Shown: positions 1 through 37,922 of the stretch, in pieces | Layout: every line of letters starts with the position of its first letter | Numbering within the stretch: position 1 is the stretch's first letter | Source: an uncultured Gammaproteobacteria bacterium | Lineage (GTDB): Bacteria > Patescibacteriota > Patescibacteriia > UBA1558 > S5-K13 | NCBI GenBank assembly: GCA_964636855.1 | Contig: CAZWVD010000002.1 | Coordinates: 1-37,922, forward strand | Reading direction: 5' to 3' | Length of the DNA: 37,922 nucleotides | The notes under the pieces: generated by a model | What the model saw: only the letters and a program-made list of their open reading frames with translations | What the model was told of the DNA's origin: nothing | The model's database searches: none | Position numbers and translations under genes: made by a program

Positions 1-234
1 TGCAAAGCTCGATGCTCCGAATCTACAAACAGTCGGTGGAGACTTGTCTGTCTACAGCGATGCAAAGCTCGATGCTCCGAATCTACAAACAGTCGGTGGA
101 GACTTGTCTGTCTACGGCAGTGCAAAGCTCGATGCTCTACAAACAGTCGGTGGAGACTTGTATGTCTACAGAGATGCAAATCTCGATGCTCCTGCTCTAC
201 AAACAGTCGGTGGAAACTTGTATGTCCGCAGTAA
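1..234 (+). repeat. Tandem coding repeat: units 1-60, 61-120, 121-174 (54 nt), 175-234, degenerating to about 270
   Basis: Direct reading: tgcaaagctcgatgct(ccgaat)ctacaaacagtcggtggagacttgtctgtctac... repeats head to tail. It encodes an 18-20 aa period GDLSVYxxAKLDAPxLQTVG in frame 2. Confidence 0.95.
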
Positions 235-739
235 TGTAAAGCTCGAGGCTCCGAATGCTAGGTATAACTGCACCGAAGCAGGGACCTTTTGTAATAAAGC
301 CTTGGAAAACTCATTTAAAAAACAAGGCTTAATAAAAGCCGATGGAATTTTAACTTGGATTAACTCAGAAGAGACGTTAGACGGTATCACTATTTATAAT
401 GTAACAATTGTTGGCAAAACAAAGCCAAGCTTTTTAGTTCGCAAGGGTGACACGTTCGCTCACGGCGAAACGCTTGAAGAAGCAAAGCTTGATTTAGAGT
501 TTAAGTGTGGCCCAAGGGACACATCTCATTACAAAACTTGGAATATCGAAGAACAAAAACCAATTTTGGAGATGGTCTTGGCATACCGTCGAATTACGGG
601 CGCATGTCGCAGCGGCGTTGCTGAGTTTTTAAGACAGCTTAAGGAGAGAAAAGAAACGTACTCGATGAGCGAAGTTGTTAGGTTAACCAAAGGTCGCTAT
701 GGGCACGAAGAGTTTAAAGATTTTGTGGGGTATAAATGA
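2..739 (+). CDS. 3' part of junction-spanning repeat protein (LRR-like 20-aa repeats plus globular C-terminal domain); 5' part is 37698..37922
   Basis: Frame 2 is open from nt 2 (AKLDAPNLQTVGGDLSVYS...). It is the same frame as listed ORF 44..739, with stop TGA 737-739. It joins in frame to 37698..37922 if the 16-nt terminal overlap is collapsed. Confidence 0.8.
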   Translation, partial: AKLDAPNLQTVGGDLSVYSDAKLDAPNLQTVGGDLSVYGSAKLDALQTVGGDLYVYRDANLDAPALQTVGGNLYVRSNVKLEAPNARYNCTEAGTFCNKALENSFKKQGLIKADGILTWINSEETLDGITIYNVTIVGKTKPSFLVRKGDTFAHGETLEEAKLDLEFKCGPRDTSHYKTWNIEEQKPILEMVLAYRRITGACRSGVAEFLRQLKERKETYSMSEVVRLTKGRYGHEEFKDFVGYK

Positions 740-936
740 AATGTATTTTCACAGGGCTAATATTTTTCTGGTTGTTTCTTAATATCTTTACGTTCGTATG
801 CGGGTTCGGGCAAAGAACTATAGACCTCAATAATGGCTTTGAGTCTAAGGGCTGCATTCGTATTACGAGACTCTCGTATGTGTTTCCAGGGTTTAAGCTT
901 GGATGCTACATGGCAGAGCCGTTGGAGGAGAATTAA
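736..936 (+). CDS. Small membrane protein (66 aa)
   Basis: ATGA start/stop overlap with the upstream gene. Hydrophobic segment IFTGLIFFWLFLNIFTFVCGF. Confidence 0.55.
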   Translation: MKCIFTGLIFFWLFLNIFTFVCGFGQRTIDLNNGFESKGCIRITRLSYVFPGFKLGCYMAEPLEEN

Positions 937-1121
937 TGAGCGACGAAAAGGGTGGGGAGTACATATTTGGCGGCTTTATTTTCGCTTCTGTTTTATGGTT
1001 TCTTGTTTTATGTGCATTTACGACTTGCAAGTCTAACGTAACAAGCGAAAGACAATTTATTATGAGAGATGCTACTTATAAATGCATCAAGACAAATGAA
1101 CTAAAGGTGGGAGAAGAATGA
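936..1121 (+). CDS. Small membrane protein (61 aa)
   Basis: ATG 936 lies 5 nt after GGAGGAG (924-930), with a TAATG overlap on the upstream stop. TM-like FGGFIFASVLWFLVLCAF. Same frame as listed ORF 903..1121. Confidence 0.6.
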   Translation: MSDEKGGEYIFGGFIFASVLWFLVLCAFTTCKSNVTSERQFIMRDATYKCIKTNELKVGEE

Positions 1122-1278
1122 AAGTGAGACATCATATATGGAGATGTGTAGCATGACCAACCAGCAAGGAGTAGGGTGTGAGATTCGAGCAAGCAGTGAT
1201 AGCCGTAATTGTGGGCAACCTTATAACCTTTGTACTGTATTTAATTGCACAACTTATTATTAGATTGTGAGGAGTGAG

Positions 1279-1716
1279 ATGAGCGCGCAAGAAAAGAAAG
1301 AAGTGAGAGAGATTTGGGTCCAAAAAGGATCTTTCACAGATATATTTGTAAGTGACGCAATTGGTATGAAAGAGTTTAAAAATAAGCCGATTTTATTTAT
1401 AGAGAAGTCAGCCTACGACGAACTGCTCAAAGAGCGCGACGCTGCGATGGCTGAGCGGGATGCGCTTAAAAAAGAATTGAATGCGGCCAGAACTCTTGAC
1501 GCCATGATAGGAACGAATAAAGAAGTGTGTGATCTGCACGACGATGTTGAAGCATTAGAGGCAAAACTTGAGCAGCTAGAGAAAGACGCGCAGGGATTGG
1601 TTGAGGCGTTGGAGAATACTAGAAGCAAATTGATAGCAGAGTTTAGTCATCGTGTTTATGAAGTAAACTTTCCTGAGATTGATGAAGCCCTATCAAAAAT
1701 CAGAGAGGGGAAGTGA
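1279..1716 (+). CDS. Coiled-coil hypothetical protein (145 aa)
   Basis: ATG 1279 preceded by GAGGAG (1269-1274). Listed ORF 1267..1716 begins at an upstream GTG. The sequence is heptad-like and E/K/L/A-rich. Confidence 0.75.
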   Translation: MSAQEKKEVREIWVQKGSFTDIFVSDAIGMKEFKNKPILFIEKSAYDELLKERDAAMAERDALKKELNAARTLDAMIGTNKEVCDLHDDVEALEAKLEQLEKDAQGLVEALENTRSKLIAEFSHRVYEVNFPEIDEALSKIREGK

Positions 1717-1881
1717 ATGAGTAAGAAGGTTAGGAAGCCTAAGGACTTAAGCAAGTCTACTTTCGTCTATGAAATGTTCGGTCATATATACCTATTTGAT
1801 ACAGCTCTGAATATTAAAGAAGCAAAAGGTCTTCACGCCTGGCTCACGAAAGCAATCAAGTATTTAGAGGGTAAGAAATGA
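1717..1881 (+). CDS. Hypothetical protein (54 aa, below ORF-track cutoff)
   Basis: ATG 1717 directly follows stop 1714-1716, with G-rich GAGAGGGG upstream. Translated by hand: MSKKVRKPKDLSKSTFVYEMFGHIYLFDTALNIKEAKGLHAWLTKAIKYLEGKK. Confidence 0.5.
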   Translation: MSKKVRKPKDLSKSTFVYEMFGHIYLFDTALNIKEAKGLHAWLTKAIKYLEGKK

Positions 1882-2208
1882 AGGGAATGGTAGAGGTGAC
1901 AGGAGTTGGATTTTTTTAATATAAAATTTTAATCGGCGGTGTGGAAAGCTGTGGAGCGTGACGGTAGGGGAATGGGCTGGTCAACTGGGTCCAAGTAAAG
2001 TTCTAACTTTAGCAAGAAGCTACAGGAGTTGAGAGAGAAGAGCCCTGTTAAACGTAAACTGCCACTGGAGACACGCTAAAGATACCTGGAACAGGTTTGT
2101 ACCGTTGAGTGACCCAAAAGCGTTTAGATACGATAAGAGTCGCTAGCAGGAGTCGCGCCCTGCCCGATTTGACAGGCCGGAAAGACGGCCACTTTATAGG
2201 AGAGGGGA
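1882..2208 (+). promoter_or_regulatory. 327-nt untranslated gap inside the plus-strand operon, GGA-rich (13 GGA; three CAGGAG)
   Basis: No ORF of 60 aa or more on either strand. GGA hand-counted at 1884, 1902, 1908, 1943, 1953, 1969, 2025, 2067, 2088, 2149, 2179, 2199, 2206. Small hairpins acctg-gaa-caggt (2085-2097) and ggccg-gaaaga-cggcc (2176-2191). Confidence 0.3.
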
Positions 2209-2406
2209 ATGAAAATAGAAACAAAGTATAGCTATCAAAAAAGGATTAAAGAGCTTGAACAAGAAAATCGAGACCTTCGTTCAAATTATTTTTCTTATAG
2301 AGATGTTGTTATAAACATACATAATACAATTTGTGATGTCCTTTGTGACGACAAAGTTATACATCAAGGTTGGATACTCAAACAAATCGGAAGGCTTTTA
2401 AAATGA
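2209..2406 (+). CDS. Hypothetical protein (65 aa)
   Basis: ATG preceded by AGGAGAGGGG. Coiled-coil-like N-terminus. Confidence 0.65.
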   Translation: MKIETKYSYQKRIKELEQENRDLRSNYFSYRDVVINIHNTICDVLCDDKVIHQGWILKQIGRLLK

Positions 2407-2756
2407 CCTGGCGTGAGCGAGCGGAGAAATTGGCAGAACAAGCAGCAACATTTGAGTGTCTGGCTACCGACCATAAAGAAGTAGACGGAGTTGGGTTTCA
2501 TTGTTTTATGTCTGGCTTCGAAGCAGGCCGCAATGATGCGAGAGAAGAGGCGAAGGCGTTGGTTGAGGTGTTGGAGAAGATCACCAACAACATTGGTCAA
2601 GATGCCCTTCAGGTTCAACACGAAACTGTTTGGGGTGACCCAAAGAATGTTTCTGATAACTTAGATCAGTCACAGGAAAACATGGAGCGATGGTTTGGGC
2701 AGTTACGTGAAGCCCTAACCCAGTACCGAGAGAGTGTGAAGAGGGATAAGGCATGA
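2403..2756 (+). CDS. Hypothetical protein (117 aa)
   Basis: ATG 2403 overlaps the upstream stop (ATGA). Listed ORF 2370..2756 starts at an upstream TTG in the same frame. Confidence 0.7.
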   Translation: MTWRERAEKLAEQAATFECLATDHKEVDGVGFHCFMSGFEAGRNDAREEAKALVEVLEKITNNIGQDALQVQHETVWGDPKNVSDNLDQSQENMERWFGQLREALTQYRESVKRDKA

Positions 2757-2872
2757 GCGTGTGGTATCATGAGCGTTTAGATATACTAGCATATTTCTTT
2801 TGCACTGTTCCAAGTATATATGCAGATGCGCTTGAGTTTACCGGCTGGATTTACATGGGTGAGTTCGATTGA
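2753..2872 (+). CDS. Possible small ORF (39 aa)
   Basis: ATGA overlap with the upstream stop, GAGGGA 6 nt upstream. Hand translation: MSVWYHERLDILAYFFCTVPSIYADALEFTGWIYMGEFD. Confidence 0.35.
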   Translation: MSVWYHERLDILAYFFCTVPSIYADALEFTGWIYMGEFD

Positions 2873-2976
2873 TTTTTGAAGTGATGAGCGGCGAGACGGG
2901 AGATAGATGAAAATAAATGAGGATTTAATATTGCAGTTTGAGGAGAGTGTGAAGAAATGGGACACAAGATAAAAAC

Positions 2977-3954
2977 ATGAATATATATGGACTGCATCAA
3001 TCAATAGGAATGATTGCCATCTCTTTAGTAACAGGCTTTCTTGCGCTAAGAATATCTAAGTCATTTGCTGCAGCCTGTCTGTATACGCTACTAAGCGCTG
3101 CTTTTTCTCCACAATCACACTCTAGTGCCTATGCAATGATATCAGCTATCGGAGTTACAATAATAGTATTAACAATTGGAAGCCTACATTTGCATAAGGT
3201 TCTCTTGCTTACAATATCGCTTATAACAGCAAACTCTTTATTCGTTATATCTTTCGGATATGGGATGTTTAATGCAAGCTCTGTTGATAACTCTATTATT
3301 GCCATGGCGCTTCCACTTCTTTACTGGAAAGCTGAAATAATGAGAAGGAGCGAATCAGAAATGTGGTACGTTCCATATTTAGGCATCTTGATCGCACTTA
3401 TTTCAATAGTACTAACCCAAGGAAGCACTGCTTACTTTGTAATCATTGCGGCAATTATAGGATGGAATATGAAGCGAATCCGCAAGGTGTCTATGTTTGC
3501 CTTCCCAATATTATCAGTTTTCGCGCTTGGGTTCCTAACTCAAGATTCTAGCTTTTTGGATTCTAATGGACGTGTTGAGAAATGGATACTGTTTATGAAT
3601 TGGTGGAGAGACAACGCCAATGTATGGATAGGCACTGGAACTGGAACATTTTGGTGGCGTGGACCGGCAATACAGGGTGGAACAAGCGGACTTTTCACAT
3701 TTATGCATAACGAGTACCTACAGGCTGTCTTTGAGCAAGGAATAATAGGCTCAACAATATACCTAACACTATTTATTGATTGCGTAAGGAAGTCTTGGCA
3801 TAACAACGCTCTCCGTGCCACAATGGGAGCATTGTCTGTGGTTATGCTTACTCAATTTCCTTTTCGTTTCTTTGCCTCACAGCTATTTATAGTAGTTCTT
3901 ATAAGATTCATTAATGAGCAGTGGAGGCTAGAGCATGGTCGAAAACACAAATGA
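2977..3954 (+). CDS. O-antigen ligase/polymerase-like (Wzy_C-type) polytopic membrane protein
   Basis: Multiple TM segments. The signature FMHNEYLQAVFEQGIIGSTIYLTLF resembles the H-N-x-Y-L...E-x-G-I-x-G motif of the O-antigen ligase/polymerase family. Confidence 0.65.
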   Translation: MNIYGLHQSIGMIAISLVTGFLALRISKSFAAACLYTLLSAAFSPQSHSSAYAMISAIGVTIIVLTIGSLHLHKVLLLTISLITANSLFVISFGYGMFNASSVDNSIIAMALPLLYWKAEIMRRSESEMWYVPYLGILIALISIVLTQGSTAYFVIIAAIIGWNMKRIRKVSMFAFPILSVFALGFLTQDSSFLDSNGRVEKWILFMNWWRDNANVWIGTGTGTFWWRGPAIQGGTSGLFTFMHNEYLQAVFEQGIIGSTIYLTLFIDCVRKSWHNNALRATMGALSVVMLTQFPFRFFASQLFIVVLIRFINEQWRLEHGRKHK

Positions 3955-4159
3955 TAACTCAGAGTTTGCTAAAATAATTGATAGCATTAACACTAACAGA
4001 CAAAAACACATTGATATTTTTGTAAACGCGTTTCTTGCTCAAAATGCGCCAAAAGACTTTGACTTGTCGTGGCTAAAAAGTAACGTGATATTAAATACCA
4101 AGACATGGGTTGAAAACGGACAATGCCGCGAGCAATACTGGATCGAGATCAATAACTAA
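3935..4159 (+). CDS. Hypothetical protein (74 aa)
   Basis: Listed ORF with a start overlapping the upstream gene end. No recognisable motif. Confidence 0.55.
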   Translation: MVENTNDNSEFAKIIDSINTNRQKHIDIFVNAFLAQNAPKDFDLSWLKSNVILNTKTWVENGQCREQYWIEINN

Positions 4160-4194
4160 TTGTAATTTACTCTATCTTAACAAATAATAACATC

Positions 4195-6051
4195 ATGTCG
4201 ATTACATCAAGTTTTGATTTCGGATCGTCATCTAGCTTCTCTCTGTCGCAGGCCATAATTCAGGGCAGCGAGGGATCGCTGGATCATGAGGATACACTAT
4301 TAACGTGGGACGAAGATTTTGCGGACGATACCGATTTTTCTTACGATAATGCCAAGGCAGAATTTGTTGGCGGATTGGTTAGGGCAAAAGATCTTAGGGT
4401 TTCAAGCTCCGTTCTTGGGGCGACATATACTTCTTCAAAGAATTTAAGCTGGTCGCAAAGCGGGTCACTTAGCGCCACAGACGTTGGCACGCCTGCTTTG
4501 AATTCAGGTAAGCTAGAGTGCATTGGCGGTGGAAATAACGCTGTAAGGTATGAAAACTCAGATATTGGCGCGCCTGGTAATGTTGGAGCAATGAGAGTAA
4601 AATATACTCCTAATTACTCTGGTACTCCAGCAACGAATTGCAATATTTTTGAATTCGCGCCTCTAGCTGGCAATAACGACAGAATGGTTGTCTTTCACTC
4701 GTCGACAGGCACGGTTAGGTTAACTGCATATACATCTATTGGCACAATTAAGCATTCTGCGGTCGCGTTTAGCGCGTCCCCCTGGTCGCCATCCGCTGGC
4801 GTCGAGTACGAATTTGAGTTAGACTGGGATACCGTTGCAGGAGCTGTACGTCTCTTTATTAACGGCATCCTACTAGGATCAATGCCAGTGTCGTCATACG
4901 CGAGAGGAACAGATGCCGTTAGAATGTATATAGGGGCTGGAGCGGTTTATCCTGTCGCAGACGCATCATTTGACGATGTGCTTTTATTTAGCACAGTACA
5001 GCATACCTCAAACTATACACCTGGCTATTCGGTCATAGAATCAATTTATGCGACAAGTAAAATTGATCTTCCAACGCACACTCATACTGTGCCAGGACAG
5101 GACATAAGCGCACTAATAGCGCTTGCCGTTGTCGCTACTGGATCGCCAAGATATATTATTGAAGGAAAATATTGGAACGGTCTTTCTTGGGCGACATCAA
5201 ACGGATCATATTCTCAGGCAAATAGCCTAGAAGATGTTAATACGAATCTATCTAGCCTTGGCCTTACAACAGGCGACAACACAATTGACGCATCCGTTGT
5301 GTTTCCAGATTCGAACACGCTTGCTTCAATAGATAACTTGGCTATTCAGCACATGGCCGGAACACATTATGAATCCGGATCAATTGAAACTGGTTCTGCG
5401 TTATCTATTCAAAGTATTGAAAGCTTTTCTGCATCTGTGTCAGAAACATTGAGCACAACAATAAGGTTTCAACTAAGAATTGATGGATCTCTAAAATATC
5501 ATAACGGGTCTGCATGGGTATCTTCTGACGGCACAGTCACACAAGGAAACACTGCGGCCCAGATAAACAGTAACATTGGAACCCTCGCACTTGGGGCAAA
5601 CTCAAGTATAAAAGTTAGAATAGCAATGGAGACATCTGACATAACTGTTTCCCCATCAATTGACTCCATGACAATTATTTATGATTTCGGAGGCATATTA
5701 GACACACCGGAAACATGCATAGTTTGGGGATATTATCTCGACATCGCCGGAAACCCGGTTGCCGATGCAAGCGTCACTTTTCAACTAAAAAGATCTAACA
5801 AAAAAGAATATAAAGAGGCAAACAGCAACATAGTGGAAAAAAAGGTTACTGTTACAACAGACTTGAACGGATATTTTGAAACTCCACTAATAAGGAGCAG
5901 TGAGTTCGAAGGTGGCGGTACATATATTCTTTCAATAGAGAAAAGCAGTGACACACTAAACACTAGTAAATCTGGCTCAGATACAGCGCTGGAGTTTACC
6001 GTACCAGATGCCATTGACAAAAATATAACAGATCTGTTAACAGCCGCATGA
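4195..6051 (+). CDS. LamG/concanavalin-like domain protein, probable virion or receptor-binding accessory protein
   Basis: The segment AVRLFINGILLGSMPVSS...VRMYIGAG...ASFDDVLLFSTV is typical of Laminin_G_3-type domains. The C-terminal beta-rich region (CIVWGYYLDIAGNPVADASVTFQL...TDLNGYF) is as seen in phage fibre/collar proteins. Confidence 0.6.
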   Translation: MSITSSFDFGSSSSFSLSQAIIQGSEGSLDHEDTLLTWDEDFADDTDFSYDNAKAEFVGGLVRAKDLRVSSSVLGATYTSSKNLSWSQSGSLSATDVGTPALNSGKLECIGGGNNAVRYENSDIGAPGNVGAMRVKYTPNYSGTPATNCNIFEFAPLAGNNDRMVVFHSSTGTVRLTAYTSIGTIKHSAVAFSASPWSPSAGVEYEFELDWDTVAGAVRLFINGILLGSMPVSSYARGTDAVRMYIGAGAVYPVADASFDDVLLFSTVQHTSNYTPGYSVIESIYATSKIDLPTHTHTVPGQDISALIALAVVATGSPRYIIEGKYWNGLSWATSNGSYSQANSLEDVNTNLSSLGLTTGDNTIDASVVFPDSNTLASIDNLAIQHMAGTHYESGSIETGSALSIQSIESFSASVSETLSTTIRFQLRIDGSLKYHNGSAWVSSDGTVTQGNTAAQINSNIGTLALGANSSIKVRIAMETSDITVSPSIDSMTIIYDFGGILDTPETCIVWGYYLDIAGNPVADASVTFQLKRSNKKEYKEANSNIVEKKVTVTTDLNGYFETPLIRSSEFEGGGTYILSIEKSSDTLNTSKSGSDTALEFTVPDAIDKNITDLLTAA

Positions 6052-6112
6052 TTCAGTTTTCTCTTTGGATATTAACATTCGTTCTGATGATTCACTTGAT
6101 ATCTAAAAAACA

Positions 6113-6138
6113 AAGGCCCTGAGAAATCCCAGGGCCTT
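6113..6138. terminator. Bidirectional intrinsic terminator between convergent genes
   Basis: 9-bp stem aaggccctg (6113-6121) / cagggcctt (6130-6138) with an 8-nt loop. A-run upstream and T-containing tail downstream. It sits between the + gene ending 6051 and the - gene ending 6183. Confidence 0.75.
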
Positions 6139-6182
6139 ATAAGCATAACAAGAAACTTGGAGTAAAATGGCGTCTATAATTA

Positions 6183-7067
6183 TTACGCCTTAACGTGCCT
6201 GATGTCAAATACTCCGTTCTTAACAGAGTCATACAGAAGCTTTGCTTTCGCCTCTAGCTCGCTGAATGCCTTTTCTGCAAATCCAATCGGTAGCCCAGAT
6301 GCCTTACATTTAAAAGCATCAATCTCAAACAACTCTCCATTGCCGCGCTTCTGGGCCATTACAATACAACCAAACTCTGGTGAAACGTCTGTGCTCGCGC
6401 CAATTCTAACAGTTGTAGACCCGGTATTAATCGGACGAACATCAAACGTTGCTGTGTCGCCTGTTGTCATGCCAATTGTTCCAGAGCCTCCAGAGAACCT
6501 AAGCCCTAGGCTTGCAACGTCTGTGTTTGAGCCAGAAGTAATTGTTTGCGCCGAAGCTAAAAGTTTAAGCGCATCGTCTTGAAACTCAACGTCTGTGCCT
6601 CTGGTTAAATCAATATCGGTAGAACCATAAATGTCCACAGTTGTTGCGCTCGCAACCTTTACAACGTACTTACCAAACTTTAAATCCGCAGCCCCTGTTG
6701 ATGGAATCACAGCAACCGAAGCTATACCAGTTGATGCGTCCATTGTGCTTGTGCCGTTTTTGTTAGTTAGAGATGAAACGTTTCCACTTGTCTCTGCCGA
6801 GTTTGTAGTTACGGCCTTTCCTAAGAAAAGCTCGAAAACAAAGTCTGGGTATTCTGCAAACTTCAAGCTCATCTCAGAAGTAATCTTTCCGTCCTCTGTT
6901 GCCCACGGGAATCTATTAGATCCGCCAGTAAGCTCGACAAGCTCTGCAGATAATGAAATTGACGAATCTTTAAGAACCCTAGCAATTCCATAAGGAAGTC
7001 CCGTTGTTCTGCTATATGGCGTCACGGAATGAACACCATATATTACTCTTGGATCTGATAAAGACAT
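6183..7067 (-). CDS. Putative major tail (tube) protein
   Basis: Last gene of the head/connector operon. 294 aa, beta-rich, S/T/G-rich. The call rests on position and composition only. Confidence 0.5.
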   Translation of the reverse strand: MSLSDPRVIYGVHSVTPYSRTTGLPYGIARVLKDSSISLSAELVELTGGSNRFPWATEDGKITSEMSLKFAEYPDFVFELFLGKAVTTNSAETSGNVSSLTNKNGTSTMDASTGIASVAVIPSTGAADLKFGKYVVKVASATTVDIYGSTDIDLTRGTDVEFQDDALKLLASAQTITSGSNTDVASLGLRFSGGSGTIGMTTGDTATFDVRPINTGSTTVRIGASTDVSPEFGCIVMAQKRGNGELFEIDAFKCKASGLPIGFAEKAFSELEAKAKLLYDSVKNGVFDIRHVKA

Positions 7068-7077
7068 ATAGCCCCCT

Positions 7078-7269
7078 TTAAATTACTTTCTCTGTTTTTA
7101 AGTTATCGTAATAAATGGCCGGTACATCTGAAATGTCCTCGCCCTCTTTAATCTCTCTAAAATATCCGTTTTGACATATTACAAATTCCTTCTTAGCTAT
7201 CAGATACGGCTCACAGTCCTTTTCAATCTCATGCTCAAATTGCTCCGGAGATGGCCTCTTTTTTCTCAT
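7078..7269 (-). CDS. Hypothetical protein (63 aa)
   Basis: Listed ORF, tightly packed in the operon; its start overlaps the stop of the upstream gene 7266..7745. Confidence 0.6.
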   Translation of the reverse strand: MRKKRPSPEQFEHEIEKDCEPYLIAKKEFVICQNGYFREIKEGEDISDVPAIYYDNLKTEKVI

Positions 7270-7745
7270 GCTAAGCCCCCTGACAAAACAACACCAGCAA
7301 CTCTATAAGATTTGGTCTGGTTAAGGTCTGTGTAATCTTGTGGTGGGATTGATTCTATTTTAAACTTTATTTTCTGACTATTCGTCGAATCCCAATACTT
7401 TTCAAAAACTCGTTCCATGGCTCGACCATAACGAAACATTCTCTTAACCTGATTCAACTGGTTTTGCTTAGACGCGCTTACAATTAGCGCCGTTATTGAA
7501 TAGTCTTTTGACGTAGCAGGCCCCTGTCCTACTGTTTTAATATCCATACATTGAATAAAAACAAACTCACTGTAGTTCATTATCTTGTCGTCAAGACTCT
7601 GAACTGCGTAAGCGTTACTACCTATTGTAGCAAGGGACAGACCGTCATTCTTTTCCGTAGATATTGCAGAGATCTCTGTATTAAGCCTAAGCTTTAAAAA
7701 AGCCTCTACTTCGTACATTAATGCCTCAAGATCATATATAGCCAT
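7266..7745 (-). CDS. Head-tail connector / tail terminator-like protein (by position)
   Basis: 159 aa. Start shares 1 nt (7745) with the upstream gene's stop codon. Lies between the morphogenesis protein and the tail tube candidate. Confidence 0.5.
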   Translation of the reverse strand: MAIYDLEALMYEVEAFLKLRLNTEISAISTEKNDGLSLATIGSNAYAVQSLDDKIMNYSEFVFIQCMDIKTVGQGPATSKDYSITALIVSASKQNQLNQVKRMFRYGRAMERVFEKYWDSTNSQKIKFKIESIPPQDYTDLNQTKSYRVAGVVLSGGLA

Positions 7746-8293
7746 TATTTCGCCCCTTGTTTGTTCAAGGCTTGCTGCATATAGCTATCAATAATGTTCA
7801 CCCATCTGGTTGATTCATTTCTCATCTCTGTAGGGGCAATTTGTTCTGCGCCAATAAATACAACCGGACGAAATGGCAATGTTTCCCTTGCTCCGGAAGC
7901 CTGATGATAAAAAGCGTATGGGACCTTTGTTCCAAGAAACAAAGCGTTCTTGTTCACTATTAAATTAACAGAATCGGGATGGGTTGGATTTGTTAGCGAA
8001 TCCTCAAGGCGACCGCTAGCCCTCATCATGGGATATAGAAATCCAAACTGTTTTTGCTTTCTTTTCTTTGCTAGCTCTCTTCTAGTAACGTCTCCATAAA
8101 CAATCGTGTTCGGAGAAAATCCGCCATAGTCAGGATATTTGCCAGGACTCTTCAGAATAAAAATAGATCTATTGGCACGAAACCAAGACTTTGCGATCAA
8201 TGTAAATGGTACGGTAAGGTTTAAGCCAGCATCTTTTGCTCGCTTAAGCGCATCTCTAACTGAGCCTGTTACATCTACCTCTACCCTTAACAC
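7745..8293 (-). CDS. Virion morphogenesis / head-tail joining protein (Mu gpG-like)
   Basis: ASGRLEDSLT...LFLGTKVPYAFYHQASG...LPFRPVVFIG resembles the sG.L..S...vGt.v.YA..Hq.G...RPF pattern of the phage virion morphogenesis family. Confidence 0.55.
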   Translation of the reverse strand: MLRVEVDVTGSVRDALKRAKDAGLNLTVPFTLIAKSWFRANRSIFILKSPGKYPDYGGFSPNTIVYGDVTRRELAKKRKQKQFGFLYPMMRASGRLEDSLTNPTHPDSVNLIVNKNALFLGTKVPYAFYHQASGARETLPFRPVVFIGAEQIAPTEMRNESTRWVNIIDSYMQQALNKQGAK

Positions 8294-8733
8294 TACCAGT
8301 TGTCCTCGTCTTTATAGAAAACTCGCTCTATATTGTTGCTTGAAACATACGATTTAACCCCGGAGTCCGAGCTAGCAAGTGTTGCCCCTATTAGTGGAAT
8401 GTCGCCAGCGGCAATCTGATCCAACATTTTTCTAGCAAGAGACGCCATGTCGGTCTTAACGTCCTGGTCTATTTCGGCCCTGACATTCTTAACCTCCAGA
8501 ATATATTTTATTCTAGACGCTACAAGCCATGTGCTGATTTGCTTTAAAAGCAAAAGCGCCGATGCCCCTGCGGTTACCGGCACTGAATACTTAACTGATA
8601 TTCTTGCATCAATCTCGGCATCGGACTGAGAAATAAAATCCTCAACCTCAGTGGTTCCAACGGAAGCGTCAGACTCACTAAAGTTAATGCTTTTAAATTC
8701 AGATTGAATGTCTGAAACTTCAGCGTATGACAT
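8293..8733 (-). CDS. Head-tail connector protein, DUF1320 / Mu gp36-like
   Basis: Pattern ...DFISQSDAEIDARISVKYSVPV...LLKQISTWLVASRI...QIAAGDIPL matches my recollection of the gp36/DUF1320 family. Confidence 0.55.
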   Translation of the reverse strand: MSYAEVSDIQSEFKSINFSESDASVGTTEVEDFISQSDAEIDARISVKYSVPVTAGASALLLLKQISTWLVASRIKYILEVKNVRAEIDQDVKTDMASLARKMLDQIAAGDIPLIGATLASSDSGVKSYVSSNNIERVFYKDEDNW

Positions 8734-8909
8734 TAATCATCTTTCTTAGGCTTTTTTGACTTAGGCTCCTCCACTTTTGGAGCTTCCATCAATTCAGCAA
8801 GTCCTCTTTTAACAAGATCATTGGCAAGCTTTTCGTCAAGATCCATAAGACCTGGCTTTAAAACTTCCGAACGACCGACCTTAACTAGTCCCTTAACCAA
8901 TACCTTCAT
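8733..8909 (-). CDS. Small hypothetical protein (58 aa, below ORF-track cutoff)
   Basis: ATG 8909 preceded by CAGGAGGATCT, a strong SD. Stop TAA shares 1 nt with the next ATG (8733). Hand translation: MKVLVKGLVKVGRSEVLKPGLMDLDEKLANDLVKRGLAELMEAPKVEEPKSKKPKKDD. Confidence 0.7.
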   Translation of the reverse strand: MKVLVKGLVKVGRSEVLKPGLMDLDEKLANDLVKRGLAELMEAPKVEEPKSKKPKKDD

Positions 8910-8920
8910 AGATCCTCCTG

Positions 8921-9589
8921 TTATGGATAGCAGCTATAATTCTGAATAAAGTAACCTTTGAACACAGCCGCACCGTCCATAGTTCCGTTAAAGTCAGCAA
9001 CGTTCTTTTCGACCTCATCTGCGTCAGCAACAACTGTTGCCTCAGTGGCCTCTTTTACGCCATCAATACTTGACCATCCCCATGAACCTGCATCTGCCAT
9101 ACATTTACGAAGGCCAATCTTTTCTCCGACTCCGATAGACCATGACGCGCTAAACGGAGAGTCCTCTGCGCCCGCAGGCCATACAACAGAACTAACGGTC
9201 TTAAACGCTTTCGCGCCTGTGACTGCAGTTGTCTGGTTTGCAGAAAAGACAAACGTTTCGTTAATGGAAGCGCCTGCGATATTTGTTCCGCTAACCGTAA
9301 GCGTTGTTGCTGCAACGTCTGCAGTAGTGTCGCCAGGTATAATAACCAAGTTACGCGGAACGTCGGGCTGTTGGTCAAAAGATGTAAGCGTATGAGCCGC
9401 CGCACTTTCTGGGCCAACATATCCATCTAATACCATTGTATTGCTCGCCGCTAAAGGGGCGCCGAAGCTTTGAACCTCGAGCACGGCCTGTCGTGGCAAC
9501 TTGATATCCCTATAGAATGGCTGCACGTTCTGAGCGGTTGCCGTAGCGCCCACTAGAAGCGTTGCCAAAATTGAAATTAACATATTCAT
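8921..9589 (-). CDS. Hypothetical head-module protein with signal-peptide-like N-terminus
   Basis: N-terminus MNMLISILATLLVGATATAQNV. SD GGGAG upstream. Beta-rich, A/T/S/G-rich body. Confidence 0.75.
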   Translation of the reverse strand: MNMLISILATLLVGATATAQNVQPFYRDIKLPRQAVLEVQSFGAPLAASNTMVLDGYVGPESAAAHTLTSFDQQPDVPRNLVIIPGDTTADVAATTLTVSGTNIAGASINETFVFSANQTTAVTGAKAFKTVSSVVWPAGAEDSPFSASWSIGVGEKIGLRKCMADAGSWGWSSIDGVKEATEATVVADADEVEKNVADFNGTMDGAAVFKGYFIQNYSCYP

Positions 9590-9642
9590 ATTTTCTCCCG
9601 TATCAAGATAAGCAGGGGCACCATGCCCCCGCTAACTTTACA

Positions 9643-10581
9643 TTAAGCAATCGCACTCTTAATAAGGTACGCAGCGTTAACGTTAGAAAATAGCTGATCG
9701 TAGCTATCCTCAACGAGGATTTCCGTGGCGCCCGGAGGATTGAACTTGGCCTCTTTATAAACCTTGCGAGGGGCCTCGCCTTCATGACGAACAGTGTATC
9801 CAAGAGAAACCTGCATAACTTGAGGACGCTCTGGAATTACTGCGAAAACAATATTTTTTCCCCACACAGAAGCTAAAGAAGATGTTTGTCCCTCTTGAGC
9901 ACTCTCGTACTTCGCCTCGCCAATCATGACTTTCTCAACGCCGGCAGCAGCAGCAAGTTCTTGCTCTTTCAATCCACCCGGACGATTCTCCTTGAAACCA
10001 AGGTTGTCCAAGATTTGAGGATGAAAACGAAGCTTGTTCCAAACATCCCAGCTCAAAATCATTGCATTTGGAACTTCACCGCAACCGTCATAAACAGCCG
10101 CACGAGCTGTAGAAAAATCAGCAATAGGATCACTGTTTAAGTAATCATTGTATTGCTGATTTCCAGCTAGCGTTACGTTTTGAGTAAGGACCGCTGTGTT
10201 GCCAAGCTGATCGGCCAGCGCCTTTTCTTTTTCAAGCCAGAGCAAAGTCTGTAGTGCTAAAACTACATCCTCTTCAGCTTTAAAAGGATCAATAACGTTT
10301 CTATAGTCCTCTTTAGTAACTAGGTCTGAAAGGCCGTGACCCTCAATTTCAAAACCTGTTGTGTCGCGAACGATAGAATCGACCTGACGAAACTTGCCCT
10401 TACCGCCCTTAACTGTGTTAAGGATTCGCAAGTGCGATGTTCCATATTTGCCGAGCTTACCAGTCGTTTCTTTGCTGGTAACAACTGGCAAGATCATCTC
10501 TGAAAGATACTTCTTTGGTACATAACCGGAGGCAACTCCAGTCAGTAACTTATCTACAATAGCCCTTAATTGTGTACTCAC
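9643..10581 (-). CDS. Major capsid protein
   Basis: 312 aa, directly downstream of the scaffold/protease and decoration-like genes. Size and position are typical. Family not resolved by eye. Confidence 0.7.
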   Translation of the reverse strand: MSTQLRAIVDKLLTGVASGYVPKKYLSEMILPVVTSKETTGKLGKYGTSHLRILNTVKGGKGKFRQVDSIVRDTTGFEIEGHGLSDLVTKEDYRNVIDPFKAEEDVVLALQTLLWLEKEKALADQLGNTAVLTQNVTLAGNQQYNDYLNSDPIADFSTARAAVYDGCGEVPNAMILSWDVWNKLRFHPQILDNLGFKENRPGGLKEQELAAAAGVEKVMIGEAKYESAQEGQTSSLASVWGKNIVFAVIPERPQVMQVSLGYTVRHEGEAPRKVYKEAKFNPPGATEILVEDSYDQLFSNVNAAYLIKSAIA

Positions 10582-10594
10582 TATAACCCCCTAA

Positions 10595-10972
10595 TTATGA
10601 TTGAGCCGCTGTTGCTTGGAATGGACCAATAACATTAACGCTAAAGATGTCGTTATCTACTGCGTCCTCTAATGCCTGTGCGATAACAATATCACTTGCG
10701 TTTGCGACTTTTACTAAGTGACCGCTCCCGTCAAAGCCCAAAAGATTTCCAGCAGAAATACTTCCAGCAGCTAGACCGTAACCGCCGCCACCATGCATCG
10801 CGACCTCTACTAGTTGACCGCTTGATGCGTCGCACTGAGCCAGACCAATTGAGCGGTCTGTTGCCGCAGCACAAGCAACAACGTTACCAGAACTAAGCTT
10901 AACCGCCTGTCCTTTAACAATGCTTCCGCCTGCTCGAAAGGAATGAAGCCTTCGTGATAAAACTGAACTCAT
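10595..10972 (-). CDS. Head decoration / capsid cement-like protein (DUF2190-like)
   Basis: 125 aa, G/A-rich. ...GQAVKLSSGNVVACAAATDRSIGLAQ...GQLVEVAMHGGG... resembles the DUF2190 family. Lies between scaffold and capsid genes. Confidence 0.5.
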   Translation of the reverse strand: MSSVLSRRLHSFRAGGSIVKGQAVKLSSGNVVACAAATDRSIGLAQCDASSGQLVEVAMHGGGGYGLAAGSISAGNLLGFDGSGHLVKVANASDIVIAQALEDAVDNDIFSVNVIGPFQATAAQS

Positions 10973-10982
10973 CTAAACCCCC

Positions 10983-11927
10983 TTATTTTTTCTCTTCTAA
11001 TTTTTTTCTAAGATCTGGTTTCTCGGCTCTAACTTGACGAATAGCCTCGCCAAGCGTCATTGATTTTTCCTTAACCAGCTTTTCTGCAAGCTCCATGATT
11101 TGCTCTTCTGGAGACTTTTCGCCCGTATTCGTTGTGTCTGTGCCATGACCGTCCTCATTAAGCTTAAGCGGCTTTGCTAGCTCCGCAAACTTAACCATGT
11201 CTCCAGCTAAGAAGGCCTCCTCTTGAGCCGGAACAGCTTTTTTCTCAGAAAGCAAAAGGCGAAACTTTTCTTTCTTTTCGCTCAATGCCTTCTCTTCCTC
11301 CGCTTTCTTTGCGGCCGCCTCATATTCGGCAAGCTTTTTTTGCATCTCGCCCATCTGAGCCTCTTGATCATTGAGCTTATCTTTTAGCCCTTGAATTTCT
11401 TGATCTTTTGGATCCATGTCATAACCTCCGTTATTATTTTCTGTTTCCATTAGTTCGATCACGGGCTTCATGTTTTTAATAACAGGCCGATTCGTCAGAC
11501 CTGCGCCAAAAAGAGTTGGCCCGTGACTTTTCTTTGTTTCGTTGTGAATAAAATCGAATGTGAAATCCGCAGATAAATAACGGAATTCTTTATCAGATAA
11601 AACCTTTTCGCCCTTTGGCGTCCACTCAACATTAAGCCATAGCTCTTGGCCGTCCTCAGAAAGCTCGACTGATTTAATCCATCCAGCCGCTACCTTCTCC
11701 GACTCATGAGCGTAATCAATTGCTAAGTCTACCCCTCGGACCTTGCCCTCAAAGTTATGCTTCATAGCAAGAAGGTGCTCTTTCTTTATTTCGAATTTTC
11801 CATATTCAGGATGAGAGAATGTTCCGCATCTCATCACTTGTACTTTTGGCGGAACCTTAGAGTCAGACGACTCGCTTAGTGTAATATGAACGGGAACGCC
11901 ACTGAATGTTCTATGTTGCTTACTCAT
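10983..11927 (-). CDS. Mu gpI-like head protease/scaffold protein
   Basis: DLAIDYAHESEKVAAGWIKSVELSEDGQELWLNVEWTPKGEKVLSDKEFRYLSADF matches the iDyeH...aaGWi...dG.LWa.veWT...YRYlSp pattern of Mu protein I. The C-terminal half is E/K/A-rich coiled coil (scaffold-like). ATG 11927 preferred over the upstream TTG 11942. Confidence 0.75.
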   Translation of the reverse strand: MSKQHRTFSGVPVHITLSESSDSKVPPKVQVMRCGTFSHPEYGKFEIKKEHLLAMKHNFEGKVRGVDLAIDYAHESEKVAAGWIKSVELSEDGQELWLNVEWTPKGEKVLSDKEFRYLSADFTFDFIHNETKKSHGPTLFGAGLTNRPVIKNMKPVIELMETENNNGGYDMDPKDQEIQGLKDKLNDQEAQMGEMQKKLAEYEAAAKKAEEEKALSEKKEKFRLLLSEKKAVPAQEEAFLAGDMVKFAELAKPLKLNEDGHGTDTTNTGEKSPEEQIMELAEKLVKEKSMTLGEAIRQVRAEKPDLRKKLEEKK

Positions 11928-11979
11928 GTTGTCTCGCCTCAATGTTGCAAATACTATCGTTGCTAATTATTTAAAAAAA

Positions 11980-13074
11980 TCAAGCTTTAAGTTTGCCGTA
12001 AACCAAGGTCGCTCCCTTCTTATCAATAACATGACTTTTAAATGACCCGTCTAAAAAATCACTAGGGCGGCGCTGTCTGAATCTATAACTAGACTCAGTT
12101 TCATCAACGTCAAGATGTTCTGCTCCAACATCGCGAGCTATCTGTTTAGCGCCTTCTAATGACTTGGCTACTTCTTTAGAGACTATGATCGTTTGTAATT
12201 GGCCTTCACGCGGCCTTGCGATCTCTCTGAGTATCAAATCAAAATCAAACTCGCCAAACTGAATAGACTTCTCTGCCTTAGCAGTAACCCTAATAGCCTT
12301 GATTTCCTTTGTTCCAAGATTTCCAACAAGAATCGGACGAATCCACGACTTACAATTAAAATGGAGCGGCGGGTAATATCTATGCAAATTCGGATCGTCT
12401 TTTGAAAAAACAGATCCGGCTAGCTCCTGGCATATCTCGCTGACAGGATCTCCATTAACAAACTCAAACGCCTCTATTTCCTTTGAAACCTCATCGTCTA
12501 AAAAGAACGCAAGCCTAGCCTCATTTACTATCTGACCCGCTGCGGCGCTTGCTCCTGCATTGATGGCGTTTCCAGCAATAAACTCCTCTGCGGAATCTTT
12601 CAGATCTTTGCTAAGCAAGCTTTCAGAGTCGGTCGAATCTATAGATGAGTTAAACTGAAAAAAGATTGCGGCCTCTAAGTCGGACATTTGCTTCCCGATC
12701 ATTAGCCCAAGCATAGACATAAGTCGTCTCTTTATGTCTGGAGGAAGCTTGTCAAACTCGCCAAGCTTTAAAGACTCTTCGTCAAATGCAAGCTTAACAT
12801 TCTTTTTCGCAGGTACTTCTTTGCGAGCCTTCTCCAGAGCATCTGCGGCAACAACTGCATAGGCCGAAAGCAATGCCTCTTTGTATGAAGAAACTCCAGT
12901 AGTAGAAATATCTTTTATTGAATTAAATCTTTGAGAGTCTGTTAGCCTTCTATATTTTGACATGATTTGTTCGATCATGTTTTCAGCTATGTAAGAAAGG
13001 TTTTCGCGCATGACCTCTTTTATGGCATCAGTAGATTCTTTAATGTCTTTTCTAACATTTGTTTTACTCGCCAT
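11980..13074 (-). CDS. MuF-like minor head protein (SPP1 gp7 family)
   Basis: Motif CQELAGSVFSKDDPNLHRYYPPLHFNCKSWIRPI (C..C...PP.H.nC). Position right after the portal. Confidence 0.8.
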   Translation of the reverse strand: MASKTNVRKDIKESTDAIKEVMRENLSYIAENMIEQIMSKYRRLTDSQRFNSIKDISTTGVSSYKEALLSAYAVVAADALEKARKEVPAKKNVKLAFDEESLKLGEFDKLPPDIKRRLMSMLGLMIGKQMSDLEAAIFFQFNSSIDSTDSESLLSKDLKDSAEEFIAGNAINAGASAAAGQIVNEARLAFFLDDEVSKEIEAFEFVNGDPVSEICQELAGSVFSKDDPNLHRYYPPLHFNCKSWIRPILVGNLGTKEIKAIRVTAKAEKSIQFGEFDFDLILREIARPREGQLQTIIVSKEVAKSLEGAKQIARDVGAEHLDVDETESSYRFRQRRPSDFLDGSFKSHVIDKKGATLVYGKLKA

Positions 13075-13273
13075 TGCCTTGCCTTAGCAGCTCTCTTCGA
13101 ATAACCTTAACCTCTTTAGGTGCTTTTATCTGGATCACCATTTCGCCTCGATGAAACCTTATAAGATTAACCTCGCAAACCTTTCCATCTAGAATAATAA
13201 CAATGCCCTCACCCACGCGCCTGCGCAAAGCTAACCCGCCAGGAGTTATTGGATTTAACGTCTCTTCGCTCAT
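13064..13273 (-). CDS. csrA: CsrA/RsmA-family RNA-binding regulator homologue (69 aa)
   Basis: LALRRRVGEGIVI...VIQIKAPKEVKVIRRELL aligns by eye with E. coli CsrA (LILTRRVGETLMI...RIGVNAPKEVSVHREEI). ATGA overlap with the portal stop; the 3' end overlaps the MuF start. Confidence 0.75.
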   Translation of the reverse strand: MSEETLNPITPGGLALRRRVGEGIVIILDGKVCEVNLIRFHRGEMVIQIKAPKEVKVIRRELLRQGNGE

Positions 13274-14664
13274 GATATTCGGCGCTTTTCTGCAGCCCTA
13301 ATCCTATTGAGGATAGAGTTTTCGCTCATAGGTAAGGGCGCGAAAGGGGACTGTTGTTGATTTTGTTGCTGTCTCTGCCCCTCTGCGCTTGCTTGTGGTA
13401 ACTTATATTTTTCTCGAGCAAACTTTTCTAGCCTGTCGTCCGCAATTACAACCCTTGAGCCAGTCAAGATTTGCAGTATTTCCGCAAGCTCCTTACCGGC
13501 CTTATCACTTATGCCAGTATGAGTGATTTTAGGGTAGGTCTCGCGCTCGCCTTTGTTCATTCCTATTAGTTCAGGTATAATCGTCTTGTTAATATCTGCT
13601 ATAATAATCTTTGCTATATAATCTAAGCCTGCAGTGAAGAAATCAGAAAGATCATTAGATAAAGCGTATGAGCCGCCTGCAGAACCCTGGCCAAGATTCA
13701 AAAAGTTCGCAACAAACGCGTTAACCATTCGCCGGTCCTCTGCGTCTATCGACTTCTCAACCTTTTCAGGATCGTAAGTGTTATTTACTAAAGTAACTTT
13801 CCATCCGGTCGGATGCGTTATGTACTGTGATTCGTGTCCTACGAAGTTCTCAAGCGCTTCAATTAGATTGTCGTATTGTTCACCGGAAAGATCTACTTCT
13901 GGTATTTCTGCAACCGGAGTTGGTATTGCGAACTTCTCAATCCCAATAGCATTTAGCTTAAGATATACGTTCTTTCTTTTGTATGCTCCATATAGAGGCC
14001 GAAGCATTGATATGCCCTCGTAATTCGATCCCTCTCTGTTGAGGGAAATCACGGTTAGAAACCTAGCGTCCATATCAATGTACCTATTAAGGTCGCCATG
14101 TGCTAGCTGCGTTACGCTCTTAAGCGTTCCATCCTCTGGATTTAAGTTCCATCTCTCCAGGGTCTTTGGCGAGCGCCATCCCATGTTCTTAAGCCCGACA
14201 TAAGACCCAAACTTTTTGCCATAAAAAATCTTGTGAGTTCTTTCAAAGACGCTCACGCCAAATTCACAGGCTGTTAGGGCCTCTGTAATGTACTGATCCC
14301 AATCAAGATCTTTAAAAAGAACCTGCTCAATTAACTCCGCATCTTGCTTGGCCTCTTCCGAATCATCTCCTGGCTGCACTGTCCATACCGCAGATCGAAT
14401 CAAGTTCTTAACTGCCAATAGCAACATCATGACGGTTGTATCAGAGCGCCGCATTTTGTCGAACTCATCCGCTCGACGATTGCCCTTTAGTGCATTTAGG
14501 TATTCTTCGTTAGGATATCCAGAAAATACTTCTGTACCGCTAGAGCCTTGTTCTTTGGAGTGTATAACCTTAACTATGTTTCTTGGTTCATTTTCAGACG
14601 GTAAATTTGGCTCTGCGAACATCGCTCGGAATGTCCTTTTAAGCCAGCCCTGTTGTTCTCTCAT
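13270..14664 (-). CDS. Portal protein
   Basis: 464 aa, between TerL (ATGA overlap) and the MuF-like gene. Size and position are typical, possibly Mu gp29/DUF935-like. Confidence 0.8.
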   Translation of the reverse strand: MREQQGWLKRTFRAMFAEPNLPSENEPRNIVKVIHSKEQGSSGTEVFSGYPNEEYLNALKGNRRADEFDKMRRSDTTVMMLLLAVKNLIRSAVWTVQPGDDSEEAKQDAELIEQVLFKDLDWDQYITEALTACEFGVSVFERTHKIFYGKKFGSYVGLKNMGWRSPKTLERWNLNPEDGTLKSVTQLAHGDLNRYIDMDARFLTVISLNREGSNYEGISMLRPLYGAYKRKNVYLKLNAIGIEKFAIPTPVAEIPEVDLSGEQYDNLIEALENFVGHESQYITHPTGWKVTLVNNTYDPEKVEKSIDAEDRRMVNAFVANFLNLGQGSAGGSYALSNDLSDFFTAGLDYIAKIIIADINKTIIPELIGMNKGERETYPKITHTGISDKAGKELAEILQILTGSRVVIADDRLEKFAREKYKLPQASAEGQRQQQNQQQSPFAPLPMSENSILNRIRAAEKRRIS

Positions 14665-16034
14665 TCGTCGTAGTCCTCGTTTCGAACAATCTTGCTCTTG
14701 CTCTTTCTAACGTGCCCCCTGGAAAATTGTCCAGGAGCTTGCGTTAGCAAGTTAAATGCTCCGCTTGCCGCATCAACTTGATCGTCTATATCAAGGTCCG
14801 GGAAGCCAACCAATTCGTCAAGAAAAAGATCGTTCCACTTCCCGCGAAGCAGCTTTACGTTCCCAGCCTCGCATTGTGCTGAAAGCGGCTTGGCCCTAGT
14901 CTGCTTATCTTTACTCTCTTTTTCAACTTTAATTAAATATCCAGCCAATGCTTTTATGTAATCATCTTTTTCATACACTCCAGCTTGACCAGGGTCTTGC
15001 TTAAGACCAACTATAACTCGCTTTCCGTCTTGACTTGCGGTGTTAAGTATTAGTTGTTTAACCTTACCTGGCGTCCCTTGGATTCTTTTAACATCAGAAA
15101 TAAAGAAACCTCCGGAAGTACTTTTTTCCATTCTTAGTCCGACCGTCCAGTCAGCATCTTTGCTTTCGCTTGCCGCCTTATCCCAACATCTTATGCTTGT
15201 TCTTATATCATGTGGCAGCGCATCAACAATTTCAAACCAATCTCTTTTAAAGAAGTTTCCTGAAGACGGCTTCACATTCCAATTACCTTTCAATAATTGC
15301 ATTCTGTCTACGTAACTAAGGGCCTCTAGATTTGCACGGTAACTAGGATCTTTTTCTAACAATATTCTGTTATCATCAAGCTTTGCGGCAATAAATGTAA
15401 CTGACTTAGATTCGCCGTCCGGCTTTTCGTCGTACCAGACTATCTCGTTATTAACCCTCTTGAACCATCTTATTATGCCGTCTCTCTCTGGAATAGGATA
15501 ACCATCTTCTCCTATCCACCAATCAATAAAACGTCTAACCCAAGAGTCTGGGCTTGGGTTAGTTGTCGCTCTAATGTATCCAGGAACGCCAGATCCAGAT
15601 CTATTTCTAGAAAGCATATAAAAGAACTGCTTTTCTGAGAAGTGTGTCAACTCATCAAAACCTATATACGGTATCTGTGCGCCCTGCCAATCATATATGT
15701 TTTTCTCATATTCCAAGTGTGCAAACTTAATTTGCATCCCGCTTGGAAACGTCATCGTCAACGAGCTGTTATTTGGCTTTGCTCTAAGCGGAAGATATAG
15801 ACTCTCGGCCTCATCCCATAAACCGCCAGGGTTGGTTATTTGCGGAGTTGTACGCCTAAATATGACGCCGGAAAACAATCCATTCTCAATGTGGCGTAGT
15901 GGTTCACATAGAAGAGAAAAGGTTTTACCACCTCCGGCTGCACCACCGTATATAACTATATCGGCTGCCATTGATAAAAACTTTGTTTGTGGTCCAGATT
16001 GTGGACCTATATCAATCCTTTTTGCTTCGGCCAT
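14661..16034 (-). CDS. terL: Terminase large subunit
   Basis: Walker A YGGAAGGGKTF, ATPase/nuclease-sized 457 aa. Follows the small subunit with a 23-nt overlap. Confidence 0.9.
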   Translation of the reverse strand: MAEAKRIDIGPQSGPQTKFLSMAADIVIYGGAAGGGKTFSLLCEPLRHIENGLFSGVIFRRTTPQITNPGGLWDEAESLYLPLRAKPNNSSLTMTFPSGMQIKFAHLEYEKNIYDWQGAQIPYIGFDELTHFSEKQFFYMLSRNRSGSGVPGYIRATTNPSPDSWVRRFIDWWIGEDGYPIPERDGIIRWFKRVNNEIVWYDEKPDGESKSVTFIAAKLDDNRILLEKDPSYRANLEALSYVDRMQLLKGNWNVKPSSGNFFKRDWFEIVDALPHDIRTSIRCWDKAASESKDADWTVGLRMEKSTSGGFFISDVKRIQGTPGKVKQLILNTASQDGKRVIVGLKQDPGQAGVYEKDDYIKALAGYLIKVEKESKDKQTRAKPLSAQCEAGNVKLLRGKWNDLFLDELVGFPDLDIDDQVDAASGAFNLLTQAPGQFSRGHVRKSKSKIVRNEDYDE

Positions 16035-16434
16035 TATCTGGAATATTTAAAAATATCTGGGTTTGTTGCAGTGCCTCGCCGTTTTTACCAGTATGTTCAA
16101 GGTGTTGCGAATCTCTCCATCCAAACATATTTTTCATCATAAAGCACCATGCGGCGACTTGACCTTTTACTTGTCCAGTAGCTAGACCGTAACCTAGCTC
16201 TAGAAAATGAGCTTCTTGTGCTTTTCTAGCCTTTTTATAGGACTCAGAAAACTCAGGATGCTTTTCAGTCCAAGCAAGAAGCGTCTCAACGGTCACATCT
16301 ATTTGACAGGCAAATCGCTCAATGAATCCGCCTTCTTTACAGTGTCTAATGAGCATCTCTCCATACTCTTGCTTGTATTTAGAAGGTCGTCCACCAGGGT
16401 GTTTAGAGTTTAGTCCGCGTCTTGCTTTAGACAT
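16012..16434 (-). CDS. terS: Terminase small subunit
   Basis: N-terminus GGRPSKYKQEYGEMLIRHCKEGG...LAWTEKHPEFSESYKKAR is typical of HTH-type small terminases. Lies immediately upstream of TerL. Confidence 0.8.
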   Translation of the reverse strand: MSKARRGLNSKHPGGRPSKYKQEYGEMLIRHCKEGGFIERFACQIDVTVETLLAWTEKHPEFSESYKKARKAQEAHFLELGYGLATGQVKGQVAAWCFMMKNMFGWRDSQHLEHTGKNGEALQQTQIFLNIPDNGRSKKD

Positions 16435-17113
16435 TTACTTCACTTCTATATTGGAGCGCATCGGTCGGACTTTCACCGCCCCCTACTGACTGGCAGTCAG
16501 TCGTACTAGATTCTATACGTGATGCGCGTTTAGGATAAGAAAAAACACGATGCTTTAAAATATAATTTTGATCTAATATCTTTAGATACAAATGTTTTGT
16601 TTCTGATGGCGCGTGACGCCACCCTTCTGGGAACAATTTCTCGTTACCGTATTTTTGGCGAGCTGACCTTCCATGAACCTTTTTGCCATTGATAAAATAA
16701 TATGCCCCTTTATCTGATGTCTTTCTCTCGCCTAAATATAGCCATCCATTTGCCTGATAGATTCCTCCGTGATGTCCCTGGTTGGTTTTATCAGCATAGC
16801 TAAACACAAGTTTTATGCCAGGATTGCTTCTCTTTAAAAAGCCAATACTAATTTTCAAAATACGACTAACAGGCGTTTTATGATCTTTTAGACTAACACG
16901 AGTTAGTTCACATAACTCGGTTTGTTTTAAATTAAACATTTTAGCGGCATTATTATTGGCACCGTAAGAAAAGATAACAACGCCAGTAAACTTATTATTT
17001 TCCCAAACACCGACCTTAACCATCTTTCCAACAGGTAAACATTTAGAATAGTGCCAGTTCTTACAGGCATATTTAGCCGCTTCATGAGTTGCCCAATCAA
17101 TTTTTAGACTCAT
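16427..17113 (-). CDS. Mom-like (GNAT-fold) DNA-modification enzyme candidate
   Basis: WHYSKCLPVG...GVVIFSYGAN...ELCELTRVSL...LVFSYADKTNQGHHGGIYQANGWLYLG fits the HHYS...GV..FG...ELsRl...vSYAD...GH.G.iYqA.Nw.Y.G pattern I recall for Mom-family proteins. ATG 17113 (GAGAG upstream) preferred over 17158. Confidence 0.6.
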   Translation of the reverse strand: MSLKIDWATHEAAKYACKNWHYSKCLPVGKMVKVGVWENNKFTGVVIFSYGANNNAAKMFNLKQTELCELTRVSLKDHKTPVSRILKISIGFLKRSNPGIKLVFSYADKTNQGHHGGIYQANGWLYLGERKTSDKGAYYFINGKKVHGRSARQKYGNEKLFPEGWRHAPSETKHLYLKILDQNYILKHRVFSYPKRASRIESSTTDCQSVGGGESPTDALQYRSEVNV

Positions 17114-17318
17114 ACTCTCTCGCATTAAAATGATTTCCACACTCAGGACAATCAACAAATATTGGTGATTTTTGATCTAATTGTCCTTGGTCAGAAATGC
17201 TGCCAGACTCAAAGTTTAAATTTATTGACTTTGTTTCAAATGATTTTATGCCTAACATTGTTATCTCTACCGGCATAATCTCAATCTTTTTACTAATAGC
17301 ATCAACATCAAGCGCAGC
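17097..17318 (-). other. 73-codon open extension in frame behind the TGA of the ParB-like ORF; ends inside the Mom-like gene start
   Basis: Hand translation after TGA 17319-17321: AALDVDAISKKIEIMPVEITMLGIKSFETKSINLNFESGSISDQGQLDQKSPIFVDCPECGNHFNAREYESKN, stop at 17097-17099. There is an internal ATG at 17276. Confidence 0.4.
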
Positions 17319-17621
17319 TCACTCATCTTTGCCTATTGCGTTATCGCTAACTATAAAAGCGTACTCTTGGGCTTCATTTTCAAAGTCTTGGTAGTCTACT
17401 GGCACAACAGAAACATTTAACTTTTTTAAGGCCATTAATCTTCCGTGCCCAACAACAATAAATCCACTTCTCTTGCTTACAATAATTGGATGTCTTATGC
17501 CTTGATAATCTATTAGTTTTGCAAGCCGCTCTATTTGTTGTCCAGAGTGTTTATGCGGATTTTCAGGATGCGGCTGAAGCTTATGAATCGGAACTAGCTC
17601 GGCATAAGTACATTTAATCAT
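17319..17621 (-). CDS. ParB N-terminal (ParB/Srx nuclease-like) domain protein
   Basis: LQPHPENPHKHSGQQIERLAKLIDYQGIRHPIIVSKRSGFIVVGHGRLMALKKLNVSVVPV is the classic ParBc pattern (HP.NPR.H...GHgR..A...lG...vPv). Confidence 0.8.
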   Translation of the reverse strand: MIKCTYAELVPIHKLQPHPENPHKHSGQQIERLAKLIDYQGIRHPIIVSKRSGFIVVGHGRLMALKKLNVSVVPVDYQDFENEAQEYAFIVSDNAIGKDE

Positions 17622-18204
17622 ATTTTTTCTCTGCGGATATTCTTAAATTTGGAACTGGTAACATCGGAACTTTTTCTGGCATTCCATTCGGATAGAGCTC
17701 ACTTAATAAATCGCTATACGTTCTTGTTTTGTGTTGCGTTATTACAAATACAACTTCTGGTTCTTGATTTTCTTCAGTTTCTATTTTTTCGCACAGTCCG
17801 GCCCAGAAGTTTAAATCATCACGCCCAATCATTGAGGCAAGAAAATCATGCGTAGCCTTAACCCTATTAGTAGCGTCTAAGACTTTTGGTCTATCTGGTT
17901 TTGGAGGTACTTCTTCACCGCTTCTTTTTAGATACCCTTTATGTGCTTTTGCCCAGAGCTGATCTTTTTTAAAACAGAAGTATGTGTCTACTCTTAGAAA
18001 AAATCCAAACTGTGCAGCTTTGTCTGCAGCATCTTTAATGAGTTGGATTGTTTTTTGATTTTTATTTGCCCATGTTTGTGCCCTTGAAAGAAACGAATGA
18101 TATTCGTCAGACTTCCATCTTCTGGACTTTCCGTTAAATCTTCCACCTGCATATAGCGCATTTGCGCTTGGTGCCATAGGAAATCCTGTAATTACAAATC
18201 TCAT
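17614..18204 (-). CDS. rusA: RusA-like Holliday junction resolvase
   Basis: MRFVITGFPMAPSANALY... and ...VLDATNRVKATHDFLASMIGRDD fit the RusA motifs (S.N, D.dN..K...D.l...i.DD). ATG 18204 has AAGAGG upstream and avoids overlap with the 18209 gene. Confidence 0.65.
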   Translation of the reverse strand: MRFVITGFPMAPSANALYAGGRFNGKSRRWKSDEYHSFLSRAQTWANKNQKTIQLIKDAADKAAQFGFFLRVDTYFCFKKDQLWAKAHKGYLKRSGEEVPPKPDRPKVLDATNRVKATHDFLASMIGRDDLNFWAGLCEKIETEENQEPEVVFVITQHKTRTYSDLLSELYPNGMPEKVPMLPVPNLRISAEKKYD

Positions 18205-18208
18205 GTTG

Positions 18209-18448
18209 CTAACCTCTTGGCTGCCATCCCTTGCCTTTAACGAACAGAAATCCGCCAATGGACCAATAAGCATCACACTTTGGACACGTTGTTTCGTCAC
18301 CGTATGTAAATTCAAGCGCAAGCCATTCTATAAGGTCAACTGTTATAAGATTTCCTTTATAAAAGGGCTTTTTAAGCCGCCCAATGTCAAGATCACACTC
18401 TGGACAACAAATAGTTTCGCCTGCATTGATGACGCATACGAACATCAT
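18209..18448 (-). CDS. Cys-rich zinc-ribbon-like protein (79 aa)
   Basis: CCPECD...TTCPKCD pair of CxxC knuckles. Confidence 0.65.
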   Translation of the reverse strand: MMFVCVINAGETICCPECDLDIGRLKKPFYKGNLITVDLIEWLALEFTYGDETTCPKCDAYWSIGGFLFVKGKGWQPRG

Positions 18449-18453
18449 GCTAT

Positions 18454-18481
18454 ATGATAACCATTATCATTTGTTACAAAT
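18454..18481. promoter_or_regulatory. Two adjacent palindromes just upstream of the 18448 start (operator-like)
   Basis: ATGATAA-cca-TTATCAT (18454-18470) and ATTTGT-t-ACAAAT (18469-18481). Both lie in a 157-nt intergenic gap within the minus-strand early operon. Confidence 0.3.
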
Positions 18482-18605
18482 CAAGAATAATTAATTACTC
18501 TAGACGCAATGTGATATTATTTCTTATGGCTCCACGGACGGGGCCTTTACCTATTTTTGACAAAAAGCCATACCTTTATTTTTTATTTCGGAAACTTTCT
18601 GTTCT

Positions 18606-19328
18606 TTATAGCTTTTGAAATTTCAGCTCATATTCTCCGCTTGATTCGTCGCATTCTATTATTGTAAACCCGTTCACCCAATTGTCCTTTGATCCTCTAT
18701 AATCAAAGCAGTTCTTGTTTATATCGCCAAGCCAGCCTCCAGAGGTGGCTGTTACTAGATACGGTTCTGGTCCCATTTTCTTATGCGTATATTGTTGGTA
18801 GACGTGAGTGTGTCCATACAGAACCGACACATACGACTTTTCTGCCGTTGCCTTTGCATGCATAGCTCCAGATCCTAGCGGCTCATGTCTAAGCCATAAA
18901 TCTTTTGTAGCTCCGCATTTAACCCATTGGTATGGACTATAATCTATAAACTTCCATTGGCTTCTTTTTTCGAACTTAAGAAGCGACGGGCAATCAATTA
19001 GTCCAAACATTTCTGGAGCAATATCTCTAATGTATCTATATATTCTGCCTTCATGGTTACCGCATATATAAGTAACATTAACGCCGCTAAACGCTTTCTG
19101 AAGTTCGTCAAGTTTCTCGTTAGTATAGTCTATCTCATACATAAGAGACTTATTTGACCTTGGGTGTTTAGAGTGTGATGAGACTGATTCGATTTCTGCA
19201 ATATCGCCATTGAGATATATGCCCCTTAAATCTTTTGTCTTTTGAATTAACTTTAATGCTTTGCGATAAGCAGGACCTTCGTAAGGGAAATGAATGTCAT
19301 TCATCACGGCGTACTGAATTATACCCAC
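18606..19328 (-). CDS. Calcineurin-like metallophosphoesterase
   Basis: Motifs MNDIHFPYE, NGDIAE, GNHEGR, GHTH appear in the canonical order. Confidence 0.85.
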   Translation of the reverse strand: MGIIQYAVMNDIHFPYEGPAYRKALKLIQKTKDLRGIYLNGDIAEIESVSSHSKHPRSNKSLMYEIDYTNEKLDELQKAFSGVNVTYICGNHEGRIYRYIRDIAPEMFGLIDCPSLLKFEKRSQWKFIDYSPYQWVKCGATKDLWLRHEPLGSGAMHAKATAEKSYVSVLYGHTHVYQQYTHKKMGPEPYLVTATSGGWLGDINKNCFDYRGSKDNWVNGFTIIECDESSGEYELKFQKL

Positions 19329-19390
19329 GCAGAAAGTATAAGTGTGTAGGCCATTATTGCTTTATAAAAGTTCAAATTGCGTCTAGTTTT

Positions 19391-19615
19391 TTAATGTGGA
19401 TTTTCTTTGGCACATCTATGAACAACTACTTCGTCGCCAGTTTTTGTTTCTTTATGATCTAAATATGGATAGCACCAGCATCTAAACGAGATTTCATGCT
19501 CAATGTGATCGTGTGATGGCATTACGTGAAAAACTTTTGTTTCTTCTTCGTCAGAAAAGTTTGGTGTTTGCTGAATAACAACCCACCCAGTTTCCGACAG
19601 AAATCCTTCTTTCAT
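19391..19615 (-). CDS. Hypothetical protein (74 aa, His/Cys-rich)
   Basis: Listed ORF. HVMPSHDHIEHEISFRCWCYPY...VVVHRC suggests metal binding. Confidence 0.6.
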   Translation of the reverse strand: MKEGFLSETGWVVIQQTPNFSDEEETKVFHVMPSHDHIEHEISFRCWCYPYLDHKETKTGDEVVVHRCAKENPH

Positions 19616-19651
19616 ATAGTAAGGTTTTTATATTAAAGGCTACGTGGCAAG

Positions 19652-19701
19652 AAAAAAGCCCCAGCAACAGTTGCACAAAGGGCTGCCTGGCCGTTGCTAG
19701 G
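19652..19701 (-). terminator. Intrinsic terminator candidate (minus strand)
   Basis: On the minus strand: 9-bp stem CCTAGCAAC/GTTGCTGGG (one G-U) with a 24-nt loop, followed by GCTTTTTTC. Plus-strand coordinates: stems 19660-19668 / 19693-19701, A-run 19652-19657. Confidence 0.5.
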
Positions 19702-19758
19702 ACAGAATGATTGGGGTGACATCAGTTAACTTGTATCTATTTTTGATGCAATTATAAT

Positions 19759-19935
19759 TTAGGCAGCGACGCCTTGTTTCTTCTTTTTAAAAAAGAACGT
19801 AAAGGTTGAGCCGCAATTAGGCTCATAACATGTGAAGAAAAGAAACTCTACGGAAGGAAAGACCTGGCGCCCATTAAACTTGGCGGTCTTTGTAGTGTGC
19901 ATCTTTTTGCAGCCAGGACACGCTTTTAATCTCAT
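19759..19935 (-). CDS. Small zinc-ribbon protein (58 aa, below ORF-track cutoff), possibly leaderless
   Basis: Hand translation: MRLKACPGCKKMHTTKTAKFNGRQVFPSVEFLFFTCYEPNCGSTFTFFFKKKKQGVAA. CPGC...CYEPNC. No SD. An extended -10 lies 6 nt upstream. Confidence 0.5.
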   Translation of the reverse strand: MRLKACPGCKKMHTTKTAKFNGRQVFPSVEFLFFTCYEPNCGSTFTFFFKKKKQGVAA

Positions 19936-19941
19936 AACAAT

Positions 19942-19950
19942 ATTATATCA
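19942..19950 (-). promoter_or_regulatory. Extended -10 promoter element TGaTATAAT (minus strand) abutting ATG 19935
   Basis: The minus strand reads ...gcgtTGaTATAATattgttATG. The hexamer is 19947->19942 and TG is 19950-19949. Only 6 nt separate the -10 from the ATG. Confidence 0.45.
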
Positions 19951-20132
19951 ACGCGCAGTGTCTTTTTGTATTTATTTCGCTTTTCTGTATCTATTTGATA
20001 CGGCCAAGAGAGGGTCCCAGGGCCACCTATTGTTTTTCCAAGACTTCGCTGTGCATAGAACTGGCGTCGCTATGGCAAGCATTAGGCCGAAAAGTGACCA
20101 GTAAAATAATGCCGCTAATGTTTTTATTAGTC

Positions 20133-20519
20133 TCAGAAAAGTATCTCCTCTTGGTCAAAGTCAACTTGGCCCATGTCTATTTGTCCTTGTGAACTGGCTT
20201 GGTCTTGTGGCTTTGTTGCTCTAGGATACAAATACACTCTGCGAGCTACTACATTGGCATAGGTAATTTGGGTTCCGTTTTTTTCGCCCTGATTATACTC
20301 TAGCTTGCCTTCTACGAATATCGAGTCCCCTTTATTTGCCCGCTCCATTATTTCTGCAGTAGTGTCCCATCCAGTTACGTGATGCCATTGAGTCGATTCT
20401 ACCCCCTTATATTTTTCAGAGGTCGCCACCGATAGGCTTGCAAACTTTTTGCCTGTCGCGGTCATTCTAATAGTCGCTTGGCCGCCAACCCTTCCTAAAA
20501 GGTGTACATTGTTAACCAT
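20133..20519 (-). CDS. ssb: Single-stranded DNA-binding protein
   Basis: OB-fold N-terminus MVNNVHLLGRVGGQATIRMTATGKKFASLSVATSE...WHHVTGW and an acidic tail DFDQEEILF. Confidence 0.9.
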   Translation of the reverse strand: MVNNVHLLGRVGGQATIRMTATGKKFASLSVATSEKYKGVESTQWHHVTGWDTTAEIMERANKGDSIFVEGKLEYNQGEKNGTQITYANVVARRVYLYPRATKPQDQASSQGQIDMGQVDFDQEEILF

Positions 20520-20844
20520 TTCCCCTCCTTATCGAATCAAGCTTTTCCACAGCCCTTTCCCAATTATGATGATCACCAACAAACTTTGCCCTAGATCCGT
20601 TGCCGTAAACATACTCAGTCAAAGACTGTCCCATTTGAATAAAAAGACGACGCTGTGTTTCGTCTGCTTCTATAAGTCTTTTTTGGTCCACAAGCGACAT
20701 GCTTACTTTGTACGTTGTTAGCTCTGGGCCTTCATCTAAGCATGACTTTTCATCATAAAACTTAGATTCGACCTCTTGTCTTACATTATCGCAGGCTTCG
20801 TCTCTAGACGATATTTTTAGGTTTCTAAAGTCATTGTCACGCAT
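20512..20844 (-). CDS. Hypothetical protein (110 aa)
   Basis: Listed ORF, overlap-coupled on both sides within the early operon. Confidence 0.65.
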   Translation of the reverse strand: MRDNDFRNLKISSRDEACDNVRQEVESKFYDEKSCLDEGPELTTYKVSMSLVDQKRLIEADETQRRLFIQMGQSLTEYVYGNGSRAKFVGDHHNWERAVEKLDSIRRGNG

Positions 20845-21649
20845 TAACTTCCCCCTGCCTTTCTAGCTCAAGCACAAAATCGCTAAGTGAGCTTGAATCA
20901 TACTTTTCTATCAAACCGGCCATATCTTTTAGCTCGTCTGCATCAAGGTGGTGTGAGCTCTCTTTTTTATACAAAACCTTTATTAGCCTTTTAACAAGAT
21001 CGACATCCAGGTTCTTTTTCTTAACTATTTTTTGCAGATCCATTAATGGCGCAACTAGGTTATTCCCGGTAGACTTTTTTGGTGATGGTGGTGCGGGTGG
21101 TGGCGTAACTTTATCAGCCTTTTGGTTCTTGTTTGAGTTATCTTTCTGCTTTTGATCTATTTTTGAATCGGTATGATCATTACCATCGTTGTCTTCATCC
21201 GACACAATGCCAAGAAGGGCTGCGGCTTGATATCTCCGAGCGTATGTAATTGCAGAGCCAAGTGACTGCATATTGGCCCCGCTTAGCTTTAGCTCTAGCT
21301 CCCCAGAATCGAATGAATAGCCGGAACTGTGAACAAGAGAAGAGCCAATATAATATCTTGACTCTCTCGAATAAACCTTTTGAGTAATAACAAAATTGTG
21401 CTTCGCCAATAGCGGTCTTATTTCTTCTGTTATTGCTGTAAGCGACGCATATTTGTTTTTAAAGTGTGGATTCTCTTTATCAAACACAACCGTTTTTACC
21501 TCGCCCTGCAAAAGCACAAACTCTTTTAGGGCCTCCATTTGTTTTCGTGCAAAGCTTGCGGTAACCTCTGAAATTGATTTTTCAAAAACGTTTAGTTGTT
21601 CGTCTTTATCTAGGACTTTTTCACCCTCGCCCATTCTATTGTCTCCCAT
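20837..21649 (-). CDS. erf: ERF-family single-strand annealing recombinase
   Basis: NPHFKNKYASLTAITEEIRPLLAKHNF...HSSGY...QSLGSAITYARRYQAAALLGIVSDEDNDG matches the ERF signature. Confidence 0.85.
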   Translation of the reverse strand: MGDNRMGEGEKVLDKDEQLNVFEKSISEVTASFARKQMEALKEFVLLQGEVKTVVFDKENPHFKNKYASLTAITEEIRPLLAKHNFVITQKVYSRESRYYIGSSLVHSSGYSFDSGELELKLSGANMQSLGSAITYARRYQAAALLGIVSDEDNDGNDHTDSKIDQKQKDNSNKNQKADKVTPPPAPPSPKKSTGNNLVAPLMDLQKIVKKKNLDVDLVKRLIKVLYKKESSHHLDADELKDMAGLIEKYDSSSLSDFVLELERQGEVNA

Positions 21650-21798
21650 TCATTTTTATCGTTTCTGACTTGTATTCTTAAGACGTACTCTCCTCTGACG
21701 TTCTGACTCCGAATAAAAAAGTTCTTTGCGATGTCCAAATCAGAAAACATCCCAAGAGATAAAAACAATCCGTTTTGTTCTTTTATTACCCTAATCAT
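21610..21798 (-). CDS. Hypothetical protein (62 aa), first gene of the early operon
   Basis: Listed ORF. Its 3' end overlaps the start of the downstream ERF gene (20837..21649). Confidence 0.55.
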   Translation of the reverse strand: MIRVIKEQNGLFLSLGMFSDLDIAKNFFIRSQNVRGEYVLRIQVRNDKNEWETIEWARVKKS

Positions 21799-21853
21799 TT
21801 CTTACCCGTTTGGGCTTTATGCTTTATCAAGCTTAACAAATCAAGAGAAAAGA

Positions 21854-21883
21854 AAGCCCACGAGTTTTTACGCACATGGGCTT
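21854..21883 (-). terminator. Intrinsic terminator candidate (minus strand), T2
   Basis: 7-bp stem aagccca (21854-21860) / tgggctt (21877-21883) with a 16-nt loop. On the minus strand it is followed by TCTTTTCTCTTG. Confidence 0.45.
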
Positions 21884-21977
21884 GAGATAGCCTTTATCGG
21901 GTAAGACATCGGCTAAAGAGAGATAACGTTAAATTAGATTTGAAGAAAAAACAATATTGCATAGCGGAAAAAAGAAA

Positions 21978-22010
21978 TACCCAGTAGACTTTTTACAGAA
22001 CTACTGGGTA
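21978..22010 (-). terminator. Intrinsic terminator candidate (minus strand), T1
   Basis: Perfect 10-bp stem tacccagtag (21978-21987) / ctactgggta (22001-22010) with a 13-nt loop. On the minus strand it is followed by ATTTCTTTTTTCC. Confidence 0.6.
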
Positions 22011-22480
22011 CTTTGGATTTGCCGTAGTCCTTGAATAAGGTAAGCGTTGTTGCTGCCGAAGTCAAGGACTACGACTGAGCCAAGATCCCATCTGTAATGT
22101 TCGGTCTTAGACCTAGAAATGGCGATGGGGAAGTGTCGTAGTCAAGTATTAGGTTACCAGCCTTGGGATGACGTAATGTCTGAAACTGTCGCTGGCCTAG
22201 CGAGAAAGCCAGTAAACCTTCGATGGCTCTCGCTCGCTAATACCATGCGGGTGACCGTGGACGGCATTTGGTTTCTTAGTTAGCCTTGTGGGGAAAAAAG
22301 CCACAATCAGAAAACTAAGCTAGTGATGGCTCCGTGCGTGGGCGTAGGCTCAGGCGAGCAATCCCTTGACGAGGAAAAGACCGCAAAGATTAGTCTTAGA
22401 TTAAGGCGCACCTTTTTAAGACAATCTCCGTGGGGATAGCCCTCGTCTATGATTCACCATGCATAAACATAAGCTCATGC
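22011..22480 (-). ncRNA. Candidate large structured non-coding RNA (orientation inferred from terminators T1/T2)
   Basis: No ORF of 60 aa or more in any frame from about 21800 to 22600. The region looks GC-richer than its neighbours by eye. Nested stems: 22023-22034/22062-22073 (12 bp), 22087-22092/22124-22129, 22275-22281/22313-22319 enclosing 22286-22291/22301-22306, and 22393-22398/22417-22422 enclosing aagg/cctt. Possible long-range pair gacgagg / cctcgtc. Confidence 0.3.
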
Positions 22481-22544
22481 AAGCGATATTGTCGCAATAT
22501 AATACAGTATCATTGCTGTACTTAATATCATAAAGTATTTACTT

Positions 22545-22573
22545 TTGTAATACGTTATAGTAATATGTATATA
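22545..22573 (+). promoter_or_regulatory. Sigma70-like promoter candidate for the 22601 operon
   Basis: TTGTAA (22545-22550), 17-nt spacer, TATATA (22568-22573). It lies in an AT-rich tract, followed by AAGGGAG SD and ATG 22601. Confidence 0.3.
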
Positions 22574-22600
22574 TTGGATCGTTAAACAAGGGAGTGATTT

Positions 22601-23281
22601 ATGACATATTTAAAGATTATATATTCTATTCTATTAATTCTTGTTTTATCAGGGTGTGAGTCAGGGTCTGGTGGAGGATCACAAGCAAACTTGACACCTA
22701 TTAACGAGTCAAGACTCATATTCTTTGGAGATGAAATAACTGTAGGCACAGGAGTTAGTGAAACATACGTTGACTTAGTTTCTCAGAGTCTTGGTAAAGA
22801 GGCTGTTAATAAAGGTTATGAATCAAACAATAGCCCAGCTGCCTTAATGAACAACACTGTAGGTACTGGAAATTCGTCATGGTCTGTTCAGAACCTAACA
22901 GCTAATGATGTTGTTATAATATTTGTTGGATACCAAGACGTGAGGTATTACGGGGACTTTCCTTCGGGTCATTTAAATCAACATCTTGGCGGGTTCTTAG
23001 ATGTTATGGAGTCAATTGGTTGTACCGTTTATGTAGTTACCCCTATTTTAATGATTGGAACAGAATGGACTCTTAACAATCCGTACGATGGCGGATCTGA
23101 CGCAGAGATGCTTGAGGCTCGAAATGAAATTATTTCTCTAGTTTCACAATATCCGACTATGAATATAATTGATGCATATAGCTCATATACTCCTACATGG
23201 GCCAACACTCAAGTTGACGGACAGTTCCCAAATGAGTTAGGTCATCAAGAACTTGCTAATATAATTTTAAACGGAATGTAA
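22601..23281 (+). CDS. SGNH/GDSL-hydrolase-like lipoprotein with substituted catalytic positions
   Basis: Lipobox LVLSGC. SGNH blocks are recognisable: block I FFGDEITVG (GDS->GDE), block III IIFVGYQD, block V VDGQFPNELGHQELA (DxxH->DGQF). Confidence 0.6.
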   Translation: MTYLKIIYSILLILVLSGCESGSGGGSQANLTPINESRLIFFGDEITVGTGVSETYVDLVSQSLGKEAVNKGYESNNSPAALMNNTVGTGNSSWSVQNLTANDVVIIFVGYQDVRYYGDFPSGHLNQHLGGFLDVMESIGCTVYVVTPILMIGTEWTLNNPYDGGSDAEMLEARNEIISLVSQYPTMNIIDAYSSYTPTWANTQVDGQFPNELGHQELANIILNGM

Positions 23282-23294
23282 AAGGGATTTACTA

Positions 23295-23462
23295 ATGGCA
23301 AAGCTTTCAGATTTCTTTAAAAAAGACTCCCAGAAGAGATTGGTTCAAGTAAGGCTTGAACTTTCTCTTTTTGAAAAGACAAAAGAAAAGTTGAATGAAA
23401 AGAACCTTAGCTGGACTGATCTTTTAGAAGCAGCTTGCAAAATGTTTCTGGAGGAGAAATGA
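23295..23462 (+). CDS. Ribbon-helix-helix (CopG/Arc-like) small protein (55 aa, below cutoff)
   Basis: Hand translation: MAKLSDFFKKDSQKRLVQVRLELSLFEKTKEKLNEKNLSWTDLLEAACKMFLEEK. Beta-strand VQVRLE followed by two helices. Confidence 0.55.
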   Translation: MAKLSDFFKKDSQKRLVQVRLELSLFEKTKEKLNEKNLSWTDLLEAACKMFLEEK

Positions 23463-23548
23463 CAAGTGAAAATATTAGCTTGACCATAAGCATTGTGGCA
23501 TTTTGTGTTGCCATAACAAATCTTGTATATGTTATTACTAGAAAGTGA
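23459..23548 (+). CDS. 29-aa hydrophobic mini-protein
   Basis: ATGA overlap with the RHH stop. MTSENISLTISIVAFCVAITNLVYVITRK has one TM-length segment. Its stop overlaps the next GTG start. Confidence 0.4.
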   Translation: MTSENISLTISIVAFCVAITNLVYVITRK

Positions 23549-23760
23549 GAAGCGACTACCAAAATGAAAACGATGAGTGGATCTGTGGGGAATGCCGTAC
23601 TGTTATCGACATCGACAAAGGCGGCACGTGTAAATGTTCTTTTGATAGTAACGACGGAGATGGAATTATTTTGAAGGACGATAGTCGTTCGGTTGCTGAT
23701 GCGTTCATTCATGAGCTTAGATTAGGGATTAGTAACTTTTCTAAGGGAAAAGGAATATGA
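23545..23760 (+). CDS. Cys-rich small protein (71 aa)
   Basis: Listed ORF (GTG start, GTGA overlap). CGEC...CKC. Its stop overlaps the MTase ATG (ATGA). Confidence 0.5.
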   Translation: MRSDYQNENDEWICGECRTVIDIDKGGTCKCSFDSNDGDGIILKDDSRSVADAFIHELRLGISNFSKGKGI

Positions 23761-25028
23761 TAAATGGCTTGGATTTATTTTCAGGCATCGGTGGAATCAC
23801 GCTCGCTCTATCAGAGTGGGTCAAGCCAATCACATACTGTGAAATCGACAGATATGCACAAGCCGTTTTGTTGTCCAGAATGCAAGACGGACTATTGTCA
23901 CGAGCTCCTATCTGGGATGACGTTACAACTCTCGATGGAAAGCAATTCAGAGGACAAATTGATATTATTTACGGCGGCTTCCCGTGCCAGGACATCAGCG
24001 TTGCAGGAAATGGAAAAGGCTTGGCAGGAAACCGAAGCTGGCTTTTTAAAGAGATCATGCGCCTGGCCGAAGAAATCAAGCCCAAGTTCATATTCCTTGA
24101 AAATGTCCCAGCAATTAGGACTAGAGGACTCGAGCACGTGGCCGAATGGCTTGCCTGTTCCGGCTATGATTGCAGATGGGACTTTGTATCCGCTCAAGAA
24201 GTTGGAGCTCCACACATTAGACAACGATGGTTTTGTCTTGCCAACGCCAACGGCAACGGAGGGAGGATACAACCAGGGCGGAGGAAAAGGGCGTGCGGGA
24301 AAGTTGCGACCAAGTCTATCAATGATGGCTCGCAAGAACCTTTGGCCGACTCCGACAATCGCAGGGAATTACAACAAACCAGGGGCCAGCGAAAAATCAG
24401 GGATGGGGTTGGCATCAGCGGTGAAGTTATGGCCAACGCCTCGAGCATCAGAGGCGGGGCGCGAACCATCAAGGGTAGTCGACTGCGGCAACAAGACGAC
24501 GTTATGCGAGAGGATTGGTGGGCAGTTGAACCCAACGTGGGTCGAGTGGTTAATGGGCTATCCCCTGAGTTGGACTTCTTTATCTTTGAAAGTGAGGAAA
24601 ACAATGTTTCCAGTATCGAAACAAACGATTCGCAAGCGATCGCAGAGACTAGTCTCTTTAACAGGGAAGTCTTGCGAAAAATGTGGGAGTTCAAAGAGAT
24701 TGCAGCGTCATCACCCGAGCTATACTTCCGAAAATTGCATGATTCTTTGCCAACCTTGCCACAAAGACCAACACATCTTGGAGAAAACCTGGGGCAGAGG
24801 ATTCAAAAAGGAAGCGAATTGCATAATCTGTGGGAAAAGTTTTATACCGCTTCAGAACAAGCAGAACAAACTATGTGGCAATCCAAATTGCTTAAAAGAG
24901 TCTGGGAGATTAGCTGCGAGGAAACGATGTCAAAATCAAACCGCATAGACCGAATTAAAGGACTGGGCAACGCAGTGGTTCCGGCCCAAACAAAAGAAGC
25001 GTTTAAGAGATTGATAAAGATTACATAG
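23757..25028 (+). CDS. DNA (cytosine-5)-methyltransferase (frame 0) with a 125-codon insertion before motif X
   Basis: Motif I DLFSGIGG, IV GGFPCQDISVAG (23973-24008), VI ENV (24099-24107), VIII IRQRWFCLA, then EPNVGRVVNGLS ... NRIDRIKGLGNAVVP (motif X, 24960-24983). Confidence 0.85.
   Translation: MINGLDLFSGIGGITLALSEWVKPITYCEIDRYAQAVLLSRMQDGLLSRAPIWDDVTTLDGKQFRGQIDIIYGGFPCQDISVAGNGKGLAGNRSWLFKEIMRLAEEIKPKFIFLENVPAIRTRGLEHVAEWLACSGYDCRWDFVSAQEVGAPHIRQRWFCLANANGNGGRIQPGRRKRACGKVATKSINDGSQEPLADSDNRRELQQTRGQRKIRDGVGISGEVMANASSIRGGARTIKGSRLRQQDDVMREDWWAVEPNVGRVVNGLSPELDFFIFESEENNVSSIETNDSQAIAETSLFNREVLRKMWEFKEIAASSPELYFRKLHDSLPTLPQRPTHLGENLGQRIQKGSELHNLWEKFYTASEQAEQTMWQSKLLKRVWEISCEETMSKSNRIDRIKGLGNAVVPAQTKEAFKRLIKIT
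23764..24948 (+). other. 394-codon stop-free ORF in the +1 frame of the MTase gene (WPTP repeats, EWLMGYP motif, HNH)
   Basis: Listed ORF. LPTPTATE (24238-24261), LWPTPT (24340-24357), LWPTPRASE (24427-24453), LNPTWVEWLMGYPLSWT (24526-24576), HNH (24664-24774). Confidence 0.5.
24604..24948 (+). CDS. Nested small HNH endonuclease (114 aa) in the +1 frame inside the MTase gene
   Basis: ATG 24604 lies 5 nt after GAGGA (24594-24598). SCEKCGSSKRLQRHHPSYTSENCMILCQPCHKDQH is a canonical HNH. Second knuckle CIICGKSF...CGNPNC (24820-24891). Confidence 0.65.
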   Translation: MFPVSKQTIRKRSQRLVSLTGKSCEKCGSSKRLQRHHPSYTSENCMILCQPCHKDQHILEKTWGRGFKKEANCIICGKSFIPLQNKQNKLCGNPNCLKESGRLAARKRCQNQTA

Positions 25029-25062
25029 ATATTGCAAAGAACCGAATTAACAACATTAAGGT

Positions 25063-25344
25063 CTAAAGAATGTCCCTATTTATAAATAAAGGAACGTGCT
25101 TTTTTTCCTTTTCTAGCCCGCTTTTAATTAATGACATAACCTTTAAAGATGACATCTGGTATTCGTTAACCCATAGTGAATACAAATTAAGCCCAGTTAA
25201 GTTATTCTTAATAAGCCACCGACAGGCATCCTCTGATCGCCTCATAGAGTTTATATACCATGCAAGCGGTGCTAGCTGAGTATATCCGTCACAGACACGA
25301 AGCAACAAATAGTGTAGGACCTCTGACTTTATTTTGTTTTTCAT
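25063..25344 (-). CDS. Hypothetical protein (93 aa), last gene of the tail/lysis operon
   Basis: Listed ORF, ATGA-coupled to the upstream lipoprotein gene. Confidence 0.6.
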   Translation of the reverse strand: MKNKIKSEVLHYLLLRVCDGYTQLAPLAWYINSMRRSEDACRWLIKNNLTGLNLYSLWVNEYQMSSLKVMSLIKSGLEKEKKHVPLFINRDIL

Positions 25345-26735
25345 AGCCTTGTCGGTTTATTTCCAATCTTCCATTGAATCCTTAAATGCTGTGCTCCGTC
25401 AATTGTTTCTATGCACTTTTTAGGTAAAAGCTCAGACTGCTCACAGATAGCCGCACCTTCGGCCCAGACTTCGGCTGGCTCTGGTTTATTCTCACGTCTT
25501 GCCCTGCTTAAATAAAATCCCTCTTTTTTTGCAAAATTATAAACGACGGCAACAAACGACCCGCCCTTAGACCTTGCACATAGCGGCGTCTTTTGACCAC
25601 GAACACCAAAGAAAGATTGAAGGCCTTTGTCGCTTCTTTCGATTGTTAAATTACATTTGATCGTATAGCGGCTTAGGTGCGCTAGAATTTGCTCCGAACC
25701 CAAATGACCATTGCTAGATAGAAAGTTTAATAGCAAGTCTTTATCGCGCAACGATAGGCCGAAATGCCTTGGATCAACATCGTGATTGAAATTTACTTTG
25801 CCTTGCGCGCTCAACGGATACCCAAGAGATTTTGCCGCAGCGCAAAGTCCACCATAAAAGCCAGGTGACTGATCAACACTAGTTTTAAAATTTAAATCTT
25901 TTTTTCCAAGTGCCATTGAATATAAAATTTCTTGAAGCCCAGACCCAGCTCTTGAGTTCACGTAGGCCCGGTTCATAGGTAACACCAATGCATAAGCACG
26001 CGAGTCATCCACTCCGTTTCCAATTATTGTTTCGCCAGTTGACTCATCCACTTGGTAGGCTTTAATAGAATTCATTGGAAGCTTATGGCCCATTAAAGTA
26101 ACGAGGTACCAATATGTCTTTAACCACTCATCGGCCTTGGAGCGAAGAAGTACGTGATTATGCTTATCAGCATGCCTGCGAACTGCTAAAACTACGCCAA
26201 GATTTAGGGCCTGATATGTACCAGAAAATATCTCGCGCCCTAGAAACCCTACTTCCCGATCCGTTAGTTGTACGTCGAAGTAACCTTCAAGCCACCTTGG
26301 ATCTTTTTCAACAATATATTTAACGGCTCTGCAAGTCAGCGGTATGTTTTCAGACCCTCCGCGAAACATATCTCGTGGTAAGATTGGCCCTGCATGTTGG
26401 TTCACTTTAAACATATCTACTGGCTTACCAGCTAAAGCCTTCCCAAGGGATGCAAAACAAAAGCAATTTCCCTCAGAACACTTTTTATATGGTTCATTAC
26501 CAGACGTGCAATAGCCTGCGTTTTTTGGATAACTCGGATAAATGATTGGTTTAACAGGCGGCTCTTGCGTGAGTGTCGTGGTCGTAGTGGTTGAGACAAG
26601 AGTAGTTGTGGTAGTTGTACTAACCGGCGGCTTGCCAGGGCTTTTACAGCCAAACATTAAGTGGGCCAGCAAGAGCGTCAAAAATACACCAAGGAGAGCC
26701 CGCAACACGTACTTATCGTTTTTGTTTAATTTCAT
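25341..26735 (-). CDS. Large lipoprotein of unknown function with Thr-rich linker (464 aa)
   Basis: Signal/lipobox LLAHLMFGC, then PPVSTTTTTTLVSTTTTTTLTQEPP. The Cys-rich globular body has no motif I recognise. Confidence 0.75.
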   Translation of the reverse strand: MKLNKNDKYVLRALLGVFLTLLLAHLMFGCKSPGKPPVSTTTTTTLVSTTTTTTLTQEPPVKPIIYPSYPKNAGYCTSGNEPYKKCSEGNCFCFASLGKALAGKPVDMFKVNQHAGPILPRDMFRGGSENIPLTCRAVKYIVEKDPRWLEGYFDVQLTDREVGFLGREIFSGTYQALNLGVVLAVRRHADKHNHVLLRSKADEWLKTYWYLVTLMGHKLPMNSIKAYQVDESTGETIIGNGVDDSRAYALVLPMNRAYVNSRAGSGLQEILYSMALGKKDLNFKTSVDQSPGFYGGLCAAAKSLGYPLSAQGKVNFNHDVDPRHFGLSLRDKDLLLNFLSSNGHLGSEQILAHLSRYTIKCNLTIERSDKGLQSFFGVRGQKTPLCARSKGGSFVAVVYNFAKKEGFYLSRARRENKPEPAEVWAEGAAICEQSELLPKKCIETIDGAQHLRIQWKIGNKPTRL

Positions 26736-27024
26736 TTCTACAGTCCTTTAGTTTCTCGCGCATTTCTTTTATATATGCGAGTAAATTTTCGAACCCGTCT
26801 GGATCTGTGCAAATATTTTTATTTAGATCATGAAGAGATTGAATCTCGACAACTTTTGGTTTTGCATCTGGTTTTCGGTTTCCATTGTTGTCGTAGTCTT
26901 TTTTTAAGTTATAACAAAGCTTGTGGTTTGCTTCAGAGTTTACGCCACAAATATCTGTGTCAGGTTTCGGAACACCGCAGGCCGAAAGACTAAAGCTTAT
27001 CAAGAGCGTCGTCGATAGCCGCAT
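26713..27024 (-). CDS. o-spanin-like outer-membrane lipoprotein (103 aa)
   Basis: ATG 27024 lies 5 nt after GGAGGA. MRLSTTLLISFSLSAC lipobox. Its start lies inside the 3' end of the i-spanin gene in another frame (overlapped architecture). Confidence 0.6.
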   Translation of the reverse strand: MRLSTTLLISFSLSACGVPKPDTDICGVNSEANHKLCYNLKKDYDNNGNRKPDAKPKVVEIQSLHDLNKNICTDPDGFENLLAYIKEMREKLKDCRNEIKQKR

Positions 27025-27196
27025 CAATTTCCTCCGCAGTCTTGGCGTCCTTAAGCTTTTGAAGCTGTTTTTTAGCTTCAAGCTTTGCGGCCTTTCTTCG
27101 CTCGTATCGAGCGTACAAGTCCCCAATAAACGTAATGAGTTTCACCCAAAAAAGATCGACGACAATACGAATGATTAGGGACACAAACGCTTGCAT
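26990..27196 (-). CDS. i-spanin-like protein (68 aa)
   Basis: N-terminal TM FVSLIIRIVVDLFWVKLITFIG followed by a charged coiled coil (RRKAAKLEAKKQLQKLKDAKTAEEIDAAIDD). Confidence 0.55.
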   Translation of the reverse strand: MQAFVSLIIRIVVDLFWVKLITFIGDLYARYERRKAAKLEAKKQLQKLKDAKTAEEIDAAIDDALDKL

Positions 27197-27198
27197 GA

Positions 27199-27426
27199 TT
27201 AATCGTGCGGGTTAATTTTTTCTGCTTCTGCCAAAGCCATATTTTGTAATAGCGGCAAGAAAGCTAATACCACATCATCCCATTGTGACGGCGACAACCG
27301 AATTGATGCCTCAGACCATCCGAAGACAGATAAAATAACATGCTTTGCTGCCTCTTCTGTAAGTTCTAAGCCACCGTCTTTTAATCTTTGAACAAGGTCT
27401 TTTAAATCCCACGGTTTTTCCATCAT
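27199..27426 (-). CDS. Hypothetical lysis-cassette protein (75 aa)
   Basis: ATG 27426 preceded by AGGAG. The listed longer ORF (to 27504) would overlap the holin-like gene by 73 nt. Confidence 0.55.
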   Translation of the reverse strand: MMEKPWDLKDLVQRLKDGGLELTEEAAKHVILSVFGWSEASIRLSPSQWDDVVLAFLPLLQNMALAEAEKINPHD

Positions 27427-27431
27427 TTCTC

Positions 27432-27617
27432 CTATCGCGACATGATCGCTATTGTTAAATTTATGAGCACGCTCAATACTATCGAGCCACCTATAATCTT
27501 CCACTTGAAGGCTAGTAAAACATCAACCTTGCTGTCAATGTTGCCTATCCTTTGGTGCAGTTCGTCAAACTTCTTGTCCGTATGTTTTATGAAATACTCT
27601 AATAGCTTTTCACTCAT
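27432..27617 (-). CDS. Holin-like single-TM protein (61 aa)
   Basis: C-terminal TM IIGGSIVLSVLINLTIAIM. ATGA-coupled to the endolysin gene. Confidence 0.5.
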   Translation of the reverse strand: MSEKLLEYFIKHTDKKFDELHQRIGNIDSKVDVLLAFKWKIIGGSIVLSVLINLTIAIMSR

Positions 27618-27970
27618 ACCAACTCCACGTGCGGGTAATCACCCCAAGCTTTACCAAGCCTAATGTCTGTCCCTAGCTTTTCTGCTGCTCTTTCAACAAT
27701 TGCGAGCATCTTTTCAAATCGCTCTATGTCATTCCAATCGACTGGATATGGAACAATGTCCATGGCTCTGGATGGAAACGAATTGTGTTTAGAGTTGGGC
27801 CATTTCTTCTTCGATAAACCTCTCTCAAACGCCTCATTCTGTGAAAACTCGTCTCGATGCCCACAAATCACAGCTATGTCCATTTCTCCAAGTACATCAT
27901 GTGCAATCGCTTGCAGTCTTTCGTCACATGTCTTTAAGTTTTTAAGTGAACGCTTGCTAAACTTATTCAT
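27614..27970 (-). CDS. Endolysin, peptidase M15 (VanY/L-alanyl-D-glutamate peptidase-like)
   Basis: CGHRDEFSQNEAF...NSKHNSFPSRAMDIVPYPVDW...GDYPHVEL matches the Zn-ligand pattern (H...D...H) of M15 phage endolysins. Confidence 0.85.
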   Translation of the reverse strand: MNKFSKRSLKNLKTCDERLQAIAHDVLGEMDIAVICGHRDEFSQNEAFERGLSKKKWPNSKHNSFPSRAMDIVPYPVDWNDIERFEKMLAIVERAAEKLGTDIRLGKAWGDYPHVELV

Positions 27971-29763
27971 TATCTAGGCCCATAACAAAAGAGTGAAAAC
28001 CCTCTGTCGGTTACGTTTGTGCCCGCTGTAGCTGATACGATGTTGATCGTTGCGGCGCTTGTTGAAATACTGCGGATATTATGTGTATTATTCGATGCAG
28101 AGTTATCTCTCATCGAAACCCAGCAGTCTGGATTTGATGCGAATTGTCTCTTGAAATTACAAGTATAGGCACTTGACGCAATTGAACAGTCTCCGTCAAT
28201 CCAGTCAGATCCGCCATTTTCTGTAACAACACCTGCGGATGTAATTGTTGCACTTTCAAGAATCTTTGATGCTTGCGAATCACTAGTAATTGACCCCATC
28301 AAGCTCGGTGCCCTTTGGTTCGCAATCCAGCCTTGAATTGGCACCGACGCCAAAAAGCTCATATTATTCCCGTTAAGGCAGAGATTAGATCCAAGCTCTT
28401 TGCTCATTGAAGAAGTTGCGTTGTCCTTGCCAAAGGTAATATAACCTACAGATGGTTCCGCGAGTGATGTCATATACCCAGAACCAACAACCTGTTTGAT
28501 TAAGATCCCAACAGCCTCAAGTGATGCCATATTTGATGAAGTAGTTATGTTGTTTGGTAGGCTAACCCTAGCCTCTGTGCCTGTACTGGTCCCACATGTA
28601 AATCTACATCTTAAAAGCATATTCTCGTTAAGTCGTGAGTGTCTACAATTAATGTTAGTAACCGTCCCAAAACCAGTAAAAGTCGGAGTATAACTTGTCC
28701 ATCCGTAGTCAGTCTGATCAGCAGACACCGCGCTTTGTGTGCCCCATCCTCGAATTGGAACTTTAAAATCAAAAGTGTAATATTGAGCAGTGCCATTTAA
28801 CGGAAACCCGCCAGAGCCTAAAAATCCTTGCGCACCAAGGGCAGCTGATTCTGCCGCACATCTAACGTATGTTCCATCGTAAACAACAACTTTTCCAAAA
28901 ACCTGATTTGTCCCATTGCCCGCCTGGCATATACCGACTATGTTATTGTTTTGGAATGTAGAGGACCAACCTTCGACAGTGGAGTATGCTGTCACTTTAG
29001 TTGTGTCTATCTGATAACCGGATGGTATAGCCCACAAGTAATCACCCGATCCAGCCGTTGAAGTTCCAGCCGCACTATGGCGAAATTCGATTCGCACATG
29101 CATATCGGTGCCAAGTCTTTGCCACAGCATCCTGTCCACAACAATTGTAGCCGTACCCTTCGAAGGGGCCGTAGTTGTTGCACTGATTTGCATTGTACCC
29201 GCGTCGTTCCATCCTGTGCTTGATGTCGCCTCAAAGACATTATCCGCATATCCTAAATACCCGCCGTCGACATTGATCTTCTCGCTATTGCTTTGCGAGA
29301 CAACCGTGGCAGTTATTGTGCTACCAGCAAGGGCGACAAAGTTTAATTTGTGCTCCTGAAAATCAACCGTGTTTGAAGTAATCGACTGATATGCAAGCGT
29401 TGTAGCGCCTGACATAACAGCCATAATGTCATCTGTCGCGGAGGTCTTGTAAAAGAACTTGGCTAAACCGTTACCAGTTGCAGCTTGTGGAACGATCCAA
29501 CTATTTGTCGAAAGAGTTTGAGCCGCTGCCGTTGGCTCCCATTCAATCGCACGAAGGCCAAGCCTGACATTACCGCTCATTGTTGTAGCAGTAAGTGTAC
29601 CTCCAGTAGCAGACCAATTGGCTGTACCGTTTTCGCCGCCGCCGTTAATTAACTCGTTAGGATAGAGAAGGTACTGCTCATCTTTGTTATCTGGCGGTGT
29701 CTGAAACCCAACTGCAAAAGCAGCAATTAAGCTTATTAAAAAAAATGTAATCAGTTTCTTCAT
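27970..29763 (-). CDS. Tail fibre / receptor-binding-like protein with signal-peptide-like N-terminus (597 aa)
   Basis: MKKLITFFLISLIAAFAVGFQ.., then NGGGENGTANW (carbohydrate-binding-module-like). Beta-rich, S/T/G/N-rich. Last structural gene before the lysis cassette. SD AAGAGG. Confidence 0.6.
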   Translation of the reverse strand: MKKLITFFLISLIAAFAVGFQTPPDNKDEQYLLYPNELINGGGENGTANWSATGGTLTATTMSGNVRLGLRAIEWEPTAAAQTLSTNSWIVPQAATGNGLAKFFYKTSATDDIMAVMSGATTLAYQSITSNTVDFQEHKLNFVALAGSTITATVVSQSNSEKINVDGGYLGYADNVFEATSSTGWNDAGTMQISATTTAPSKGTATIVVDRMLWQRLGTDMHVRIEFRHSAAGTSTAGSGDYLWAIPSGYQIDTTKVTAYSTVEGWSSTFQNNNIVGICQAGNGTNQVFGKVVVYDGTYVRCAAESAALGAQGFLGSGGFPLNGTAQYYTFDFKVPIRGWGTQSAVSADQTDYGWTSYTPTFTGFGTVTNINCRHSRLNENMLLRCRFTCGTSTGTEARVSLPNNITTSSNMASLEAVGILIKQVVGSGYMTSLAEPSVGYITFGKDNATSSMSKELGSNLCLNGNNMSFLASVPIQGWIANQRAPSLMGSITSDSQASKILESATITSAGVVTENGGSDWIDGDCSIASSAYTCNFKRQFASNPDCWVSMRDNSASNNTHNIRSISTSAATINIVSATAGTNVTDRGFSLFCYGPR

Positions 29764-29765
29764 GT

Positions 29766-30635
29766 CTACCTCTTAATTATGTACTTAACCCTTAAAATAT
29801 CGCCCTCAACCAAAGCTCTATCTCCAGTTGAAACGTACTCGCCTGAGAATGTAATTCTTGTGACTCCCGATGCGACTGAAAGCGTATAGTCTTCGCCTTC
29901 CCATAGACGCTCATTTGCATAATACAAAGCTATTGATTCAGGAGCGGCCTCTAAAGATAAGTCTTTATATTGATTTGCAATATCTGTGGAACTCAAAGTT
30001 AAAGATTCTATATTACCCTCTACAAGCTTGTAGAAGTTTAAAGATGTTGATCCTATTGTGTATGGGCCTTCGTTATTTAAAACCCATACACTATGACCGT
30101 TAGTTGTTCCGTTTTCTACATATATAGTCATGCCGTGAACTATGTCGCCGTCCTCATCTAAATCAGTTGATCTAGTCCACGCTCCTGAGTCTGTTACGTA
30201 TAGTCCATTTTGTGACGCTGTTGTTTGGCCAGCCACCAAAACCCTCGTTGATGAAGTTAAGACTCCATCTATTGTCTGCTCTCCAGAAAGAGTAAGATCA
30301 CTTGTAGAAACAACAATTGCTGCGGGAAATGAACCAGTTCCACCAGATCCGACCTCACCCCAAACAGAACCGTCATAAAAGTTTAGCTTGTTAGAGTCTA
30401 GGTTATATATAACAGACCCAGCGCCAGGAGAGCTTATCAAATCTCTTTGTCCAGTTGTCATTCTTGGCGGAAGAAATGTTTTAGTTGTAGAAACAACATC
30501 AAGTATAGCGGTTGTACCAGCTGTGCTTTTATCGCCGATTCTAACCGCTCCGCTGCTTATTAGCCCATCAACACGAGTTTGACTAAGCGCAAGAAATGGA
30601 AGCAAAATTAATAGCCCGATAAATAATCTAATCAT
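29766..30635 (-). CDS. Tail fibre-like protein with signal-peptide-like N-terminus (289 aa)
   Basis: MIRLFIGLLILLPFLALSQ... LDVVSTTKTFLPPRMTTGQRDLISSPGAGSVIYNLDSNKLNFYDGSVW and LSGEQTIDGV...RVLVAGQT...NGLYV...GAWTRSTDLD are motifs I recall from phage/bacterial fibre-like proteins. Confidence 0.6.
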   Translation of the reverse strand: MIRLFIGLLILLPFLALSQTRVDGLISSGAVRIGDKSTAGTTAILDVVSTTKTFLPPRMTTGQRDLISSPGAGSVIYNLDSNKLNFYDGSVWGEVGSGGTGSFPAAIVVSTSDLTLSGEQTIDGVLTSSTRVLVAGQTTASQNGLYVTDSGAWTRSTDLDEDGDIVHGMTIYVENGTTNGHSVWVLNNEGPYTIGSTSLNFYKLVEGNIESLTLSSTDIANQYKDLSLEAAPESIALYYANERLWEGEDYTLSVASGVTRITFSGEYVSTGDRALVEGDILRVKYIIKR

Positions 30636-31066
30636 TACGCCCCCAAAGAAGAGTATCTCCAGTTCATTTTTGAATTAGCTGTGTCATAAGAACCGGACAT
30701 ATTATCAGTAGTATACTTCACTTGTCCGCTAGATGCGTCAATTGTGAAATCAATATTTGCGTTATCAACGTACCATACACGTTGAATTTGCCATGACGTT
30801 CCATTGTACCAAGCAACAAGCTTTCCTACTTCAAACACAGTGGATGTTGCAATCCTCTTAACGTAGTACTCTATAAATGCTACTTTTATAGATGTGTTAT
30901 CTAATAGCAAACTTGCCACATTCGCAGCTGACTGATTATTAGCGATTGCAGATAATGTGTGACCTTCAAATACATCTATTCCGGCTTGTCTAAGAGAGTT
31001 CCACCAACTTGCATCAACTCCGTCAGTCGCTGCGTTTGTTCTTATTGGTATATCAGAAAAGTTCAT
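30635..31066 (-). CDS. Hypothetical tail-tip protein (143 aa)
   Basis: Listed ORF, abutting both neighbours in the tail operon. Confidence 0.7.
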   Translation of the reverse strand: MNFSDIPIRTNAATDGVDASWWNSLRQAGIDVFEGHTLSAIANNQSAANVASLLLDNTSIKVAFIEYYVKRIATSTVFEVGKLVAWYNGTSWQIQRVWYVDNANIDFTIDASSGQVKYTTDNMSGSYDTANSKMNWRYSSLGA

Positions 31067-32077
31067 TTATACCTCTTCATAAAATATTTTAACAAATCCA
31101 GCACCGCCAGCACCGCCAGCAAAGCTAGCTCCTCCGCCACCGCCACCCGCGCCACCCGCACCGCCACCGCCACCTGCTCCGCTAGAGCCAGCCGATCCAG
31201 CATTGCCAGCTGTTCCGCCAGCACCGCCGCTTCCAAACGACCCGCCGCCACCGCCACCTGCTCTGCCGCCAGAAACTGCCGCCGCGCCAAGACCTCCAAT
31301 TAGTGAATCAAATCCGCCCTCTGCATTTGCTGTTCCACCATCTCCACCGTCGCCGCCTGGGATAGCTGAGTTTTCCCAATTAAAGCTAGCCCCGCCTCCG
31401 CCCCCAGCCCCATGCGCGGCCCCACTTGCTCCCTCTCCGCCGCTTCCGCCTGGGCCACCGGGAAACCTTAAAATTACTGTACTTCCGTTTTTAATATATG
31501 AAGGGTTTCCGTTTGCGCCGGGGTTTCCATTCGTTGATTGGCTAGCAGGTGCTCCGCCAGCGCCACCGCCACCTATCTCGACTACATAACAAGTCTCTAC
31601 GCTGTGTACCCCTGATCCCTGTGATGAAATATTTATGTCTGCGCCACCAGGAGTAGAGGATATTTTGAAAGTATCAGTTGTAACTGTTTTTAAATAATAA
31701 ACGGTAGCCGCGCTGATATTACCTGGCAATGTATCGGTAGAAGAAAATACAACGGATTGATTTTCTGATAATCCGTGACCAGTTATGGTTATCACCTCTG
31801 TTGATGTATTAACGTCAGCTGGCGCAAAAGATCTGTATTTTGAAGCGTCTAGCCTTACTGGATATGATCTTGGGTCTGCGCCACCTCCACCGCCTCCACC
31901 GCCTCCGTTAAATGTTGGTCCGCTATCGCTTCCGCCACCCGACGCACCGCCCCCGCCGCCTCCAGCCCCATGCACTAATATGTTTCTAGATATTCCTGAC
32001 CTAACAATAAAATAGCCGCTAGATGTAAATTCCTGAACCTTATATTTTAATAGATTTAATATATGATTTTCTGTCAT
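31067..32077 (-). CDS. Glycine-rich domain protein (336 aa)
   Basis: Repeated GGGGGG/GAGG runs separated by short beta-like segments (VHGAGGGGGGASGGG..., VEIGGGGAGGAP..., GGPGGSGGEGASG...). Resembles glycine-rich domain proteins of phage tail modules. Confidence 0.7.
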   Translation of the reverse strand: MTENHILNLLKYKVQEFTSSGYFIVRSGISRNILVHGAGGGGGGASGGGSDSGPTFNGGGGGGGGGADPRSYPVRLDASKYRSFAPADVNTSTEVITITGHGLSENQSVVFSSTDTLPGNISAATVYYLKTVTTDTFKISSTPGGADINISSQGSGVHSVETCYVVEIGGGGAGGAPASQSTNGNPGANGNPSYIKNGSTVILRFPGGPGGSGGEGASGAAHGAGGGGGASFNWENSAIPGGDGGDGGTANAEGGFDSLIGGLGAAAVSGGRAGGGGGGSFGSGGAGGTAGNAGSAGSSGAGGGGGAGGAGGGGGGASFAGGAGGAGFVKIFYEEV

Positions 32078-32078
32078 T

Positions 32079-32585
32079 TTATGTCCCTGTTATTTCTCTA
32101 TTAAGCTGTAGGTAACAATTTTCTGGATCACCATCTGGAACATTTATTACATCAAGTCTAAGGAAGTCCCCTGCAATAAGCTCATCATAAGTAGAGTCTA
32201 TTACCGCAGGCGTTCCGTCGTCAGTTGAGTTTGCTTCGTTTCCGGCAGAATATGGTATTGCTGGCCTTGTCTGAAATATAGAGGTCCACGCCCCCGCTCC
32301 TCGCTTAAACTTTAAATCTATATCAAGAGATCCATAGCTAGATCCATTTGTCTCAATAAATGTTTTTGCGGATAGCAATGTTAAAGGCTGCGTTACAACC
32401 ATAAAAGCAACACCGTCTCGTGAGCGAAGGTTATTTAGAAGACCTCGAAGGTTAAATATAATGGCACTGTCATCGACTAACAAATTGTGCTTTGTTTCAA
32501 GAGAAACAAGCTCAGTGTTTATATCATTGAACCACGTTTGATCTATGACCTGTCCATTTGTACGTGTAGGTAATGGTAATGGCAT
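32079..32585 (-). CDS. Hypothetical tail-tip protein (168 aa)
   Basis: Listed ORF, 1-nt spacing to its neighbours. Confidence 0.7.
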   Translation of the reverse strand: MPLPLPTRTNGQVIDQTWFNDINTELVSLETKHNLLVDDSAIIFNLRGLLNNLRSRDGVAFMVVTQPLTLLSAKTFIETNGSSYGSLDIDLKFKRGAGAWTSIFQTRPAIPYSAGNEANSTDDGTPAVIDSTYDELIAGDFLRLDVINVPDGDPENCYLQLNREITGT

Positions 32586-33806
32586 CTAAACCTCTCTAAG
32601 CCTAAAAGTCATTTCTCTTTTCTCAGGATGAAAAGTTCTTCTGATAACTTTAAAATTCTTTGATGTATTCATGCTAAAGGCAAATATCATTTTTGGTAGC
32701 ACAGCCTCTCCACATATTGCGATACCGCATATAGGAAGCTCAAAGCCCTCGGCCTCTACTACTTGAAGAGGGTAGTCGATGTTAACCCTATCTAATATTT
32801 GAATAGAGTATGTGTCGTAATCAAGATGAGTGACAAGGTCTAGTTCTTGTTTTGGAAATCCAAACTCATCTAAGAGAGACTCCATAACATTAAATTGCTT
32901 ATTCGTATTGGTGAAAAGATCGGAAGATAAGTTCTTAGTCTTTCTTCCGTACTTTCTTATACTCTGGTTTCTTGCCGCCGTTTGCGTAGAGTCAGACCAA
33001 GAGAAAAAGTTAAATATTTTATTGTTTCCACTAGTTACATTCTTTATATCTTTTATATTCTCTACACCATTAGCAGACTGCGGACCATAAAATGTCTTTT
33101 GTATTGCTACGCCAGCCGTGCGCGGGACTATATAAACAGTTCTATTTTCTATATATAGAATAGAATTTGATAACAACAGTAAGTCATCAAGCACAGGCTT
33201 AATATTCTTGTCAAATATAGACTCGATAGAATCAAGGACTTGGTTTAGCCCAACACTTATGTTTGAGGCGCTTACGGTTAATAGGTTTGTTATTTTTGCT
33301 ACATTTAGCAGCTTATACAATACTTCCTCTATATTATCGCCAAGAACTAGCTCTGAATAGTTTGTCTTCTCCTGTGAAAAAAGTATCTCAAATCCTATGA
33401 CCTTAAATGTCGCGCTCGCCTGTCTAGCATCCTCAACTAAGGAATCATCGTTCAACAAGCCCTCAAATAGAACTACTTCGTCAGATATAAACTGATTAAA
33501 CATAGAGTCTGCTATAACAGGAGTTAGCAGTTCGTTTGACCTATCGTAAGTTATCTTAACTAGAGAGTTGTTTCTTGTGTATCCAAATATAGTGTTGTGT
33601 GTTCCTACGTTTGCGTATTTACCCTCAGAGTTATTCAGTGAGATTGATAGCCCACTATTTCTATAGACACCAATGTCATAGCCCCCTGAGTCAGTATCAA
33701 AAGTTATGTCGCTTATTTTCTCAAGATCATCCGTTACTTCAATAAAGTCTGCTTGATATTGTCCCATGGAGTTAAAAGGCTTTATGTAGGCCCTAATGCG
33801 TGACAT
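32586..33806 (-). CDS. Tail hub / Tal-like protein (by position)
   Basis: 406 aa, second gene after the tape measure. Confidence 0.45.
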   Translation of the reverse strand: MSRIRAYIKPFNSMGQYQADFIEVTDDLEKISDITFDTDSGGYDIGVYRNSGLSISLNNSEGKYANVGTHNTIFGYTRNNSLVKITYDRSNELLTPVIADSMFNQFISDEVVLFEGLLNDDSLVEDARQASATFKVIGFEILFSQEKTNYSELVLGDNIEEVLYKLLNVAKITNLLTVSASNISVGLNQVLDSIESIFDKNIKPVLDDLLLLSNSILYIENRTVYIVPRTAGVAIQKTFYGPQSANGVENIKDIKNVTSGNNKIFNFFSWSDSTQTAARNQSIRKYGRKTKNLSSDLFTNTNKQFNVMESLLDEFGFPKQELDLVTHLDYDTYSIQILDRVNIDYPLQVVEAEGFELPICGIAICGEAVLPKMIFAFSMNTSKNFKVIRRTFHPEKREMTFRLREV

Positions 33807-34603
33807 TAGTTTGAAACCTCTATGAGCTTTATTTTAACAACCTGGCCCGACGTATAGAATCCTTTATACCATTCTGGTTCTAGCTCATCTTGACACTTCA
33901 TCAAAACGATATCTTCTTTCCTGTACCCGATTCTCCTAGATGAGAATTGTGAATCATCGCCTCCTGATAACCAAACATGAAAGCCAGAGTTCATAGCGTA
34001 AAGCGCCTCAATTATAGAAAGGTCAGAGTCATCCGATGTTACTTTTATCTGTAACTCGCACGAGAATGTCTCTATTTGTTCTTTTATATTTACGCGCCCG
34101 CTTATTAGCTTGGAGATTATTCTATTTCTTGAAACCTTAGGCGACTTAATTATAGGCCATCCGTTTAGTTGTCCTATGCTGTCGCAAGCAAGCATTTGAA
34201 ATAAATATTTGTCAGAATCGGCAACCATTGTCCCGGTAATTATTAGCTTTATCTTTGTTGTAAAAACTTGAGTAAATTGATGAAATGTCGTTGCGTCAGA
34301 GTTATTTGAGACATTTATCGCAGTCGAGAAATCTACGTATGTAGATCCGTTGTAATACTGCAGCGTGTATGACTTAAAGTTGTGCTTTATTAAAAGTATT
34401 GAATCTATACTTACAAGATCAACAAAATTTACTTCTATATAGGTATTGTCTGCGTCTACAGACCCAGTAGTGGCCCATGCTGTTCGATTTGACCTATTGC
34501 GTATGAAGTTAACAAAGTCGTTTCCTTGGCTTGCAGTCAGCGTAACTACATCGTTTGATATATCTAATCTCGATTTATAAAAAAACCTTATTTGCTGACT
34601 CAT
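33806..34603 (-). CDS. Distal tail protein (Dit)-like (by position)
   Basis: 265 aa, immediately downstream of the tape measure with a 4-nt overlap. Confidence 0.5.
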   Translation of the reverse strand: MSQQIRFFYKSRLDISNDVVTLTASQGNDFVNFIRNRSNRTAWATTGSVDADNTYIEVNFVDLVSIDSILLIKHNFKSYTLQYYNGSTYVDFSTAINVSNNSDATTFHQFTQVFTTKIKLIITGTMVADSDKYLFQMLACDSIGQLNGWPIIKSPKVSRNRIISKLISGRVNIKEQIETFSCELQIKVTSDDSDLSIIEALYAMNSGFHVWLSGGDDSQFSSRRIGYRKEDIVLMKCQDELEPEWYKGFYTSGQVVKIKLIEVSN

Positions 34604-36663
34604 GCCATCTGTGTCCTTAGAGATATGCCAAGTCTTTCACGCTCGTTTGCTTGAACGTCTATAAAGTCCATAAGATTATCTTTAAGCGTTAAGACAAGCT
34701 CTATGCTTTGAGGCGGTGTTTGTTGTTCTTGCCCCGTGCCCACTCCAGACCTTTGCGATGCTACGGCCCCTACAACCTCTTCAAAATTTCTAGCCGGAAC
34801 AACAAGCTCTCCGTTAGAAAGCATAGCTGGTATAACATCTGCCGTTGGACCGCCTGGCCCTGTTATTAACCCGCCGTCTGCCGCAGCATTTACCTTCCCT
34901 ATCTGTTCTGCTCCAAATGCGATTGCCGCTGCCGCTCCTGCTATACCTAATGCCGGTCCGATAATAGGTATGGTCGAAAATCCTGCATAAATATTCATTG
35001 CAGATGTCGCAGTTTGGAAAATTATTTGCGCCGTAGCGGCGGCCTTTCCGATACCCTTTAGCGCCGAGTTATTAGACTGTTGTAATGCTGCCAGCTCGCC
35101 AAAGGCTTGCGCTGATCCTTGCACAATTGTCGAGTGCATTATTTTATTAATTGTTGCGTAGGCTGTTCCAAACTTGACCTGTTCTTTTAAAAAAGTGTCA
35201 TTTGCTTGGCGTTGTTGAGCGAGTTTTTCTTGTTGCACGGCGTACTCTGCAGCCTGTTGTTCTGTTCTAATAGCTCTAGCCTCTTCATATCTTGCAAGCT
35301 GGACTTCTCTGTCGCCCTCATAGTTTTCATCATCTAATGCTTTAAGCGACTCTAGTTCTTGCCTTTTTGCTTCTATCAAAAACTCCGATGCTTGCTGCCT
35401 CTCTAGCTGTTCAACCTCTCTTGCTAGCCTTCGTATCTCGGCCATTCTTTCTTCATGATCTTGCTGCAGAGATTCTCTCTTTGCTGCAGCATCAGCAAGA
35501 GCCTGATTTTGCGATTCCTCGGAAACCTCCGGGGCTTTTATTTCAACTGTTGCCTCATTAAATCCTCTTGCAAACGCTTCCTTTAATTGCCTTCCGCCTG
35601 CTTTTATGTTTTCTAAATTCGCAGTAAAGACGCCAGCAAGTAGGGTTCCAAGTCCACCCAAAAGACCGCTTATATTATTAACAAATGCCTGAAATACAGC
35701 CTGCATTCTAGGCCAAGCGGTATTCCAATTAAGCGCCAGCTCTGTTACAGCAAAGACTATAAGCCCAAGGCCAGTAGCGCCAACTAGAGCTCTTACTCCA
35801 ACAGTCATGAGACTCATTGTTACGTTGGCAGCAGCCATTGCTGCGCGAAGCTTTAAGAAAGCAATTCCGCCTAATGTTACGGCGGTTGCAAGTCCAGTTA
35901 CAACTGCACCAGCCGTCAATAACGCGGCAATAAAATCTACAAGTCCCTTGTTGTCTTTAATAAAAATAAGCATCTGATTTAATTTGTTTGCAACAAATGT
36001 TAGTGCTGGCGCAAATCTTGCCCCAATCTCCTCTTGAAGATCGCCAAAGGTCTCTTTGAGCTTTACTATGGCACCAAGACCCGCGCCGGCGGCGGCGGCC
36101 TGTCCAGAATATCTAGCATTTAACTGTACAATTACTTGATCTAGCTTTTCTGCCTTTGTCGCGCTAGCATCGACTTCTATTCCATAGCGAGTTAATGCAT
36201 TTGTACTTGTTCCTATGCTCTTTCCGACTAGCTGCGCAGCGGTTGACAAGTCAACGCCTTGAGCCTTCGCAAAGTCTGCTATAGCAAGCGTTAACTCTTG
36301 AGTTACTTCCTTCTGTCCAATGTATCCTTGAATTGCGGTTTGCGCGTTTAAAATTGCTTCATCTGATATGCCGGTCAAATTTTGAATTGCCGTAGCCTGG
36401 TCTTTATATTTATCCACAAGATCCCTAGAGAATATTCCTTGATTCTGGAGAGCTGCGGAAAGCCTGTTCGTAGCCTCTTCTGATTGCCTATATGCAGCAA
36501 CAGAAAAGCCGATCTCTGCTGTCAATGCTGCAAATGCAATTGCGGACTTTTGCGCAACACTAGAAAGAGAGTCGCTGAGTCCTGCGGTTTCTTTTGATGC
36601 CTTATCTAAAGCGTCTTCATAGTTCTTTATGTCGCCGCTAATTTTTATTACTAACTCTGCCAT
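34600..36663 (-). CDS. Tail tape measure protein
   Basis: 687 aa, A/G/L-rich with central hydrophobic helices and an E/Q/R coiled coil. Follows the chaperone pair. Confidence 0.9.
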   Translation of the reverse strand: MAELVIKISGDIKNYEDALDKASKETAGLSDSLSSVAQKSAIAFAALTAEIGFSVAAYRQSEEATNRLSAALQNQGIFSRDLVDKYKDQATAIQNLTGISDEAILNAQTAIQGYIGQKEVTQELTLAIADFAKAQGVDLSTAAQLVGKSIGTSTNALTRYGIEVDASATKAEKLDQVIVQLNARYSGQAAAAGAGLGAIVKLKETFGDLQEEIGARFAPALTFVANKLNQMLIFIKDNKGLVDFIAALLTAGAVVTGLATAVTLGGIAFLKLRAAMAAANVTMSLMTVGVRALVGATGLGLIVFAVTELALNWNTAWPRMQAVFQAFVNNISGLLGGLGTLLAGVFTANLENIKAGGRQLKEAFARGFNEATVEIKAPEVSEESQNQALADAAAKRESLQQDHEERMAEIRRLAREVEQLERQQASEFLIEAKRQELESLKALDDENYEGDREVQLARYEEARAIRTEQQAAEYAVQQEKLAQQRQANDTFLKEQVKFGTAYATINKIMHSTIVQGSAQAFGELAALQQSNNSALKGIGKAAATAQIIFQTATSAMNIYAGFSTIPIIGPALGIAGAAAAIAFGAEQIGKVNAAADGGLITGPGGPTADVIPAMLSNGELVVPARNFEEVVGAVASQRSGVGTGQEQQTPPQSIELVLTLKDNLMDFIDVQANERERLGISLRTQMA

Positions 36664-36956
36664 TATGACCCTTGTTGATTCGCTTGTTGTTTCATCTCGG
36701 CCATTCTCTGCTCTAGATGCTTCCCTATAATATCGTCTTGTTCTTTTGAGAATTCTGCAATATTTTTCGGCTCACCATCTAGTTGTATTTGTGGATAATA
36801 TTTTGCCCCATGTAGCGACGCCTCAAATCCGCGCTGTATTTCTATAAGATTTGCTTCATGCCTTCTGCGCTTTGAGATATTAGATATCATGAAAGAGACT
36901 TCTCTTGATGTAAGCCCATATATGTGATCTATGGTCCACCCATACTCACGGGCCAA
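36663..36956 (-). CDS. Tail assembly chaperone frameshift segment (T-like)
   Basis: It lies in the -1 frame relative to the upstream chaperone ORF. That frame is open back to the slippery run (KKKETDWSQVIDALAREYGWTIDH...). The listed start is a TTG, so it is probably expressed only as a G-T fusion. Confidence 0.7.
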   Translation of the reverse strand: MAREYGWTIDHIYGLTSREVSFMISNISKRRRHEANLIEIQRGFEASLHGAKYYPQIQLDGEPKNIAEFSKEQDDIIGKHLEQRMAEMKQQANQQGS

Positions 36957-36964
36957 TGCGTCTA

Positions 36965-37429
36965 TTACTTGCGACCAGTCTGTTTCTTTTTTTTTATGCC
37001 GTCAGAATCAAGCATCATTTCTTTCTGCTCATCTGGCGTGAGTATTTTCTCAAGCATAGGCCTGCTTATGCCTACGTTTTTAAGAATACCCTTGAACAGC
37101 TCAAGTTTCTCCGATGGCCCGCTTATCTTGGCCCGAAATAAGCGCCATCCGCCGATCTTAATCTTTGTCTCTTCTCCCGTTTCGTCATTAAACAAAATAA
37201 CGTCAACCGGAGCGAACTTTCTCTTGTCCTCTATGCTTAGTTGATGAAACGCTATGCGACATATCTGCTCATCTGTCATTTTATCTGTAAAGATTTGCTG
37301 ATCTTTAAACTCGGTCCTAAGCCATGACTCATCATCAAGAGTAAGTTTCCTTAGTGTAAAACTTTCACCGCCGACAACAACTTCGCAATCCTGTGGCCTT
37401 ATGTCTTCTAGTCCTATTTCCATTTGCAT
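36965..37429 (-). CDS. Tail assembly chaperone (G-like)
   Basis: Position upstream of the tape measure, with a slippery site near the 3' end. The start is uncertain (ATG at 37444, 37429 or 37423). The listed 37537 start would run across the divergent promoter. Confidence 0.7.
   Translation of the reverse strand: MQMEIGLEDIRPQDCEVVVGGESFTLRKLTLDDESWLRTEFKDQQIFTDKMTDEQICRIAFHQLSIEDKRKFAPVDVILFNDETGEETKIKIGGWRLFRAKISGPSEKLELFKGILKNVGISRPMLEKILTPDEQKEMMLDSDGIKKKKQTGRK
36986..36995 (-). promoter_or_regulatory. -1 programmed ribosomal frameshift slippery site A AAA AAG
   Basis: The minus strand reads GGC ATA AAA AAA AAG AAA (nine A then G). It lies 6 codons before the G stop, and the -1 frame continues without a stop into 36663..36956. 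Confidence 0.7.
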
Positions 37430-37473
37430 AACGTATATTGTCATAGCGGCAAAAGGCAAGACCAATAGGCCGG

Positions 37474-37502
37474 TTGACATCACGCGTACTGACGCGTATA
37501 CA
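37474..37502 (+). promoter_or_regulatory. Sigma70-like promoter with two ACGCGT hexamers in the spacer; probable leaderless start at ATG 37510
   Basis: TTGACA (37474-37479), 17-nt spacer, TATACA (37497-37502). ACGCGT at 37482-37487 and 37492-37497 (10-bp phasing). ATG lies 7 nt after the -10, with no SD. Confidence 0.5.
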
Positions 37503-37509
37503 CGATTAT

Positions 37510-37683
37510 ATGAAAAATAAAACGCATAGAATCTCAATAAGATGCACAGAAAAAGAAAAGAACCTAATTAAGCGGCTGGCGGACGACTATGCAATGGGGG
37601 ACATGACGGCGTGGATAATATACCAGTCAATTAACGGGGCCAGAAGGTTTTTGAAAGGGTATGACAAGAGAAAAAAGTATTAG
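37510..37683 (+). CDS. Ribbon-helix-helix-like small regulator (57 aa)
   Basis: MKNKTHRISIRCTEKEKNLIKRLADDYAMGDMTAWIIYQSI fits strand-helix-helix (MobC/CopG-like). The listed ORF start 37474 is a TTG that coincides with the -35 box. Confidence 0.55.
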   Translation: MKNKTHRISIRCTEKEKNLIKRLADDYAMGDMTAWIIYQSINGARRFLKGYDKRKKY

Positions 37684-37697
37684 ACATCGGAGGACGG

Positions 37698-37922
37698 ATG
37701 AACCACATTGGTAACCTAGAAATCACAAAAAAAAATCAGGATAAGTATAAAAACTTAACGGAAGTTACTGGAGACTTGTCTGTCTACAGCGATGCAAAGC
37801 TCGATGCTCCGAATCTACAAACAGTCGGTGGAGACTTGTCTGTCTACGGCAGTGCAAAGCTCGATGCTCTACAAACAGTCGGTGGAGACTTGTCTGTCTA
37901 CAGCGATGCAAAGCTCGATGCT
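37698..37922 (+). CDS. 5' part of junction-spanning LRR-like repeat protein (runs off the window end)
   Basis: ATG 37698 lies 3 nt after GGAGGA (37689-37694). There are 75 codons with no stop to the window end: MNHIGNLEITKKNQDKYKNLTEVTGDLSVYSDAKLDAPNLQTVGGDLSVYGSAKLDALQTVGGDLSVYSDAKLDA. Confidence 0.8.
   Translation, partial: MNHIGNLEITKKNQDKYKNLTEVTGDLSVYSDAKLDAPNLQTVGGDLSVYGSAKLDALQTVGGDLSVYSDAKLDA
37770..37922 (+). repeat. Same tandem repeat family as 1-234; 37770-37852 is identical to 38-120, and 37907-37922 is identical to 1-16
   Basis: Direct comparison of the two window ends. Unit 37853-37906 differs from 121-174 at two positions. Confidence 0.9.

Follow-up and report, generated by a model that had tools for sequence, protein, structure and literature searches.

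Monomeric C5-cytosine methyltransferases such as M.HhaI and M.HaeIII (PF00145) carry all their motifs in one frame and on one chain, in the order I-VIII, IX, X. Two other C5-methyltransferases are described as consisting of two subunits. M.EcoHK31I (E. coli HK31, YGGCCR) is a heterodimer (Lee, Kam & Shaw 1995, as summarized in PMC2836561 and PMC3404938); in the accounts given there, its α subunit contains motifs I-VIII and X, its β subunit contains motif IX, both are required for activity, and β is encoded entirely within the α gene, in another frame of the same strand. According to the same accounts, the N-terminal ~42 residues of β are dispensable, internal Met codons can start β, and the predicted TRD is placed in α, not β. 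M.AquI (Agmenellum quadruplicatum, CYCGRG) is, as summarized in PMC3404938, a two-subunit enzyme (Karreman & de Waard 1990) that is split in the variable region, its second chain having the distal variable region and motif IX.

Another relevant precedent comes from a DNA methylase gene of a mycobacteriophage, in which an HNH is hidden out of frame; the inserted unit is called the "ShiLan domain" (Arsenault, Gosselin & Gogarten 2025, PMC11855218). It is inserted at conserved methylase residues, introduces no stop in the host frame and has its HNH ORF in an alternate frame; intron or intein features are lacking, and its patchy distribution suggests homing. How the hidden HNH is translated was left open in that paper.

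A locus in the window, by which we mean the whole stretch of 37,922 nucleotides that was analyzed, resembles M.EcoHK31I in the layout published in the sources cited above: its α ORF has motifs I-VIII as well as X, and a second ORF is nested inside it on the same strand. Read in two frames, a single DNA segment probably encodes a two-subunit C5-methyltransferase here and also houses a selfish nuclease gene. The locus is of an already known kind, that of the M.EcoHK31I architecture, with new variant features. Unlike in M.EcoHK31I, the β ORF of the window family usually spans the whole α gene, with its ATG 4-7 nt past the α start, and the variable region between motifs VIII and IX is constrained in the β frame, while the TRD of M.EcoHK31I is, in the same sources, predicted in α. 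Two further differences are that the window gene is a phage orphan methylase outside any characterized R-M pair and that it carries a nested HNH gene.

Organization of the locus and predicted products of its two frames

The α ORF (23757..25028, plus strand, frame 0, 423 codons) entirely contains, on the same strand, a long ORF in frame +1 (23764..24948, 394 codons), in which β and an HNH ORF form a single reading frame. An earlier note on this DNA had reported both frames open over ~1.2 kb; the ORF list agrees exactly, and the translations contain the strings quoted there in the places assigned to them. Frame 0 reads DLFSGIGG, GGFPCQDISVAG, ENV, RQRWFCLA and GLGNAVVP, and frame +1 reads LPTPTATE (24238-24261), LWPTPT (24340-24357), LWPTPRASE (24427-24453) and LNPTWVEWLMGYPLSWT (24526-24576). 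The two-frame stretch is indeed open throughout, but about 375 nt of it are an inserted HNH gene. The note had not recognized that a separate gene, inserted and putatively encoding an HNH endonuclease, makes up the final ~345 nt of the +1 ORF.

The two frames share a start region (23743..23766, plus strand). The α ATG (23757) has AAGGG (23743-47) 9 nt upstream, and the β ATG (23764), located 7 nt after the α ATG, has AAGGA (23750-54), also 9 nt upstream; the stop codon TGA (23758-60) of an upstream ORF (23545..23760) overlaps the α ATG. In 38 of 73 homologues a +1 ATG is found exactly 11 nt before the Leu codon of motif I. These ATGs are 4 or 7 nt past the α start, which is frequently GTG or TTG. 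A megablast search of phage genomes with the locus returned no match.

In the frame-0 product, the large domain of a C5-methylase with motifs I-VIII is followed by a linker that is not conserved, by the residues read through the HNH insertion and by motif X. All on the plus strand, motifs I (FxGxG; DLFSGIGG, 23772-23795), IV (PCQ; GGFPCQDISVAG, 23973-24008), VI (ENV, 24099-24107) and VIII (QxRxR; PHIRQRWFCLA, 24210-24242) were located by translation, as was motif X (GNxVxP; NRIDRIKGLGNAVVP, 24939-24983), which together with a C-terminal helix and the stop codon occupies 24939..25028; all five are within the α polypeptide. The catalytic motif columns are invariant in alignment A3, as are columns R396, R399, L403, G404 and N405 of motif X. 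The product matches PF00145 (E=8.5e-40, residues 3-216, profile positions 2-217 of 324) and PHROG 363 (E=1.8e-61). In the AF2 model, pLDDT is 80-98 for residues 1-167 and <50 for residues 168-267, and the motif X helix (397-420) is again confident (85-96). Foldseek matched the model to M.HhaI (E=6e-12, TM by target 0.45) and M.HaeIII over only ~169 columns, which is half of M.HhaI. As in these monomeric enzymes, the large domain of which is matched by the first 167 residues of α, the motif order I-VIII ... IX (represented by the IX-like motif of β) ... X is kept along the window DNA, whereas the segment from VIII to X is coded in another frame. A small domain (TRD and motif IX) between motifs VIII and X was not found in the α chain by conservation, AF2, Foldseek or PF00145, and residues 168-267, which lie between the large domain and motif X, are unconserved.

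The β ORF proper (23764..24575, plus strand) consists of a leader that overlaps α motifs I-VIII, followed by a conserved core (24238..24576, plus strand) with LPTPTATE, two LWPTP repeats and the motif IX-like LNPTWVEWLMGYPLSWT; in the window it runs stop-free into the HNH ORF. The +1 product matches PHROG 1008 (E=4e-21) and has >2400 full-length database homologues that lack a Pfam domain (best E=3e-86), and the core alone retrieved 10,957 cluster representatives at E<=1e-3. Searched separately, both translations thus have significant homologues, and the earlier suggestion that two apparently different methylase patterns are two readings of one DNA is borne out, PHROG 363 being frame 0 and PHROG 1008 frame +1; the frame-0 (L/V)A(D/N)x(D/N) strings are a by-product of the WPTP repeats in frame +1. 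Given this many cluster representatives of the core, the layout, known before from one E. coli enzyme, is widespread and occurs in thousands of genes of phages and prophages, most of them being annotated as a single gene or as "hypothetical protein". Some database records list the +1 product as a separate hypothetical protein.

Pfam and NCBIfam searches with the +1 product returned no family, and a β profile had no match among PDB sequences. The AF2 model of β is of low confidence (mean pLDDT 57.8), and Foldseek found no fold match for this low-confidence model in the PDB. The core string L.P....(L/V)MG(Y/F/W)P..(W/Y) resembles motif IX of M.HhaI. The identity of this motif was probed with spliced chimeras (frame 0, frame +1, frame 0). 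In a phmmer search of the PDB with a chimera, LNPTWVEWLMGYPLSW aligned to M.HhaI 274-292, the motif IX sequence LHPRECARVMGYPDSYKVH, solely as a sub-threshold second domain; the chimera alignments obtained with Pfam, with a chimera profile against the PDB and with hhalign against an approximate M.HhaI sequence end at motif VIII. Judged by its sequence, the LNPxWVEWLMGxPxxW stretch of β looks like a motif IX.

Stop depletion and codon-position variation in the family

In 73 homologous genes, frame +1 is the sole frame depleted of stop codons (233 seen, 564 expected). The +2 frame (1204 vs 1131) and the three antisense frames (548/553, 427/421 and 940/886, seen/expected) are at expectation. One hundred synonymous-codon shuffles of the window gene gave a longest +1 open run of 111 codons on average and 236 at maximum, compared to 394 observed; because the shuffled controls fall so far short, the +1 openness is not due to chance.

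When the genes are divided by motif, frame +1 contains 2 stops vs 115 expected between motifs IV and VIII (52 genes) and none vs 96 expected between motifs VIII and IX. Frame 0 also has no stops between VIII and IX, where 179 would be expected if +1 alone coded there.

Codon-position entropy reveals that the constrained frame switches from 0 to +1 at motif VIII and returns to 0 past motif IX. Over motifs I-VIII, variation peaks at position 3 of frame-0 codons; over the WPTP repeats and LNPxWVEWLMGxPxxW, it peaks at position 3 of +1 codons; at motif X, it is back at frame-0 position 3. Differences between the window gene and its nearest relative follow the same pattern, being distributed over the codon positions as 15/6/35 in the N-terminal part and as 34/16/10 thereafter. 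Residues 1 to ~150 of β show no amino acid constraint of their own, which is odd for a translated segment; the dispensable N-terminus of M.EcoHK31I β, as described in the sources cited above, fits such an unconstrained leader.

At 24519..24576 (plus strand), α WAVEPNVGRVVNGLS, the lead-in to motif X, and β LNPTWVEWLMGYPLSWT are read from the same bases, and entropy is low at all three codon positions (0.64/0.76/1.20 and 0.81/0.98/1.05). Only at short junctions like this one are both frames truly constrained; over the rest of the overlap, one frame is coding and its partner is simply kept open. The two-frame property is seen in phage genes as well as in genes of many bacterial phyla, with GC contents of 42-68% and identities of 25-77%. 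We conclude that selection maintains both frames and that the pattern is family-wide.

A probable enzyme of two chains

If the locus encodes a two-subunit methyltransferase, α would contribute motifs I-VIII in the catalytic large domain and, to complete this domain, the motif X helix, the two being joined by an unstructured, unconserved linker of ~100 residues. Starting 7 nt past the α ATG, β would cross the catalytic-domain region as an unconstrained translated leader and then encode what α lacks, the WPTP repeats, which would be the variable or target-recognition region, and the motif IX-like LNPxWVEWLMGxPxxW. Both chains are presumably translated; by analogy to M.EcoHK31I, they would form a heterodimer and assemble into the active enzyme, in which β may recognize DNA.

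The two chains occur together in relatives of the window gene. Eighty cellular loci of many phyla were chosen solely by the β motif; at 68 of them the −1 frame contains a complete α ORF, and in the sampled loci the +1 core was never found without an overlapping α. Single-chain relatives, with catalytic and β motifs in one frame, were absent from 371 proteins and from the 80 genome loci; in-frame versions may exist in actinophages. Two loci, L127 and L160, serve as natural controls: motif X is in the β frame, α ends right past motif VIII, the α frame is no longer open downstream of its stop, and β still overlaps all of α. Motifs IX and X are found together in the second chain in these two and in P0287, P0288, P0311 and P0312. 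The arrangement of L127 and L160 (α with motifs I-VIII, β with the variable region, IX and X) is that of M.AquI as far as it is described in PMC3404938, unlike which the window gene has motif X (24939-24983) in the α frame and not in the β frame.

The switch of constraint from frame 0 to +1 and back gives the exact canonical motif order and would also be expected of a single-chain methylase made by two programmed frameshifts, +1 past motif VIII and −1 past motif IX, with the order I-VIII, TRD, IX, X. We consider this unlikely, even though L127 and L160 would require one shift only. A search for slippery sites, which the earlier note had proposed, found that the window gene has a T4 run (24231-24234) where the frames first switch, but in 54 genes neither a homopolymer nor a heptamer is conserved at junction 1; only 17 of these genes have a homopolymer of >=4, and Rfam shows no frameshift element. 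Frameshifting also fails to explain the 85-150 codons over which +1 stays open upstream of the junction (the 2 vs 115 stops above), the openness of frame 0 across the +1-coded region (0 vs 179) and the conservation of a +1 ATG beside the α start. At the junction itself, conserved α WIVA(D/H) and β SGLWPTP overlap, such that any shift point drops one of them; in L087 and L089, β has its own stop and α then needs ~130 more codons. Finally, M.EcoHK31I is known by experiment to be two separate polypeptides.

The lack of a Pfam or NCBIfam family and of a structural match for the +1 product, as well as its treatment as a separate hypothetical protein in some records, would suit an independent overprinted protein unrelated to methylation (e.g., a regulator or an anti-defence factor), with α alone being the methylase. 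This is improbable, since nothing structured in α corresponds to the small domain or to motif IX, while the +1 core has a string like motif IX of M.HhaI, always accompanies an overlapping α in the sampled loci and in some relatives is part of a chain that continues into motif X, which ties it to the enzyme; a two-subunit precedent is, moreover, published (PMC2836561, PMC3404938). That frame +1 is open without function, owing only to composition or codon usage, or that it reflects a pseudogene relic or sequencing frameshifts, is hardly conceivable: the GC content of the region (0.489) does exceed that of its surroundings and long antisense ORFs are present in the window, but +1 alone is depleted of stops, the property persists over the range of GC content, identity and hosts given above, and the wobble variation shows that purifying selection acts on the core as read in +1, so that frame-specific stop counts and codon-position variation refute this explanation computationally.

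Three possibilities had been listed in the earlier note. General stop depletion is excluded by the +2 and antisense counts, which also dispose of its caveat about open antisense ORFs, and frameshifting from 0 to +1 and back is disfavored by the stop counts, the fixed +1 ATG, the junction 1 sequences and L127 and L160. A second protein in frame +1 fits best of the three. It is no novelty created de novo by overprinting; the part of it under constraint resembles the motif IX/variable-region piece that is missing from α of the same enzyme.

If α and β are both needed in a two-subunit methyltransferase, thousands of database entries are mis-described. Entries named "DNA cytosine methyltransferase" would carry a meaningless frame-0 "variable region", and thousands of "hypothetical proteins", along with a methyltransferase-labelled PHROG family, would be the second subunit. 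Cloning the annotated ORF with altered codons, or codon-optimizing it, would destroy β and yield an inactive enzyme, which would bear on phage methylome studies and on the use of phage methylases as tools. In addition, the family is a large natural collection of long genes that overlap on the same strand, with tasks clearly divided between the frames.

The insertion and its putative HNH ORF

Pairwise alignment to L091, the closest uninterrupted relative, delimits an insertion of 375 nt (125 codons) at 24576..24950 (plus strand). Both of its ends bear a GAC microhomology, which makes the boundary uncertain by 3 nt; the uninterrupted allele is the L091-type site ...GAGTGGACAGAATTAAAG..., and the same insertion is present in relatives L085-L090. 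Within it lies an ORF of 114 aa in the β frame (24604..24948, plus strand) that was tentatively assigned to HNH endonucleases by its Cys/His motif and its matches to PHROG 2340 "endonuclease" (E=1.7e-5) and PHROG 4234 "HNH endonuclease" (E=8.7e-4); the match to Pfam HNH (PF01844; E=0.059, 14 bits) is under the 21.4-bit cut-off. The treble-clef/beta-beta-alpha-metal motif CxxC ... HH ... N ... CxxCH is present, with the core CxxC..HH..CxxCH mapping to 24673-24774; a second Cys4 ribbon spans 24820-24891, and the Cys/His columns of the HNH motif are invariant in 8 sequences. The ORF has GAGGA (24594-98) 5 nt before its own ATG. An ATG and a Shine-Dalgarno-like element are common to 7 relatives, and the wobble of the insertion falls at +1 position 3.

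The α frame contains no stops in the insertion vs 33 expected (7 genes). With a length divisible by three and frame 0 free of stops, the insertion still lets α reach motif X. The effect on β is different: the stop codon of the HNH ORF severs it from a displaced remnant of the normal β C-terminus, TELKDWATQWFRPKQKKRLRD followed by a stop (24949..25014, plus strand), which matches the family consensus GWTxLxxWAxQWFRSKRxKRSK. In L087 and L089, β ends at its own stop codon before the HNH and α crosses the ~130 further codons.

As its HNH lies outside the host frame, the element cannot be an intein. An Rfam search of the insertion retrieved no intron or other RNA family, no flanking repeats were found, and an HNH profile had only noise and no sequence match in the PDB; searches of viral contigs and proteins with the HNH ORF alone found nothing. 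Like the ShiLan domain, the insertion adds no stop to the host frame, has its HNH in another frame and is free of intron and intein signatures. The two HNH proteins have no detectable similarity (tblastn with the HNH part gave no phage match), and they differ in expression signals: the ShiLan HNH has 195 aa, is in the third frame and has a GTG start and no RBS (PMC11855218), and the window HNH has 114 aa, is in the +1 frame and has an ATG and GAGGA. Unlike the ShiLan domain, HNHs of the window type share the frame of the β subunit, being fused to β or located directly past its stop. The window element would thus be a homing-type endonuclease ORF that was inserted just past motif IX, uses the β frame with a Shine-Dalgarno sequence and an ATG of its own and may home. 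That the HNH shares the frame of an overlapping subunit, which is presumably translated, and has such signals suggests a route to the translation of hidden HNHs.

A broader proposal is tentative. Rather than being peculiar to one E. coli enzyme, nested α/β genes may be how the phage and prophage C5-methylases of a very large clade (>10,000 clusters at 50% identity) are normally built, with recognition (the WPTP-repeat region and motif IX) placed in a +1 subunit that starts 4-7 nt from the α start and has a long, stop-free, unconstrained leader. The HNH might then be a homing endonuclease specialized for the doubly constrained IX/X overlap and translated via the β frame, and its α-frame read-through may fold. 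In the AF2 model, the α-frame read-through of the HNH region has a pLDDT of 84-94.

Two open reading frames in the methylase gene

The methylase gene is open in two frames of the (+) strand: frame 0 at 23757..25028 (423 aa, the alpha ORF) and frame +1 at 23764..24948 (394 aa, the beta ORF, including an HNH part). Translation of both frames recovered, in place, every motif string quoted in the earlier note, and separate searches with the two products gave significant matches for each. Frame 0 encodes a C5-methyltransferase (PF00145, E=8.5e-40; PHROG 363, E=1.8e-61). The +1 product matched PHROG 1008 (E=4e-21) and had no family match in Pfam or NCBIfam. The two readings of this gene family stand in PHROGs as two families (363 and 1008, the latter being the beta reading), both labelled ‘DNA methyltransferase’. 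Synonymous shuffling of the window gene (100 replicates) gave a longest +1 open run of 111 codons on average and 236 at most; the observed run is 394 codons.

Homologues of portal, Erf-like annealing and tape-measure proteins (13270-14664, 20837-21649 and 34600-36663, all on the (-) strand) identify the 37.9-kb window, which is as long as its contig, as the genome of a tailed phage; it has no close relative at the DNA level among deposited phage genomes. The methylase locus is distinct in composition from the remaining phage genome (GC of 0.489 at 24001-25000 vs about 0.39-0.43 in adjacent kilobases).

Coding constraint across the family

A near full-length +1 ORF encoding WPTP repeats and LNPxWVEWLMGxPxGWT is present in all four distant phage homologues (25-39% identity; Acinetobacter, Paenibacillus and Microcystis phages and phage C75C1). 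Among 80 viral loci retrieved by frame-0 motifs only, there are 1-5 stops per gene in +1, nearly all at gene ends, and 10-35 in +2. When stops in 73 genes were compared with expectations from synonymous shuffles, +1 was depleted (233 seen vs 564 expected), while +2 (1204 vs 1131) and the three antisense frames (548/553, 427/421 and 940/886 seen/expected) were at expectation. It thus follows that the antisense ORFs raised as a caveat in the earlier note arose by chance, and that there is no general stop depletion of the kind it had offered as an explanation. Eighty cellular-genome loci, spread over many phyla, were selected by the +1 motif only. In 68 of them the -1 frame holds a methylase ORF complete with PCQ, ENV and motif X, and in none of the 80 do all motifs share a single frame. 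More than 2400 database proteins, called as genes under the name ‘hypothetical protein’, are full-length homologues of the +1 translation; the beta core alone retrieved 10,957 cluster representatives at E<=1e-3.

Nucleotide entropy per codon position was calculated for the 73 genes, aligned with the +1 protein as a guide. In the part up to motif VIII, variation peaks at frame-0 position 3; the peak shifts to +1 position 3 from the first PTP repeat through LNPxWVEWLMGxPxGWTDLxPLE and is back at frame-0 position 3 in motif X, 3′ of that stretch. The short EWLMG...GWTDL block has low entropy at all three positions and is therefore truly doubly constrained. This switch recurs in the lineage of the window itself: relative to its closest relative, L091, differences at frame-0 positions 1/2/3 number 15/6/35 in the N-terminal part and 34/16/10 between motifs VIII and IX. 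As can be seen from regional stop counts, each frame is kept open where the other is constrained: +1 has 2 stops vs 115 expected in the motif IV-VIII region and 44 vs 100 5′ of motif IV, and frame 0 has 0 vs 179 over the +1-coded region.

A proposed two-chain methylase

In the AF2 model of alpha, the large domain (residues 1-167) has pLDDT of 80-98 and the motif X helix is also confident, while residues 168-267, the frame-0 reading of the WPTP region, fall below 50. Foldseek matched this model to M.HhaI and M.HaeIII (about 6e-12), but the alignment spans just ~169 columns (TM by target 0.45), and the matched part of the model is the large domain without the small domain. The beta model is of low confidence (mean pLDDT 57.8; disordered N-terminus, C-terminal core 60-80) and gave no PDB fold match. 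LNPTWVEWLMGYPLSW in the +1 frame aligns with motif IX of M.HhaI, LHPRECARVMGYPDSYKVH, only as a sub-threshold HMMER domain. When frame-spliced chimeras were compared with Pfam, PDB and M.HhaI, the matches extended no further than motif VIII.

Exactly this nested layout has been published for M.EcoHK31I, with motifs I-VIII and X in alpha and motif IX in beta (PMC2836561; PMC3404938). Its activity is reported there to require both subunits, the first 42 residues of beta are dispensable and initiation is possible at internal Met codons. The same literature describes a second natural two-subunit C5-methylase, M.AquI, with motifs IX and X in the small subunit (PMC3404938). Two loci, L127 (868-2103) and L160 (1188-2337), are M.AquI-like: alpha stops directly after motif VIII, its frame is no longer open downstream, and the +1 ORF overlaps the entire alpha and encodes the variable region together with motifs IX and X. 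Natural variants in the sample link the two layouts. Some database beta ORFs also extend into motif X. Frame openness thus tracks which chain must reach which motif, as the two-polypeptide model predicts.

The +1 ORF is already annotated in some GenBank records. In Paenibacillus phage Shelly (L172, NC_041909), gp56 (592-1296; ‘DNA methyltransferase; g55 internal gene’) is nested in gp55 (408-1445), and in many P. larvae phage records two methyltransferase features are listed here. The alpha/beta type also includes the C5-methylase of cluster F mycobacteriophages, e.g. Che9d gp80 (L174, 1201-1959). In phage Llama (L173, 1501-2260), a 1-nt frameshift splits alpha of the same methylase into two annotated ‘DNA methylase’ genes, gp74 and gp75, and the beta reading is shifted along. 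In the L051 gene (1441-2400), frame 0 itself enters the EWLMGWPIGWTDLKPL reading near the end; this variant is a genuine frameshift allele or else stems from misassembly.

A double programmed frameshift (0 -> +1 -> 0), also proposed in the earlier note, would yield a single chain with the canonical motif order. It is disfavored: it accounts neither for the long open stretches past the junctions nor for the conserved +1 ATG, a search for slippery sites at the first junction found no conserved one, and the experimental precedent is of two chains. The +1 ORF is unlikely to encode an overprinted protein unrelated to the enzyme, since alpha has no small domain and the +1 core was never found without alpha in the loci sampled. 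A composition or sequencing artefact is excluded by the +1-only stop depletion and the codon-position entropy.

In 38 of the 73 genes, a +1 ATG lies exactly 11 nt 5′ of the motif I Leu codon and 4 or 7 nt 3′ of the alpha start. Alpha frequently begins with GTG or TTG in these genes, and one SD-like element precedes both starts. In other lineages, the first +1 ATG is immediately 5′ of motif IV, the point where stop depletion turns absolute. In the window, the sequence reads AAGGG-N9-ATG for alpha (23757, +) and AAGGA-N9-ATG for beta (23764, +), the two SD-like elements being 7 nt apart. A 71-aa upstream ORF (23545..23760, +) ends with a TGA overlapping the alpha ATG (ATGA), 4 nt before the beta ATG. 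This spacing beside an upstream stop suggests that initiation in the two frames may be coupled.

A probable HNH gene in the beta frame

Relative to L091, the window gene carries a 375-nt insertion (24576..24950, +) with GAC at both ends, located between beta GYPLSWT and the normal beta tail, which survives out of reach 3′ of the insertion (24949..25011, +). The insertion contains a 114-aa HNH ORF (24604..24948, +). GAGGA precedes its ATG at a distance of 5 nt, and the product shows a CxxC..HH..CxxCH pattern as well as a Cys4 pattern. This product matched PHROG 2340 ‘endonuclease’ (1.7e-5) and PHROG 4234 ‘HNH endonuclease’ (8.7e-4), and Pfam HNH at 0.059 only. No intron or other RNA family was detected at the insertion with Rfam. 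Six further relatives (41-56% identical) carry the same element. Variation within it tracks the HNH frame (entropy 0.57/0.51/1.05), and not one frame-0 stop interrupts it in any of the seven genes, vs 33 expected. Beta continues into the HNH ORF in five of the seven and has its own stop immediately 5′ of the HNH ATG in two. The distant GC-rich locus L062 has a related HNH at the same site, where L079 too has an HNH-type ORF. We infer that the window ORF is a putative homing endonuclease gene, for which a natural target would be the IX/X overlap, doubly constrained and more conserved than any other DNA of the methylase gene.

The element is of the same kind as the ‘ShiLan domain’, a hidden HNH in a mycobacteriophage methylase reported in 2025, whose authors could not say how it gets translated (PMC11855218); the window HNH lies in the frame of the overlapping beta ORF, with an SD and an ATG of its own. 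Both ingredients are of known kinds: a nested subunit as in M.EcoHK31I and a hidden HNH like that of the ShiLan domain. So far as the searched literature shows, four points are new: how large the family is; a beta ORF that spans the whole gene and starts next to alpha; sequence evidence that places the coding of the variable region in the beta frame; and the presence of an HNH gene in this frame as well. Translation of both chains, a heterodimer and nuclease activity are predictions.

Some genes, namely L002 (1008-2045), L062 (1423-2727), L087 (3001-4227) and L089 (301-1644), carry two copies of the doubly coded IX/X segment; the first gives a good beta-frame reading and the second a good alpha-frame one, so that the overlap is resolved. 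In the last three, the duplication flanks an HNH insertion. AF2 also placed confident helices (pLDDT 84-94) in the alpha-frame read-through of the window HNH gene (24624-24930; alpha residues ~290-390), although variation and selection there follow the HNH frame; they could mark a genuine domain that folds within the insert, or be artefactual and stem from conservation of a by-product.

Follow-up and report, generated by a model that had tools for sequence, protein, structure and literature searches.

The locus lies in a stretch of 37,922 nucleotides (the window, by which we mean the whole stretch of DNA that was analysed) and consists of about 1.2 kb of DNA that is open in two frames of the same strand (Table 1). 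Frame A encodes a C5 cytosine methyltransferase chain (alpha), and the +1 frame (frame B) encodes a second chain (beta) whose start codon lies 7 nt downstream of the alpha ATG; the third frame of the methylase gene is full of stops. The TGA (23758-23760) of a short upstream ORF overlaps the alpha ATG (ATGA) and lies 4 nt 5' of the beta ATG; translation of both chains could therefore be coupled to that of the upstream ORF. The purine-rich stretch AAGGA (23750-23754) precedes the alpha ATG and the beta ATG alike.

Table 1. Features of the methyltransferase locus (positions within the window).
Feature	Position	Strand	Basis
Upstream ORF, 71 aa	23545..23760	+	sequence reading
Alpha ORF, 423 aa, C5 cytosine methyltransferase chain (motifs I-VIII, long spacer, motif X)	23757..25028	+	Pfam, PHROG, AF2
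Catalytic core of alpha (motifs I, IV, VI and VIII)	23757..24233	+	third-position variation, frame A
Beta ORF, 394 aa including the HNH tail	23764..24948	+	open frame; phrog_1008
Functional part of beta: PTP repeats and motif IX-like LNPTWVEWLMGYPLSWT	24235..24579	+	frame-B variation
125-codon insertion in alpha, passenger (-1 frame) reading of the HNH gene and its leader	24564..24938	+	absent from relatives
Left target copy CCTGAGTTGGACTTC, keeps the ...LSWTS end of beta	24564..24578	+	junction alignment
Putative ribosome-binding site GAGGA, 5 nt 5' of the HNH ATG	24594..24598	+	sequence reading
Most likely HNH-type nuclease gene, 114 aa, second Cys4 knuckle, own ATG	24604..24948	+	family alignment, PHROG
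Right target copy (NRIDR), followed by motif X and C-terminal helix of alpha	24939..25025	+	frame-A variation, AF2

Residues 3-216 of frame A match Pfam DNA_methylase (PF00145) with 137.6 bits (cut-off 22; E = 8.5e-40), the chain matches phrog_363 (E = 1.8e-61), and its score against TIGR00675 is just below the cut-off (96.1 vs 100.65 bits). Motifs I (DLFSGIGG), IV (GGFPCQD), VI (LENV) and VIII (HIRQRWF) are all held in this one chain. The core (residues 1-165) was modelled by AF2 with pLDDT > 90, and Foldseek aligned it with M.HhaI and M.HaeIII at E ~5e-13 over only ~169 columns, which correspond to the catalytic half of these enzymes. Between motifs VIII and X alpha has no conserved target recognition domain or motif IX, and the stretch found there is unconserved; residues 168-288 were modelled as disordered (pLDDT < 50), and residues 337-400 are also of low confidence. 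Motif X (GLGNAVVP) is encoded in frame A at 24960-24983, 3' of the insertion, with pLDDT up to 96, and the C-terminal helix (residues 401-423) reaches pLDDT 74-96. In comparisons with Pfam DNA_methylase the C-terminal region was left unaligned in either frame, and of an artificial A-B-A chimera only residues 3-161 were aligned.

Beta matches phrog_1008 (E = 4e-21) and has 2116 homologues in the database, with no Pfam domain among the 120 best listed; P0005 is 60% identical to it over 100% of the length. It starts at its own conserved ATG. The PTP repeats of beta (LPTPTA, WPTPT and WPTPRA) are accompanied by LNPTWVEWLMGYPLSWT at 24526-24576 in frame +1, which we take to be a putative motif IX by its likeness to RxLxPxExxRxMGFP, the canonical consensus known from M.HhaI. 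Reading of the sequence further identifies the frame-A elements LA[DN][ST] and EPxVGRVxNG as forced -1 readings of WPTP and NPxWVEWLMG, respectively. PDB searches for support of motif IX gave no match for the beta profile and nothing useful for a motif IX+X chimera. The AF2 model of the beta-HNH chain has a mean pLDDT of 57 and no fold matches, its input alignment being a mixture of full-length beta and short HNH sequences that was probably partly misaligned. The N-terminal 150 residues of beta display only a 'shadow' conservation that derives from alpha.

The same two open frames recur in the related loci L001 and L002, in Acinetobacter phage ABMM1, in Paenibacillus phage Tadhana, where both CDSs were called by the annotators, and also in Salmonella phage S9-5 and one Caudoviricetes genome. 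In 80 loci from IMG/VR the longest open run of frame +1 spans nearly the whole methylase ORF, with a median of 2 stops in frame +1 vs 15 in frame +2. Altogether more than 90 independent assemblies show this layout, among them complete genomes of cultured phages, and alpha-type proteins number at least 6723 in the databases.

Purifying selection switches frames along the gene, from A (motifs I-VIII) to B (PTP-repeat region and motif IX) and back to A (motif X), and this A-B-A switch is seen in more than 80 independent phage loci. Across the core, variation is greatest at the third position of frame A, with 0.37 vs 0.24/0.15 in the comparison with L001, 0.22 vs 0.09/0.04 in the comparison with L002 and 0.53 vs 0.30/0.21 across 1365 locus pairs. 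From 24235 to 24579 the third position varies most in frame B (0.47 vs 0.22/0.29; family-wide 0.41 vs 0.33/0.335), within the insert (24564-24938) it does so in the HNH frame (0.29 vs 0.13/0.15), and in the motif X segment the peak returns to the third position of frame A (0.36; 0.545 family-wide). The spacer between motifs VIII and X of alpha is not conserved and is a passenger reading of the beta-frame sequence. Stop codons are depleted in whichever frame is the passenger: synonymous resampling predicts ~12 stops in frame +1 over the alpha core, where none occurs after the beta ATG, and ~8.6 stops in frame A over 24235-24579, where none is seen. For the alpha frame through the HNH gene a mean of 7.5 stops is expected and none observed (P = 1e-4, synonymous resampling of the HNH; P = 1.5e-4, within-gene codon permutation), and codon permutation in seven other HNH-bearing loci gave P values for the open frame from < 5e-5 to 0.013. 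Stop depletion and conservation of the ORF suggest that beta is translated, its long N-terminal passenger part included.

A comparable build has been characterized in M.EcoHK31I (Lee, Kam & Shaw 1995, as described in PMC2836561), in which beta is encoded inside the alpha gene in another frame. According to the same account (PMC2836561), alpha (309 aa) carries motifs I-VIII and X as well as the target recognition domain, beta (176 aa) carries motif IX, both chains are required, and the N-terminal part of beta is partly dispensable. As far as this description goes, the window shares with M.EcoHK31I the second same-strand ORF within the alpha gene; layout and phase of selection agree, with a putative motif IX in beta that is recognized by its likeness to the consensus. 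Sizes are comparable, uninterrupted members of the family having an alpha of 260-300 aa and a beta of ~250 aa. The two systems differ, by the same description, in that beta of the window clade begins 7 nt downstream of the alpha start and extends over the entire gene, and in that the variable PTP-repeat region is under selection in beta here whereas the recognition domain is assigned to alpha there. Compared by description and not by sequence, M.EcoHK31I also differs from the window in having no embedded nuclease gene. By analogy, alpha and beta of the window would assemble into an active enzyme. Our literature search on overlapping or overprinted phage methylase genes and on HNH genes within methylase genes found nothing relevant beyond M.EcoHK31I.

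The original prediction had placed an insertion of 125 codons in the methylase, and the sequence bears this out: frame A runs stop-free from 24564 to 24938, with EPNVGRVVNGLS before (to 24563) and NRIDRIKGLGNAVVP after (from 24939). The closest homologues do not have the segment, run directly through NGLS-FRVDRIK and read NGLPFRVDRIKGLGN (P0002, 88% identity) and NGLSFRVDRIKALGN (P0003, 89% identity); the extra codons are therefore an insertion at the place originally proposed. The insert measures 375 nt (3 x 125), and AF2 confidence across it is mostly low. Since the spacer between motifs VIII and X already is passenger sequence, the insertion merely lengthens an existing spacer. Empty alleles are found in P0002, P0003 and L002, the closest relatives at 87-89% identity; the core of L001 is only ~75% identical, yet it carries the insert at 81% identity. 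In the junction alignment, in which the window, L001, L085 and L087 were compared with the empty site of L002 (TTCAGAGTGGACAGA), the boundaries of the insertion are exact to within an imperfect target duplication of ~12 nt. The left copy reads PELDF in alpha. At the right end the HNH stop falls within ATA-GAC of alpha; the matching codons of the empty allele are GTG GAC, so that beta has TGG there (the Trp of its GWT motif) vs TAG in the window.

For the HNH gene the predicted translation signals (GAGGA, ATG 24604 and TAG 24946-24948, for 114 aa in frame +1) were all found at their coordinates. What the original prediction had not recognized is the extent of this frame: the HNH ORF does occupy 24604-24948, but frame +1 is already open from 23764, so that the HNH ends an ORF of 394 codons which runs alongside the entire methylase gene. 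The HNH gene sits in the beta frame at the point where functional coding switches from B to A, with no stop between beta and HNH, and therefore also forms the tail of the beta ORF. Its ATG is found at the equivalent codon in L001, L085 and L087 and is the first residue of the HNH family alignment.

The product of 24604-24948 is most likely an HNH-type nuclease, judged from its sequence. In the signature CEKC...RHH...SEN...CQPCH...DQH a His-His pair, an Asn and a His are flanked by two CxxC pairs, and the predicted second knuckle (CIICG...CGNPNC) is present as well. The claim that the HNH is 'canonical' is borne out by the CEKCG..RHH..N..CQPCH..H signature but not by Pfam, where the match to PF01844 (E = 0.059, 14.0 bits) stays below the cut-off of 21.4 bits. 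NCBIfam gave no match for the window protein, and a PDB search with the HNH profile gave nothing useful (no matches or zinc-finger noise). Matches were obtained to phrog_2340 ('endonuclease', 1.7e-5) and phrog_4234 ('HNH endonuclease', 8.7e-4), and Pfam matches occur in 6/25 members of the family (PF01844 in 4/25, HNH_3 in 2/25). Ten positions, C24, C27, H36, H37, C49, H53, C73, C76, C91 and C96, are invariant in the alignment of 25 sequences. Over its full length the protein can be aligned with free-standing proteins of 105-160 aa, of which 400 representatives were found at E <= 1e-3, and its relatives are named 'HNH endonuclease signature motif containing protein' or 'McrA' in the source databases. 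With the HNH superfamily (PF01844 / PF13392) it shares CxxC...HH...N...CxxCH...H, to which it adds the C-terminal Cys4 knuckle.

The HNH family occupies the same GWT/RVDR site of a C5 methylase gene in 15/15 other loci examined. The HNH-bearing loci (L001, L085, L087, L089, L092-L097, L100 and L104-L106, L086 being a second copy of the L085 contig) span three methylase clades. Its presence at one site in many unrelated methylase genes makes this a recurrent, site-specific arrangement and not a one-off. In 14/15 of the other loci the -1 frame of the HNH has no stop before motif X; in the exception, L087, the alpha frame carries stops elsewhere in addition to a stop in the HNH passenger region, which agrees with the read-through model. 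The insert is sporadic, with 0/80 sampled methylase loci carrying the HNH, and its presence and absence are at odds with the methylase phylogeny. An IMG/VR search with the single window HNH found no confirmed relatives, the HNH alignment held no block conserved enough to use, and a scan of genome contigs with P0395 returned one small contig only. Around the insertion site the target DNA is highly conserved, with a mean of 1.64 bits per nt over the 15 nt of the EWLMG block and at least 1 bit per nt kept for ~60 nt across the site.

The frame of the HNH relative to beta varies. No stop separates the two in the window, L001, L085, L087, L105 and L106, L104 has a stop codon between them, and in L092, L093, L095, L096, L097 and L100 the HNH frame differs from that of the upstream beta. 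These last loci, L092, L093, L095-L097 and L100, share the layout of M.AquI, a two-subunit C5 methyltransferase that is encoded by overlapping ORFs, with motifs I-VIII in alpha and IX-X in beta; they do so because the insert brings motif X into frame with the upstream beta. The window differs in that its motif X stays on alpha, as in M.EcoHK31I, and M.AquI is not known to have a gene inserted between motifs IX and X.

We consider it probable that the locus is a two-frame (alpha/beta) phage C5 cytosine methyltransferase gene of the M.EcoHK31I build and, jointly, that a homing nuclease gene was inserted into it. In this scenario an HNH gene with its own ribosome-binding site and ATG would have entered where functional coding passes from beta to alpha, that is 3' of ...GWT of beta and 5' of RVDRIK-LGNAVVP of alpha. 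A short target duplication would have come with the insertion, the left copy saving the end of beta and the right copy the start of the C-terminal element of alpha. Ribosomes on alpha would cross the HNH in the -1 frame, add 125 residues to the unconstrained spacer and then reach motif X, and selection would hold the alpha frame stop-free across the HNH; because the useful information switches frames at the HNH site, the methylase would have to translate through the nuclease gene to reach motif X. Ribosomes on beta would continue into the HNH and yield a beta-HNH fusion, and the HNH alone would probably also be made from ATG 24604.

The HNH itself is most likely a site-specific mobile endonuclease of the homing type, an assignment drawn from its distribution only. 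The homing target would be the DNA where motifs IX and X adjoin, which is highly conserved and under a double constraint. The gene has the traits of a free-standing homing gene (own translation signals, no Rfam intron, a sporadic distribution and intact empty alleles); against homing stands the target-site duplication, which is not a usual homing signature. A more far-reaching proposal strikes us as nearly balanced, with a slight lean against it: the HNH family would live only inside two-frame phage C5 methylases at the frame-change point and persist there by -1 read-through, the length of the insert modulo 3 would interconvert the layouts of M.EcoHK31I and M.AquI, and the beta-HNH fusion of the window, in which the nuclease would be joined to the DNA-recognition subunit of the methylase, could direct cutting to unmethylated target sites of the enzyme itself.

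The HNH might instead be a working partner of the methylase, with the nuclease held at the DNA-recognition subunit as a beta-HNH chain and cutting or nicking host or rival phage DNA at or near target sites of the methylase that are unmethylated (a one-gene arrangement resembling restriction-modification) or nicking the T:G mismatches left by deamination of 5-methylcytosine in the manner of Vsr. The strict co-location of the HNH family with C5 methylase genes in all 15 other loci is explained equally well by a fixed functional partnership as by homing, the family has co-diverged over the long term with three methylase clades, methylase and HNH are both kept intact by selection, and the stop-free joins listed above would provide the fused protein. 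In E. coli a parallel is offered by vsr, an endonuclease gene whose reading frame overlaps the 3' end of the C5 methyltransferase gene dcm on the same strand but in another frame. That overlap comprises a few codons only, whereas in the window the methylase ORF encloses the nuclease gene entirely, and Vsr, which is no HNH protein and is not known to be mobile, serves a defined function in mismatch repair. Most methylases of the family, the sample of 80 and the closest relatives among them, are without the HNH, which is therefore dispensable; its differing frames and the stop in L104 mean that the beta-HNH fusion is not a conserved feature, and its occurrence does not track the methylase phylogeny. 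We regard such a partnership as unlikely. Far less credible is the removal of the insertion as an intron, an intein or by translational bypass, with an incidental open frame. Group I introns and inteins often carry HNH genes, but here the nuclease reads in +1 with respect to the chain that it interrupts and therefore cannot belong to an intein, as originally argued, and no Rfam family was found at E <= 1 on either strand of 23500-25300 with permissive filters, in line with the initial view that this is no typical intron-borne gene. Splicing or bypass would also not require the host frame to be significantly stop-depleted across the insert, as it is in eight independent loci, and in L087, where alpha is decayed, a stop has arisen in the insert. 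Of the two mechanisms first offered, read-through of a tolerated loop is thus supported, while splicing or bypass left no sign and is not needed to account for the open frame.

A single methylase chain could also be produced by two programmed frameshifts, from A to B after motif VIII and from B to A before motif X, with the HNH stretch translated or bypassed. The order of elements (I-VIII in A, variable region and IX in B, X in A) would suit one canonical chain, and natural in-frame A-B fusions exist (e.g. P0073). But the junction of motif VIII and the variable region has no conserved slippery sequence in 27 loci, no frameshift element or other RNA element was found with Rfam in 23500-25300, and the characterized precedent M.EcoHK31I is made of two polypeptides according to the description in PMC2836561. 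Beta moreover has a conserved ATG of its own, and frameshifting would not require frame B to stay open over ~150 codons 5' of the junction or frame A over the 100-230 codons that cross it. We judge this scenario very improbable. Hardly any weight at all can be given to the second open frame being an artefact of assembly indels or codon composition, with no beta protein behind it. In its favour, gene callers mostly report one of the two frames, beta has its shadow conservation over the N-terminal 150 residues, and AF2 confidence for it is low. Against it, two open frames recur in the more than 90 assemblies mentioned above, variation of the wobble type tracks frame B in the variable/IX region, and the probability of zero stops is < 5e-5 by synonymous resampling. 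We looked for an interruption of frame +1 in most family members and for frame-A variation throughout; neither was found.

If a mobile HNH gene has entered a two-frame methylase, it resembles the free-standing homing endonuclease genes that split phage genes, such as mobE in nrdA of Aeromonas phage Aeh1 and the seg and mob genes of T4. Shared features are a small nuclease gene with its own start within a conserved phage gene, the absence of intron and intein, a sporadic occurrence among relatives and a retained host function. In those systems the host gene is split into two separately translated pieces, whereas in the window the host frame continues (-1) with stops selected against. We know of no described case in which a host frame runs in -1 through a nuclease gene in this way.

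The locus presents an extreme same-strand overlap, with ~1.2 kb open in two frames; over 345 nt of this one frame is the nuclease and the other a methylase linker that is kept open by selection. A mobile nuclease gene may here have a new means of residing within an essential coding sequence, with no intron, intein or gene splitting involved; if true, this mode of coexistence between an HNH gene and its host would be distinct from introns, inteins, intergenic insertion and split genes. The overlapping alpha/beta build, known from the 1995 description of a single enzyme, appears widespread among phage C5 methylases, with thousands of database entries, and the beta chains examined, where named, are listed as 'hypothetical protein' or 'DNA methyltransferase'. 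Gene calling at such loci should allow for two full-length ORFs, and long 'insertions' in these methylases are worth checking for genes embedded in the other frame.

The contig is phage-like, with genes for a large terminase subunit, a portal protein, a tape measure protein, an Erf-like recombinase and a Mom-like protein; the last indicates that the phage carries a second DNA-modification function besides its C5 methylase. The original prediction described a small HNH gene lying out of frame within an insertion of this methylase, and the observation is confirmed, far beyond chance. The coordinates, the 125 stop-free codons, the GAGGA, the start codon, the 114-codon ORF and its TAG had all been read accurately from the sequence. 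In the methylase frame (alpha, frame A), ...EPNVGRVVNGLS ends at 24563 and, after the 125 codons, NRIDRIKGLGNAVVP begins at 24939. Its closest database homologues, P0002 (268 aa, 88% identity) and P0003 (260 aa, 89% identity), read NGLPFRVDRIKGLGN and NGLSFRVDRIKALGN, respectively. As neither has anything between the flanking elements, the segment in alpha is an insertion, as had been claimed. Two proteins of the same family show unusual architectures: P0004 (607 aa) consists of two C5 methylase units fused in tandem, and P0076 (681 aa) is a methylase for which PDDEXK_1 nuclease and PF10926 domains are also listed.

Features of the methylase locus and other features in the window
Feature	Position	Strand	Description
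Mom-like DNA modification protein	16427-17158	-	phrog_1384, E = 4.7e-49
71-aa ORF	23545-23760	+	zinc-ribbon-like CxxC...CxC
Alpha (frame A)	23757-25028	+	423 codons; motifs I, IV, VI, VIII; Pfam DNA_methylase E = 8.5e-40, residues 3-216
Beta (frame B, +1)	23764-24948	+	394 codons from ATG 23764
Centre of variable (PTP-repeat) region	24355-24516		no DNA similarity to empty-site relative L002
Insertion in alpha	24564-24938		375 nt, 125 codons
Ribosome-binding GAGGA	24594-24598	+	upstream of frame +1 ORF
HNH ORF (frame +1)	24604-24948	+	ATG 24604, TAG 24946-24948; 114 codons; CEKC..RHH..N..CQPCH..H and a second Cys4 knuckle
464-aa predicted lipoprotein-like ORF	25341-26735	-	signal peptide ending LMFGC, then two poly-threonine runs (TTTTTTLVSTTTTTTL); no PHROG match
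G+C peak	31001-32000		0.535 vs ~0.42 elsewhere; GC skew -0.26; within structural gene block

A point absent from the original prediction is the use of two reading frames along the whole methylase gene. Frame B stays open from an ATG 7 nt after that of alpha to where the HNH gene ends; stops are numerous in the third frame. From 24235 it reads LPTPTA...WPTPT...WPTPRASE...LNPTWVEWLMGYPLSWTS, with no stop before HNH. Two open frames are also present in L001 (a different phage carrying the HNH insert), in L002 (the contig encoding P0003, without insert), in Acinetobacter phage ABMM1, in the P22-like Salmonella phage S9-5, in an environmental Caudoviricetes genome and in Paenibacillus phage Tadhana, where both CDSs are annotated (TADHANA_54 and the nested +1 TADHANA_55). 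Across 80 IMG/VR loci 35-67% identical to the query, the longest stop-free +1 run covers nearly all of the methylase ORF, with a median of 2 stops in frame +1 versus 15 in frame +2. At least 6723 alpha-type proteins are present in databases, and beta-type proteins number 2116. Among the latter, the 120 best listed are all without a Pfam domain, and those of them named by their source are called 'hypothetical protein' or 'DNA methyltransferase'; in PHROGs, beta is a separate family (phrog_1008, E = 4e-21). In Tadhana (MG727700, locus L004, 1050-2120) and many related P. larvae phages, GenBank annotators have named both overlapping, different-frame CDSs DNA-cytosine methyltransferase; a search of a comparative-genomics paper (PMC6070908) found no passage on this overlap. 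In the window, the upstream 71-aa ORF ends in a TGA that shares bases with the start codon of alpha (ATGA) and precedes that of beta by 4 nt, an arrangement which suggests translational coupling of alpha and beta to this ORF.

The frame under selection changes twice along the gene. Substitutions were counted by frame A codon position (A1/A2/A3, where A1 is the third position of frame B) between the window and L001 and in 1365 pairs of 66 loci.

Substitutions by frame A codon position (A1/A2/A3) along the methylase gene
Segment	Window vs L001	Family	Peak
Motifs I-VIII	0.24/0.15/0.37	0.30/0.21/0.53	third position of frame A
Variable region + motif IX	0.47/0.22/0.29	0.41/0.33/0.335	third position of frame B (A1)
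HNH insert	0.29/0.13/0.15	not applicable	third position of frame B (A1)
Motif X tail	0.24/0.14/0.36	0.30/0.25/0.545	third position of frame A

From these peaks it follows that purifying selection passes from A to B and back to A; the window and L002 give the same pattern for motifs I-VIII and for the variable region with motif IX. At the codon level, LA[DN][ST] and EPxVGRVxNG in frame A are forced -1 shadows of beta WPTP and NPxWVEWLMG, and beta S[RP]A[RK]TS and SLKM/SWKT are shadows of alpha FPCQDIS and ENV. The passenger segments, the non-conserved frame of each stretch, are nevertheless kept open. When the constrained protein of each segment was resampled synonymously with the phage's own codon usage, 12 stops were expected in frame B over motifs I-VIII (0 observed after the ATG, P(zero) < 5e-5), 8.6 in frame A over the variable region (0 observed, P(zero) < 5e-5) and 7.5 in frame A over HNH (0 observed, P(zero) 1e-4). 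The centre of the variable region, dissimilar to L002, lies between flanks of 87% (23760-24354) and 98% (24517-24563) identity and looks like a swapped specificity module within the beta frame.

Judged by its layout, the host gene is of a known kind, the M.EcoHK31I type. According to a passage in PMC2836561 (citing Lee et al. 1995), the beta chain of M.EcoHK31I is encoded entirely within alpha in another reading frame; the same passage places motifs I-VIII and X on alpha and motif IX on beta, and states that both chains are needed, the beta N-terminus being partly dispensable. The window locus matches this arrangement, the comparison being one of layout and not of sequence. A single chain made by frameshifting would also join the two frames, but in 27 loci the junction of motif VIII with the variable region showed no conserved slippery site, which makes two polypeptides the better reading. 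In the AlphaFold2 model of alpha, the catalytic core (residues 1-165, pLDDT > 90) and the C-terminal helix (motif X) are confident, residues 168-288 and 337-400 are without confident structure, and helices of middling confidence appear at 290-330, within the insert. Foldseek aligned approximately 169 columns of alpha with M.HhaI and M.HaeIII, in the catalytic half only, so alpha alone lacks a small domain. The beta-HNH model is poor and uninformative. Motif IX in beta gave no profile match and is recognised solely by its likeness to the canonical ...L.P.E..R.MG[FY]P....

The 375-nt insert lies exactly where selection passes from B back to A, the only point at which the sequence is dispensable for both chains. 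With the empty L002 allele (GGTTATCCTTCAGAGTGGACAGAATTAAAG) as reference, junctions common to the window, L001, L085 and L087 were defined. The left junction, CCTGAGTTGGACTTC, duplicates TTCAGAGTGGACAGA of the empty allele in diverged form; it keeps the ...SWTS ending of beta and reads PELDF in alpha. A leader of ~25 nt including GAGGA follows, and then the HNH gene, so that frame B passes from beta to HNH as ...LSWTSLSLKVRKTM.... At the right junction, AAC CGC ATA GAC CGA restores xRIDR of alpha, and the HNH stop TAG occupies the position of TGG (Trp of the GWT motif) in the beta frame of the empty allele. For ribosomes translating alpha, the insert would add 125 residues to a spacer that is already passenger translation. 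The original prediction had left a choice between read-through of a tolerated loop and an unrecognised splicing or bypass mechanism, and was in this respect partly right. Because the insert only lengthens an existing passenger spacer, with alpha open across it in a stop-depleted -1 frame relative to the HNH gene, splicing is not needed; Rfam returned no match to a group I/II or other intron, or to any other RNA family. The segment is thus best read as a tolerated, translated one and not as evidence of a new mechanism.

The same insertion is found in two frame relations. In the window, L001, L085 and L104-L106, HNH shares the frame of the upstream beta (in L104 with a stop between) and alpha reads to motif X, as in M.EcoHK31I. 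In L092, L093, L095-L097 and L100 (HNH at locus positions ~1801-2157 or 1501-1854), HNH is shifted by one nucleotide, and since the insert is not a multiple of three, upstream beta reads to motif X, as in M.AquI; alpha ends just after the junction (L095 has a stop within the spacer). The insertion seems to switch the methylase between these two layouts, both of which are known for split enzymes. In every locus examined but L087, the frame leading to motif X is the open -1 frame of the HNH gene. For this open frame, within-gene synonymous codon permutation (P, permuted stops <= observed) gave 1.5e-4 for the window, 2.5e-4 for L001, < 5e-5 for L085, 0.013 for L092, 0.005 for L093, 0.007 for L094 and 0.004 for L095. 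L087 (1490-2700, contig encoding P0124), with two alpha stops in motif IV, one in the HNH passenger region and the alpha N-terminus fused to the beta-HNH frame, is a decayed copy and the sole HNH-bearing locus with a closed read-through frame. We know of no description of a complete nuclease gene that lies at a frame-switch point, recurs in many lineages and must be read through by ribosomes in its -1 frame.

Over its full length, the 114-aa product can be aligned with a family of small proteins (105-160 aa) that has 400 representatives at E <= 1e-3; the family alignment begins at the equivalent of ATG 24604 and contains invariant Cys and His columns. Profile support for 'HNH' is modest: Pfam HNH matches the window protein at E = 0.059, PF01844 and HNH_3 match 4 and 2 of 25 relatives, and a PHROG 'endonuclease' matches the window HNH at 1.7e-5. 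In their source databases, relatives appear as 'HNH endonuclease signature motif containing protein' and 'McrA'. All retrieved genomic contexts (L085, L087, L089, L092-L095, L096, L097, L100, L104-L106) place HNH at this one site within a C5 methylase gene; the hosts belong to three methylase clades. L092 is a Chromobacterium contig whose neighbouring genes point to a prophage. L106 (JBDRKD010000066.1, 2.2 kb, labelled a Candidatus Micrarchaeota MAG) has the same methylase-with-embedded-HNH arrangement as phage locus L105 and is probably viral DNA that was placed in an archaeal MAG during binning. At the same site, L088 (1270-2600, P0149) carries a longer insert, its larger nuclease having extra Cys clusters, and L089 (1-1400, P0212) a high-GC insert; both are flanked by clearer EPxVGRVxxGxP duplications, the left copy conserved for beta and the right for alpha.

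On sequence grounds, the HNH gene would most readily be a homing-type mobile nuclease. Neither the window's closest methylase relatives (87-89% identity) nor any of 80 sampled family members carries the insert, but L001, with a methylase core only 75% identical, has it at 81% DNA identity; these otherwise unrelated phages share the methylase module only. Being constrained in both frames, the target of the insert ranks among the most conserved DNA of the gene, with a mean of 1.64 bits per nt in the EWLMG block and >= 1 bit per nt over ~60 nt across the site. A restriction-like or Vsr-like partner of the methylase ranks second. Such a role would fit the exclusive C5 methylase context of the family and the lack of a stop between beta and HNH in the window, where translation of beta must yield a beta-HNH fusion, tethering the nuclease to the DNA-recognition subunit. 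This fusion, however, is not conserved across the family, and together with the sporadic, site-specific distribution this places homing first. As to the host gene, the M.EcoHK31I-type architecture seems to be far commoner in phages than annotation reflects.
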